A stretch of 64,000 bases of DNA from Cyanidioschyzon merolae. Taxonomy: Eukaryota. This document shows positions 1-64,000 of this stretch, piece by piece. The notes below the pieces were generated by a model. That model ran no database searches. It had not been told where the DNA came from and saw only the letters and a program-made list of their open reading frames with translations. The stretch's first letter is position 1, and each line of letters begins with the position of its first letter. The stretch is from NCBI GenBank assembly GCA_000091205.1, contig AP006486.2; one strand, written 5' to 3'. The position numbers were made by a program, and so were the translations under genes.

Positions 1-762
1 GGCCTCTTCCCAGAACTCTTTGTTGTCCGGAGCAGGTCCAGCGGTTTCAACTGCTGCTGCGTCTCTCCAGCTCCATTCGAAAACATCGTTGAGCACCATC
101 ATCGCCATATCGGCCCGTATGCCATCGGCCATATCTGCGATGCGACAGAGCACTTGGCACTGATGCTGCCGCAGCGCCGGCTCGCGATAGTTGAGCTGGG
201 CTGTGTCAGGCCACGGGCCACAGTATGGATCCCGGCCTGCGAGCCGCTGGTGGTGGCGTTCCTGGAACCGCTCTAATTCGCCCTGTTGAAGGTTTTGCCA
301 ATGCCTGGTGGCGGTTTCGGTGACCGGTGGAAGCGCTTCAGCGCCGTCCATGCTATGTAGAAAAAAGCGTTCCGGCCAGGGGCAGTCACGCGCCATGTGA
401 TTGGGTACAAAGTCCAGCAATAAACGCGTTGGATGCAGGCGCTCACGAAACCTCTTTAGTGCATCATCGCCGCCTAGCTCCGCGGCGACGCGATAGTCGT
501 AGATCGCATACGGCGAACCGACAACGTCATCCTCGGTCCAGCCAGGAAGTACCTGGTCGTAGACGGCACGGCGCTCAGGGAGGCCACGATCGAGTTCGAC
601 TCCCAGTTTGCCCGTCTGCCAGACGCCCTGCAACCATACGTAGTCGAACGTGCGGAGATAGTTTAGGGCAGCGTCGGGTACCCCGTCCAGCCCGCTATGT
701 CCGACTCCAAGCGCATAGAGCCAGGCCCGGGCGGGTATCTCGAGCACCAATGTACCACCCAT
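1..762 (-). CDS. Alpha-amylase family (GH13) glycoside hydrolase, N-terminal 254 aa; the gene runs off the 5' window edge
   Basis: The minus-strand ORF starts at the ATG at 762 and stays open to position 1. Translation contains GSPYAIYDYRV...GGDDALKRFRERLHPTRLLLDFVPNHM, which matches the GH13 conserved region I (DxVxNH) and the preceding (beta/alpha)-barrel segment. No other Met lies upstream in frame before a stop. Confidence 0.6.
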   Translation of the reverse strand, partial: MGGTLVLEIPARAWLYALGVGHSGLDGVPDAALNYLRTFDYVWLQGVWQTGKLGVELDRGLPERRAVYDQVLPGWTEDDVVGSPYAIYDYRVAAELGGDDALKRFRERLHPTRLLLDFVPNHMARDCPWPERFFLHSMDGAEALPPVTETATRHWQNLQQGELERFQERHHQRLAGRDPYCGPWPDTAQLNYREPALRQHQCQVLCRIADMADGIRADMAMMVLNDVFEWSWRDAAAVETAGPAPDNKEFWEEA

Positions 763-1390
763 GACGTAATGAGCACCTATGAACCTCCGTTGAAAACGTA
801 GCTGGTCGTGGAGACTCCCCCAAGAACAGACCGTATTGCTCCCTTTTCAACTGGTCGTACTACCAGCTTGTCGGGACAATCAAGTCGTGGTGCTATTCCT
901 TCCACAAAAAAAAACCTAGGATTCTCTTCTATGCTAATCGTGATACCCGCTTGCCCGTACTGAAAACGTTGTGGTGCTCGTCGTTCCCAGAGCGCCCGGG
1001 CACGTCGCTCTCAGATACGGGCGTCCAACGGGGCTAGACGCAGGGGGCGAGCTCCGCCAGCTGCTCCCAGCAGCGAGTCACGGTGCCCCAAAACAAGCTT
1101 CGGATCACTCGCTCAGCTATGCTATTCTCAGAGATACCTACTCTACTAGGGTCTTGGAGCTCGAATAGCTGAGAAAGAGTCCTTTTCCGCATGCGCGATG
1201 TTCATGAGTGCATTCATGCGAGGTGCGTCGCCTCGGTCGGCCACCATCACCGGCACCGCCATGACCTCCTCCTCATCGTTCCCGTCCGCGTTATTGTCGC
1301 GAGCTCGGAAAGTTTCGGCTCTGGGTACTCATCCAAGCCGTTCGTCCGTATCGCAGGTACTTTGGGGGCGGGTAGGCACTGTTCTAGGCC

Positions 1391-2125
1391 TTGGATCACG
1401 CGCGTTATCTGCCGATGTTCATCTCACTCGTTCGACCTGTCAGCTTCCGAGCACAGAACGCACCTGGTGCTGGAAACAGGTGTGTGCCCAGTACGAGTCG
1501 TCTAGCACGACCGTGCCTAAGGCTTAGCGGGGAAGGCTTGGGCTCAGGGGCTGCGAGGCAAGCTTTTTCTGGACTCTCAAGAGCTCTTGCAGGGCTCTTG
1601 GCCTCCGTCTGGTTGCTTGCGGATCCAACGGTCACACAAAGGTCCCTGGCTTTTGCGGCAAACCCGTACGACCTGGGCACAGACCGGGGCGTACAGGCAG
1701 TTATGGTGTGTCGGGAGCTACTTGAGCCCATCCCACGGTATGTGGAGAGCGGTTCCTGGGACAAGGCTCGGTCCAACGTCAACTACTGTACACGAACGCT
1801 GCGGCTACATACTGCGCTCCGGGCCGTAACCGACCGCTTGCTAACACCAGAGTACGATTTGGAGAAGCACGAATCTGCGATGCGGGTAAGCAGTGACCTC
1901 CCGAACGTGATGACCCAGCTGGATGCAACGCTTTACACACCTATTTTCATGGCGAGCGATCAGGGTGTCTCGCCTGCACAACGCAAATATGGAGATGAGG
2001 CGCTCGGATATTTAGAGCAGGCGAAACAAATGCTGGATCATTACCTGAGTCTTCTGCCGTCTGAGGTTAGGGCTCGAAACGCAGCGGCTGCAGCACAAAT
2101 GCGCGTTCCACTAGAGCGCCAGTAG
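1391..2125 (+). CDS. PsbQ-like (OEE3/PsbQ') extrinsic photosystem II lumenal protein with a bipartite transit peptide; start codon uncertain
   Basis: 244-aa ORF. The C-terminal half (ILEPIPRYVESGSWDKARSNVNYCTRTLRLHTALRAVTDRL ... QRKYGDEALGYLEQAKQML) resembles the PsbQ four-helix core (spinach [25 protein letters not shown] ... AEKYYGQTVSNINEVL). The N-terminus has an R/S-rich stretch followed by a hydrophobic stretch ending AFAA, as expected for a thylakoid-lumen targeting domain. Confidence 0.5.
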   Translation: MDHARYLPMFISLVRPVSFRAQNAPGAGNRCVPSTSRLARPCLRLSGEGLGSGAARQAFSGLSRALAGLLASVWLLADPTVTQRSLAFAANPYDLGTDRGVQAVMVCRELLEPIPRYVESGSWDKARSNVNYCTRTLRLHTALRAVTDRLLTPEYDLEKHESAMRVSSDLPNVMTQLDATLYTPIFMASDQGVSPAQRKYGDEALGYLEQAKQMLDHYLSLLPSEVRARNAAAAAQMRVPLERQ

Positions 2126-4470
2126 GGTGCCTTTGTAGTGCGTACCACCGGGGAAATCGATTGAGCTGCAACCTGAACGCTCGATAGGACGGGCGACGTC
2201 AGCTTGTGCGGTGGGCACTTCACCGATCACCACCGATGATATCATCACCTTTCTGGAATCACGCCATGTGCATAGCGGGTCGTGTGCACGAAAAGTTTCC
2301 GTTTCTTGGCGAAAAGCTGGGAAACAAGGCCTGGGCGACGCCCCTCCATGTGCGGAATGAGAGGAACGGCGCTCCGGACATCGAAGCAGAGAGTGCCACG
2401 TTCAACATGCAACGCCTCAAGAATCGAGCATGAAACTTTCCTAGCGCTTTCTAAGCTGGAGGGATTATCTTGATACCGAGCCAGATGCAAAGCGGGTGCC
2501 GTTCTCTACATGGCGCAGACGGCGCGCCGGCTTATCGAGTAGGCGCCTGCACAAGTATACTCTAGTGAGGCGGTTCCGTAGCGGTACAGCATCTATGGTG
2601 ACGTGTTTAGCGTCGCGAGAAGCGCCCGCTGTAGCCACAGCGCCCCCGGGGAGTGCCGGATGGATCGAGTTGCTGGGCATTCGGCAGGCACTGCGCTGGA
2701 GCACGGGCACTTGCAGATGCTGCACTTGTCCTCGGGAGCTGCGCGGTGGACATGTCGGCAACTGAGCGCGTTCGCGCATCAGCGGGCATCTGGTTCGATT
2801 CATCGATCGAATACTGCAGAAGACGCGCCCGCATTCGAATGAGGAAAATCCCACCGACATATCGCATGACGTACCGAGCATTGTTTCAGGACAGTGGAAG
2901 GAAATACGCAGTGCGTTTTGCGGGTAAAGCCTACAAGTTGCGTCGCAGGGTGTACTCGTTGAAAGTGTTTCCAAACCGCACTCAGCTGGACACCTCTTGC
3001 CGTTTTCACGTATCCAGTGCATAGTCTTACGATGTTTATCTCGCAGCATTGTATCGCTATGACGCTACAAGTCTGGCAGGAAAGACCAATCAATCCCCGA
3101 TGACCGTCATGAGCAAGCTGGGTTTGTGCTGCCTTCGGAAAACTTTTCAGGGAAGCTCTCCCTTGGCGCCCTGAAAACCAAAGCACCGGCCTTGCGGGGC
3201 GTGCGAAATCGTGCTACAGGTGCCTACGCCTCAACAGGTTGCGTGTTTCCAGGGGTCGCCTCAAGCATCCCGTGCTAGGTGTGCGATGCCCTCAACGCAA
3301 CAGGATCCAAATCCAGAGGACATGCTCAGCGCAGTCGACGATCAGTCGTCGAAGCAAAGCTCGATTCGCTTCACCGAAAATGCAACGCGCGTTCTACGCT
3401 TCCGCGAGCTCCCGTTGAGCTTCCTGCGCTGATGAAGCAGTGGCTTGGCTGAACGAATGCTACAGGCGTTACGTGCATGATGTGCAATTCGAACTGCATT
3501 GCTGCGTTGCCGTGCGGATGCTAGCGTATCCAAAAGCGTGTATTCGTAAACGTCATGCCGGCGCAATACGCAGCCTTTCAGGTCCATATGAACGACGCCT
3601 GGGACAAGTGCTCGTATTGCACAAGAGCAAGCAGTTGCGCATACGCTACGACGGCCAAGCAGGCCTGCGTCGCTCGATGAAGACGCCACTTTTATGGGAG
3701 CGCTCGCCGTCCACCACAAGACAATAGTCTTAGAATGGATCGCTTCCGATACAGTGCGCAACGCGATGCCCAGCCCAGCGAGAGCGGCAGCACGCCCTCC
3801 AGGACACGCTTCTTGCTTGCACCAGCCCCTTTTACGCGTCTGGGGTGTGCGAGGCGCTCCATAGCTCCAAAACGTGAACTGATTTCGATGAAGTGCTATG
3901 CGCACCTAGCGTCCAACGCAGACAATCCACAGAGCCTGCACGCTACGAAAACGTCATGCACGGCGAAATAGGAATACCAGCGCCGTTCTCTCGAACGCTT
4001 GACAAGGGTCAGCACGGGTGCCTTACTTTTCATACCCAAAACTGCGGCAAAATAATGATCGCCGCTTCCTGTTTACCCTTGACCCTGACCAGAGCGCATC
4101 TGCTTCACACGGGGCTGCGTCTACACCAGTCGTCTGCTACAGCGGGACGCCACCAACCTTCGACACAGTGAACGTCGCGCAGAGCCCACGAGGCACTGCA
4201 CGCCAAGACGACCTCTCTTTTGGGTCGGAATCACTTTCGCAGAGGTCTGGGTACCTGCTTGGACTCGGTATTCTATCTGTGGTCGACGGTTGCTTCCCAA
4301 GGACACTGGGAATCGTCCTCGCGCTACCCTGAACGTTTCGTCTTTCTCCATGAAGCGATGCCTTGCAGCGAGTGCGCTGCGAGGCCGCACACGAGCGCAT
4401 CGGTAACGGGATTCGGGGTCTAGTGCTTGCCGCTGCACCTGCAAGAACGCTTTCACTGTATCGTATCAGC

Positions 4471-4953
4471 ATGTTTTGGAGTGCGGATACGATTCAAAAC
4501 TTGCCACATTATGTTTACTGGTGTGTCCTTGCAGTAGCAGTTGCTTTTGAGCTCATGGGCACGACATTCATTCGCGAAGCGAAGGGTTTTGCGCACCCGG
4601 CTGCCGCGCTTAAAGCGTGCCTCTGCTACAGCGTTTGTACAGTGCTTTGCGTTGTTGCGTTCGCTGCACACATCGATCTTTCTGTTGGGTATACCGTATG
4701 GTGTGTATTAGGGATTTCTGCTACTGCACTCATTGGAAAGTACCGGTTTGGGGAACAGTTTACTTGGCTGAAGGTGTTTGCACTACTTCTCTGCGCCTTG
4801 GGCTCGATGATACTCGTTTTTCAGTCTGAGAAGCCCTTATTCGTCACGAGCAAGGCGGCGGATGGACGTGTTGAGGCGATACGTGCAGTTTCGAACGGAT
4901 CTTTGCGGAGTACAGGCGAGCCGTGCTTGGCGACGCAGGACGCGCTTCCGTAA
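4471..4953 (+). CDS. Small multidrug resistance (SMR/EmrE-like, DMT superfamily) four-TM transporter with a ~45-aa hydrophilic C-terminal tail
   Basis: Four hydrophobic segments. FELMGTTFIREAKGF aligns to EmrE AEVIGTTLMKFSEGF, including the conserved membrane-embedded Glu. SVGYTVWCVLGISATALIGKYRFGEQ aligns to EmrE GIAYAIWSGVGIVLISLLSWGFFGQ. Start taken at the ATG at 4471 (MFWSADT...); the ORF is open from 4363. Confidence 0.6.
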   Translation: MFWSADTIQNLPHYVYWCVLAVAVAFELMGTTFIREAKGFAHPAAALKACLCYSVCTVLCVVAFAAHIDLSVGYTVWCVLGISATALIGKYRFGEQFTWLKVFALLLCALGSMILVFQSEKPLFVTSKAADGRVEAIRAVSNGSLRSTGEPCLATQDALP

Positions 4954-5495
4954 GCGCAGCGACACCTGCGAGGCGCCCGCACCCGAGACGACGCTCAGAC
5001 AGTATGAGTCACAGGACAAGTTCTCGGCTGGATTACATACAGTCGAAAGAAACCTCGTCGAGTGATAAATTCTATGCCATACGGTGAAAAGGGTTGGCGT
5101 TTGCAATGGGGAGCGCGAGTATCGGTCGGATCCACCTGACGGATCCCACGGAGCGACCCGCGAAACGCTCCTGAACACCGCGATGATGGACGTGCAGTCC
5201 CTCTCTGGTATGTGGTTGATGTCGTGGAGCGTTTCGGCGCGGTGCTGTCGCCGTTCAATGAGCAAGGAAGCGCAAACGTGCATCTATTTCCAAGGTTCCA
5301 TCGAGTCTGCACAAGCATCAACATGAATGTACAAGGCGTTTCGTCCCCGGAGGTGTGGGACTCTAAATGAATACATCGGAGAGCGCCCGCTTATTCGAGC
5401 GCGAAGTGTCCGGTTCATTTCCTAGTTTATTCTTTAAGGTGTACAGGGCGTAGCGGGGCCTAGAATTCGAAAGCGGGATCATTTGATGGAAAGGT

Positions 5496-5852
5496 TTATC
5501 GAGTCCGGGTCTCGGGTCTATCTGACTCCGTCATGACATGTATCTGACGCTGGAGTTCGTGGATAACGTGTTGGAGGCGCTCTCGCTGGCTCTCGAGCAT
5601 AGGCAGAACCTCGTCTTTCCGACGCTCTAGCAATACGTCCCCTACTTGTTGCCAACAGCGTCTCGGGATCCGCACCGGCGTCTCTGCGTCCGCCTCAGCG
5701 TGCAGCGAGATCTCGGGCTCCAACGAAGCCAGTGTTTCCAAAACTAAATCATATTCAGCTCTCTCCGCCTCTAGTTCGGCAACTTTTCGCACTAGTGCAA
5801 CGACCTGTGGACTGAACCCAGACCCGCCCTGGGCTTGCTCGCTAGACTCCAT
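5496..5852 (-). CDS. Prefoldin subunit 2 (beta-type prefoldin)
   Basis: RRCWQQVGDVLLERRKDEVLPMLESQRERLQHVIHELQRQI aligns with human PFDN2 RKCYRMVGGVLVERTVKEVLPALENNKEQIQKIIETLTQQL. The flanks are predicted coiled coil. Start taken at MESSEQ (minus-strand ATG at 5852..5850). A ~14-aa insertion before the beta-hairpin may be a small in-frame intron. Confidence 0.65.
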   Translation of the reverse strand: MESSEQAQGGSGFSPQVVALVRKVAELEAERAEYDLVLETLASLEPEISLHAEADAETPVRIPRRCWQQVGDVLLERRKDEVLPMLESQRERLQHVIHELQRQIHVMTESDRPETRTR

Positions 5853-8800
5853 GGATAATAAAACCCTCGAGACGCTTCTTGCGTACAGCGAGAACCAGTA
5901 CCGATTGCGACTTGCAAGCAACGACGCGGCGGTGCCCCTGCTGAACACTCCTTAGACGCGCTTGTGCGCTTCCAAGTGCGTGTAGTTCGTGCGCTTCAAC
6001 ACCGCTCAATCGCACTGTCAAGGCCAAGCGCAAAGCTTTTTCAAGTTCACAGGCCGCAATATAGCAGAGCGCCAAGTTGGAGAAACCCGGCGCGTGTCTA
6101 TGCCAGGTGCACTCCTGCTGTGTCAGATTAGGAAACTGGTGCATTCGACTGCTCGCTCGCTTCCTACCTTGCGATATGGTACCGAACGTTTTCCTAGATT
6201 TACAGCCTCGATAGTCAAAATGCATCCACAATGGCTCACAGATCTATATGCAGCTTTGGGATTCTCATTTGTCTATTCATGGTGACTCCTTCTACGCTCT
6301 GCCGCCCGAACTTGTTACGTGATGCGAACCGACAACGCACCGCGACGTCCTCGAGCAAGGCTTCGTCAACTACCCGATAACATCATCCATTTCATATGCG
6401 CATGGATCCAAGTTGTGCCCTTCCCTTACAACTAGGCAGCTCAAATCATGTAATTTTCAAGTTTTCGATTTCTGTGGTCCAAGGCAGCTCGTTCGAGTTG
6501 CGTCTCGCGCCACTGAACTGATGAAGCAAAAACTCTACATCGTCCTCAAAGAATTGTTCACAAGTTCTTGCCGAAACCTCAGTGGACTTGTCATATGAGA
6601 TCATCGATTCCGCTCGATAAACACATCCGTCTCTTATCGTGTCCATTGACGAAACACGATTCGATACCAGCGCGATACCTGTCGCGGGATATGCCACCAG
6701 AGGCTGGTGTCTCTTCTGTTTGCCTGGAAGCGGGCTCTTGGACTCGGACCGCACGCTCCGCAGCGATCATGTCCAATAGGGCGTGCGCCACTGCTTTGCA
6801 CGAACGACGTATAGACGAATCGAGATTTCTCGACTTGTTCAGCTCGAGTTTTCCTTCTCGGTTCTAGTTTCTGCCTGCACAACATCGCGTTCCACAAATG
6901 CTCCGTCGCATGGAGAAGGGTGCGCTCGCACATGCAGCGGACAACATACTCGCCGATAGGATCGCACTGAAGAAGCCACGTCAGCGGACACGGAGACGGA
7001 TGCGGGCATCAGGGGAAGCCATTTGTACCCGTCAAGGACATGTACCGAGCGATGACATGAGCTTTCGTATGCGAGAGAGCAGCGCTCGAAACAGGACGGA
7101 TCGTGGTGGACCTAACGGAACACCCGACCAGAATCAAGCGCCGCCTCTGCAAAGCGCACATCGAGCTGGTAAACGAAGAACATGAATAGAGCGAGTGAAG
7201 CGTAGATCGCAAGTCCAATCTGCTTATGGAGTACAGCGTCAACCGCCTGAAGCTGCGAAATCCGGAACTGAACGCTGCCACCATCGTCATTCGGCTGCTG
7301 ACAACGGTGCTCGAGGCACAGGAGAGACCAGCGCCCATCGAACAGGCACGAGAGAGAGGAAAAGGGAGCAGTCGCAGTCGGAGCCAGCAACAGTATCCAG
7401 AAACGTAAACACTAGTGCGCACACGCGTGTTCGAGGACCCGTTCCATTTTGCTCTGACATGAATGTATGGAAACAGCCCTCGGGAGCGTACCCCAGACGA
7501 CTCAAAACGCTGGACACGGTGCGATCGCCTCCAGCGCTGCATCCTTGTCGCCAGTACGCTGTCGGATGGCATACGTGCACCGCATTCTAGCGGATACCGG
7601 GTTGCAGCGTTTGTTACCTAGAACCATAACTGCGCTCCCAGAGGATTCTGATTCGATCAGCGAGTGTCTATCGTGAACAAGCTCATCCCATGTCGCTGCG
7701 TGTATCGGAATCGCTCGCTCTACGTAGCGTTCAAAAGGGCAAGCAACACCAGACTTCTTTGATGCAAGCGGCGGCGTTCTGGACACGGAAACGAGCAGGG
7801 CTTCGCTCTTGCGATACACGCAATGGAGCAGTCTGCCATTCCCAAGAGTATGTATCAGAGAACGCTGTCAGCCGTGATAGTGATACTCGAGAAAGTATGC
7901 AATACATCCGAACGAGCCGTCTATCCGGCATACTGTCCCCCGACGCTTCCGACGTTACGGATGTTCGTCTCGAGTAGCTGACTGTACACCACAAAAAATC
8001 TGGGCCTCGAGCGCCTGCATGAAGTTCCTCTCGCGAAGCTGCACACACCCTTGGCGCTATATCATGCTTCGCGTCGCACATATGCTCGTATCGACTCCGT
8101 GACAATGTTCCAAACACGGATAACTGGAACCACGCGCAATCTTCATAGGGCCAGGCGTGAAAACTCACAGATAGGCAGCGACGCCTCAGAGCATATCGCT
8201 AGACCCACGAGCGTTCTGGGGAATACACTCCGTGATTCTACAGTCCAGCGGGTTCTTCGTCGACCGGGAAGAATCGGAAAACGGATCATTCGCCACACCG
8301 GTCCTTTGGAGGCAAAGGAAATGAACAAAGTGCATCACGGGTATTTCAGGAAATGCAGCATGGTGGTGTCTTTCTCGACTTTTGTCCTGTGTCAGTGGCG
8401 ACGTCGATAAAGTTGCCGCCGAAGATGCATTGACGGCATGCATGTTCCGCAGTCCCGGCGAATTGTCGATAGACACTTGGACGAGTGACTCGCATCACGA
8501 CTCAAGTCGTCGCTCCATTCGACGATTCAAGAGGCAACTCCTACGCATACCAACAGTTCCCCGTATGTAAGCAAGTTCTGCGAGAAGCGGTCGCACCTTG
8601 TGGGATGCATCACGAGCCAGCAACGTGCGAGGCGTCAACAGAGCGGTGCTCGGCGTTCCGGCGTCCGCGCAAGACCTTTACCGAACCCAGTGCGAGATGC
8701 CGCCGCAGCCGCAACCACCACCACCACCTCCAGTTGACGATCACTAGACGCGTACAGAGCATCTATGCGGCATCCAGGCGCAACGGATCCCGCGGAGCTA

Positions 8801-9738
8801 CGTGGCGGACCTGGTGCAAGCGACCGCTCTGGACGCTGCGGCAGCTTGTGAACCAAACGCTGCGGCAAGCAGCGCTCGCTGACCTGGACACATATGCCGG
8901 AGAGAGCGCGTTCAGGTGCACTCGGCTGGTTCGCTCGTAAAGCATAGAGTCTATTTAGTTCCTAGACATGCAGTAGTTTGCCTCTTCTTTGAGCGGTGCT
9001 TACCCGCACGAACCAGGCTCCGCTCTAGAACTTTGATGCACACCGGCCGCTCGCCAAACAGGACTACCATACCCAAACGCCGTGCTGCTCCGCTAAGAAA
9101 GGCCTCTACTGTCGTCCGTTCGGTCTTGGTATACGCTAGGTCGAACACCAACGCATTCTCACCATCCGCATTAGAACGGAAACCCTGTGCCTTTGTTTTC
9201 GCTTGCATAACGTCGGGAGATCATTTCTTCCAGTCCCAGGACCCTACGTGAGAAACGCGACTCGGACGACCCACCAGCCGTCAATGTAAGCCTATGAACC
9301 CCTAAACTACTCGTCCAAACAACATTCTATCCGCCCTGGAGGCAGTAAAGTGGTGAAACGCTCGTGGAAGCGCTATGGGTTCAACACCAGCGACTTCCCG
9401 TGTCGCTGCATCCGGCAGGGCGTTTGCGTCAACACGACCATCTCCCGTCGTTTTCATATGGTATAAACGCATGTTTCCGAGTGGTGCTCCAGTCGCTACG
9501 CCCGCTTGGTTGCCCATAGCTACACGCGCAGTCAGAACAACGCCCAGCATTGAAAACAAAGGAAAGCAGCACCAGAGTCATACTTGGAAACTTGACGAGT
9601 GCGAAGCGTTGGCTTCGGGAGTGCACGAACGCGTCTCTGTCCCGGTTGAGGACGCCAGGTTGCTGTGACGCTGGCAAGTCCGCGAAGCGCTCAGCGTGTC
9701 GGCACTAGGACTCGGAAAGGGCGCTTTTCTGAGCACGC

Positions 9739-11247
9739 TTGGGAGGTCGCATCGTGGCAGTTGCCGGTACGGTACCCTGTGTTGTGTTCAGCTCGGGGAA
9801 ACTGCTTGAAATGGATCACAAAATCACCGTGAATATTTCCAAAGACCCCATCCAGGAAGTCCAGGATCGATATGGTACACCAGGACGGTTAACGTTCTTT
9901 CGTGGCAAGGGAGGCCTCGAAATGGTGCTCCTGCAGACCGCTGACGGTGCCTGCGCGGAAGTCAGTTTCTTTGGTGCGCAGGTGTTGTCGTGGCAACCTC
10001 CGTCATGCACCCGCTCTCTGCTCTTTGTCTCCAAAGAGGCCATCTTCGATCGCAGACGTGCCATTCGAGGCGGTATACCCGTTTGCTGGCCGCAGTTCAG
10101 TACGTACGGTGCACTCGCTCAGCAACATGGCTATGCGCGAAACATGAGCTGGGAGCTCGTCCACGCGGATGGCGATCATCCGGAAGGTCCCCTGGTTGTG
10201 TTCCAGTTACCGACAGTTACGCCGGCCGCACTAGCGAAGATGATGGGGTCAAGCTATGCGAATGCAATAGATGGTGCTGCTTCTGCTTCTGCGGCCGATG
10301 TCCACGGAGCAGGCACAGCCGGTGCACCGAGTAGCAGCCACCAGCGCGACACCGGAGACGCGCACCACACCGAATCAACGGCAATGAGTTCCAAGCCGAT
10401 GCAGACGCCCTCTCGTCTACAAACACCGATCATGACGGAGCAAACGACCAATGGAACCGATGCGATACCGGCTGTGGAGGACAACTCGGGAGCGCAACCG
10501 CGCTCAGCACGAGGAGCCGAAGGAGCAGTGGCACCGCCACCGGATACGAGTGCCGCGGCTCGATATGCACCAGCATCTTCCGCGGTTCCAGAGGGAGCTA
10601 CGGAAACCATTCTACCCGCCAATGCAGTCCCTCGGAGTACAAGCACGATCTTCGAAACCGAGCTTCAGCATGCGCAAGTGCTCATGATGGTGCAACTAGG
10701 CGCAGCGCTCGGAGACCTGCGTCTGAGAATGTCCGTCTCTAATCGGGCACCGAACGAGTCGGAGACGCTCGAGTTCACCACAGCGCTACATTCGTATCTG
10801 CGTGTGAATTCTCTGACACAGGTTCGTGTCCTGGGACTCTCCGGTTGCGAGTACGTCGATAGGATGCGACCGCAGGGCATGATAATCGATTCGGAGCCAG
10901 TTCTCATGTTTCGCGACCACGAAGTGGATCGCATCTATCGACGACAACCAGGGAGCAGTAACGCAATCCGTATTGAGCATGTGAACGCCCAGAAAGGTAC
11001 GGTGGTTGTGGAGGCTAGCACAGACGATTTTCCCGAGGTTGTCGTTTGGAATCCGGGGCCCCAGAAAAGCCACGACCTCGTGGATCTCGACGACCGCGAA
11101 TGGATGTTCATGCTCTGTATCGAGCCTGCAGTGGTTTTGGAGCCAGTGCGGCTCGCCCAGAACGAACGCTGGTGTGGCCACGTGAGGTTTACGTACCTCG
11201 CGGGATCCAGTGATATCGCAAGCGCTGCCAAGGCCTCCGGCACGTGA
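9739..11247 (+). CDS. Glucose-6-phosphate 1-epimerase (aldose 1-epimerase superfamily, YMR099C/YeaD-like) carrying a ~130-aa internal low-complexity insert
   Basis: Motifs RGGIPVCWPQF, HGYARNMSWEL, TTALHSYLRV, EVVVWNPG and FMLCIEP match the conserved blocks of G6P 1-epimerases. Residues ~170-300 are an Ala/Ser/Thr/Pro-rich tract absent from homologs. An alternative start is MDHKIT at 9811. Confidence 0.85.
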   Translation: MGGRIVAVAGTVPCVVFSSGKLLEMDHKITVNISKDPIQEVQDRYGTPGRLTFFRGKGGLEMVLLQTADGACAEVSFFGAQVLSWQPPSCTRSLLFVSKEAIFDRRRAIRGGIPVCWPQFSTYGALAQQHGYARNMSWELVHADGDHPEGPLVVFQLPTVTPAALAKMMGSSYANAIDGAASASAADVHGAGTAGAPSSSHQRDTGDAHHTESTAMSSKPMQTPSRLQTPIMTEQTTNGTDAIPAVEDNSGAQPRSARGAEGAVAPPPDTSAAARYAPASSAVPEGATETILPANAVPRSTSTIFETELQHAQVLMMVQLGAALGDLRLRMSVSNRAPNESETLEFTTALHSYLRVNSLTQVRVLGLSGCEYVDRMRPQGMIIDSEPVLMFRDHEVDRIYRRQPGSSNAIRIEHVNAQKGTVVVEASTDDFPEVVVWNPGPQKSHDLVDLDDREWMFMLCIEPAVVLEPVRLAQNERWCGHVRFTYLAGSSDIASAAKASGT

Positions 11248-12056
11248 ATCTTTCATACCGGGACAGGTCAGCGTTTTTACGCGTTGAGGCACGGGTGAAC
11301 ACAGTGGCGCTGGCCTCGAGCCTCACCTGTCGCTTGTTGCCTCCTTTCGATGTCGAGGTCGTAGCAATGCGGAACAGCGCCCAGTATCGTTGGTATGGGA
11401 TCGTCGTCATCGAGGACCGAGTTCGCAACTGGCTAACGCATACACTGGCATCAGCATGGCAGTAAATAGCGCTCACGCCGTGCCCCTCTACCTCGCATAT
11501 TCCTGGGATGGCGGCATGCACTGGACACATCGCCTGCAATCAATATGTATAGGGTACGCACTGGTGCTCAATGCATCGCGCTCTGTCGCAGCGGAAACCG
11601 GCAGTGGCGTCCGCATGCCTACAACGGAACGCTCCGCGAAACGGCACAAGATTTCCCAGCTGTCGCTATTGCAGTTGGCTCTCGAGTTGGGCAACCTGAT
11701 CGCTGGGGTGCTGCTCCCGTCTCGGCGACCCGGGCGTTGCAACAGGTCGGAGGCGCACGAACCCTCGTCTGCCGTGCAACGCAATGGGCACAGATGACAC
11801 CCGTCACACCGATTCATTCATCGTCTTTCGCTTCCTGCTTTGTCGAGCGGCAGGATACGTGCAGGTACCCGCTCCGCTGGGGTAGATACTTGGCTAGAAG
11901 CGGATCGAAAGAGCACTTGAAAGGTGCGAGCATCGTCTGCAACAAGCGACACGTGACGTGCTGTGCTTCACCATCGAAAGTACGCGGCACTAGCGTTGCT
12001 GCGTACGCAAGGGCCTCTCTTCAAATGAGGACTCTCGCTGGAGGCCGAGGCACCCC

Positions 12057-13328
12057 TCAATCGGAGTCTTCCAGTAGAAACGGGGGCACGCTCGCCAGCA
12101 CACCACCAACTGTCTGGAGCGGTGACCACGGCGCTTGTGTCGCCTGTACATCATCGGACAAGCGGCTGCGCGCTCCCCATTCATCAACTGAAACTGAACG
12201 TCGAAGTAGGAACATCGGATCCCTATCTATTTTTGCAAGTAGTTGCTCTAGCAGTTCAACATCATTCACACTGCCCATGTATGCAGGTACGCGTTCGTGC
12301 AGCGTCGTTGGTCGTCGATCAAAAAGCGCCAGTCTTCCATCCGTAGCCCGACCTCCTGCCTGCTCTACCAGGAATGCCAATGGTCCCGCCTCGTACAGGA
12401 GCTTCAGATGGCCCTGCGGTTGGGCGGTGCATGGCGGATACAGCAGTACACCGCCGTACAGCATCACGCGATGCAGGTCTGCAACCATGGAGCCAGTCCT
12501 TCGTAGGGAACGTCGTTCTCCATTCAAAGAAACCGATTCCTTAAATCGATGCAAAGCGCTTCGCAGGTCGGCATCCCACAGGGACTCGCTTCCTTCATCC
12601 AGACTGTACCAGTGCCCGCAGATCGGTATGCGGACTTGTGGCGAGGTTCGAATCCACTCATTCATAGCTCCATCGAGGGTGAAAGCTTGCACCCCAGCGC
12701 CAAGTGACACATACAGCAATACCGCTGGACCATAGAGTGCATAACCTGCACCAACTAGTTGCCGTGCGGGCTGCAACACATCGCGTGGGTTGAATTCGTC
12801 CCCTTGCGTGTCGCTCTGACCTAGTTGGCGAAAAATGCCGAAAATAGCGCCCATCTCTCCACACGGCGGCTGCGCTCGTCCTGTTAGTGGGTCAAACACA
12901 ACCACAAACTTGCCCTGTGTGGCGTTATCTATCACAAGCGGTTCGGGGTCGTCCTCGCTTACCAGCACGCAGCTGCGCTGGCTCGCTACCAGCTCTTCGA
13001 CCCAGACGCGGTTCGCTGCTTGCTCGAGGCTAGCGGCACTGAGATGCTTCTCGTGAGGCCGAGCCCCAGCCGACAGACCTTGTCTACGAACCAGGACTCC
13101 AACACGCTTCACCGCAACGCTTATCGCCATGAACACGGCAACCAGGTCGAGCCAGGCATCGTAGACTGGAAACTGACGATGGTCTTCACCAGTGCAGCAC
13201 TCCACGTTTTCCAGCACGTTCAACGCATGTCGCAACTGACTCAGGTATTGTATGAGAGAACTGGTCTCAGTTCCCATGCAAGCGTACGTTTGTGCGTCTC
13301 GTGACGCTACCGAGCCCCGCCACTGCAC
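12057..13328 (-). CDS. Fructose-1,6-bisphosphatase (cytosolic type, no redox regulatory loop), with N- and C-terminal extensions
   Basis: Matches FBPase across its length: SQRSCVLVSEDDPEPLV, KFVVVFDPLTG, GAIFGIFR, LQPARQLVGAGYALYGPAV, RTGSMVADLHRVMLYGGVLLYP and GHLKLLYEAGPLAFLVEQAGGRATDG (compare [21 protein letters not shown]). About 60 extra C-terminal residues and an odd segment near the N-terminus may mean that unspliced introns are included in the ORF. Confidence 0.88.
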   Translation of the reverse strand: MQWRGSVASRDAQTYACMGTETSSLIQYLSQLRHALNVLENVECCTGEDHRQFPVYDAWLDLVAVFMAISVAVKRVGVLVRRQGLSAGARPHEKHLSAASLEQAANRVWVEELVASQRSCVLVSEDDPEPLVIDNATQGKFVVVFDPLTGRAQPPCGEMGAIFGIFRQLGQSDTQGDEFNPRDVLQPARQLVGAGYALYGPAVLLYVSLGAGVQAFTLDGAMNEWIRTSPQVRIPICGHWYSLDEGSESLWDADLRSALHRFKESVSLNGERRSLRRTGSMVADLHRVMLYGGVLLYPPCTAQPQGHLKLLYEAGPLAFLVEQAGGRATDGRLALFDRRPTTLHERVPAYMGSVNDVELLEQLLAKIDRDPMFLLRRSVSVDEWGARSRLSDDVQATQAPWSPLQTVGGVLASVPPFLLEDSD

Positions 13329-14225
13329 AGCAACGCAACCAACATCAACAACTGAGACAGTACAAGTCGTTCGGTTGGCACTGGTGCGCCCACGAAGTGC
13401 TGCGATTCTTTCACATGAATTCTGTTCCAGGTCCAGGTAGGGGTTCCCATTGCTTTTTCACGGATTATAGCAGATTTGTTGAAAGCGCGTTCATCTGAAG
13501 CGATAAAAAATCCAAGGCGAAGATATGAGCATGGTCGTTGGCGATCCCGGAGGCCCGTCATTGCCAGCTGCAGAAAAGCCAAAAATTCTCATGTCGTCGA
13601 TTTTCGATCGAAGAAGCGCAAATGACGAGGAGGAATACGACGACGAAAAAGCGGGGACGCAGACGATGACGGGTGCTTACCCGACGCGACGATCACGAGA
13701 ATACATTGGCACTGGGAGCACGACTTCGAGGAAACCATGCATGAATGCGTTCTATCAGTGTCACTGCGTACTTGGAGTTTCTGAACCGAGACTCGAACGC
13801 CGTCATTCAGTATCAGTCGCTGAGTGTACTGCATAACGGGCAAACACATTTGTTTGGTATTCAAAACACGGATTCTAACCTGCTTTCAGGTACAGCTTGG
13901 CGGTAGCGTGTCCACTGCAACGCGAGGAGCGCGCAGAGCATCGCCTACCACTCGGACGAGCTCGGGAAGCGAACCTCTGCCTCTGTCGACTGGGCAGGTG
14001 CCGTCAGGAAAAAGCGCCGCTCGGAGAGAGAGACGGTGATAGTCGGCTATCGGAAACAGGTACCGCTGGACCTGCTGAGCGAGTCGCTGTTCGACGAGCT
14101 TCACTGGTGCGGCGCAGCACCCGGGTCGAGGCAGTTTGCTTCACTGTGCGTGCTACACACTCGGTACCCGCCGTGCTCTGTGCAGCGCTGATTCATCACT
14201 GCACGGGTAAATTACAAAGCGGATC

Positions 14226-15137
14226 TTGGTTTGCGCTCAGCTGCGACTTAGTCTGGACTGGAAGGAAAACTCGTGTGCTTGGTGCGTGTGTGTCCGGGAA
14301 ACTTGTACCATTAGACCGCACGTACGGCATCGCGTTTCGTTGATGAACTGGATGTGGGAGACACCAGCGCTAGGGGCTGCAGTGGCGCTGGTAGTGTTCG
14401 CTGTCGCTGTTCGTGGTCTCCTCTTCAAGCGCGATCCGGAGACACGTGTACCCACGAGAACTGGGGCTGCGCTTCGCGAGGAGAACTCGTCACGGCCTCA
14501 GCGGCTGGTGCATGGACCGCCACTGCAGCCGCCAGTGTCGGAGACTTCGACGCCCCAGCGCGTGCTAGGTGCTCCTCGAGTGGTGATTACCATCGTAGAG
14601 GAGGTTACATCCAAGTCCCTGTGGGTGCACGGAGAGAGCCTCGACTGGGCGCCCTGGGTTCCAGAATGGTTTCGACGACTTGCACTGCTTCACTTTGTAG
14701 ATGTGTACTTCATTCTACGCGTTCGAAACGATCAGGATTGCTCTCTATGGTACCAGCAGGTTGGCGCCTTGTGTCGTTCTCCTGCAGGACAGATTCTGGA
14801 TGAGCGTAAGTTTCTGGTTTGTGACACCGCCGCTGGAGCAGCAGCGATGGTTCGTCAGCTGGAGCCTTCTCTGCATTTGGAAAGCCTGCGGCTTGCATCG
14901 GAATGTGCAGTTCGCCTGCATCGCTTCATTCCAAAAATCATTATCCTGGCTCATGAACCAGAACACACAGGAATCGAACCGTCTACAGTCTTGGAGCAGT
15001 TTACGCGTCATGATACGCAAAGGGCACCGTTTCGGACTGCAGTGGCCGTGCTGGATGACCCCATGGCAATGTTTGCGAATCCGCTATGGCAAGAGGTTGA
15101 ACTCCAGGTCAGAGCCGGGATCCAGTGCCCCCGATGA
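14226..15137 (+). CDS. Hypothetical protein, possibly membrane-anchored (a hydrophobic segment follows MNWMWETPALGAAVALVVFAVAV)
   Basis: 303-aa ORF with no recognisable domain. Called only because of its length in GC-rich DNA, and it could be spurious. Confidence 0.3.
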   Translation: MVCAQLRLSLDWKENSCAWCVCVRETCTIRPHVRHRVSLMNWMWETPALGAAVALVVFAVAVRGLLFKRDPETRVPTRTGAALREENSSRPQRLVHGPPLQPPVSETSTPQRVLGAPRVVITIVEEVTSKSLWVHGESLDWAPWVPEWFRRLALLHFVDVYFILRVRNDQDCSLWYQQVGALCRSPAGQILDERKFLVCDTAAGAAAMVRQLEPSLHLESLRLASECAVRLHRFIPKIIILAHEPEHTGIEPSTVLEQFTRHDTQRAPFRTAVAVLDDPMAMFANPLWQEVELQVRAGIQCPR

Positions 15138-16871
15138 TCAAGCTATCGTTTATCGTGATTGCGTTGTTAGCTGAGAGGTATCTTCAAATTTGAAGAATGT
15201 TGATTGATGATTCAGTGCTGAAAGGTTTGTAGAGCGCCTCCGAATGGCGCTATCTGTTCCAGCTAATCGATACTTTTTCGGGTCCGTGACGGTCAACGAG
15301 TCGATTTCGGGGAGAGGTCAGGATGTTTGGTATGCCCAGGCGAGCGTGTCCTCTGTCCATAGAGAGTGTGTTGGTGTTGTCTCAGATAAGCAGGATGCTC
15401 TTCATCGATACCATCGCAACTATGCAGGGGAATAGCAGTAGCAATCCAGCTACGATCCAGGCACCCAGCGTGCTCAATGGCAACACAACGACTTGCTGCT
15501 AGTGATTGCCAGTCCCGCGAATCCGTAATGACTGCAGGCCTGCTGCGGCTTGGGAATCGATATGGCGTAAGGAAAACGCATAGCATGATGATCGGTTTCA
15601 TGGTCCGAGAGAAAAGCATACACGGTAGCTTGTGCGCTTGTCGAGGTATACTCAGTAGTTCCAATGTGTGGAACATCATGAACGTGTACCTATTGCACTG
15701 TACATACATCTCCAGTGCGAACAGGCTGCGCTCCATGTATCTGGACTGCTGAACCCGAACATACCGATACTTCGAACCAGGCGCCACGCGAATGCCCATT
15801 GCATTGACCACTGATGTTTCATAGCGGATGTCTACAGCAATTCAGTACAATGCCAATGAAGCGTACGAAACAAGTCCCTGGAGAGCTCGCTCGACGCCGT
15901 GCGATCAGGCGCTGTGGAGACATTCCATATTTCTGGATGCTGATCGAGGCACTACTACCTCGATGCAGCAAGTGCTTGCGCACTCGGTTGCTCGTGGAAT
16001 CACACCACAGAAGCCGTCCGACTTTCCATTGCCTGGCCAGCTGGGGTTTCGGCACCTTCCCGTCCAGCATCTCGTGCGACTAGCTCTGATGAAGGCACAT
16101 CTTCTGTGACTGGTACACCGGGTACCGATATTCCCCGTGCGTCAATGGCTTTCTGTACGCATCGGAGGCAATCGTACGGAATCTATTCCGTCACACACAC
16201 ACACACACCTCAATGGAACGCTCTGACCTACAGGCAGGAGTGCTGCCTCTGCACCGCACAACACATCCAGTGCTGTACGCTACGGCACAATGACACGAAC
16301 GCTCGGTCACTTGCTTTCGCTACTCATGGACGCAGCTGGTGAACGCTCACTCCTTGCCTCCGTCCAACAGAAAAGAGACCGTTGCCGAGCCCGGCGCAGT
16401 CGTATGTCCTCCGGCTCGAAAAATCGTCTGCATGAGGAATGAACGCTTCTGCACAGTCCCTGAATGGAGCGTACGAAGCATCCGCCGCTGCTCGATACGG
16501 TGCTCAGGGCGTCGAGACGGGCCCAGACACAGTCATGCTGCTGGCTCGTTTGCATGCTGGCGAGCATTCCGAACCCCGGCGCAGGTGAAAAGCATCATGT
16601 GCTTGCACGACTCTCCCGAGGAAAGTGCACCTAAACACTGCGTCGGTCGCCGCTGTCCCTGGAGAGCTCTCCCCGTGTACCCCTATTCATCGAGATACGA
16701 GGAGCGAGGCCCGCCAATGCATTTCGTAAAGCAGCTCGAATGCTGCACACGTGCTCCCAGAGACTAGCAGTAGACCTCTCGCAGCGCAGTGCATCCAGTA
16801 GCCAAGTATCTGTGGGCACGGAATGGGCCCTGCAGCGACGCCCCGGGAGCGCCGCCAACAGCTGCCGTTGG

Positions 16872-17013
16872 GGGCTAGCGCACTCGCACTCCGGGCATCC
16901 ATCTGCGCTGGGCTGGGGAGCGCACTCGCACTCCGGGCATCCATCTGCGCTGGGCTGGGGAGCGCACTCGAACTCCGGGCATCCATCTGCGCTGGGCTGG
17001 GGAGCGCGCTTCA
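16872..17013. repeat. 48-bp minisatellite, about 3 tandem copies (unit gcgcactcgcactccgggcatccatctgcgctgggctggggagc)
   Basis: The direct tandem repetition is visible in the sequence. It produces the repeated CAPQPSADGCPECE peptide in a spurious minus-strand ORF. Confidence 0.85.
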
Positions 17014-19753
17014 GGAAAGCGTCGTCGCGTGAGCTACGGGCAAGGAACGCAAGCATCCCATTCCAACCGTGTTACGGGCATGACGTTCGTGGATCCGAGG
17101 CCGCGAGCCGCACCAAGCGCTTCATCGATCCGAAGCGACACTCGCTCCGATCCCGACGTTTCTTCTGAGGGTTTTCTCTACGAGCTCGGGCTCTTCCGCC
17201 GCCAGCAGCGAGTCACTCGCTTTCATCGACATTGCGAGAATCGCCTGCACCAGCTCCGACTTTCCTGGTCCGTTATGCTCGGGATGATCATGCCCACAGG
17301 TTGTGCTTCTTAGAGGACTGGTCATTGGTGAGCGTATGCTTTTGCGGTGTTTTTCTGAGGATCATTGGACGCTTCTCGGCACATCCGTCGTAGACGTTTT
17401 CTTCGATCGCCGATGTGGTGCTGCGACGCCAGGGGGCACTCTGAGCAGCGAAAATGCAAATCCCTGATCCCACGATCAGTGCGTATTGCATCTCCTGCCC
17501 GTGCATCAACTGTGTTACCAGGTGAATGTTTGACAGAAAAATCCAGCAGAAGAAGAGGGACAGCTGGCAACCCTGCGTTGGGATCCCCACGAAGCAGCTG
17601 CCTGACGAAGCATGTCAAGGCGAGTGCATCTAGGCGAGCCGTCCTCGGGTAAGAAGCTATCCAAGCCCCACGGCCTCCTGTATCTCGGCTTTTTCGAAAA
17701 TTCTTCCCGTGGATCTGTTTCAGGTGGAGTGCCTTGAGAAGGGTTTCAGAAATATCTTTCCTCTTCGGTATTTCTCATACGTCTCTCTTCCTAGGAATTG
17801 TCTTTCCCTTCTTCGTTCAGTTGCTTGGTCCTTTTATTCATCTGCGGCTTGTCGTTGACATCGCGGTGTAGCGAGAATGTGATCCCTCTAATCTGTATCG
17901 ATTTTGTTCATGGGGATTCATAGCCACTGATTTCACTGTTCCGCTGAAACTCACCTGTATTCTAGACGTATATACCTGCTTTTCGGAAACTGCATCTTCG
18001 TCACGTCCTCCGTTGTGATGACGTCTATGAGCAGAGGCGCGGCATGGCGCTCCTTATCCCACGCCTGCAGAGACGCAAAGAGCCATTCAGTGCTGGAAAA
18101 CTTTGTAGAGAACGGCATGTTGAATAACTGTGTCAAAGAGGCGAACGTATCATCTATTGACCCGTGAGTGTTAGCTTGGCATATGATAACAGAGCGGACA
18201 GCTTGGACTCGACTGAGCCAGGGAACATCGAGGCGTAAGAAGAGCAGCGTACCTGGAGTCACAGCTGCGTAATCCTTGACAGCTTTCAAGTGATGGAACG
18301 CAACATATTCGAACAGCGGCACAAAAAATGTGGGAAGCAGGAGGCATGAAGCTTGCCCCGATGAAAGGCAAAGTACTGAATGATCATGACCGCATGGCAA
18401 CTCGTCGGCGACTATACGATAGAATCGCCGCTAGGTCTGACATTGTCCTCATTCTCGGATGACTCCTGTTTGCAACCAGCGGTCGATGCTTTTTTTTTCG
18501 TTCGCAAGCCGGCCACTGCTTCTCTCAAACAGCGTCCCATCGAGTTTGACGAATACCGTTCGATCCGGTGATGAGCACTCGCGCTTTCGTTCGAGATCGA
18601 TAGACGGTTACTGAACGCACGACTGCCTCCCGCAGAAGCGTACTTGTTTCTTTGTCCACCCGGGTCGCTTCATCATAATTCGCATTAAAGATGCCGAAGC
18701 TTCACGGTACGGCGCTATTTCGGTAGTATTCTTTCGCTAAGGTTAGAGATTGACTTGGATGGACAAGGAAAAATTCATGTACATGGAGTTTGCTTTGCTC
18801 TGTCTTGGTTGTACGAGGTCAAGCATCAACACTAGGAGAAGCGGGCGTCATCCACCTGCGGATGGTAGAATAACTTTCTTCCAGCATTAAGAGCGTTTCC
18901 CTCCCAAGCAAGCAATAGTAGCGTACGTTCTTGTCGTGGCATTTCTCGAATCACCAGAATACATTGCTTTTGTTGAATACGTGAGAGAAAATCAACCGAG
19001 AACGTAGAGAGTGTGCAGGTGCATGTGTTCGAGCATCCCCCGTTCTGAGTATAACGCAGCTGACGCTGGGCATATACGTACATGCTTGAGCACCCGCAGC
19101 TGCCACCTCTGCTTGCTGATTCGTCTCACATCTCTAAAGTGACCTTGGTACGCGTCGACAAGCGTATCGCATCACCAAAGCGAAGTGATCTCGATTCGTC
19201 GATGCGTCTTAGACCCCTTACGTGACCTGGGCACTAGCACATACGCACATCGCATCTCTATATCGCTCTTGCTCAATTCCGAAGCAGTGCTGCTAGGTTA
19301 CAGGGTCCATCGTCCCGCTGATGAACTGACTATGGGCATCGAAATCAACAAAAGTGCAGCTCGTTGCAGTATGCAGCTTCCCGAGCCAATCGCCCTACAT
19401 ACCATGGCAAAGCAAGCGCTCACTTTACTGGTCAGGGAACCCTCGTTGCATATGAGGGAGAAAGGTCGCAAGAAACCCATATTGCAAGGCTGTGTCTGCA
19501 ATCCTCAAGCGGAACGCTTCATGACATAACAACACATATCGCATGCGGAATGAACGTGCACCGACCTCCTGACCTTGAATACAATACGACATTCAGAAGC
19601 AAGAGTACACCAACGAAACGGTACCAACTGAAGATGCTTGGATAAAGCTGGTATCGACCTTGATCATCCGCGACGGCATGCAGCGCTTCACGATAAGGCA
19701 GCAGCACGCGCCGCAGTGCCTTCCTCGTCACTGGGCATCCAGCAGGACTCGGG

Positions 19754-21814
19754 CTAGGGCGTCGACCTCCAGTACACGTCCAGGGCGAGCCTCGAACGGA
19801 TCCAGGGGCGTAGTGCCTCATCGCGTCGTCCCTGAATGGACAAATGCGCGCTCCAGTGCGGAAACAGCTCACTTTTGCGGTAAAGCTGACTCCAATTCGT
19901 TGGCACGGGATACCCGCGGGGAACAGCAATTACGATGTCACCCGACGCTTGGCTTGTACGCATTTTGGCGTCCGTTGTTAAAGATGTTGTTGCGTTCTCG
20001 TATGCACGCACCGCTATGGAGGATGCCAATTCAAGCTCCGTGTAGTAGTGCAGAAACGCCGGTGACGGGGCACGCAGATGATGTACCTGCACAGAGGCTA
20101 AAGGTCCCGTAAACAGCATCCGCGGTGGCATATCCGTATGCACGTAGATCACGTGCTCAGGTTGCAGACCCGTCTTGAAAAGGTACATAGGGAGCAGAGC
20201 GAGACCAGCTTCGCGGCAAAATATCATGAACAGCAGCACAAGAACATGATGGACTACAACAATCATGCAGAAAAAGCTTCGGAGTGCTCCAGCGCCAGCA
20301 TGTTGAGCGTTAAGTAAGCTGAACATCACGAGTCCCAGACAGGGCGCTACGAGCCGAGGCCAATCTCGTTCAAGCTGCACACTGTAGCAAGCGAGGCCTA
20401 CAAGCGCTACCCATAGCCACGGTTCTGCCATGGTGATCACTATGTTTGTGGGTCGTCTCCAGTCAGTGCCGCCCTTTGGTGAAGGTCTCGAAAAACGACG
20501 CAACGAGCTCCGCGGTCGCTTTTGTTCGGAGCTGCGGTATAACATACAGCGGTTACGACGCTCCCCAAAGGCGATCTCGAAGCAACCGTACACGACGGAC
20601 AGGGCGTGTGGACCAAGCATCCACGGCAGTGTATTCCATACAAAGTCCAAACGGTAGCGGTATTGGAAACGCCACAAACCAAGCATACCCATCCGGAATG
20701 TCTGCACTGACAATACAGCTGTCCAGTGGCTAGCAATGTCCGCAAGCATCTGCCAGTCTATACGGTTCGCGAGTACATCCGCAAGTGCAGCAAGCGTCCG
20801 GAGCACGATGAAAAAGCCCAGCACGAAACCGCTACGCTGGGTTGCAGGCCTCCGTCGATACACGCGAGCCGACGTAGCCGTCTGCTGATGATCTGAAAAT
20901 GCGACTGCAAACAGTGGGAGAGTGTACAGCATACTCGACGGAGAAACGCACGCAGCATAAATGGCGAAAAAGAGGCAGAGGCGTTCCAGAAGTTGCGCGC
21001 TCTTGCGAAACGAGTTCCCAGCTGACTGCGATGCCTTGCCAGTTATTCGGCTAACGTTGTGCCACATACAAATGGACAGTACCGCCAGTACCTCGAAGGC
21101 CTCCTTGCTGGGTTGCAGTAAGAGCACTGCTGAGGGCCAAGACCAAATGGTGCCGATATACAACCAGCGCAGCGAGGATGCATTGGGGATGCTGTCCAGA
21201 CAAGACCACAAGGCCCATTCAAACAAAGCGATGAGCGGTTGCATGAAGGCTACCGACGGTAGCTGGTGCAAGAGTCGCGGACTGAGTGCTGCACCTGCAG
21301 CTGCATATAGCGGGCGCAGCAGACAAGTCGCCAACAGCCAGGGCCAGCAAAAGAGCATCCACGCTGCGAGTTTCTCCGCGGAACGCTCGAAAAGTGTGTC
21401 TCCAACGACTTCGCTTCCTTGCTGAGCGCCAAATTGTGCGCCTTGTTCCAAGTTTAGCAGCTGGAGCGCGCCTTCAACCCGCAAACTTCCGGTCTCGATA
21501 GCCGGTGCTTGCACATCGGAGAACGCCCCCAAGCTATTCTCCGTACCAAGTCGCCTAAACTGGACAGGTACCCAGCCTTTTACACCCAGGAGACTCGATG
21601 CGACCCACTCAGCACCGTCTCGAAGCTTATGTCCGTCATATGGGTTGCCCGTACCGAGCGACAGCACGACGCGGAAACACCAGAGCGCAACTAGAAGCAC
21701 GTACCAGTGCGTCGCCCGTGTTCGTCCACGACTTGGAGTGTCGGCTGCTGCCTGTACTCGATGCGTGCCTGTTACGTCTGTCGACAGCGGTTTACAAGGG
21801 TGATGGCGAAGCAT
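19754..21814 (-). CDS. Polytopic membrane protein of unknown function (more than 10 predicted TM segments)
   Basis: 686-aa uninterrupted ORF with many hydrophobic ~20-aa segments (e.g. LAAWMLFCWPWLLATCLL, WLYIGTIWSWPSAVLLL, LCLFFAIYAACV, LWVALVGLACYSV, FFCMIVVVHHVLVLLFMIF). I could not assign a family. Confidence 0.6.
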   Translation of the reverse strand: MLRHHPCKPLSTDVTGTHRVQAAADTPSRGRTRATHWYVLLVALWCFRVVLSLGTGNPYDGHKLRDGAEWVASSLLGVKGWVPVQFRRLGTENSLGAFSDVQAPAIETGSLRVEGALQLLNLEQGAQFGAQQGSEVVGDTLFERSAEKLAAWMLFCWPWLLATCLLRPLYAAAGAALSPRLLHQLPSVAFMQPLIALFEWALWSCLDSIPNASSLRWLYIGTIWSWPSAVLLLQPSKEAFEVLAVLSICMWHNVSRITGKASQSAGNSFRKSAQLLERLCLFFAIYAACVSPSSMLYTLPLFAVAFSDHQQTATSARVYRRRPATQRSGFVLGFFIVLRTLAALADVLANRIDWQMLADIASHWTAVLSVQTFRMGMLGLWRFQYRYRLDFVWNTLPWMLGPHALSVVYGCFEIAFGERRNRCMLYRSSEQKRPRSSLRRFSRPSPKGGTDWRRPTNIVITMAEPWLWVALVGLACYSVQLERDWPRLVAPCLGLVMFSLLNAQHAGAGALRSFFCMIVVVHHVLVLLFMIFCREAGLALLPMYLFKTGLQPEHVIYVHTDMPPRMLFTGPLASVQVHHLRAPSPAFLHYYTELELASSIAVRAYENATTSLTTDAKMRTSQASGDIVIAVPRGYPVPTNWSQLYRKSELFPHWSAHLSIQGRRDEALRPWIRSRLALDVYWRSTP

Positions 21815-22071
21815 GCATCGTCGCGCTCACTACGTCACGCCAAGCGGTTTTCCAGTAACAAGCTGAATGCCAGCAAGTATGAGGACGACTGGCGAGCTTG
21901 CCGTTCGTTGCCAAGCTCGATCGTTTCGAGCCAAAACACCGAGGCAGCTCTGTCAGGACACGATGATGAGAGAGCGTTCCTGTCTTCAGAATTATCTATG
22001 CAGGCCGAGAGACCAGAATACTGTCAATCCGTACGTTCAGGCTATGTGGAGGTACTCCGAGCGATAAACGA

Positions 22072-22122
22072 ACGTCGTTGCGAACGTCGTTGCGAACGTC
22101 GTTGCGAACGTCGTTGCGAACG
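22072..22122. repeat. 12-bp tandem repeat (cgaacgtcgttg) x4
   Basis: Visible as a perfect tandem in the sequence. It yields RCER/RNDV repeat peptides in spurious ORFs on both strands. Confidence 0.8.
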
Positions 22123-25100
22123 CGTTGCAAAGCGGCGTGCTCTGGTCCGTACCGGACATGTGTATACTTTCGCCGTTGTTTCCGCTCGAACGAACGCCGG
22201 TGTCCAGTCAGGCTCCAATAGACAATCGAAAAGCGGATTTTCTGGGTTTTCATGCGCTGCAACGAGTTGCATGTCGGTGGAGCGCTTGCTCGTAAGAACG
22301 TTCCCTCCATGGGCTCCGAGTGTTTGCCGTTTCTCCGGTTTTTATAGGAGAAACGCCGACCGATGATGACGCGGGCGGCTGAGCTCTGGCTGAAGAAGGT
22401 TCCAGCTTGCCTTTACGCAACGGCAGATTCCTGTAAACCTGCATATGGTGCTTTGTCGCAGCTTGTGCTCCGTGAGGACGAATACTTGGCGTCCACTTGT
22501 TTACAGCGGGAACAGAGTAGAGTTTTTCGGGAGGACTCACGAGGCATTCCTGTGGGACGCTCGTGCCAGGCGCCTGCTATACATACACCTGATCCAGATC
22601 TGATGTCAAAATACTTGGCGTCATCAAGTTAAAAAAGTATTAGAACCATCTTCGAATATCTTCAGCTGTGTCTCGTTATCGCTATGAAACTCGGCGGTAT
22701 ATTGGTGCACTGGGCGAGGGTTGGCGTCGTGTGGGTACGCTTCGCAACGCTTGGTATTGCTGGATATACAGGTAATGCGTACGAAAAACCAACGCTATCG
22801 TTCACGCTTTTGCTCCAGAGGATGCGAAATGTATGCTCTTGCTGACACGCTCTTTGAGGGTGCGCTGCGAGCGCGCTTCGAGGCGTCTCCGGGCGCATAC
22901 GCTCGCTGCACTATTGCTGCCTGCTCTGCTTGGTTATTCGTAGAGAAGTGAATGTTGGTATACCTGCACCAGATCAAGTTTTTGTTTGTTGTTCCGACAG
23001 GTATTCACAAAAAGAACGTATCCAGTGCATTGGGGAGAGGTTGTGAAAACACGTTATGGGGGCATTTCTAGTAAGCGAGAAACGATCTTGCTAGGTTGAG
23101 TCGCTCATCCGACGGTCAGCAGGCACGGTGAACCACTCTTCTCTTGATCCTTGTTTTGAACGACATGCACGCATAAGAGAATGGATGAAACGCTGCCTGC
23201 ACGACTGACTTGTCGTCCATTCATTCCAGTTTATACATTAAGGAAGAAAAACCGACAGAGGGGCCGCAAGTTGCGATATTTCCGCTCGGTTGGAGCGAAG
23301 GGCGATGAAGACAACCCGATGGACAAAGAAGCATATGGGCTTTGATGGAAGATCATCATGCATTGAGCAACAAACCCTCGATTCCGTACTGGAAAGCGAA
23401 CGCGTTTCACGGGAAGCAATAGAGCTCATCTCAGTGGATCCGGTTTCATTTGGGCGCAATGGTAGACACGTATATGAAAAGCCGGAGAGCTACAAGCCGA
23501 TGTTCGTAAATAATCGAGTGGCGACCATGCTGACAATATCAGTCTTCGATGCGACGCAGTCGTGTGGGTCCCCAAAGTCACCAAACCTACGGGATCGTTG
23601 AACACGTCATGATTCTTCGAAGCATGTCGTGGCTCCTTATTAGCATATTCTTTTACCGTGCTCCTGGACAAAGCCACTCTCCATCACTCAACACCTAACA
23701 TGGCATATACAACTGAGATCGGCGTTGAGCTGCGCTTCGTACCAGCCGATCGTTGCTTGGTCAGTCGAGTCGGCGTCATCTTCACAGTGATAAAAATGTC
23801 ATTTTGACGCTGGTAGATACTTAGATGATCCGTCTGCGTCTTGGCGGCACTGTTTGACAAGTCGTTCTCTACCTTTACCAGCACTGAACAGCTCTTTTGG
23901 TACAATCCTGGTGCGGATTAGTGACCGGAACGGCGTGATTTGCTTCGTTGGCGAGCTCACCGGGAACCAGGTAACGCAAATGGCGCTGAAGAGAAGTAGA
24001 CACGTACGTTGAAGAGGCTCATCCTGGTCCAAGCGTCGACCAAGTGCATCTGAATTCAGATGGAAAAACGGGTAAAGAGTCGAGGGACTATATCCATGGT
24101 ACTCTGTCAGGTAGAGGAAAGACGAAGAGGGAGCTGGTCTCTGCGAGCACGTATGCATCATTCGAACAACACCGCAAAGTGCACTGGCGGTGCTTGATCA
24201 AGGCTTCTCGTTTATCGGCAGGTAAAGAACAGACGGTTCCACGTTCCATGGAGACCAATGGCGATCCGGTCGACCTGCGCATCCTGGAACCCAGACCAGA
24301 ATAGAGCAACGAGTCTCACATTCAATCGTTCAAGATTGATAAAGGGACATATTTTGAGTAGTGCGCGGATCCCCGGAAGAAAGTCATCATAGCTGACGAT
24401 CTACCTCCATATCAGGCAGATGAAGCCAATTTCTTCAACGGAAGGCGGTTGCAGGGACTGAGATCTCCCAGGGCGCAGTCCTTTGATGATGTTGGTATGA
24501 TGGACGCCACGGGGCATACGAAAATGGAAACTAACAGCGTCAGGCCAAATCTCTACGCGCTGAGTACTGTATTGGGCCGAGGGAAGTACCTAGGACGCTT
24601 CATCCAGAAAGACGACGTGAGCACCCGACTGGCTCATGCAGAAGATCTCTGGCTGGAGTACAAGAAACCAGGCTGATGACGCCAGTGGCTGCGGTTCCAC
24701 AGAGGTATGGAACGTGCGTTAACCCATTTTTCCAATGATTTGGAAATGCTGCGTCGTTCTGTAATAGCCTGCGGCGCTGAACGTGCCGAAACGCGCCCTC
24801 GCAGTACTCCTCGTCCGCCAACGCCAATGCCAACGCTTAGCGAGTGCTGGAATCGATGCGGTGCGGGCAGCTCCGATGTGCACTTGATGACATCCAAGCA
24901 TCACAAGCGCGGGTACATGCTGAAACGGATGGAGAAGAAAGCCGTGAATCAAAGCCGAATGTACGGTAAGCAAACTGTACGTGACGCAGCGAGACAATGG
25001 CAAGTGAGAGGCTTGCCATGCTGTGAATCGCCAGTAACCAGTCCCGAAAGCACACGCTTCACCGAAGTTAGGGTCCCACGAACAACATCCATGACAGAAG

Positions 25101-25552
25101 CATCGTGCCGGGGCATGAAGCGGCTTCGTGTCGAACACAGTTTCCAGGGTATCGTTGCCTACGCTGTATCGAGCAGCATTTCAAAACGCCGACGACTTTC
25201 GATGAACAAACACCCAATGGTCGCAAGGCAAGGGTTACGTCTCCTACCTTGATGAATCCACCGATACCGTACGTCCAGCAGTCTGCAAAGTGAGAGGCCT
25301 CATCTCCGAGCACACTGGGAACGATCTTCCTCTCCAAGCGTTGAACGATCCCAGTGCTCTATTCTAATTGTTTGCGTCCGAGTATCAGCTATGCGCTTCC
25401 TTCTGCATCCCAGAATCAATGAAATAAAACACGAGCGTTTACGCGTTGTCGATGAAATCCTCCTCGTGCTCCTCTTACTCGCTCAGTCTCAATGCGCTTT
25501 CTCGACACATCCGCCGCCTGCTGAATCACACACAAAATGCGTGCATCGACAA

Positions 25553-25709
25553 GCACGCACGCACGCACGCACGCATGCACGCATGCACGCATGCATACCG
25601 CACAGACACAGCATGCGTGCATGCGCGGCAACGGTGGTTAATGACGGCGGTGGTGCGTTTTGTGCAGTGCGTTTGCGCTTATTCGAACGCTTGTGTGTGT
25701 GTGTGTGTG
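25553..25709. repeat. GC-rich microsatellite cluster: (GCAC/GCAT)n at ~25553-25596 and (GT)9 at 25692-25709
   Basis: Simple-sequence runs visible in the sequence, just upstream of the FHA/SANT gene. Confidence 0.85.
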
Positions 25710-25808
25710 GAGGACGCAACGGTTGCAGTACCTGAAACCTGCATCCTTGCTACTGGGGGTTTTACGTCCAAGTAGAGACTCTGGTGTAGAACAAAACGCA
25801 CCTCGTGG

Positions 25809-28800
25809 ATGACGATGCGGGACGAGGGTGCGGAGCGCGCTGCCTCCGAGGAGGCAGCCCTCGAGGCACACCCAGTGCAGCCCGGCCCTTCCGGTGGTTA
25901 CGCGAAACTTTTCCTGAAGGCTTTTGATCCTGATACAGGGCAGACCACTTCAAGAGAGTATGTTATTCGAAAGCTGGTTGTCTCTTTGGGTCGGAGCACA
26001 GCGCCGGATCCGGAGCGGGCGTTTGAAGCCGCAGCGGAGGGTGTCGACCTCGGAGCCGGCTTCTCGAGCAAGCTCTCGCGACGACACGCTACGATTCAGT
26101 GGAATGCAGATCAGCAACGCTTCGAAGTTGTCTGCAATGGTAAGAACGGGATTCTAGTGGTGCACGCGGACACATATCGTCAGTTGCGACCGGGAGACGC
26201 GGCGGAGCCGTTAGATTCCTACTCCACGATCTTGCTCGGCGATTGCCTTGTGGTGTTCGTTTTACCCAAGGCGACGCATGTGCTGCCTGGGGTAGCGGCA
26301 GTTACAGCGGGCGTCACAGCATCGCCGACAAGTGACCCTGCCGTGCAGCGCCTAGCTCCCAGTCGAGCCGGGCTGCAACGAGTCGGGGCTGCACGATCAT
26401 CCAGTGCGCCTTTGGCACGCGATTTTCAGCGGATTCGTGTTCGATGGAATAAATCGGACCAAGAGGCGCTGCTGCGAGGCCTTATGCGATTCGGGTATGG
26501 TCGGTGGAAGGAGATCCTCCAGCATGCAGAGAGTGGGCGGCTGGACCGCAAACCGCTTGATGAGCTGATCATCATGGCCCGTCGGATGGTGATCATGGCT
26601 GCTCTACATGCGGTTGGACCGGAGAATCGAGCGATGCTGCGGATTCTCGCGAGTTCTGGTGAAGGCACACGGGGCAGTGGCTCAGCGGCCGCTGCGTCCC
26701 AACAGCGTGAGCTCGAGCAGGAGGTTTCTTCAGTTGCAGCGGGACTGTCTGATACCAAGACGGAGAGACGCAAGTACGTGCGCTGGGCACGGCGTTTCCG
26801 TCTCCTGCATCGGATTGAGCGCATCGTTCAAAACGCGGCTGTGATGCAGCGGATCGAAGAGGGTGATTTAGACATATCTGGCAAACCGCCTGCTGATTGC
26901 TGGGGCCCGATCGACGATGCAGATTTGCTCCGTGGCGTCTACAAGCTTGGATTCGGAGACTTTCACCGCCTCTGGGAAGAGCCTACGCTGCATTTTCGGG
27001 AGCGCTACAGAGCGCCCGTCACCGCCTCAGCGCCGCAAGTGGAAGAGGACACCCGCTCAGACGCACAGGCAGCACGGACAGGCGAACCATTTGAGGGCTC
27101 GGAAGCGTCCTCCCGCGAGGCTGAACATGACGAGCAGCGAAACCTATTGCCAACTGTTGGCGAGTGTGCTTCGCCATCCAAGAAGAGTTCTGTGGCGGCC
27201 TCAACAGCGGAGACACCGGAAGCTGACGTATCACTCAGCAACAATGAAGCTTCGCTCACGGAAGCAGCATCACTCGGGGGCGGTAGCCCGGCTGACGATT
27301 TAGGGATCTTTGCCGTCGACAAGTCGCAGCGTCCGGAATCGACGAGCAGAGATGAGCGCACGCCGTTTCCGAGCTCGGTAGAACTCATTCGCCGTCTGCG
27401 CATTGTTGTGAACAGAGTGGCGCGTCTTATCGAGCCTCGCAACAAAGAGGAGGCGCAACTGGCCACACCAGCCGCATTCGCCCCTGAATGGCCTGGCAAC
27501 GAGGACGCAGTTCTCGCCCGCGACTGCACCACCAGTGTGAAGCGACTAGCGGTATCGCGCATCGCACGGCAACAAGCGCTCCTAACACCCAAGCCGGATG
27601 CGCTCACGAAAAATGATTTAATGATGGACGCAGCGAGTCTGGAATGGGCCCGGGGCCGACTCGAAAAGGCCCAACGGTTCAACCGAAGGCAAGTTAAGGA
27701 GTTTGAGCGCGCGCTTGTGAATTACGGACTCGACTACTTGCCCACAGAGAGACCCGATGATCCTCATGGCATCGTTCATGACTGGCTGCGCTTTGTTCGT
27801 CGCTGTCCATTTGTTCAATACATGCTCCCGGAGACGCTAGAAGAGTACTATATTGACTTTGTCCGCGAGTGTTATCGAGTCTTGGCCACTGACCCGGCCG
27901 AATCACCGCAGCGGAAGAGTGCTGAACCAGCAGGCAGTGAAGACGACGACGACCACGACGACGACCACGACGAAGAACGCACTCCGAACGAGAGCGCCGC
28001 TGCGGCCCCCGAGCCGCCCTCCGCCGCCGTTGTCGCCGAGCACAGTACGCTGGCGCCTAGTGCTGACACCGTTGCGAACGCTTCCAGTTCGTCCAATCGT
28101 TACGCATCGGCCAGCCCCGAGGCCAGTATTGACCCCGCCATGTTAGAGAGAGCGCGTGACTTTCCACCATCGACGCTCTTTCCTAATCTGGATCGCAAGC
28201 GCGCCCGCAAGGCGCTCGTTCGACTGCATCTGTTTCGGGTTCTTCGGTTGTATGTTCTCGCGTTACCGGCCAAGTCGCTTGCCGATCTCATACAGAGTTT
28301 GGGTTCGGTGAAACTGCCCCAGTCGTCAGCGGGCGAGTTGCCGGTCTGGTGGCGACCTGTTCACGATCGTGCGCTTCTGTACGGCATCGATCGCCATGGT
28401 CTGGGTCAGGGTGCCTTTGAACAAATCGCACAGGATCATGAGCTGGGATTCCCTCAATCCATAGAGTCCTACTGTGCTGCACAGACGTTCGAGGGCGCTC
28501 AGGTGTTGCGAATGCAGCTGGGCTTTCCTCGAGTGCATGCAGCCCTGCGTCGAGCGCGAGCTGTCATGGACTGGATCTGTGCTGCGTTACAGGCGCGCCC
28601 GCTGCCCACCGAGACCAGTCTGTACGATGATGAGGCGCGCGATGCGGCGCTTGCACGAGCGCAACGAATTGGCACAGAATCCAAGTGGATGGAGCGCCTC
28701 CTGTATCAGTTCTTGGCAGAAAACAACGTGCCGGTAAGACTGCAGCGGACTGCACCGACTGGTCAGTCGAACGCCACGTCTGGACAAGATGCCGCGAATG

Positions 28801-29627
28801 ACTCAGCGGAGGTGGCAGCTGCAACGACGACTAAGAGTGCCGCGATCGCTTGCGCGGACGATCAAGCATTGCATCGTTTAGAGCAGCCAGCGAGCAATGT
28901 GCACGCCGACTCCTCGTCAGAGCCGATGAGTGGATCGGTGCATTCGTCGGTGCAACACGTGAAAGGTCGCCCGCGTATCTTCGAGACGCTCAGAATTCTC
29001 GGCTTCATCACTAGGCGAATGCCAGGTGCGCCCGGGCAAGTGCGAGAGCTCACGCAACCCGTTGATCTCGGCAACGGCCTGGTACTGCTCTCGCTGGGAA
29101 CGTTGCCGTCGCCGTCTTCCATGGCACTTGCACCGGCGTCATCGGCGTCCACGGACGACAGTCTGCAACTCCTGGTTCCGTGCGGGTTCCGCTCGGTGCG
29201 CCAGCTGCAAGCATCAGGTCACTGGTATGAAACGCAAGTCGATTTGGCATCGACGAGCGACGCTGAGGCCTCCTACCTGTACCGGGTACGGCAAGTGGAG
29301 TTCGTGCCGCCTCCTGCAATCGGTTCAAGCGCTGCCTCGGTTGCGAGCAGGGATTGGATTGCACCCGTAGAGGGCGGCTTTGATGCAATGAGCTCGAATC
29401 TCAACACCCTGTGGATCCGAGTACTGAACAGTACCACGGAGACCGGGCTAGCAGCGGGGACAGCCTCGTTCGTCACCCTGGTGAGCGGTGTCGAGCGCGC
29501 CGGTCTTGCAGATCCGCTCGTGCAGCGCTACTTGCAGGCACTGGTGCCCACTGAGGAGCACGCTGACCCGCCGTCATCGCTCCGGGATGATGCGTTGCCG
29601 CCGCAGCTCTCGACTACATCCGATTAG
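25809..29627 (+). CDS. Large nuclear-type protein with an N-terminal FHA domain and three SANT/Myb-like repeats; contains an acidic D/H-rich tract and Ala/Ser-rich low-complexity regions
   Basis: FHA-like block: VSLGRSTAPDPE...VDLG...SRRHATIQWNADQQRFEVVCNGKNGILV. Three W...LL.G....G.G.W-type repeats: RVRWNKSDQEALLRGLMRFGYGRWKEI, CWGPIDDADLLRGVYKLGFGDFHRLW, WWRPVHDRALLYGIDRHGLGQGAFEQI. Uninterrupted 1272-aa ORF. A (GAC)n tract encodes DDDDHDDDHDEE. Confidence 0.7.
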   Translation: MTMRDEGAERAASEEAALEAHPVQPGPSGGYAKLFLKAFDPDTGQTTSREYVIRKLVVSLGRSTAPDPERAFEAAAEGVDLGAGFSSKLSRRHATIQWNADQQRFEVVCNGKNGILVVHADTYRQLRPGDAAEPLDSYSTILLGDCLVVFVLPKATHVLPGVAAVTAGVTASPTSDPAVQRLAPSRAGLQRVGAARSSSAPLARDFQRIRVRWNKSDQEALLRGLMRFGYGRWKEILQHAESGRLDRKPLDELIIMARRMVIMAALHAVGPENRAMLRILASSGEGTRGSGSAAAASQQRELEQEVSSVAAGLSDTKTERRKYVRWARRFRLLHRIERIVQNAAVMQRIEEGDLDISGKPPADCWGPIDDADLLRGVYKLGFGDFHRLWEEPTLHFRERYRAPVTASAPQVEEDTRSDAQAARTGEPFEGSEASSREAEHDEQRNLLPTVGECASPSKKSSVAASTAETPEADVSLSNNEASLTEAASLGGGSPADDLGIFAVDKSQRPESTSRDERTPFPSSVELIRRLRIVVNRVARLIEPRNKEEAQLATPAAFAPEWPGNEDAVLARDCTTSVKRLAVSRIARQQALLTPKPDALTKNDLMMDAASLEWARGRLEKAQRFNRRQVKEFERALVNYGLDYLPTERPDDPHGIVHDWLRFVRRCPFVQYMLPETLEEYYIDFVRECYRVLATDPAESPQRKSAEPAGSEDDDDHDDDHDEERTPNESAAAAPEPPSAAVVAEHSTLAPSADTVANASSSSNRYASASPEASIDPAMLERARDFPPSTLFPNLDRKRARKALVRLHLFRVLRLYVLALPAKSLADLIQSLGSVKLPQSSAGELPVWWRPVHDRALLYGIDRHGLGQGAFEQIAQDHELGFPQSIESYCAAQTFEGAQVLRMQLGFPRVHAALRRARAVMDWICAALQARPLPTETSLYDDEARDAALARAQRIGTESKWMERLLYQFLAENNVPVRLQRTAPTGQSNATSGQDAANDSAEVAAATTTKSAAIACADDQALHRLEQPASNVHADSSSEPMSGSVHSSVQHVKGRPRIFETLRILGFITRRMPGAPGQVRELTQPVDLGNGLVLLSLGTLPSPSSMALAPASSASTDDSLQLLVPCGFRSVRQLQASGHWYETQVDLASTSDAEASYLYRVRQVEFVPPPAIGSSAASVASRDWIAPVEGGFDAMSSNLNTLWIRVLNSTTETGLAAGTASFVTLVSGVERAGLADPLVQRYLQALVPTEEHADPPSSLRDDALPPQLSTTSD

Positions 29628-30671
29628 ATGGGCATCGTCAGAGTCTGCATGGCGTCTTGGCGGCAACGGCAGTAGCATTCGTTTCGCCCGAGTCCGCGGG
29701 AATGCCGCACACACGTACCCGACTTGATCGATATGCGCATGTCACCAGCGGAGGAGGATACCATGGTACTCGCGTGCAAGCGTCGTGGTACCCATGTGGA
29801 TCCAGGTGCAGTTGCTTGTCACTGGATTCATGTCTCGTGACGGCGTTCCGGTGCCTGCAAGCTGCCTCGTCGCATATCGGATCCACAGCCGATACGTCTG
29901 TTCCCGTGTCGGGTGCATTTCTGGGAATGCATCGCCTGGGTGCTTGTTTCCGCTGCAGCGCTGCGCTCGAACTCGATATGAACTAGCGCACTGGTATGCT
30001 GCCTGCATACCTGGTATGGATTCAGGGGTTTCCCGCGAACACCCCGGTATCCGTATAAAGACAGGCGTTTGTTCCATGGATAACCAGCAATTGGAATACA
30101 CGATACTTTACGCGTCAATTGGCTCGTGCTGCGTTCCTGGGTACGCACTAGATTCATAAACGCTGCTCTACGTGAATGCATAAGCGTCGGGTCACTGGAG
30201 CGCACCTCTCGAGCTAGTACCAGTAGAACTGGAGAATGAACATGAATCACCGCATCAGGCACCCGATACGATGTCTATGGCGCAAGGATGCTGTCGAGCA
30301 CATCGTGAATTTTCAAATCACGTTTTGTCGCCATAATAAAAATACTCGCAATCCAGTATTCGAGACGATGCTCGGTGACCTTTATTGGCATCTGGAGCAC
30401 GCCGTAGCGTCCCGGACGGATATAGGCGCCACAGAGCGTCATGTGCGTCAGCAGCTGCAGCAACTGCTGCTGCTCATGGGCCACCTCACGAAACATGATA
30501 TCTATGGGCGTTCGGCGAGACGCGGGATGCTCGTTATCACGACAGGCTACGATCCTGTCCAGCACGGCAGTGACTTGGACTGAATCGAATCGAACCGATG
30601 TGCTGTCGATCGCTGGACTACCCATGGAAAGCGTGAAAACATGACAAGCCCCGCGTCGCACTGACATGGCG

Positions 30672-32522
30672 TCACCGATCACTCAGATGCGCGGCATCGC
30701 TATCTTCGAACGCACTACTGGTGGAGGAGTCGGAATTGCGCGCGTTCTTGCGTCGTCCTGGAGCCACAGGCAACGTCACGCTAGAAAACAGTGAGGTCGG
30801 GATCGAAGCCTCCGCAAGCGCTGCACCCGGAAATGCAAAGAGCGCCGCGACCGGTGCAGGCGGTGGTCGCAACGCCTGCACCAACCGACTTGTTAGAAAG
30901 CGCTCCACGGCGAGCATGCGGATTCTTTGCAAGGAGCCGGGCCGCTGATGTGTCGCAGCCAAAGCTGCCTGCAGTTGTTGTCTGCGGCGCTTACTCGTAA
31001 CCAGCACTGTTTCAAGGCTCTTTGCTTCGTCCAGATGTACGGTGGTTGTTTCAGCTGCTGTTGGACAAGCTGTTGTTCTGGTCTGTTCTCTCGATGATGA
31101 CCTCGACGTCGGAGCTGCAGCAGGCATGGACGCTGGCGGCGAGTCGCGAGCTTCGTTCGAGTTGCAGCTTGGTTGCAGGACGGAAGCGGGTTCCAGTATC
31201 CATCCCTCTAAGACAGCGTCTTTCCATACACGAGAGAGCACCAGGAGCTGGTCACGCGAGGCATGCGCCAGCGCCGCTCGAAAATGCTGTTGCAGCGTGT
31301 GATCATTCTTGAATTCGGAGCGCATCAAATGGGCTTGAAGCGCAAGCGGCGTAAGTGACATTTCCAGAATCGCACAGGTCTCCTGAAGCATCTCCCAAGC
31401 GGGCAAGAGATCAGCTATCCATGATGCATACATTTGTTGGCTCGATTCGAGTGCGGCCTGTGCATTTGGTTGCTCTACGAGGCGTGCCTGTACCCAACAG
31501 TACGCGTAACGAATCAGCTGCAGGAGGCCGGGGAAAGCGAGCCTTCCGCAGCGCAGCGCCTTATCAAGCATCATCAGTGCGGTAGCGTCGAAAAGCAGCG
31601 GTCCCGGAAGGAACAAACCATTTCCCATGATCGTTGATTCCAGGGGACGCATCAGCGACGGAATCCACATCGATTTCGTGTTGAAATGTGGACGTTCACG
31701 AACGGTTAGCAACTCATCAAGCACGGATTGCGTAAAGGCGTCCATGAGGGATGTTTTGGGACTAGATACGTTCACGGATTCTTGATCATCTCGCCGCGTT
31801 GCCGCAGAGTTTGCTGCTTCTGAGAACTGTGGTGACTGCTCTGATTTGCCCACAAAGCTCGGACCGAGAGCACTGTACAGTATGAATCGCGACGGAGTCG
31901 CAGATGACGATCGTGCTCCATTTGCGACAAAGTAGAGCACATCGCGAAGCTGCTGCGTCGCGGCGGTATCGGCCAGCACTGCGAGCAAGTCCACCACCAG
32001 GATGGAGACGGAATCGTTGCCAACATCCTCGAGAACACTGCGAACGCTCTGACATGGCCACAGATCCAGCCAGCGCCATCGCTGGGTGACTTGCTCTCGT
32101 AGTAACTCGTTCACGTCGGATCGATCACCGCCGAATATCAGCACCAGCGTATATGGATCAGTGAGTTCCTGGGCGAGTCGTTCACGCCAGCGCTGCAGTA
32201 GCTCACGCTTTTGACATTCGAGTTGAATTTGCCAGGACCGAAGCGGATGCCCCGTGCTCTGCAACGGAGCGAGCCATCCAAACAGCGCGGCATGCTCTGG
32301 TCCCAGCTCTACAATGTCCGGAGATGATGCCGGTTGCTCGGCATCGTGCAGATGCCGTCGCCGTCGAAGTGCATAGCGTTGTGTCGTTCTAGTCGTGGTG
32401 CCAGATTCATCCAAACCCAAGAATTCCCCAGTGAAGGAAGGACGAGCAAGCCAACGATATGGCTGAGTCAAAGCACGTACCTTACTAGGCGGAATCGCAT
32501 CGGGCAACGTTATCGACGACAT
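30672..32522 (-). CDS. Hypothetical protein (616 aa, largely alpha-helical composition, Ser/Ala-rich C-terminus)
   Basis: Long uninterrupted ORF that is very unlikely by chance at this GC content. No recognised domain. Confidence 0.55.
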   Translation of the reverse strand: MSSITLPDAIPPSKVRALTQPYRWLARPSFTGEFLGLDESGTTTRTTQRYALRRRRHLHDAEQPASSPDIVELGPEHAALFGWLAPLQSTGHPLRSWQIQLECQKRELLQRWRERLAQELTDPYTLVLIFGGDRSDVNELLREQVTQRWRWLDLWPCQSVRSVLEDVGNDSVSILVVDLLAVLADTAATQQLRDVLYFVANGARSSSATPSRFILYSALGPSFVGKSEQSPQFSEAANSAATRRDDQESVNVSSPKTSLMDAFTQSVLDELLTVRERPHFNTKSMWIPSLMRPLESTIMGNGLFLPGPLLFDATALMMLDKALRCGRLAFPGLLQLIRYAYCWVQARLVEQPNAQAALESSQQMYASWIADLLPAWEMLQETCAILEMSLTPLALQAHLMRSEFKNDHTLQQHFRAALAHASRDQLLVLSRVWKDAVLEGWILEPASVLQPSCNSNEARDSPPASMPAAAPTSRSSSREQTRTTACPTAAETTTVHLDEAKSLETVLVTSKRRRQQLQAALAATHQRPGSLQRIRMLAVERFLTSRLVQALRPPPAPVAALFAFPGAALAEASIPTSLFSSVTLPVAPGRRKNARNSDSSTSSAFEDSDAAHLSDR

Positions 32523-33233
32523 GAACGAGAAACCCTAGAACGCTTTCGACGGCTGGGCTGTATCTTCCGGTCGCAGCAAGTAGCGTTGAAACCGCTCCTA
32601 TCCCCGTTCCACGATAGACTGCAGTAGAGACTACCTTTGTAAAGACTGATCGCGCGACAACAACCCCCAAGCTTCTGGAAAACAGGGGCGGCAACCGGTG
32701 TGCGCTCGAAGAGCAGGCCAGGGGTATGCTTGCACTGCCCCGCTGAAGCTGCAGCGTCAAGCCTATGTGGACACTGGCCTACGAGGCAGATTGCCGTTGC
32801 TACTATTTAGAATAGCGGTTCCTGTACAGTTGCAAGCCTTGAGTGTGTACCAGGTCTTCGATAACAGCACGTCATCCCTATGAACCTGAAGTTCCCAGCA
32901 AGGACTGCAACGCCAACACATGCCTGTTGCGCACGCATCAGATGCCGATAGATGCAATGCGTGCACTTTTGGCGGGAATGAACGAAACTGAATATCACAG
33001 TACAATGTATACATAAGCGGACAGCCTCCGATGCATCACGCGGCTGCCGTGCGTGCTGCACTGCAGACACTCATTCCCCAGCGCCGAAACGCTGCTTCTT
33101 CGAGAGCGACGCGCTTTCAATCGAGTAACCGGAGGCTTTAGCCAGCGCTGCCGTGTGTGTCAAGCGCTCTTCGGGGAACGTTTCGCGTAGTTCACAGTTT
33201 CGGTGGAGGAGAAGACGGCTTTTTGCTTGCAGC

Positions 33234-33521
33234 ATGTCCGCGTCACGAGCCCAGTACGCTGGCTTTGCGGCCGTCCGCAACTCAGTGTATAACTTGTTCA
33301 TGCGTCGGTCCTCTGTGTTTGCGATTGTTATCGTGGCCCTGGGGTATGCTGGATCGGAGGCAATGAATAATTCAGTGGAGCGCGCTTGGGAGCGATACAA
33401 CAAAGGCAAGCTATGGAAACACCTCGAGGCTGAGGTGCGGGCGAAACAAGCCCAAGAGGCAGCCGCAGCTGTTGCGGCGGCGACGGCGTCGGACTCCGAA
33501 ACAGCTCAGACTGCGGACTGA
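33234..33521 (+). CDS. Cytochrome b-c1 complex subunit 9 (QCR9/UQCR10-like) with an Ala-rich C-terminal extension
   Basis: VYNLFMRRSSVFAIVIVALGYAGSEAMNNSVERAWERYNKGKLWKHL matches yeast QCR9 LYKTFFKRNAVFVGTIFAGAFVFQTVFDTAITSWYENHNKGKLWKDV, with NKGKLWK identical. Single TM helix. Start at the ATG at 33234. Confidence 0.55.
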   Translation: MSASRAQYAGFAAVRNSVYNLFMRRSSVFAIVIVALGYAGSEAMNNSVERAWERYNKGKLWKHLEAEVRAKQAQEAAAAVAAATASDSETAQTAD

Positions 33522-35121
33522 GCGCGTGCTCTCGGGTTTAACGCTGTGCAGGCTGCGCGTTGGTTGGCGACTCTGCTCATGGTTGCGCAAAGAGCGCGTG
33601 GTTTCCGTTGGAAGCTTCGCACGTGATCCAACAAGTACTGCGCTCAGGTCACCGGCGATTCAGCTTGGACGTAAAATGCGAACTAGCATCGGGGGCATGC
33701 CGTTCACCCCCATGGGTTCCCAGCGCACTTCTCAGTGGCAACGAAGCATGCTCATGCGTGCGCATGTTTCGTTTTCTGTTTCTAGTTCGAGAACGGTGCA
33801 CCATTCGAGGAGCGTTCAGAGATCATACAGACACTCATTTCTCGACTCGCAGCAGACCTGAATGATTCTCATGATCGCACTGAACGCCAACTTGTTTCGA
33901 TCAAGTTGATCAGCGCACCGCACTGGCGAGACTGCGTTGCGCATAACGGTCGCCACATGAGCACGCAGTGCATATTTCTCTATCTTCTGCGTTGAAACCG
34001 GCCTGAGATCTCTCACTTGCAACGATGCAACTGGTGTCAGTGGTCTGATTACGGGGATGCTTGCCTTTGCAGGTCTCGAAAATTAGATCATTCAAGTCAG
34101 TATCCAGCGTTCTTCATCGTGCGGCTTGGGTTCTGCATTTGCGGAGGCCGGTCTTCACGGATGGCCTCAGTTCGACAATCACACCGAGAGCACTGGTAAT
34201 CTGTAGCGCTCTATACGAAACGCGCTTTTGCCCACTTGCAACCGATGGGCTCTCAACCGAATCTCAAAATTGCCATTCGATCCGCGTGTGGAACCCCTTG
34301 TAACTGGAGAACAGGGTCTGCTCCTGTTCTTGACGAGAGGCCAGCATCCTTTCGCCAAGGCTCGTCAAAGCGCCTCCAACTGCCGCCTGCAACTCAACGA
34401 AAAACCGTGGCCATCGTGTGCTATCGCAACAACGAGAAGCTAAAGCAGGCTGTAGTGGTTGTCTCGTACAGTGCAACTCCGGGAACGCCGCGCTCCATTG
34501 ACATTGACGTGTCGACCAGGCGCCTGAGCAGCGGCAGCCGCGTCGGCAAGCCTGTCCCCAAAAGCATCCAAAAGCATCCAAAGGACGTGTAGCACACATC
34601 CAACTGCACTGCACGCGACCAGACCTGGAACCTGGAGTCTACTGTAGTTTTTCGGCAGCGTCAGACTCGGTTCCCTTTGTAACAGCGGTCAGCGCCGTCT
34701 GACCGGTCGCAGTCGTCAAGACGTACGCTAGACGTGCAACGCTAGCGGCCACAGTAGACCCTGCAGACGCATATCCACAAGCCGCTATAAGAGTCGACGA
34801 GCACTAGCACTCACAACAACACAGGCTACTGGTCGCCCGTTCATTCGCTGCTGCCAGGCACTCAACCAAACTCGGCGAAAGACCCCGTTTTCTAAGACTA
34901 GAAACCCTTCGATACAGACAGCTTTTATACTCGCTGTACTTGCGACATTGAACACCGTACATAGTACACAGCTTCTGACACCAGCGTTCCCGGGCGAGCA
35001 AGTCCCCACAGCACGTGCCCAGTGTACGGTACGTTTCAGGCGCTTCGCGCCGGGCGCTGGGCAAGCGTTCCCGGGGAAGCGACGCTTGCGGGGTACCCAG
35101 GATCACCCACTGCCACCAACT

Positions 35122-36657
35122 ATGAACGTTGAGTATGGGAAACCTAATGGGAAAGTGTTCAACGACAGCATACACGGCCACATTTACATGCCAGACTACT
35201 GCGTGCGCGTCATCGATACGCCACACTACCAACGCCTGCGTGACCTGAAGCAACTCGGAGTCGTGTACTGGACTTTTCCTGGGGCGAGCCACAATCGCTT
35301 TGAGCACGGCATCGGAACTGCGTACTTGGCAGGTTCCATGGTCACCAATCTTCTTTCGAGGAGCGATTCAATTGCACCCCAGCTGGCCACCAGAAGCGGC
35401 CCTGCACAACCGAGCGAACGAGCAGCGACTCGAGCGCACCCGCTGGACCCTGTGGCGCTCACTTCGTCGACCGCCACCGACTCTGGCGCACGTCAAGGCC
35501 TGCAAAGTAACTGGCGGGATCTCGAGCGTGACTTGCGTCTCGTACGTCTGGCTGGACTGTGTCATGATCTGGGCCATGGACCCTTCTCGCACGTTTTCGA
35601 CCATCAGCTGCTGCCGCGACGAGGTATTCAGAGCGACGTGTATGGGCGCTTTCACGAGCAGCGCTCAGCAATGCTTCTCGCGCACATGTGTCAGCAGTTC
35701 GAGGTCGCACTAGACGCTATGGAAGAGGCGCTCGTTACTGATATGATTCTGGGTAGGCTGAGTCCGCAGAGTGCACGTCTAACGAACCGTTTCCTGCTCG
35801 CTGTGGTGAATAATCAACGCTCTGGAGTCGATGTGGACAAGTTTGATTACTTGACGCGGGATGCACGCTACACCCTGCCGCGCTCTGCAGGTTTCGATTA
35901 TGAACGCTTCCTGCGCTTCAGCCGCGTCATCGGAGATGAGATCTGCTACCACATCAAGGAGGCGAACAACCTGTACGACATGTTCAGTACGAGAATGCGC
36001 ATGCACAAAATGGTTTACAACCACCGAGCGGTTAAGGCCTGTGAGTTTATGATTACGGATGCCATGGTCTTGGCTGACGAGTTCCTGGGTCTTTCGCGTT
36101 CTATCCAGGACCCAGAGGCATTTCTTCAGCTCAGTGACTGGATCCTGAAGCGGATTGAGTTTTCCACGGAGGCGTCGCTTGGCGCAGCCAAGTCGCTGAT
36201 CCAACAGCTGCAACGACGTGAGCTTTATCGATTCGTTGGTGCCGCGCTGGTTCCAGTATCGTGTGCGTCTGTTAGTGCTGGTGACTTAACCGCCTGGCAA
36301 AGCGACGGCTTCGTTCAGTTACGACCAGAGGATCTCATTGTGCACCATCAAGTCATAAACTATGGCAAGGAAGGTGGAGCGGACCCCGTCGAGCAGGTGC
36401 GATTCTTTGTCGATTGGTCCACCGATGAGACCGTTGGCGTACGTCGAGAGCAGGTAAGTTCCCTGATTCCGAGCCATTTCGAAGAACGGATGCTCATGGT
36501 CTATTCACGTCGACGCGACCCGCGTTATGTGCAGGCAGCACGACAGGCGTTTGAGCGAATGCTCCAGCGGCAGGGCGGATGGAGTCCTCCGCATCGACAA
36601 GTTGGCGCTGGGGAACAGCTGCCACAACTCTTTCCTGATCGTAAAACCATCGCCTAG
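35122..36657 (+). CDS. SAMHD1-like HD-domain deoxynucleoside triphosphate triphosphohydrolase (no SAM domain)
   Basis: [64 protein letters not shown] and [18 protein letters not shown] match SAMHD1 almost residue for residue (KVFNDPIHGHIELHP...[41 protein letters not shown] ... [18 protein letters not shown]). Start taken at MNVEYGK (35122); the ORF is open from 34948. A ~50-aa low-complexity insert sits between the two conserved blocks. Confidence 0.9.
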   Translation: [511 protein letters not shown]

Positions 36658-37512
36658 TTGAGCGATATGCCTCGTGAAATACCGTTTTCAAGTGGTCAGG
36701 ATGCCGACGCTATTGTACGCGCTGTCTCGTAGACGATGCTGGTGTGCACGTCGTCATCCTGCGGGCGATACTGACCGGGATGTCGTCGTCTCTGAGGCAG
36801 TTCGCTGCTGCCCAAGTCCGCAAGCGTCGAAGCAATGAGCGTCGGCTCCGGTATCGAATGTCTGCGCAGAACAGAACGGGAAGCAACGGCGAGCTACGCT
36901 AGAATTGGTTGTTTAAAGGACACGTGGTAGCATACGGGTTCCTGTTCGAGGGCATCGCACTCGAGCAGCTGTTCAGACGCGTCTGAAGACGAATTTCGCG
37001 TCTCTAAGTCTTACCATTCTTGGTGTAGTTTGTGTACGGGACGCGCTCTTGCATGTCGTCGAATTACCCTTGGTGCAGTTTTCCCGAGGCACAAGCACAA
37101 CCCCGAGCTGGACGCTCCTTACGTTTCTCGAACACCGTCGTCGCCCGCAGTGTTCAGATAAAGCTGCCTCAACAGTTGAAGGGAACAGGGCCCCGCTTCC
37201 CCTGAATCTGCGCTGAAAACTCGTTTTCGCTCATCAATACGATAAAGCTGTTCGGGAGCGAGTGAATCCTCTTCCCGTCGATCCCGTCTCGCAGTCTTCG
37301 TCGCTTGGATCGACGCTCGACCGACGATACCACTAGCCGAACAAGCGAGACCAGCGAGTTACTGTAACACAGCAGCTGCATTGATATCTAGATCGAGTTT
37401 CGCGTCTTGCGCGTGAGTATTCTACACGGAGATATACAAACGTCAGCTGATGGACGTTATCGAAGAATGACCAATGTCGCACCAGAGTAGAAAGAGGCCA
37501 TATACATAATAC

Positions 37513-37750
37513 GGTCGTAAAGTTCGTCTCTTTTACAGATATCAATCATCGTTGCCTTTGCTGGCTTTTATCGGGAGGGGTTCCTCTTCCGCTCAGTTGT
37601 CTCTGGCCCTGAATACGTCTATCTTCCGTATATACTAAAGTTCGTCTCTTTTACAGAGATCAATCATCGTTGCCTTTGCCGGCTTTTATCGGGACGGGTG
37701 CCTCTTCGTCTCAGTTGTCTCTGGCTCTGAATACGTTTATCTCTCCTGGC
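37513..37750. repeat. Direct repeat pair, ~115 bp, 2 copies about 124 bp apart start to start (unit ...aagttcgtctcttttacagatatcaatcatcgttgcctttgctggcttttatcggga...)
   Basis: Two near-identical copies are visible at ~37513-37625 and ~37637-37750 in an intergenic region. Confidence 0.8.
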
Positions 37751-39088
37751 TCTCCAGCTCCGTTGACCGCAATTCAAGGATTTTGATGGCAGCGTTGACG
37801 TTTCGATTTTCGATTGCACGGCATTCGGATGCTGTCGACAAATTCCATGCATAAGCGGAAGTTGCGAGCAACGCATCGATTTTCATGCTCAGCTTCTTCG
37901 TAGACAGCATCGATGCGTCCACTACATCTGTGAAACTTGCCTGTGGCCGGGTGATCGCATATGTGCACCACATCTCGTCCTCTGAACGCTGCCCTGCGGC
38001 ACCTCCAGGCACGCTTCATCGCTTGGTGTACACCCACGAGGTGTACAGTGGGATCCCCTCGATGTCGTGTTCCGTTTCCACGTCAAGTGCCATCCCTGAC
38101 AATCATGGGGTCGTGTGGGCGATGCCCATGGCGAGAGCGCTCTCTCCCGCATACGCATGCCCACACTGTTTTATTCGATAGAGGAGCTGTGGAACGCGAT
38201 CTTACCGATGATGACAAAAGCACCGGACGCATAATCCAGGCTGGAAAGCTAGTGCAGACATTGCGACCAGTCCATGCTCCCATCGTGTAAAACGGTGAAA
38301 AACTCTCCCCGGAAAAATCGCCGCGTTCGCTCATACCCGAGTCCATGATCCTTTCCGATGCAGACAGTAAAAATGTCGGCAGCCTCAGCGAGCATACCCC
38401 ATTGAACATATCATACCGCTGTAGACTGCCGTTGTATCGATAGCCATAAACAGAAGATGAGTTGTCTTACGGATGAAATCGATTATTTCAACGTGACAAG
38501 TTCAGTGAACTTTCGACACGAGCAAGTGAACAAGTCGTCCATACACGATCATGAGTTTTGTTTTCTCCTTCATCTAGCAGCGCAAAATCACAACGCGCAT
38601 CATTTGCCCTGCAACAGCAAGATCGAAAAATTCGAATCATGCGTAACTTGAGCATGCTAGACCGAAGGACAGGAAAACAGGGTATACTTGTACATATGGA
38701 AAGTCTAACGACACCAGTGATATTAAGAATCCTATTCGAAACCGTTGCCCATTATCTTGGTTCTGGTAACGTACCGTATTCCAGCGGCTAAGGATCCAAG
38801 CAGCAACCCCAAATCGACTACCGAGAAACCCACAACTTTCTATGCACCCGTATGCACTAATCACTGGAATTCGAATGTTGATGCTTTCCACTCTGATACA
38901 TCTTCCGCAAAAATCGCAATGCTGGAGCAGAGCGAGCAGCGCGGATTCCCCTGGTAATCCGCGACTAGTCCAGGTCGCTGTGGATCGAGAGCATGCGTCC
39001 CGCGCCATGCCACGATTTTCGCCTGCGATCATGGGGCACATTCACGTCATTACGTCGCTCGTGACGATTCCTGTTGAACCAGTGCCCT

Positions 39089-40999
39089 TTACGGTGTTTC
39101 CTGATCCATGGCGGAGAGATGGACTAGTGCCTTGTCGGCTTGGTAGGCGACGTCGACGTCGGTTTCGGCGTCGCTCGCTGAGGAATGCGCCTCTAGTGCT
39201 GGCCGCAACTGCGTCATACGAGCTTGCTTCGAAATGTATGGAGCCAGTCGCATAAGTGTTTTCGCGGTAACAAGACGCACGTTCGGAACCGGGTCGCTGC
39301 TCGCCTTTTGGACCAGCAGGGGCAACAGGTACTTTTCATTGGTTCCCGGATCCAGAACAGTTGCGAGCTCTCCCATCGCCTGCAACGCTGTAATCCGGTA
39401 CAGGTAGGAGGTGCTGGTCTCAAAAATACGCTGGACACAGGGTATCGCCTGTTCGATTGCCCAGCTAGCCCCGAATAAACGCACCAGCTCTGCCAGGTTT
39501 TTGATCGCTGCCTCTCGAACAGCGTATACCGCATCGGTGAGCCACGCTACGCAGAGCAGGCCCAGCTTGCGATCGAGGTCGAAGTACTGCCGCCCAAGCT
39601 GCTTGGCCAACGATGCCATATGCTGAATGATGGCTAGACGGACACGCCAGTTGCGATCCTCGGCGAGCTCAACAATAGCAGGAAGCAGGTCGCTCACGAG
39701 ACGCTCGATGCCCACTACTGCGCTGAGCTGGTCGAGGTTCGAGATCACGCCCAGTCGTACGTCGGGGCAATCGTCTTTGAGCAGAATCAAAACAAGTGGA
39801 AACAATACCTGCAGCGTATGAGAACGGCCCATGATGGGCGCCAGTGCCAGGATCGAGCCAGCGACTGCAGTTCGGACGTGCTGATTGGCATCGTGGACAA
39901 GCTCCTTCATAACGGGAACGAGCTCCTGTACGGTGGCCTCAGAGCTGGCAGCTCGGACAACATCGGCGAGCTTCAGCGCTGCCGCAGTGCGTACCTCTGC
40001 TTCCCCGTCACGAAGCAAGCGGCAAAAGATACCCACCATACCATCGGGTTTGATTGTACTCAGTCGATCTGCGACTAAGTATCGAACTCGCCACGACTTG
40101 TCTGCCGCCAAGCGGAGAACTAGTGCGAACAGCGTCGGTCGATCTGTCTCAGGCAAGAGGCTCACGATTTTTTCCGCGTTCTCTACAACCAGCAGTCGCA
40201 CAGAATCCTGGTCATCTTCCGCGAGCTCTGCGAATAATTTGAGCAGGAAACCCGACACGTGAACTGGCTCGAGCGCTGCCGCAAACTCAGCAAGATGCGA
40301 CGCTGCTGCCCGCCGCACCATCGGCGTGTCGTCCTTCGCCAGAGAGAGAAACAGCGACCGCAGCTCCGCCCGCGCATCTGTCTCAGACGCCACAAGTCCA
40401 GCGTATGTGGTCGCAAAAAGCGCTGTTGCCGAAATACGCGAAGTAAACCAGTCACCTTCGGCGAGCCGCTTCAGCAATGGGTAGAAAGCGTCCAGAAACC
40501 AGTGCTCGCCCGGTTCACAGCAGCGAGCGAGCGAGAGAATCGATTCGACAGCACGCTCCCGAACAACGGTCTCCTCAACCTGAGCGAGTTGTTCCAGCGG
40601 TTCGAGCATCGCAGATAGATAGTCTTTTCCCCCGACGTATGGGAGAAAGCGCTCGTCCAACTGGCCCGCAAGCGCGAGCAGGACCTCATCTTCATCATCT
40701 ATGGTCTCCAGCACGAAAGGCAGTAGCTCCGTACGTGTTCGTTCTTCCCCGATGGCTTTCGCTATCCGTGGAAGCTCCTGTATCGCGTGTATGCGTAGCG
40801 ATACATCGTCGTGACGAAGTTCGTCTATAAGCGCTGCAACTGGCGTCGCATCGGCTGTTGCATCAGCGGAGCGTGTCGAAATGTTCAGGGTGTCTGCGGC
40901 TACTTCCATGCTGGCCAAGCAACGCAAAGCCGGAATGGTTCCAGACCCAACTCTTCCGACTGAACCCGTCCGATCTTGAAGCTCCGAACTCTTCGCCAC
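39089..40999 (-). CDS. Serine/threonine protein phosphatase 2A 65-kDa scaffold (regulatory subunit A, PR65), all-HEAT-repeat protein
   Basis: [62 protein letters not shown] matches PR65 [63 protein letters not shown]. About 15 HEAT-like repeats run through to the C-terminus. A possible shorter start is MEVAAD at 40909. Confidence 0.9.
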   Translation of the reverse strand: [636 protein letters not shown]

Positions 41000-41123
41000 C
41001 AGGTACCGTTCGTTCGCGTCTACGTAGTACCGCTACGAGAGCCTGGTGCGAGCTTCCTGCGTGCAGGCGCTAGACTCGCGTCTCTCTCGCTCTGTCTCTC
41101 GAGCTGAGGTGCCAACGAACTAC

Positions 41124-41676
41124 GCACACGCACACGCACGCACACACACACAGCAGACCTGAGCCTGGTGTCGTGGATGGACTGCCTCCTGACACGATAC
41201 GCGAACGAGGTAGCTTCACGCACGCTTTCCAGGTAGACGCAAGCGATTCACTCACAAGTCAACTGCCGAACGCCCAGGAAGCAGCGCTATACGGGTGGTG
41301 AGCGCGCAGCCTTGAGAGCACGCCAGCTAGAGGCGCTTGCGACCAGCTGCGCAACGAAGCCTATCAAACGACAGCGTCTGCTGTCTGGCACAGCCACAAC
41401 GCCGGCTCGTATACCCTTACGTTCTGGACGAGTACGAGGCGGATGGCGCAGGTGGCGTTCGGGCGCGCTGACGACCGCACCCGCCGCCGTCGCCTGTACG
41501 ACACAGCGGATGTGCGTCCGGCGTTGTGGCGTGCAGCACAGGGCCGCGCCGCCACGTGCAGCGTATGATGATCCCCAGATGACATGTCCGTTTATTCCTC
41601 ATCTTTCTCATTGTGATATGGTCACGGAGGCAGCAGCAGCAGCAGCAGCGCCACCGGAATCGCCGTGCGCAAGCGT

Positions 41677-41707
<31 letters not shown>
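41124..41707. repeat. Microsatellite cluster in a divergent intergenic region: (CACG/CA)n at ~41124-41152, (CAG)7 at ~41628-41649, (CGG)10 at ~41677-41707
   Basis: Simple repeats visible in the sequence, between the PP2A-A gene (minus) and the 41944 gene (plus). Confidence 0.85.
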
Positions 41708-41708
<1 letters not shown>

Positions 41709-41943
41709 CACCGGGGCGAATACCGCAATCGATACACTGCTTTCTGGGTTGCATTGTTTAGACGCTGCGTTTCCAGTGCAAAACACTGTGCTGAAACGCT
41801 CGTGAATTGCTGAAAAAATACATACGGGGAAACGCTTGCCAATTTTGTAAATTTTTGTCTGGGAACCGCGGAACGAGTTTATACAACACGGTGCTGAAGC
41901 TTGTTATCGGAGACTTGAACACGTCCCTGCTCGGTAGCGCATC

Positions 41944-43305
41944 ATGTTTGTTGAAACGTTCGCAGTGCTCGCTGGTGCGCGTTTGGCGACCTTGTGGCGA
42001 CTCAGGGCGAACACGGTCTGCTCGGGTGTGGTCTCGCACAGGCCACGACTGGCCTCTGGTGCTGTGGCGAGCGGCGCTCGACAGCGGCGAACGCCGAGAG
42101 GCGGACTGAAAGCAGCACGCCGAAACCTTCACATGACAGCGGAAGCGACCCCCATTCAACCCAGCCGGGAGGATGTCTTGCTTGGGCAGCTGGTGTTCAT
42201 GCAACCTGAGCTGCTCCCCAAGTTCATCGAGGAAAATTTGGAGGAGTTTGATGCCGCTTTTTACGAATTTCTCCAGCAAAAAATAGACACCACAAAGGAC
42301 CTCGAGGAACGCGTTACGCTGAGTACTTTGAAAGATGCTATTACCGATTTGATGAACGAGTTGCTGCGAAAGCAGGGATCGGAAATGAAGTCTGCAAAAC
42401 CGGAGGAACGCCCGGACGACTCTGAAATGACGTTACAGCGGGAACTTGAACAGCTGTACCAGAGTTTGGCGCAGCACGCCAGCGATGAGGATCGCCTCCG
42501 CGTGGCAGTCGCAGCCAACTATGACCGCTTCACTGCTGCGTTCTTGAATTATGTCTTCGAGAGGGCCCACGGAGAACAGAATAACAGCGCTGAAGCCGCC
42601 AAAGTCGCCCAGGCTATCAATGATGAGATGAAATCGCGTATGGATCGAGCCGCGCAGCGCCTGTCAGAGGTGTTGCGCAGCGGCGCGCCCAAGGCAATGT
42701 CTATGAAGCTGCGGGAAATCGGAGCGAACGGGGGTATTGATGAGGCATTTATGCTCATTATGCAGGCGAATATAGAGAGGGCGAAGAAGGAAGGTGCGAA
42801 CGCGCAAGTAATTTCCATACTGGAATCGCTTCGGCAGGAGGCATCGCGGATTATTGACGAGGCTGTGAAAGACAAGGAGCTGCGTCTGGTGCGTGCGCTG
42901 CTGCGCACCGAGGACCCCGAACAGCGGCGGCAAATGCTGTTTGCGGCCTTCTCCCCGCGGGATCGCGTCTTCATTGCTCCGGACGCAAACTCTGAGGCAC
43001 AAATGGAAATCGACGGCAAGCGTTTCCTGGAAATTCTCCGCGAGCTCATTGAAAAATACGGAGCCATTGACGAGAAACTTGTTTCTCGTTGCCGCGAAAT
43101 CGGTGATCAAGCGGACGAAGTGGCGCGTGAGCTACTGGAGCTTGTGGGTAAAAGCCCACGCGAGATTCAGGATGAGGCCTGGATGCGCACTTTATCCGTG
43201 TTCGAGCTGGAGCGAATGGAAATTCAGGCTGAAATGGAGGGTCGCAAGTTGCCCTGGCAGGAACGCCCTCCTGGATTCGATGAGCAAGGTCGTCGGCATC
43301 TGTAG
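41944..43305 (+). CDS. Hypothetical acidic alpha-helical/coiled-coil protein with an Arg-rich N-terminal presequence (putatively organelle-targeted)
   Basis: 453-aa ORF. The N-terminus MFVETFAVLAGARLATLWRLRANTV...RRNLHMTAEA resembles a transit peptide. The remainder is E/K/R/A-rich helical sequence with no recognised catalytic motif. Confidence 0.55.
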   Translation: MFVETFAVLAGARLATLWRLRANTVCSGVVSHRPRLASGAVASGARQRRTPRGGLKAARRNLHMTAEATPIQPSREDVLLGQLVFMQPELLPKFIEENLEEFDAAFYEFLQQKIDTTKDLEERVTLSTLKDAITDLMNELLRKQGSEMKSAKPEERPDDSEMTLQRELEQLYQSLAQHASDEDRLRVAVAANYDRFTAAFLNYVFERAHGEQNNSAEAAKVAQAINDEMKSRMDRAAQRLSEVLRSGAPKAMSMKLREIGANGGIDEAFMLIMQANIERAKKEGANAQVISILESLRQEASRIIDEAVKDKELRLVRALLRTEDPEQRRQMLFAAFSPRDRVFIAPDANSEAQMEIDGKRFLEILRELIEKYGAIDEKLVSRCREIGDQADEVARELLELVGKSPREIQDEAWMRTLSVFELERMEIQAEMEGRKLPWQERPPGFDEQGRRHL

Positions 43306-43308
43306 GGC

Positions 43309-43362
43309 ACACATACACACACACAGACAGACAGACATACAGACAGACAGACAGACACACGG
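43309..43362. repeat. (CA)n/(CAGA)n compound microsatellite
   Basis: acacatacacacacacagacagacagacatacagacagacagacagacacac is visible immediately after the stop codon of the 41944 gene. Confidence 0.85.
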
Positions 43363-45226
43363 GTCCGCAGTGCCGATGGATAAACCGCTGCAGCACGCTA
43401 ACGATCGCTGCAGATCCGATGCATCGACTGCGAAGAACGCGATGCGTTTGTGTGCGTTTGCGCCCATCGACGACAGTAAGTTGCAATAGACACGTACACA
43501 TCAGCCCCTAAACCTGTGTGACTTTAAAAAGGAACATGAAAATACTAGCTCTGTAACTGCCTTGCGGTTTTTTTTCTGCCTTGATGCACAGCCATAAGAT
43601 TCAACGCACAGCAATGGGAGCTGAAGAATTCAGAGGTTGTTCTGAGGTTCTCGGTCGCATTTTCGGGAGTGGCTCGTTTCACGCCTCGCCGCTGGCATTC
43701 ACGACACCACCGGCATGACGATCTTTCGCGACGTCGTTGAATAACGGTTTGCAAAACAGCCGATATTCTCATATAAATCATAGGTATAAGAGTTCGGTTT
43801 GCATCTTAAATTGCGAGTAGTGTGCTCAAATAATGTATGGTTCAATTTTTCGATGTTTCTGATTCAAGGCAACACACGGTGGGCGGGAATCCGCGCTCCT
43901 GGACTGATGACGAGAAATACTCGATGCCATGACTCGACGACTTGTTCACAGGCTCATGTCGAGGCCAGGCTCAACATGTCACGTCCATGAATCGAATCTG
44001 TTTCAAAGACATAGCCCTCTTGCTTTGCTGCCACCGACGATAGAGCATTCCACAGCAGCACGACGCCATACACTGGAAATGCTCCGGGAGGCCCCTGTCT
44101 CTTGTGTTGACTTGAAAAAGCGTCTTGCACTCGAATTCCCGGCATCACATTGATCAGTTGTAGTGGAGCATGCGTCACCGCTTTGCACGAAGTTAGCGGA
44201 GACGTTTCGAAATTTCTCGACGTGTTCTCCAGCCTGGATTTGCCCTCTGGTAATTGCGGCATCATGGATATGATTGTATTCCACAAATCTTCGATTGAAT
44301 GGAACAGCATGCGCTCGCATATGCAGCAAAACTTGTAGTCGACGTGGACATCGACTCAAAGAAACCCATGGTCATTGAACCTGCACCGCGCTAGGAAACG
44401 GAGCAGAGCAGCTTCGCGAGCCTTCTGTACCCGTCAGCCGTGTATACTGAGCGATTAAACAAGCGCTCGCGTGAAATACAACGGACCTTGAATGAGCATA
44501 TGTGCCGTAGATATCGAAACATCTCACCAAATCCAAGTCATACCGCTGCGAAATGCGCGCCAAGGCTGCATACGAAGCAAACGGAAACGGTACGCGACCC
44601 GTAGATCGCAACATCGGCTTGAGCATACCATGCATCCACAACTGCCGGAAACAGCAGAGCATCGAGACTTTCATATTGCCGTCACCATCGTTCGCATGCA
44701 GGCACCGGTCCTCCCGGGAAATCATAGACTGGTACAGTGGGAGCTGGAACAACCAGCGCGGAAAACGAATCATTCGCAGAGAAACCTCGCAAAGCTGGTG
44801 TCGATGACAACGGCAAGCGATACAGACTTTAGAATATACATCCCAGTTAGCGCACCGGTTCCGTTTTATGCGGATGCGAACGTCGTGTAGACGCCCGAGT
44901 CCTCTTCACACAATCTTCTTCCATTTTCACCTGACACGGGTATAGCAAACTGCGCTGCCTGCACTGGTGCAGGCAAGCGCGTGCCCTCGAACCGGTACCC
45001 CGGAAAAGGCGCTGTGTCCGCCAGCCAGACGGCAATCGGACCCCGATTGACCGCTTCTCAGTCGATGGTGCGCTTGAAAAGCTCGCACCGCGCTCGAGAC
45101 GCGACCTACGAGGATATAACACCTGAAAGGCAAAGTTTGCTTTGGCGGGGAACCGCCCCTGTCCGTCAGACTGTGCCAGCGGGCCCGGATGTCGCCGATG
45201 AACTCCACGGCGTAGTGTAGGTCAAA

Positions 45227-47182
45227 GTGCGAGGGTGCTTCGCGCGCATGAAGCGGAAACGAGCGCTCAGGCGGTTGCAACCTGGGCAACAACAACTCAA
45301 GCCGGTGCCGAGGCACGAGTCTTCGGTTTGGGTCTGCTGCCCAGCGTGCCACGAACGTCTGGCGGCAGCGAGTCTGAGCTTTCACACCCTCTATGACTGC
45401 AGCGAACGGAGGTCACAGGACGTGCTCGCTTCTGCGAACAGCAGCACCATCAGTACTTGGGACAGGTTGCCAGACGAGACACCTGGATCAGCGGATCCCG
45501 CTCGGGACGCCTGCCTGGCGCAGACGCAAGCACAGCAGAACAGTTCGGAGTCTGCTGGATGTCACCGAAACACAACTGGTGCGGCGTCGTCGTCGTCGTC
45601 GACCGCCTCCCAGCCAGACGTGTCAACGACGAATACGAGTTTGCAGGCTGCATACCAGACACTCACAGCAGACGTGCCGTACACGTCTTCTGCACACAGT
45701 GAAGCGCGGAACGCGTTTCGCTTACTGATGACGCCTCAACGCTACCTAGCCTGTTACTGGACCATGCAACGCTTTTATCGCGGGAATGATGCCACCGGTG
45801 CGAACGGCACCTATTTGCGCTCGGAACTGCTCTTCGCAGGTGATTCGCGACTAGAGCGCCTGCTTACAGAGCCGTGTTGGCGATGCTTGGGTAGCACGCG
45901 ACTCGCTGACGCACTCTGGCGACCTAGCAACGTTCGCGAACAGTACGCAGACGCCAGCAAAATCCGAACCCAAGTCATTTGGCTGGCGCACAAGTCCCTC
46001 TTCGAGCATGACGCATATGTGCCGGCTACAAAGCTTCTTGAGGGACGCGAGCCGCGTCTCCCGCGTGCGCTGCTGCTGTCGGCGCTGCAGAAGAGCATCC
46101 GACGGGCTCGCTGGCCCCAGGTTGTTCGCCTCTCGCGCTACCTGATCGATCGATACGGTTTGGGTATGGTTGCGCGGCGACTGCTGGTTATCACCGTGGA
46201 GGATAGTATGGCACACCCAGCCATGCCGATCCTGGCCTGGTTCATGGGCACAGCGAGTAAGGGCTACCAACCGACTGCAGCCGATGTCGATGCAGTGCTG
46301 CGGTTCGCGGCTGAGATCAGCAGCGTCGCCGTTCGTGACTTGCAGGTATCGAGACGCTATCACAGCATTGAGGCGTTCCAGCACGACTGGGCGGTGTGCG
46401 AGGAAGCTTTTGGAACGTTGGTACCGGCACCAGCGCGGGCGCTCGTTGCCTCGTTGTTGTTGCGGGCGCTTTTCGGCGGCATGCACGGTGATCAGCTCAT
46501 GATGCGGGAATACGCTGTGGAATGGTTGCGACGGTTTCTCTTGGATACACAGCGTGATCCGCTTCAACTGGAGATACCAGCCGCACCACTGGCGATGCTG
46601 CAGGATTCGATGCCGTCGCCAAAGATACCGTCAGTGGATCAGGCGTGGTACGCTGTCGCAGACGCTGCTGCCGCCACTGCGCCATCTTGGCTCCAGTTCT
46701 TGGAAAAACTGTACGAAAGGGTCCGTAGCTTGTTATCCTCGCAGCAAATCCGCTGGGAAGCGGACCAGTGCGTATCTATTACCGATATACCGCCGGCGGC
46801 AGTAGGTCCATTCAGCGGTCTTCCGTCACCAACGTCAGAGCGAGTGCAGCGGAGTCGCTTCTGGCAGCGCATAAGCCGGACACTCCTCGACTATGCTCCC
46901 AAAGCAGCACCAGAGGATACCTGGGCCTCGCTTATCTGGCATTTGCGGGCCAAATTAAACGTGCGGCCTTGCTGGTCGGTCGTCTTCGACGACAACGACG
47001 AAGACGACAACTCGACGTTCACCGTTGCGCTGCAGCTCGCGGATAATGCTTGCGAACAACTCCAGCCGTTCTTCACCAGTGCACAGCAACGAGTGTGTTG
47101 GCAGAACATAGCACCCCAAGTCGAGGCTTTATCCATGATGGTCTTGCGCCGCTATTTCTCTGAGCACCAGACCCGAGGATGA
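45227..47182 (+). CDS. Protein with an N-terminal UBZ-like C2HC zinc finger, an S/T-rich low-complexity region, and a C-terminal MgsA_C/WRNIP1-like helical domain; no AAA+ ATPase motifs seen
   Basis: CCPACHERLAAASLSFHTLYDC fits the pattern C-x2-C-x11-H-x4-C. LLSALQKSIRRARWPQVVRLSRYLIDRYGLGMVARRLLVITVEDSMAHPAMP resembles the RarA/Mgs1 C-terminal block [53 protein letters not shown]. No Walker A (GxxxxGK[ST]) is present anywhere in the 651-aa ORF. Confidence 0.5.
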   Translation: MRGCFARMKRKRALRRLQPGQQQLKPVPRHESSVWVCCPACHERLAAASLSFHTLYDCSERRSQDVLASANSSTISTWDRLPDETPGSADPARDACLAQTQAQQNSSESAGCHRNTTGAASSSSSTASQPDVSTTNTSLQAAYQTLTADVPYTSSAHSEARNAFRLLMTPQRYLACYWTMQRFYRGNDATGANGTYLRSELLFAGDSRLERLLTEPCWRCLGSTRLADALWRPSNVREQYADASKIRTQVIWLAHKSLFEHDAYVPATKLLEGREPRLPRALLLSALQKSIRRARWPQVVRLSRYLIDRYGLGMVARRLLVITVEDSMAHPAMPILAWFMGTASKGYQPTAADVDAVLRFAAEISSVAVRDLQVSRRYHSIEAFQHDWAVCEEAFGTLVPAPARALVASLLLRALFGGMHGDQLMMREYAVEWLRRFLLDTQRDPLQLEIPAAPLAMLQDSMPSPKIPSVDQAWYAVADAAAATAPSWLQFLEKLYERVRSLLSSQQIRWEADQCVSITDIPPAAVGPFSGLPSPTSERVQRSRFWQRISRTLLDYAPKAAPEDTWASLIWHLRAKLNVRPCWSVVFDDNDEDDNSTFTVALQLADNACEQLQPFFTSAQQRVCWQNIAPQVEALSMMVLRRYFSEHQTRG

Positions 47183-47213
47183 GCCTTCATGACTTGTCCG
47201 TAGCCGACGGGTG

Positions 47214-48329
47214 TCAGCGCGGGCCGCGATCCGCCGAGTCCTCGCCAACGGGTTCCTTTGCGAGCACTTGGGATCGAGCTTCGATTCGCTGTCGATACAG
47301 GCGCACGAGGAATCCTACGAGTAGAACAGCACCCACGATCGTGCTTCCTAGACGAAGCGTATGGGCCCAACTGGGCACCGTTGCCGCCTTTGGAAGCGCT
47401 CCGTCGGCACCCATCGAGAGTAAGCTCAGGTCGCGGGCGCCGACGCCAGCCCCGACCAATGGCAGCAGACCTGGCACAATGCCCAAAGTCGTCGTCCAGA
47501 GAAAATCGCTGAATCGGACGCCCACAGCCGCAAGCAGGTAGTTATTGATAAACGAGGGTACCGGTGAGAGCCGCATGTACAACATCATAGACGGACCCTC
47601 GCGGCGGACGATGTCCAACCAGTACCGGAAACGTGGAAATCGTTGGCACTGTTTCTGCACGTAACCATAGAGCACAGTGCGACCAAGGATGAAACACGCG
47701 ATCGCCGCCCCCAGTTTGCTCAGATGCATCGAAAGAAACCCCAGCGGAAAACCTAGCGTGTATCCAGCGGCGACCTCGATCAACGCCGATGCCGGGAAAC
47801 ATAACACGATAGCGACAAAGTGCAGCAGTGCGAAGGCTGCAGCAATCTTACCCGGACCGTGCTGGTCCGCCAGTGTCACCAGCCGCTGCACCAGGCTCGA
47901 GAAGCGCGCGTGCACCCAGGGCTGGTGTCCCAGCTGGTAAAAAACCACGACCACACAGAACAGCACACCTGCGCCAAGAAACCACTTGATCCGCGTATTT
48001 TTATTTTGAACTGTTTCCGACTCGATGGACTGGACACCTTTCGTGCCTGGTGCTGTCACCGAGGCTTCATTCGTCACCCAGGCGCAGGCGCGTGGCGTAC
48101 GAGCTGCCCTCTTGATCGCGCACACCGAGCTCCGTGGTCGCGATTTTACAACAGTTCGACACAGTCCGAGCCTGGATGTACTGCGTCTTCCGCTTCCGAT
48201 AAACACCTGGAAGGCCATCGTACCGCAGGGGCTCGTGGAAGTCGCCCCAGTGCACAGCGCAGACACCACAGATATGCAAGTTATGAAGGATACCGTGGGT
48301 GCAGTGCAGGGTGATCGCGCTCCATCCAT
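47214..48329 (-). CDS. TVP38/TMEM64/DedA-family (SNARE-associated Golgi protein) membrane protein
   Basis: ALLHFVAIVLCFPASALIEVAAGYTLGFPLGFLSMHLSKLGAAIACFILGR and RLSPVPSFINNYLLAAVGVRFSDFLWTTTLG match the DedA/TVP38 signature blocks (compare R[LI]IPFIPFSL[LI]NYAAGLT.I.F..F). The N-terminal ~110 aa are low-complexity, so the true start may be an internal Met. Confidence 0.8.
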   Translation of the reverse strand: MDGARSPCTAPTVSFITCISVVSALCTGATSTSPCGTMAFQVFIGSGRRSTSRLGLCRTVVKSRPRSSVCAIKRAARTPRACAWVTNEASVTAPGTKGVQSIESETVQNKNTRIKWFLGAGVLFCVVVVFYQLGHQPWVHARFSSLVQRLVTLADQHGPGKIAAAFALLHFVAIVLCFPASALIEVAAGYTLGFPLGFLSMHLSKLGAAIACFILGRTVLYGYVQKQCQRFPRFRYWLDIVRREGPSMMLYMRLSPVPSFINNYLLAAVGVRFSDFLWTTTLGIVPGLLPLVGAGVGARDLSLLSMGADGALPKAATVPSWAHTLRLGSTIVGAVLLVGFLVRLYRQRIEARSQVLAKEPVGEDSADRGPR

Positions 48330-49660
48330 GGGCCATAATGTCCTCTATTTATCTAAATATTCATACTTGTCTAGTTAGGTTCAGAGCTCCGTGCAGGACC
48401 CGCGGCAGGTCGCGACTCGGGACACGTCATCGGCAAGCATTGTCCACGAGACTGATTCGCAACCGCTGCATCCATATCACGAGTAGCGTGGAGCGTGCTG
48501 CGCTTGAAGTGGCGCTAAACGATGCGCCGTTTTGCGGTGTCGATGACCCCGAGAACAGCACTCCACACAGAAGACATCGTCAGCATCCGCTCTGTTCTAC
48601 GCAGGGTTTTGTAGTTCCGTATGGCGGTCATGCGCAGGCGTTGAACCCTGCAAACAGCATCAATCACGGGGAATATTGGTGCTTGTGCCAAAGCTGCTCT
48701 ATCGCTTTCGTCTTCAGCGATGAACAAGTCGGCGTTCATTCGCCACGATTTGATGCACATCAGCTCGCCGGAACTCGGGTGTGACTCGCACAACGACGTG
48801 CACACCGTGCGCAGTCGTCGACAGCATGAGATGATACTAGACGGTAGTGGTCGCGTACTAACGCTACTTGTCCACTTGTTCGCGTGCATGTATGCTTAAA
48901 GCGCTTTTACAAACATATGATCGATGTTTCGTCCGGTTGAGCAGAGAACTGGAAACCCAGCAGCAGCCTGACTGCGTCGCGGACACCGAAACACCTCGAC
49001 CATGAGGATGCGTTCAGGACGACTCCGAAGCTGAGGATGGAAGCGACGCAGCAGATGCGGCCTGGAAGCGCGTATGTTGCCAGATGCAAGCGCCGCCATG
49101 GGTCAGCGCCAACCTCGGACTTGTATGGACCGAGGCCCAGCATGGATTCGATGCGCATGTAAGGAACCGACACGTAAGTTTTTTCCAGTGAAGCATTTCG
49201 TCACCAGGGCAACGGCGACGATGAACAGCAAGCGGAGCACCACAACCACGTGCCTCTGTGCATGAACCATAATGGGGTGAAGAGTCCGACGTGAATGGGT
49301 GTTTCACGACGGACGCGCGCGCGTCACTGTTGCAAGCGAAGCGGCCCGTTTGCCGAACAGGGCGCACGGTGGCGACAACATCGTTGAACGAGCTTGAATC
49401 GAGACCGCTGATGGTACGTCTCGCGTTGCGCGTACTGCAAGATGAAGGTACTGCGGGCGGTAACGGCATCATGAGCGTTTCTCCAAAGACGATGAAGCGG
49501 TGATCTGCACCAAACAAGGAGCCTGGTACGGGCGAAGCTTCATAAACAGCGTGCAGATCGAAAGAGCAGCATCTATCCATGGAAGAGCAATCCTGCTCAG
49601 GTGATCGGTCACGTCGCCTGTGCTGTACGGATCTCGAGTGTGACCATGATTCTGGGGAGA

Positions 49661-50791
49661 TCATGCATCCAACGGATGCTTCTGCAGCTGTTGCCACAAG
49701 TGCGCTGGCAACTGCGCGACAATTTTCAGGGATTCTCGTATGATAGCCGCCGGCGGAATGCGAAAAGCGTCTTGCTCTTTTCTGGGGTTCAAAACCTCTT
49801 TGACAGTAACCGTTCGACTCAGAAGCTGCTCGCGTGCACAACGCAGTCGAGCAACCACAAACACCACACCGAAATGGGCGCCGAACGCGAGAATCCAGTC
49901 GAGGAGCGGCATGGCATCCTCGAACGGCGGGATACAAAGAGAAAACGAGAGCACCGCCGGGAACCCGTGCACGAGAAGCGCGCGTTCCAGACCCAATGGA
50001 TCTCCGCTGAGCATTGTGGCGAGCTCCTGGTCTACATGCTGGATGGTACGGGCGGCGAGCCGGCAACCCTCGTAGGCGCCAGCTACCGAATTCACTTGGA
50101 GATAGCGCGGTGCATAATCCTCCACGAGGCACACAAGCAACCGAAACGCCTCAGGCTCGGGCAATACGTGCAGGAACGATGCTGCGTAGAGGTTCATGCC
50201 CTGCACATACGTTTGGTTGTTGTGAACCGCGACCGCCAGGAGAACGCGCGCAAGCGCCTCCGGTGGCACCCGATGACGAACCGTGTCGCATCCACGGAAC
50301 GTCCGCGGAATATCCTGCTCAATCTTTTCCCACAATTGTTTATAGCGGGCAAAGCTCGTGCCAATGCTATCGAGTAAATCTACATAGCTAGGAACTGTCG
50401 AGCGCGCATCATTTCGCGGCCTTTGGGAGAGCAGGAGCCACGAGGCACCTCGCGGTGTTCGCAACTCCTTCGGGAACAACGACTGACAAGCTACAACTTG
50501 GGTTCCTTCGAGTCTGTTGGATCCGCACAGCTCCCCGGAAACATCAAGCACGTCGGACGCCTCAGAGGGTAAAAGTCGCCCGCTGGCGAGCCACTTGCGC
50601 AGGGCCGAAGCGTTCGCTTCGCGCAGGGCATCCTGCCAGCCAGCGCTCTGCTCTGTAGCTGTCGCCGCCATCCCCGTGGAGCCCACCGCTCTCCCTAGTG
50701 AAGCCCCTCGGCGATCATATTTACAAGTGGGGGATGATCTGGAGCTGTCAGTGGTCTCGCTCGAAAGCCGCTCGAGTGCACTCCCGCTCAT
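49661..50791 (-). CDS. TBC-domain Rab GTPase-activating protein
   Basis: IEQDIPRTF is the Arg-finger IxxDxxR motif, and YVQGMN is the Gln-finger YxQ motif. The following helical core, LVCLVEDYAPRYL...LATMLSGDPLGLERALLV, is typical of TBC domains. Start taken at MSGSALERL (minus-strand ATG at 50791). The ORF stays open to 51298, but that N-terminal part is Cys/Arg-rich and looks non-coding. Confidence 0.8.
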   Translation of the reverse strand: MSGSALERLSSETTDSSRSSPTCKYDRRGASLGRAVGSTGMAATATEQSAGWQDALREANASALRKWLASGRLLPSEASDVLDVSGELCGSNRLEGTQVVACQSLFPKELRTPRGASWLLLSQRPRNDARSTVPSYVDLLDSIGTSFARYKQLWEKIEQDIPRTFRGCDTVRHRVPPEALARVLLAVAVHNNQTYVQGMNLYAASFLHVLPEPEAFRLLVCLVEDYAPRYLQVNSVAGAYEGCRLAARTIQHVDQELATMLSGDPLGLERALLVHGFPAVLSFSLCIPPFEDAMPLLDWILAFGAHFGVVFVVARLRCAREQLLSRTVTVKEVLNPRKEQDAFRIPPAAIIRESLKIVAQLPAHLWQQLQKHPLDA

Positions 50792-53700
50792 CTCCAGCAC
50801 TCGCACCGGCACGAAACACAAACCACGTTCTGGGGTGCTCAGCGGGGGCGCGCGCGCGCACTGCACTGGAACGTTTCCAGCGCCCGGCCGACGGCGCGCT
50901 CGCGATACGCCCCCGCTGACGCTGACACAGATGACGCTGGCGTTACCAAACAGACGCATGGAAATTTCAAGACACGAATGGACAGATAGACAAAATAATA
51001 TATATAAATGGACACAAGTGATATCGGAAGCACACCAGCGCGATGCATGCGCAGCGCGCCGCACGGTGTGCGATGCGCTTCGTACGCGAACATCCGCGTG
51101 AATCTGGTGTGCACCGCGATCCAGGCAGTCGAGAACCGCGTTCAGAAGCGTGTCAGGCCGGCGCCTGTGTCGCGAAAAACGGCGACACATGCTCCGGACG
51201 ATTCCGAAGGGCGGTGTAATTAGTACCCAGGATTCGCTCCGAATGCCGGGTATCTCTGTTGATTCGAGGCGCAAAGGTATGCCTGCGTACCAAAGCACTG
51301 TGAACCGAGACTTTTGGTGGCGAGTCGTGAAACCCGCGTTGGGTGCCTTACGTTTCTAGCCGGCGCTTTCCCTTGCATAGCAAAGCCGAATCTGTCTCGA
51401 TGCTCGGCGGAATGCCAGAAATACCCGCTATCTCCCAGCGGATCTACGGGCAGTGGCCGGCGGAAAGTCAGAGGTAGCGCGCGTTGTTTTGGCTGCGTTC
51501 CCTGGTCTACGTCGACGTTCTGCGGGCCAGAAAAAAAGCTTGCGGTGCCGGCACATGACGCCCACATACAACGACAACCCCTCAACCAGAGTCTGGTCAA
51601 TTTCTGGGTTCATTGGCCTTAGACCCGTATCAGATTAAAAAATTGGACACTGAAATACGCGCTCGGTCCGTGACATGAGCTTTGTTCCCGAACTTTACTG
51701 ATTTGCATGGCGTCGACATTCGAACTGCACCAATAAAGCATTATGGATTCATAGGTGTAAGATTCTCGGGCGTGATTTTGGAGTGCATCCCTCGACGCGT
51801 TGCCACTGGCTCTCGCTATGTCACCGAAAGCAGGATGATTTGCGACGCCCTCGAATACGGCTTCGTTCAATAACCAATATCATTGTCCAATGCATGCGTT
51901 CAAGACTCCGCGTGTCTCGATTTCATGTGTATAGCGTGCCCAAATCGCGCGTCCTTCATGACGTGGAACTTTCTGTTTCAAGGCAACGCGTGAGCGCAGT
52001 ACTTTGCGCGACTGCATTGACGGGAGCAACCATTCGATATCGTCCGTAGAGAGCTCGTCGAGAGGTGCGCGCTGAACGTGTATTGAACTCTTCATGCCAA
52101 ATCATCAATGCCCTTTGAACGACAATTCTGTCTCTATGTCGATTGACGAAAGCAATATTCGAGTGCAGCGTGACACCTCTTCTGGGATACGCATCCAGAC
52201 TCCACCGTCGGTTCTGTCTTCATGGGAATCTTCTTGGACGCGGTCTCCAGTGATCGCGGGGATCGATACCAGTGGGGTGCGCGATACCGCTTTGCACAAA
52301 GGGAGCGTGGGCCGGTCGACACCTGTCGATTTGCGATCCAACCTGAATTTTGCTTCCGGTACCTGTTTCTTCATGGATGACATTGCGTTCCGCATATCCT
52401 CTATCGAATGGAGCAGTGTGCGAGCGCGTGTGCTTCATAAAGCGTGCTGGCTGAGGTGATCGCCCAGAAAAGGCCCGTGATTCCAGTATACGACGCCGGG
52501 CGCCGAGTCTGATGACAGCATCGAGGGCATCCCTCTGTGCTCGTCGAGGTCGTGGACCGAGCGCTGAATCAAATGGTCACGCGCCAGAGGACGGCATTTG
52601 GAGGTCAACGAGGCATCGGGGTCGACGTATGGGAGACCCCGAAACTGCTCAGGTGTCATTGGTACGACGGCTGCACCGGGGCTGTTTACAAACAAGATCA
52701 ACATGACAAGTAAAATGCACATCGCAACTTTTACCTACGTACGAAATACGTTGACAACAGCAGCAAGCGGCGAACTCGAGACATTCATACAGCTATCAAC
52801 ATCCTTCGGCTGCTGATGACGGAGGTGCAGGGACAGGAGCGACTCACGTACTCGATCCCGGAGAAGAGCGAGAGCAGAAGCGGAAGCAGTCTCAGAAAAA
52901 GCGCGCACATTCTGGTGAGGATCACAGTGGCAAGGGACCCAGACTTTGGAGAGCAAGCCCAAGTTAGCGAGCAGGGCCATTCTATTTTATTTCGATAGAG
53001 ATGTGTGGAAGGCATCTTGTCCGTACTGGCTGCCTGTCGGACGAGCGCATCTCGTGGAGGCGTGCTGCCTGTCCGTTACCCTGCTGCCGCTACCGATGGA
53101 TAGATGGGTGCTTGGATTCCCATCCAGGCATGCACGTGAGAGGGGAAATGCTTGGCGGCGGTTTCCGCTGCTTTGCAGGTCAACAGACAGTCCTCACATG
53201 TGCCGTGCATACCTCATACGCCGCCGACCAGGTAGAGGCGCTCGCACAGGACGCGCTCAAAGTACGCTTGCGTTTGGCTCCGGGTTTCACCACATGGGAT
53301 ATGGCCGGCAGCTTCGCGCACTGCGACTGCCCCGGCGCCTCATCGAACTCGCTGGGATCCAAAAAGAATCCCTTGGCACCCAGGGAATGGATGATGGGAA
53401 GCGATTCCGCGTCAACACGCTCATCCATGGCTGAAGCACTCGTCGCTTCGACCAGGACTGGGCGCCTCCTTTAGAGTTCTCCTTCACGCAGATCATGATC
53501 TGCCAAGCAACTTTCAAAAGCGTCCAGTGATACGCCTACAGCTGGGCGAAGGAAACCTTTCAGGTCCTGTGTATGCCTCTCGCTTCTAGTTACATTTCCC
53601 GAGTGACGATTCCCAGCGTCGGAATCGCCATGCGCCCCCGGTATCGCCACATGTACGTGCATAGCATCTGGCAACGCAAGCCATGCGTCAGTGCGGCGCC

Positions 53701-54807
53701 TAGCCCGAACCCGCGAGTCCTGTGTGTGTGTGGGTGTGTTTGTGCGCGCGCACCGGAACGCCTACCAGCCGCCCCGCTGGATGTCCGTGCGTCATGCCGC
53801 TAACTATATGCATCTACATAAGGTTGCATGCTTCGACGCTGCACGATAAAACGGAGTGCTTGGAATGCATTTTTAGAAACAGAGTGCCTGCGCAGCGATC
53901 GGATTCGAGGCGCTCGGCGTGCTCTGGGTGGAAAGCAAATCATCGACATGTATCGAGCGTTTACGTTGTGTTGATGACCGGGACTTTGGTGCCCCCAGCG
54001 CTGGTTGGAGCGATCCCCCCGCTCTTCTTTAGCGCCTGTTCCAGGACTGTTGCCAAAAATGTCGACGGCGCACCGCATTTCTACACCGTCCGTTAAGATG
54101 GTGGTGGTTGCCGCAGTGCAGCGCTCGGGTACTGCTTTTTTGCGCTACGCAGGCGTGCTAGCCTGGTATCCCAGAAGTAAAACAAAAACGTTCAACGACC
54201 ATGGAGGGTAAATACGTATACCCACGCGCATGCGCCTCTGCGCCGTTCGTGACCGGTCCCCTGGCATCTATTTCGGTTTCTAACAGTACACTTCGAGCAG
54301 CAGAGGTTGCTAGATGAAGTTAGATCGCCTCAGCTCCCCTGGTCTCTCGTATTCAGCATCCCACATCGTCTGCTGCTGGGTGACGGCGCTGGTGTCTCAG
54401 TTGACGAGCTCCCTGCGTGCATTGAGGCTGGTGGAGCTCCCCAGCACAAGGAGGCCTCTAATTCGAGCCCTCTGTGGCACTGCAGTAAGGTCATCGTCCC
54501 GTAGCGCAAACGCCCTCTCTCGCCTATTTCCCCCTTCTTCTTCGTCGACACTTGCGCTTTTCCCTCGATGGGTGGAGAAAACAGAATTTTTCGTTTTCTT
54601 TCCCGGCAGCCGGTGATGACAGCCTTCGAGGATCCCCGACGCCCATCTTTGCTCCTTTCCCTTGGATTCTTACTTTTCTTCAAATGAGCGCACGTCGAAC
54701 GCATCCGCTCTAAACTGCGAAAACGAATTTGACGACACGCATCTGGGAGTCGGAGCACGATTGATGAGAAAGACTATAAGCACTGAACGATGACTCGCTG
54801 CGTCAGC

Positions 54808-55290
54808 CTAGTCCATGAGGTCCTCCGGCCGAATGCGATCAAGATATCGGGGCTGTAGACCAGACCCGCCGCAGTTGAGACAAACCACAGTGCTTCGCCC
54901 CTTGCAGTACGAACATTCCTTTTCATACTGCCCGAAACCGAGCTTGCCGCGGCCCTGGCAGTACCCGCAGGCAACCTGACCGTCCCCACGACATTCCACG
55001 CAGGGTTCACGCCGACCCCGGGCCTTCCCGCGCTCACCTTGCACCTCTGTGAACGCGAGCAAACCTATACCCGCAATGGTACCCAATCCGCCGACTATCA
55101 GGGCAGTCAGCACCTCATCCGATAGCTCCATAGAAAGCGACGGCCGGCCAGTCTTCGAACTCGGCGAACGAAACGCGACGTGTCGCTGCCGTCGTTCAAG
55201 TCGCTCCTGGCGCTCTATCGCCCAGTACTTCCAACCGTGAAAGCAGCAGCCCCGTGGCTTCCTTAACACATTTACCGAACCCACGAACAT
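54808..55290 (-). CDS. DnaJ-type zinc-finger (CxxCxGxG x4) protein with a TM segment and an R/S-rich presequence (BSD2/LQY1-like organellar zinc-finger protein)
   Basis: CVECRGDG, CGYCQGRGK, CSYCKGRS and CLNCGGSG are four CxxCxGxG repeats, as in the DnaJ cysteine-rich domain. They are preceded by the hydrophobic segment LTALIVGGLGTIAGIGLLAF and by MFVGSVNVLRKPRG...RRQRHVAFRSPSS. The longer in-frame extension to 55446 runs into the ~109-bp tandem repeat and is rejected. Confidence 0.55.
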   Translation of the reverse strand: MFVGSVNVLRKPRGCCFHGWKYWAIERQERLERRQRHVAFRSPSSKTGRPSLSMELSDEVLTALIVGGLGTIAGIGLLAFTEVQGERGKARGRREPCVECRGDGQVACGYCQGRGKLGFGQYEKECSYCKGRSTVVCLNCGGSGLQPRYLDRIRPEDLMD

Positions 55291-55404
55291 GAACGAAGCC
55301 CTAGTTGAGAAGCGCTCTCGCTTCCAGAGGCGTCTGCTATGCGTCTGCGAACGTTCACAATAGGGCTCGCGGAGAGCGACGCTTATTCGGGCACCGAGCG
55401 ATGT

Positions 55405-55885
55405 CGCTGGCATCAGCGCTGCGAAGCGATGCGCATGCCTCGCCATTCAAGTTCTGTCCATATGTATACATTCCAGTATACTATGTACATTCTGCAAGTG
55501 TCGCCAGCGCTGGGCATCGCACCAGCGCTGCGAAGCGATGCGCATGCCTCGCCATTCAAGTTCTGTCCATATGTATACATTCCAGCATACGTATGTACAT
55601 TCTGCAAGTGTCGCTAGCGCTGGGCATCGCACCAGCGCTGCGAAGCGATGCGCATGCCTCGCCATTCAAGTTCTGTCCATATGTATACATTCCAGTATAC
55701 TATGTACATTCTGCAAGTGTCGCCAGCGCTGGGCATCGCACCAGCGCTGCGAAGCGATGCGCATGCCTCGCCATTCAAGTTCTGTCCATATGTATACATT
55801 CCAGTATACCTATGTACATTCTGCAAGTGTCGCTAGCGCTGGACATCGCACCAGCGCTGCGAAGCGATGCGCACATGAAGCATTG
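55405..55885. repeat. Tandem minisatellite, ~109-bp unit x ~4.3 copies
   Basis: The motif accagcgctgcgaagcgatgcgcatgcctcgccattcaagttctgtccatatgtatacattccag... starts at 55415, 55523, 55633, 55742 and 55852. It lies between the divergently transcribed DnaJ-zinc-finger gene and the fumarase gene, and creates repeated spurious ORFs on both strands. Confidence 0.9.
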
Positions 55886-55961
55886 GCGTGCGCGGAGCGC
55901 GACTAGCGAGCCTCTCGTTCATTCGCTCGTTATCAGGCGGTGGCAGCGGCTATCCGCGTTC

Positions 55962-57623
55962 ATGAGCGCGCAGCGTGCCAGAGCCGTTTCGAGTCTCTGG
56001 GCGAGCTTGCGGCCACTGGAAGCGTACTTGGCAGCAGGAGAGTATCAGGGTGGGCCTGTGTTTCAGCGAAGACCGGCTTCGACCGGGATCCGCGGTGGTA
56101 CCTCTCACAACGCAGAGCACGCGCTGCCTGGGGGTGGCGTGCGCAGCGCCCTTCAGACGACGCCGCCGGTTGCATCGTACACGCGCTGCTTCGGCAGCTC
56201 TGTGGAGCGTCCAGCAATGCAGGGAGATACCAGAACAGAGCGAGATACATTCGGCCCGATCCTGGTGCCTGCAGATAGGTACTATGGTGCCCAGACAGCG
56301 CGTTCGCTTCGCAACTTTGATATCTGTCGTGACACAGATCGCATGCCACGCCCAATAATCCATGCGTTTGGCGAACTAAAGCGTGCAGCCGCCAAGGCTA
56401 ATATGGCGCTGGGCGTTCTCGATTCGCGGCTGGGAGAGATGATCGTGCGCGCAGCGGAGGAAGTTGCGACTGGCAAGCTCGATGAGCATTTCCCGCTCGT
56501 TGTATGGCAGACAGGCTCGGGTACACAGACCAATATGAACGTGAATGAGGTTATCAGTAATAGAGCAATTGAAATGCTTGGTGGAGAACTTGGATCCAAG
56601 TCCCCGGTGCATCCGAATGATCACGTGAATATGAGCCAGAGCAGTAATGACACGTTTCCGAGTGCTATGCATATCGCTGCTGTACTCGAAATAGAACGCA
56701 AACTGCTTCCAGGCCTGCGCGATCTCCGAAACGCATTGCAGAACAAGTCCACCGCTTTTGAGGACATCATTAAAATCGGCCGAACGCATCTGCAGGACGC
56801 CGTGCCCTTAACGCTGGGCCAAGAGTTCAGTGCCTATGTGCAACAGCTCGAGTTCGGCGAGCAGCGGATGCTGAACGCGCTGGAGCGTCTTCGATATCTG
56901 GCCATCGGCGGAACCGCGGTGGGCACTGGGCTGAACTCACGACGAGGGTTTGATGAGCTCGTCTGCCGGGAGCTAAGCGAGCACACTGGAACCGTCTTCC
57001 GGCCTGCACCCAACAAATTCGAAGCGCTGGCTGCCCATGATGCCATGGTCGAGACCAGCGGCGCGCTGAATACACTGGCGGTGAGCCTCACGAAGATCGC
57101 CAATGACATTCGCTTTCTGGGAAGCGGTCCGCGCTGTGGCCTCGGTGAACTGCAACTCCCCGAAAATGAGCCCGGAAGCAGCATCATGCCGGGGAAGGTC
57201 AACCCAACGCAATGCGAAGCCATGACGATGCTCTGCGCCCAGGTCATGGGCAATCATGTCGCAGTGACGATTGGCGGAAGCAATGGGCATTTTCAGTTGA
57301 ACGTGTACAAGCCGCTCATAGCGTATAACGTGCTCCATTCGACACGCTTGCTCACCGATGGAATGAAATCGTTCGAGTTGCATTGTGTGCATGGCATTGA
57401 GGCGAACCGCGAACGCATTGCCTTCCTTGTGGAGCGCTCGCTGATGCTCGTCACTGCCCTAAATCCAGTGATAGGCTACGACAAGGCAGCAGCGATCGCG
57501 AAGAAAGCTCATCGTGAAAACTTGTCTTTACGGGAAGCGGCTCTCGCTAGTGGCTACATCACCGCGGAAGCGTTCGACCAAGCAGTAGATCCGCGCCGCA
57601 TGCTGGCCCCCGCGGAAACGTAA
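55962..57623 (+). CDS. Fumarate hydratase, class II (fumarase), with a putative mitochondrial presequence; an alternative downstream start at 56217 would give a presequence-less form
   Basis: Near-identity to human FH over long stretches: [86 protein letters not shown] and the signature [65 protein letters not shown]... at 55962 looks like a targeting peptide, and the mature region begins near [14 protein letters not shown] at 56217. The in-frame ORF back to 55305 runs through the tandem repeat and is not called. Confidence 0.93.
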
Positions 57624-59307
57624 CCGAAGAGCTCCATCCTCGGTATTCGTTAGCTAGCGATCGCGGCAGCAACGGACCATGAGGAGACGGGGGCGCACCT
57701 GCGAAGCACCAGCACAACAGGAACATGGCTTCCAGGGCAGGATTGCGGTTCCTCCCGATGCGTTGCAGTTTCCGGATGTAGTGCGCAAGAGAATGCTCGG
57801 TGTGCGTTACGCTACCTCAACTTGCCTTCCAGCTGGCAACAGCACCGCTGTTTTCGGCCGGTGCAAGGGCGCTACGCCAACAAAAGCATCCTTACCATTG
57901 CTGCTGTCTCCGAATCGCTAGACGCGCACAAAATGTCAACAAAGTGCCACGTTGTGCGCGTTGCCTCCTACAGAGTGCAAATGCAGTTGCGCAGCTTCCG
58001 TGTCGCGCGTGCATACACCCAGTCCAAACCGTGGTACCGCTACCTTGTCTCTCATGTGAAGTGGCGACTCGCGCTGGTGCGTTCCTGGCACACGTAGAAA
58101 CAGGGCGCCGTGGTATTCCTGCGGCGTGCTGACTACCCAGAGCTCTGCGGAGTGCTCGGCGTTCGCTAGTAGCTTTCGTAGCCGTGTCTTCATTGTAGCG
58201 CATTTGGGGCGAGCATCCCCGACGCAGCAGCCTAGGTTCAGTGCGGCGATCCGGGAGCGATTTGCTTCGCTACACAATTCGCTCTTCGCATCGGTTCCAC
58301 CAGTTCACTGGAAACAGAGAGAGATTATGGAAACCTGATCGTTTTTCGGGGCACTGGAGACCTGATCGAATGCATGCTCGTGACCGGACAGAAGCGAGCC
58401 ATTTCAAGTCTTGACCTTGTGTTCGGCTCGCATTCAAGGTGCAGCCTTGGTGATCGCTCCGGCTTGTCGAAGCGGCTATGTGGCGGTCACGCTGGAGACT
58501 GACTTGGTTCAGTCCGTGTTTTTGGATGCAATACAGTCTTCAGGTGGAATTCCTGGTACCAGAACGAGCGCGCCGCCTGCCGACGACCTGAAGACACAAC
58601 GGTAGCGTCGCGTCGTTGAAGGGTCTATGTCAACAAAAGTGCAACAGCTGATGTGGGTTGGCCGGGATTCGTTTGGTGCTTGCGCCAATGCGAACCTCAT
58701 CGGACGCAAACAGATACCGAACCAGAAAGAAAACAACACTAAACGACACATGATCATACCGCAGCGGAAACGTATGCAAAGCACGACCTACGCGTTTGCG
58801 CTAGAGCGGTGGCGGCTGCGGCGGCTGCTTTGAGCAAAACGAACGAGGAAACCGCAAGCCTGACCTTCGCGATCACAACGTAACCAACCGACCCGCATTC
58901 CAGAGTGTCGATAGCACCACTCCTATGCATAAGGCAACTGGCGATGGACCCTGTCCATAGCGCAACACTGGTGGAGCTGGCTCAGCCTGCTGGCCCGAGC
59001 GCGCTCCCCGTAGAGCGAATGCCCCTACCGCTGCCGCTACGACAGTTGCTGCTGTTGCAGCTCGACTTGTTTTCATCCACCCCTCGGTCTCCAAACACGC
59101 TCAAAAACCCATGCTCAGGTGTCGAGGACGGAAACGCTGCAGTGAATACGTTCGATTGCCGCATACCTCGAAGCAGTACGTCGAAAGCTGCCCGCCGGCA
59201 TCGCGCCGCTGGCTCGACGACTGACCAGGAGCAGGGCCTGCTTCGAGCAGCTGAACCGCTGGCGGCTCTTTCCCGCTGCACCAGTCGTATCAACCAGCTC
59301 GAAGGTA

Positions 59308-59976
59308 ATGATAGAGACTCCAACCCATACAACAGAACCGATAGTCACAGGTTCATCTGTTCTTGGAGTCCAGTGCGTGGACGGTGTCGTGCTTGCCTGT
59401 GACACGCTTGCCTCATACGGTTCGCTGGCGCGGTTTCAACGCATCACGAGGCTGCACCAGCCGGCGCCTGGTGTCGTTATCGCTGGTGGCGGAGAGTACT
59501 CTGACCTGCAACAGTTATTTCGGATCACGGACAATATCTTTCGCCAAGAGTTCTGTCAAGAAGACGGCTATGAGCTGTCGCCGCGCGCTCTCCACAGCTA
59601 TCTTGCGCGTGTGTTGTACGGAAGACGCTCGCGAATGGACCCGTTGTATAACAGCCTAGCGGTCGCAGGGAAGGGTCGCTTCCTGGGCTGCATCGATCTC
59701 TACGGCACCGCCTTTGAGTCGGAAGCGGTGGCGACCGGCATAGGTGCGTTGCTAGCCCTGCCTTTGATCCGGAAACAGTGGCACGCAGCGCTCGCTATGG
59801 ATGAGGGCGTGCGTTTACTCGAAGAGTGTCTTCGGGTGCTTTACTATCGTGACTGTCGCGCGCTCCGATCGGTGCAAGTTGCTAAGGTGTCGGATAGTGG
59901 AGAGGTGCTGATTTCCGAGCCATACGAGCTATCGAACCTGCAGTGGAAGGTTGCGCAAGCTGCTGAAGAGGTCTAG
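59308..59976 (+). CDS. Proteasome subunit beta type-4 (beta-7) with a short propeptide
   Basis: [36 protein letters not shown]...[11 protein letters not shown]...[32 protein letters not shown]...[20 protein letters not shown] aligns with human PSMB4 [36 protein letters not shown]...GASGDYADFQYL...[32 protein letters not shown]...[20 protein letters not shown]. Confidence 0.85.
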   Translation: [222 protein letters not shown]

Positions 59977-60388
59977 ATGTTGTTGGATGCGCGTCTGAGG
60001 AACTCGGTTCCGAGCGATGCACCAGGTGCGCAGCGGACGATGCGAGGGAGATGCGAGCCGTCTCGCTGGCTTTAGAGGTCGCAATTTTTAACGAATGTCG
60101 AAGATAGCGTAGAGGCGTGGGGTTTCGTGTACCAGGTTGGCTGCATAGGCACTGTGCGCGAGCTGAGCACCGCGGGAGCGAGCGGCACATTTCCGTGTGC
60201 TGCTACTGCTGGTCAATGCCTGGAAAGAAAAGTATGTGTAGGGAGAAAATGCATCGATGCCGTGGATTAGTTGTACAGCGTCCAGAGCGAAACGAGGTGA
60301 TGGAGGTGCCGGAAGCGGGCACAGAACACCTCCGGCAAAAATGCCGGCAGCGGATCCGGAGTTTTCCGGCAAACATCTCCTCCGATAC

Positions 60389-61510
60389 TCATGGATTCAA
60401 GTCGAAGATGAGCTGCGCATCGCTCCGGTGTTTTCGGAGTATACCGACTGCCCCGGATGCCGCTTCGCATTCGCGCGTTTCTCCCATCGGTGACACTGTC
60501 CCTTCTGCGATTCGTTCATCTTCTGTTGCTGAGTCGCTTTGAATGAACGACTCACCTTCGAGCCATTCAAGCGTGGGTACACGCTCCGGATGAAGCATCT
60601 GTACTGCCGTTGCTTTCATGAACAGAACCCTCCTCAGTGCATGATTGTAGAAAAAGTAATTGAATGACCAGATGATTCCCGGTTCATGAAACGGTCCGTC
60701 AGTATCGTCTGCCTCGACATATGTATATATTTCGCAATTTGGGAAGGCAATGACTTGTTGGACGGTCGTCCAAAGACGTTCTCGAGTCCCAAGCAGCGAC
60801 GTCAGTGACTCACAGGACGATTGTCCGAGCGCGCTCGATGCCAGCGACTTGCCAGCGAGACCCCGCTGCGAGCACGGCGCCGACGCAACAACGCGCTCGT
60901 GGTCAAGCACTCGTTTCCTCCTATACGGAGCGGATGCGATCGCTAGCGTTCGGGCACTGGTTCCAGACTGAATTTGAGGACCACACCTCCCCGAAGCGTG
61001 CTGTCGCCTGCGAGGGATGCGTCCAATGCCAGATGGCCAATGGTCTTTCGCCGACAACGAGGTCGTGTTCCGGGGAAGGCCTCGGCGGAGGCTCTCGTGC
61101 TGCTCATCAATGTATCGGTACGCTTCTTGCAGTGCCAAATCAATGTCGTGTTGTACGGCTGTGGGCGGACATGGCTTGAAGCACTCGAGCGCTCTGGAGG
61201 CAACTCCCGAAAAGTCATATTCCGGAAACGATGTATTCAGCGCGAGAATGAGGTAGATGAGCACCTTGCGTTGATGAGGGTTCGTTCTTTGCGCACGCGC
61301 ACCGACACCCTGAGGCGAGACGCACTCGACTTGAGCTTGTTCGCTCAAACGGTTTTCCAGTGAATGCGCTACTTTCTTATCCGAGTTCGTCGCCTTGCAG
61401 GAGTACGTTTCCAAGACGCACGTGAGGACGGTGTGACCACCCGGGGGCAGCGGCACTTGGTTCAAGTCCGCATTCAGTGCCGAGACACTCGGCAAGTCCA
61501 TAAACTTCAT
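60389..61510 (-). CDS. Maf1, repressor of RNA polymerase III transcription
   Basis: The N-terminus MKFMDL...LNADL, the motif LNTSFPEYDFSGV (Maf1 signature PDYDFS), CEIYTYV, and GIIWSFNYFFYNHALRRVLF (Maf1 box C WSFNYFFYNKKLKR). The variable linker is S/R-rich. Confidence 0.85.
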   Translation of the reverse strand: MKFMDLPSVSALNADLNQVPLPPGGHTVLTCVLETYSCKATNSDKKVAHSLENRLSEQAQVECVSPQGVGARAQRTNPHQRKVLIYLILALNTSFPEYDFSGVASRALECFKPCPPTAVQHDIDLALQEAYRYIDEQHESLRRGLPRNTTSLSAKDHWPSGIGRIPRRRQHASGRCGPQIQSGTSARTLAIASAPYRRKRVLDHERVVASAPCSQRGLAGKSLASSALGQSSCESLTSLLGTRERLWTTVQQVIAFPNCEIYTYVEADDTDGPFHEPGIIWSFNYFFYNHALRRVLFMKATAVQMLHPERVPTLEWLEGESFIQSDSATEDERIAEGTVSPMGETRECEAASGAVGILRKHRSDAQLIFDLNP

Positions 61511-61845
61511 GCCCGCACGCTTGGTTTTCTTGACTCGTGCTACCGGAGTCTGTGGGCTTTGTTTTCGACACCAGCGCGCGTCCTAGTCGCACCTCGAGCC
61601 GTGCGCTCGCTCACTCAACGTTGATTGGGCGCTTGAAGCTACGAGCAGTGCGCTCAACGGAAAAGCGTCGCGTAACCACGAAACCCGCTGGGCGCTCCCT
61701 CTTCCATAGCTCTTTCGAGCGCTTCTGCTACGGTCTTCAACTAGCACAACACGAACCAGGGTTGTCGTGCGCGACACAACCGCAGCAGCAAACGGTTTGA
61801 AGCACCTCTGCCGAATAGCGTATGGCGCCACCTGGTGCGGGTAAA

Positions 61846-62494
61846 CCTCGAATCGCTCGTCGCCTGATGCGAGATGCTGCATTTGGGGCGCTGCTGTGAT
61901 CGTGCATCCTGCAGTGCACCTATAGCGGATATGGTACAGTGCACGATGGTGTATCCGTATTGGAGGATTCGAATTGCTCGTCGCCTGATGCGAGATGCTG
62001 CATTTAGGGCGCTGCTGTGATCGTGCATCCTGCAGTGCACCTATAACGGATATGGTGCAGTGCACGATGGTGTATCCGTATTGGAGGATTCGAATTGCTC
62101 GTCGCCTGATGCGAGATGCTGCATTTAGGGCGCTGCTGTGATCGTGCATCCTGCAGTGCACCTATAACGGATATGGTGCAGTGCACGATGGTGTATCCGT
62201 ATTGGAGGATTCGAATCGCTCGTCGCCTGATGCGAGATGCTGCATTTAGGGCGCTGCTGTGATCGTGCATCCTGCAGTGCACCTATAACGGATATGGTGC
62301 AGTGCACGATGGTGTATCCGTATTGGAGGATTCGAATTGCTCGTCGCCTGATGCGAGATGCTGCATTTGGGGCGCTGCTGTGATCGTGCATCCTGCAGTG
62401 CATCTATAGCGGATATGGTGCAGTGCACGATGGTGTATCCGTATTGGAGGATTCGAATCGTTCGTCGCCTGATGCGAGATGCTGCATTTAGGAC
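61846..62494. repeat. Tandem satellite-like array, 121-bp unit x ~5.3 copies
   Basis: The motif ctcgtcgcctgatgcgagatgctgcattt... recurs at 61856, 61977, 62098, 62219, 62340 and partially at 62461. Copies differ by a few substitutions. It generates a ladder of overlapping spurious minus-strand ORFs (MHCRMHDHSSA...). Confidence 0.9.
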
Positions 62495-63440
62495 ACAGGG
62501 AAACCTGGAGAGAGCGCCCGATGATCGCTTGCCTGGATGACGATAACAGGCATCAGAGCGTACTCGTGTTCAGGCCCTGGGATGCTGAAGGCGCCTCGGT
62601 GCAGTTGACGAGGCCGCCAACTCGCTCAAGACTAATGATTATTGCTGAAGCAGTATGCGACCTGCGGGCTCAAATCATTCACAAGGTCAACTGCATACTA
62701 CTCACGGATAGCAGCACACAACACCACAGTGTTTGACGAGCACGCCAGGCAATGCTCCACAGAAGCGCTCGAGAACGCATGATCTGCAGCGAACAGATCC
62801 TTCGAGTTGACATCGAGGACATGAAACACGAAGTTCTGCGCGCCTCAATGAAAAGCAAGCTTGTCGCCCGAGCGAAAACCTCTGGACGCGTGTCATCGAT
62901 TCCACCGGTGCACTGTATCGCACACACGGCCACGAGTCGCGCGCTGCCTGGCGTACATACAGGCAGCGTAATGACCGGTGATCGCAGAGCTCCTTGCGGG
63001 CAACGCGGCTAACCTCCGCATCATCTAGCGTCGCCGCGCGTATCACCACGGGCACCCGGGATCGTCGCGTAGAGCGCTACTGGAGCACCTGCTCATGCTA
63101 AAGCCGGGTGCGTTCTCGAGCGCAATCCAAGCTACAGAGCCGCATCTGCGCGTTTGTCCTGCATATGCGACAACTGGCACCGCACGCCTCGGGTACAGCG
63201 TCGTCCAAAATGCTTCTGCCCACGCCACCAATCCCGTGGTGCGTGCTGTAAACTACAAGTGAGGCCTAGTGCAGGCAGCGCGCCATGTACAGCTCTGCGT
63301 TTCTTGTTGATCGCGGAAACGTTGATTTCGACCAGAGATCCTCAAGTGGGCCATGAATACCTGCATCACAGAGATTGACTATCGGTATACGATTTGCCTC
63401 CGTGTTTCGAGAGCAACGGTAACTTCTTACCTTACAGGGT

Positions 63441-63978
63441 GTTCTAGATATCCGATCCAGGATCACCATCAACACGTCCACTGAAGGGATCGTCATTCAT
63501 CTCACAGCATACTCTAGATACCGTACGCAGGATCACCATCAACACGTCCACTGATGGGATCGTCATTCATCTCACAGCATACTCTAGATATCCGATCCAG
63601 GATCACCATCAACACGTCCACTGTAGGGATTGTCATTCATCTCACAGCATACTCTAGATACCGTACGCAGGATCACCATCAACACGTCCACTGTAGGGAT
63701 TGTCATTCATCTCACAGCATACTCTAGATACCGTACGCAGGATCACCATCAACACGTCCACTGATGGGATCGTCATTCATCTCACAGCATACTCTAGATA
63801 TCCGATCCAGGATCACCATCAACACGTCCACTGTAGGGATTGTCATTCATCTCACAGCATGCTCTAGATACCGTACGCAGGATCACCATCAACACGTCCA
63901 CTGTAGGGATCGTCATTCATCTCACAGCATGCTCTAGATATCGTACGCAGAATCACCATCAACACGTCCACTGATGGG
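63441..63978. repeat. Tandem satellite-like array, 70-bp unit x ~7.7 copies, with two alternating unit variants
   Basis: gatcaccatcaacacgtccactg...gggat.gtcattcatctcacagcat.ctctagata... recurs every 70 bp from 63443. The variant tccgatccag and the variant ccgtacgcag alternate irregularly. The array ends ~20 bp before the window end. Confidence 0.9.
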
Positions 63979-64000
63979 ATCGTATCGAGCCAGCACGCGA

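Follow-up and report, generated by a model that had tools for sequence, protein, structure and literature searches.

Two in-frame start codons and a promoter minisatellite at the fumarase gene CMD058C of Cyanidioschyzon merolae

An open reading frame of 772 amino acids with a TTG start occupies positions 55305-57623 of the plus strand in the 64,000-nucleotide stretch of Cyanidioschyzon merolae DNA analyzed here (the window), passing through a tandem repeat before it enters a fumarase. The locus raises the question of where the protein begins, and whether two in-frame start codons may allow one gene to supply fumarase to both mitochondrion and cytosol. An earlier note on this DNA had taken the repeat-derived part as not coding and two downstream ATGs as a possible dual-targeting arrangement; the sequence features it described are all present at 55305-57623. 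The verdict reached here is of an ordinary annotated gene with a promoter minisatellite, accompanied by a two-AUG dual-targeting hypothesis that can be tested.

The fumarase gene and its divergent neighbour

The locus is on chromosome 4 of C. merolae 10D, and the gene is CMD058C (CmFUM). It faces a divergently transcribed neighbour across a common intergenic region.

55962..57623, plus strand: CMD058C / CmFUM coding sequence, 553 amino acids and a stop codon, exact match to BAM79142.1 / XP_005535428.1
57174..57203, plus strand: class II fumarase / aspartase-family signature loop of the GSSxMPxKxN type, residues 405-414, read in translation
54808..55131, minus strand: divergent neighbour encoding 107 amino acids, with a single transmembrane helix, a pair of CxxCxGxG zinc-finger motifs and a weak BSD2-like match
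55132..55961, no strand: divergent intergenic/promoter region of 830 bp between the two start codons, common to both genes

CMD058C is a class II fumarase (FumC/FH, aspartase-fumarase superfamily), as established by both Pfam domains (Lyase_1, PF00206, E = 2e-113; FumaraseC_C, PF10415, E = 1.9e-24), the signature loop, the matches to solved fumarases, which run from residues 86/90 to about 550 (human FH, E = 9e-205; Escherichia coli FumC, E = 5e-172), and the activity measured for the characterized enzyme, reported to be the sole fumarase in C. merolae (PMC7525151). Public records and literature already cover the gene, its enzymology and its annotation as a precursor, the entry reading "fumarate hydratase precursor" with 553 amino acids and a start at ATG 55962. 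Homology to the solved class II structures begins at residues 79-91 of the 553-amino acid form, and these alignments confirm the earlier placement of ATG 56217 at the conserved N terminus; Lyase_1 begins 14 residues past the methionine of ATG 56217. The divergent arrangement is shared with related species, with a 107-amino acid orthologue of the neighbour at the same position in Cyanidiococcus, L014 and L017 and a 180-amino acid gene matching BSD2_CRD at that position in Cyanidium. A look-up of the exact 107-amino acid product matched JGI contigs only.

A non-coding minisatellite in the shared promoter

55400..55873, no strand: non-coding minisatellite with units of 109/110/109/110 bp and a 36-nt partial unit, a 219-bp dimer repeated twice
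55875..55877, plus strand: AUG0, an in-frame ATG one base past the array that would add 29 residues, upstream of the transcript 5' ends seen

The array consists of near-identical units placed head to tail inside the divergent intergenic DNA, with the full units in register at 55400-55837 followed by the 36-nt stub. Tandem Repeats Finder reports it at 55410-55873 with a period of 109, 4.2 copies, 97% matches and a score of 875. Each unit combines a palindromic, GC-rich stretch (CCAGCGCTGG; TGGGCATCGC/GCGATGCGCA) with an AT-rich stretch that includes ATGTATACAT, and every unit has three perfect palindromes: ATGTATACAT, CCAGCGCTGG and CATATG, which resembles an E-box. Against an expectation of 0.01, the window contains five copies of the 10-nt palindrome ATGTATACAT, four of them in the array, and by this count and the repeat score the array is far beyond chance. 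Unstable tandem repeats occur in yeast promoters (promoter minisatellites or VNTRs), and the head-to-tail units in an intergenic promoter are a feature common to those repeats and the C. merolae array, which is distinguished by its long unit (109/110 bp) and the 219-bp dimer organization.

Four units are present in 10D, three in L013, two in L021 and L023 and one in L011, L027, L033 and L034, all but 10D being short-read assemblies in which collapse is possible. Neither the array nor copies of its unit are found at the syntenic loci of Cyanidiococcus, L014, Cyanidium and L017, where the gene order is the same, and in the JGI metagenomes the unit is found at this locus only. A search of the window, five related loci and the JGI metagenomes outside the locus found no ancestral single copy and no dispersed copies of the unit, and an Rfam scan of 54700-56400 gave no RNA family match. 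The array is a non-coding, locus-specific promoter minisatellite, and it is apparently young, lineage-specific and variable in copy number.

Whether the array also acts as a working cis-regulatory module, with four copies of palindromic factor-binding sites tuning one or both of the flanking genes, is doubtful, although such a role would be compatible with the main explanation given below. Counted from the fumarase 5' ends the array spans about -60 to -530, and the ATG of the neighbour is about 270 bp away; this placement, the perfect palindromes in every unit and the range of one to four units among assemblies are in keeping with a regulatory function. Set against this, the sister species manage without the array, the copy numbers come from short-read assemblies, and the DNA folding of one unit is no more stable than that of shuffled sequence (z = -0.39). 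Four other long-period arrays are also present in the window, and a sequence comparison of all five finds them unrelated, suggesting general neutral minisatellite expansion.

The long frame is open across the array only because two units amount to 109 + 110 = 219 bp, or 73 codons, which is also why its repeated peptide is present twice; stops are present in the array's other two frames. The first in-frame ATG of the long ORF is at 55401. The earlier note had assigned about 220 amino acids to the array, and 219 codons do lie upstream of ATG 55962, but only about 155 of these are array-derived with the remainder coming from the unique flanks. Spurious ORFs of at least 200 amino acids are common in this window of 56% GC. 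Codon-usage log-odds are clear for the mature part of the protein (0.22) and ambiguous, not decisive, for the presequence (0.05) and the array (0.056); the presequence is scored as weakly as the opening 85 codons of other genes, the score of the left flank is negative, and the array has no codon-position GC pattern.

It is highly improbable that the long ORF is real, with the array carried in transcripts and ATG 55401 or the array ATGs adding a repeat-encoded N-terminal domain. The frame is indeed open from 55305 in the 10D reference, the codon-usage score of the array in that frame is weakly positive, and three contigs reach the array edge. However, whether the frame stays open is a matter of copy number, the three units of assembly L013 interrupt it, the sister species lack the array and have no counterpart of the ORF, the adapter-marked transcript 5' ends lie downstream of the array, Pfam finds no domain in the array-derived part, and the public annotation ignores this part. 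Loss of the frame with copy number, the sister species and the 5' ends had already largely refuted this reading, and they bear out the earlier judgement that the array-derived part is not coding. The open frame through the array is accidental, an artefact that annotators have rightly ignored.

A third in-frame ATG that the earlier note overlooked, AUG0 at 55875, abuts the array, and comparable upstream in-frame ATGs are present in L012 and L014.

Transcript 5' ends, the N-terminal extension and the second AUG

55922..55945, plus strand: transcript 5'-end cluster, inferred transcription start region, from adapter-fused, chimeric and plain contig ends
55962..56216, plus strand: N-terminal extension of 85 codons opened by AUG1 (ATG 55962), putative mitochondrial presequence, with no ATG in any frame from 55965 on
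56184..56195, plus strand: R-C-F-G, residues 75-78, candidate R-3 type processing-peptidase site from a regular-expression scan
56217..56219, plus strand: AUG2 (Met86), putative initiation codon for a cytosolic form lacking the presequence, with the conserved RTERDTFG five residues further on

The transcript contigs that give these 5' ends represent environmental populations with 99.6-99.9% identity to strain 10D rather than that strain, and their library types were deduced from adapters, not metadata. The Illumina adapter (...GTGCTCTTCCGATCT) is fused at 55933/4 (L008), 55945 (L029 and L031) and 55941/2 (L032) in four independent samples, all oriented as the 5' end of sense RNA in stranded libraries. 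Chimeric joins are located at 55942 (L030) and 55944 (L028) and plain contig ends at 55922 (L004) and 55942 (L005). Up to AUG1, the leader has 17-28 nt when counted from the adapter-marked ends and reaches 40 nt from a single plain contig end. Transcription would start at roughly 55934-55945, about 60-70 bp downstream of the array, and since this is downstream of both the array and ATG 55875, these would lie outside the main mRNA. This sequence-level estimate of the transcription start for CMD058C makes ATG 55962 the first AUG in the mRNAs observed, and this ATG, which the earlier note had proposed as the presequence start, is also the start in the public annotation. Transcripts from upstream of 55405 were named in that note as evidence that would speak against it, and the adapter-marked ends are instead at about 55934-55945.

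Several other contig ends require separate treatment. Three contigs start at 55844, at the array edge, so that some RNA or DNA reads extend into the array and minor longer RNAs may exist, but this position coincides exactly with the repeat boundary at k=31 and was rejected as a transcription start. Contig 3' ends at 57713, 57940 and 57998 directly precede SNPs at 57714, 57941 and 57999 (graph branch points) and were rejected as poly(A) sites. Two plain contig 5' ends fall inside the presequence region, at 56052 and 56179, neither of them at a known SNP branch point.

The spacing between ATG 55962 and ATG 56217 is 85 codons, as claimed earlier, and the extension so encoded is arginine-rich, with the first acidic residue at position 20 and five R/K against two D/E among the first 40 residues. 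In the sister species the extensions are about 87 amino acids with 4-6 R/K against 1-4 D/E over the same distance. The length is kept (85, 87 and 87 codons) with the frame open, and the sequences are not alignable between species. An R-x-[FLY]-[GS] motif is located at residue 75 or 76 in the three species (residue 76 in the two sister species), and the extensions of the more distant Cyanidium (64 amino acids) and L017 (75 amino acids) are shorter and have none. Among about 12 strain sequences the presequence has 4 variable sites in 255 nt (2 non-synonymous) and the mature part 3 in 1407 nt, showing relaxed constraint on the presequence with too few changes to separate weakly constrained coding from non-coding sequence. 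A pGEX construct recovered from public reads is without residues 1-21. Simple composition heuristics and the "precursor" annotation characterize the extension as a putative mitochondrial presequence; with its basic character and few acidic residues it would direct the protein to mitochondria, and its removal would probably take place near the F-G bond of R75-C-F-G. The citric acid cycle is placed in the mitochondrion of C. merolae (PMC4586181).

Human FH Met44 aligns two residues upstream of Met86. All Cyanidiophyceae homologues examined have an in-frame methionine at a distance of 1-24 residues on the N-terminal side of the conserved core, with Met86 identical in the closest relatives. Of 63 eukaryotic homologues whose extension reaches 30 amino acids or more, 35 have a methionine 1-15 residues before the core compared with 7 at 16-30 residues. 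A methionine near the core is general among eukaryotic fumarase entries, and two candidate starts alone prove nothing; the residue could be left over from the bacterial start codon, or could be an artefact where gene models of the comparison set extend too far. Given the 5' ends at 55934-55945, both AUGs are in the mRNA, and in 10D they are separated by an interval (55965 to 56216) with no ATG in any frame. From AUG1 to the next in-frame AUG the interval is free of ATGs in any frame for 252, 258, 117, 177 and 225 nt in five species (Fisher combined p = 0.002), a statistic that weakens to p = 0.08 when out-of-frame ATGs only are counted because the definition of the interval itself excludes in-frame ATGs. 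Start-codon context was rejected as evidence: in each of the five species position -3 of AUG1 is a pyrimidine, but the same is true of the first ATG in about half of the window's long ORFs, and positions -3/+4 are uninformative.

One fumarase gene and possibly two compartments

On balance we lean toward a single fumarase gene with a non-coding promoter minisatellite and an AUG1-first mRNA, which encodes a presequence and permits leaky scanning to AUG2. Translation from AUG1 would give the annotated 553-amino acid precursor. Some ribosomes would pass AUG1, because the leader is 17-28 nt and no other AUG occurs in the next 252 nt, and would start at AUG2 to make a 468-amino acid enzyme without the presequence, staying in the cytosol as has been proposed for rat liver fumarase. 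Two-AUG dual targeting is offered as a hypothesis from sequence, for which the conserved second methionine, the ATG-free interval and the very short leader give circumstantial support. The accessible literature yielded no localization, protein N-terminus or translation-initiation data for either CMD058C form.

Two genes, FUM1 and FUM2, supply mitochondrial and cytosolic fumarase in Arabidopsis. Both organisms are photosynthetic eukaryotes, and in contrast C. merolae is reported to have a sole fumarase gene (PMC7525151). The closest layout is that of rat liver fumarase, for which reviews (PMC6068284, PMC13655608) describe a single mRNA bearing two in-phase AUGs (Tuboi et al. 1990). As in C. merolae there is one gene, the upstream AUG opens a presequence (putative in C. 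merolae) and the second in-frame AUG lies few residues before the core, with no intervening AUG, so that leaky scanning is mechanically possible. The C. merolae extension is about twice as long (85 compared with about 43 amino acids).

A plausible though less probable alternative is that AUG1 alone is used, the 553-amino acid precursor being the sole product and Met86 a silent relic of the bacterial start, with the cytosolic pool absent or formed by a reverse movement of the yeast type. Yeast FUM1, like CMD058C, is a single gene with an N-terminal presequence and achieves dual localization from one translation product, through processing and then reverse translocation (PMC13655608), a mechanism that needs no second AUG. 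This precedent, the position of AUG1 as first AUG, the reported mitochondrial location of the citric acid cycle and the p = 0.08 of the stricter count all agree with the use of AUG1 alone. It accounts less readily for the methionine that persists by the core across the Cyanidiophyceae though the surrounding residues and the extension are not alignable, for the strong enrichment of methionine at that position among eukaryotic homologues, for the very short leader, and for the presence of one fumarase gene in C. merolae. A second mRNA class starting between AUG1 and AUG2 and encoding only the 468-amino acid form is unlikely. Its precedent is human FH, where mRNAs that contain or lack the first AUG arise from alternative transcription starts (Dik et al. 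2016, cited in PMC6068284), and the two-AUG layout is similar, with Met44 in an equivalent position offset by two residues in the alignment. The plain ends at 56052 and 56179 would fit such transcripts, but they are weak, carry no adapter and may be coverage running out, whereas all four adapter-marked ends are upstream of AUG1; the ATG-free interval, unneeded under this model, is nevertheless observed.

Returning to leaky scanning, it is a tentative suggestion that the single fumarase of C. merolae, and that of Cyanidiophyceae generally, is divided between mitochondrion and cytosol by scanning from an AUG 17-28 nt off the cap to a retained bacterial start codon at the mammalian position, with the tuning of expression among hot-spring strains by minisatellite copy number a lesser possibility. 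If true, the two-AUG device would be ancient and widespread, against a recent argument that it is lineage-specific and was invented late (PMC13655608). C. merolae is genetically tractable, with one mitochondrion and one fumarase gene, and is suited to asking if the mammalian-type two-AUG route operates in red algae. The practical import is small, the gene and annotation being public and the upstream ORF an artefact. The locus also carries a warning that intergenic long-period minisatellites of C. merolae make long spurious in-frame extensions on both flanking genes: the naive ORF of the neighbour likewise extends into the array, to ATG 55446.

Gene identity and neighborhood of CMD058C

The 553-amino acid translation from the ATG at 55962 is identical to BAM79142.1/XP_005535428.1 of Cyanidioschyzon merolae 10D (513,455-bp chromosome), publicly annotated as "fumarate hydratase precursor," and the gene is CMD058C (CmFUM). 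The protein has the Pfam domains Lyase_1 and FumaraseC_C together with the class II fumarase signature, and both human FH (E = 1e-204) and Escherichia coli FumC (E = 1e-172) align from residue 86/90 to ~550, so that every tested feature assigns CMD058C to the class II fumarases. The published study names CmFUM as the sole fumarase of C. merolae and characterizes it as a thermostable enzyme (PMC7525151). A pGEX-6P plasmid recovered from public reads (L010, Logan SRR24202398; protein P0004) encodes GST, a PreScission site and CmFUM residues 22-553, adjoined by bla and lacI, and is evidently a laboratory expression construct. Its fumarase insert has no nucleotide match to the window and is thus codon-optimised.

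The main elements of the locus are as follows.

54808-55131, minus strand: zinc-finger gene, 107 amino acids, with a transmembrane helix, two CxxCxGxG motifs and weak BSD2-like matches
55410-55873: tandem array, period 109, 4.2 copies, 97% identity
55875, plus strand: third in-frame ATG, one base past the array, which would add 29 basic residues
55962, plus strand: ATG of the annotated start (AUG1)
56217, plus strand: ATG of Met86 (AUG2), 85 codons downstream of AUG1

The order RabGAP(-), zinc finger(-), fumarase(+), proteasome subunit(+) and Maf1(-) is shared by Cyanidiococcus yangmingshanensis (L012) and a third cyanidialean (L014), and the zinc-finger/fumarase pair is also retained in Cyanidium caldarium (L015) and a further Cyanidiophyceae locus (L017). 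Because the paired genes are divergent, the 830 bp between them (55132-55961) form a shared promoter region, 56% of which is occupied by the array.

The array and the long upstream reading frame

The long reading frame, the array and the two ATGs 85 codons apart described in the earlier note are all present in the sequence. The fumarase frame extends from a TTG at 55305 to 57623 (772 amino acids) with no stop across 55305-55961, and the other two forward frames are closed at 55615, 55834 and 55876 in one and at 55904 in the other. The array units lie in register at 109, 110, 109 and 110 bp followed by a 36-nt stub, forming a 219-bp dimer repeated twice; as 219 bp is 73 codons, the frame is kept open and the same peptide is seen twice. 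Long spurious frames are normal in this 56% GC genome, as at least four frames of 200 or more amino acids in the window are nested in or overlap larger ones.

The array-derived part of the frame had been judged not to be coding, and the comparisons bear this out. Other C. merolae populations, which are 99.1-99.9% identical, carry three units (L013), two (L021 and L023) or one (L011, L027, L033 and L034), these being short-read assemblies in which the array may have collapsed. The three-unit assembly has a stop inside the array in the fumarase frame, so the open frame depends on the number of units even if the assemblies are collapsed. No tandem repeat or recognizable unit copy is found at the related loci of the sister species, and an exact-match scan of JGI metagenomes found no unit outside the fumarase locus. 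Codon usage scores below zero in the left flank and ambiguously in the array, where the GC pattern by codon position that marks real genes is missing. The array region has no Rfam match, and one unit taken singly shows no excess of structure over shuffled sequence. The array is almost certainly non-coding and is an ordinary promoter minisatellite. On the minus strand the naive frame of the zinc-finger gene (54808-55446, 212 amino acids) runs as far as an ATG within the first unit of the array and is a mirror-image artefact, the real gene having 107 amino acids; prokaryote-style gene callers gave 160- and 212-amino acid versions on metagenome contigs.

Further arrays in the window lie at 16877-17007 (42 bp x3.1), 37518-37742 (118 bp x1.9), 61848-62492 (121 bp x5.3) and 63443-63983 (70 bp x7.7), with no kinship found among these four or with the 109-bp array. 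The Maf1 gene (60389-61510, minus strand) has the 121- and 70-bp arrays on its upstream side, and strain assembly L011 shows the 121-bp one in collapsed form. It appears that minisatellites between genes are a general trait of the C. merolae genome.

Transcript 5' ends and the N-terminal extension

Transcript 5' ends were read from public assemblies in which the Illumina adapter ...GTTCAGACGTGTGCTCTTCCGATCT is joined directly to genome sequence. An adapter at a fixed position is assembled only if many fragments end there, as expected for an RNA 5' end. Four contigs from four samples carry such a junction ahead of the fumarase.

Adapter-fused fumarase 5' ends (contig, sample, position)
L008, SRR29605728, 55933/4
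L029, SRR29605863, 55945
L031, SRR29605867, 55945
L032, JGI 3300050747, 55941/2

In two other contigs the genome sequence gives way to unrelated sequence, at 55942 (L030) and 55944 (L028), and another two just stop, at 55922 (L004) and 55942 (L005). From the fixed positions of the adapter junctions and their orientation, which in five of five cases (including one at 59154 for a minus-strand RNA) is that of an RNA 5' end in a stranded library, we infer that the fumarase mRNA starts at ~55934-55945, which is 60-70 bp past the end of the array, the samples being environmental and the library type deduced. The leader to AUG1 is 17-28 nt and has no ATG. Some reads do reach into the array, since three contigs begin at 55844, precisely where the k=31 edge of the repeat falls. 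The proposal to place the transcription start relative to the repeat is thereby answered in part, with the adapter-marked ends downstream of the array and some reads entering it.

The extension between AUG1 and Met86 has its first acidic residue at position 20 and contains five R/K versus two D/E in its first 40 residues. The extensions of Cyanidiococcus and L014, 87 amino acids each, fall in the same length class, and Cyanidium (64) and L017 (75) have shorter ones; every one of them is basic and has 0-4 acidic residues among its first 40. No similarity can be aligned between the extensions of different species, as is usual for targeting peptides. By pattern match alone, a candidate processing site, R-x-[F/L/Y]-[G/S], is placed at residue 75 or 76 of the proteins from the three closest species, where it precedes Met86 by 10-12 residues. 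Per site, variation within populations is ~7-fold higher in the extension than in the mature part, with too few changes to test selection. The extension is a putative mitochondrial presequence. The GST fusion begins at Tyr22, 21 residues having been removed by its builders, a removal not stated in the passages of PMC7525151 searched. Residue 27 is Glu (GAG, 56040) in 10D and Lys (AAG) in 12 of 12 environmental sequences covering the site; Glu27, private to 10D among the sequences compared, adds one acidic residue to the presequence.

The observed 5' ends place the ATG at 55875 outside the main mRNA. A three-codon upstream frame (ATG CGC ACA TGA, from 55867) overlaps it, and in-frame ATGs also occur 30 codons upstream of AUG1 in Cyanidiococcus (L012:5911) and 25 codons upstream in L014 (5698). 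A nearby patch common to C. merolae and L014 (RS..SE, VIRR; DNA CGTTATCAG) may be a promoter element, given that by the same 5' ends it lies outside the main mRNA.

At the 3' side, recurrent contig ends at 57713, 57940 and 57998 were ruled out as poly(A) sites and are SNP branch points. At 59154 contig L031 ends in an adapter whose orientation is that expected where a minus-strand RNA begins, and contig L001 (JGI 3300053675) also stops there. The two ends suggest an unannotated minus-strand transcript (57650-59154) converging on the fumarase 3' end and diverging from the proteasome-subunit gene (59308-59976). The interval has no convincing frame, and the spacer holding it is ~1.1 kb longer in C. 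merolae than in Cyanidiococcus.

The candidate second start codon

The earlier placing of AUG2 at the conserved N terminus holds, as Met86 lies five residues ahead of the invariant RTERDTFG, and alignment to the complete human precursor puts human Met44 two residues upstream of it. The presequence-less human form starts at Met44. Met86 is identical in Cyanidiococcus and L014, and an in-frame Met also precedes the core by 1-24 residues in each of the Cyanidium, L017 and Galdieria sequences. Of the 63 homologues whose extension is at least 30 amino acids long, 35 carry a Met within the 1-15 residues ahead of the core and 7 carry one at 16-30 (Fisher p = 1.5e-7, a count that allows neither for shared ancestry nor for possible mis-annotation of starts). 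Between AUG1 and the following in-frame AUG, five of five Cyanidiophyceae loci are free of ATGs in all frames, over 252, 258, 117, 177 and 225 nt (probability in composition-matched shuffles 0.06, 0.035, 0.29, 0.066 and 0.03; Fisher combined p = 0.002, or 0.08 counting out-of-frame ATGs only). Only 1.6% of 252-nt windows within the long frames of the window are ATG-free. Start-codon context is uninformative in this genome.

AUG1 is very probably the main start, and real use of AUG2 is a tentative reading that we consider somewhat doubtful. If it is used, a share of scanning ribosomes would skip AUG1 and initiate at AUG2, resembling the skipping proposed in the rat liver model; short leaders favor skipping of the first AUG. 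The gene layout of CMD058C is that of the rat and human two-AUG fumarases, whose defining property is two proteins in two compartments. By the known alternative routes, two fumarase pools arise from two transcript classes in human, by reverse translocation in yeast and from two genes in Arabidopsis (PMC6068284, PMC13655608). CMD058C represents no new kind of system and would be at most a new putative member of a known dual-targeting arrangement. Bases 1-100 of L001 repeat 56211-56310 and then join 56014, and this chimeric or duplicated junction, which begins six bases ahead of AUG2, is probably an assembly artefact.
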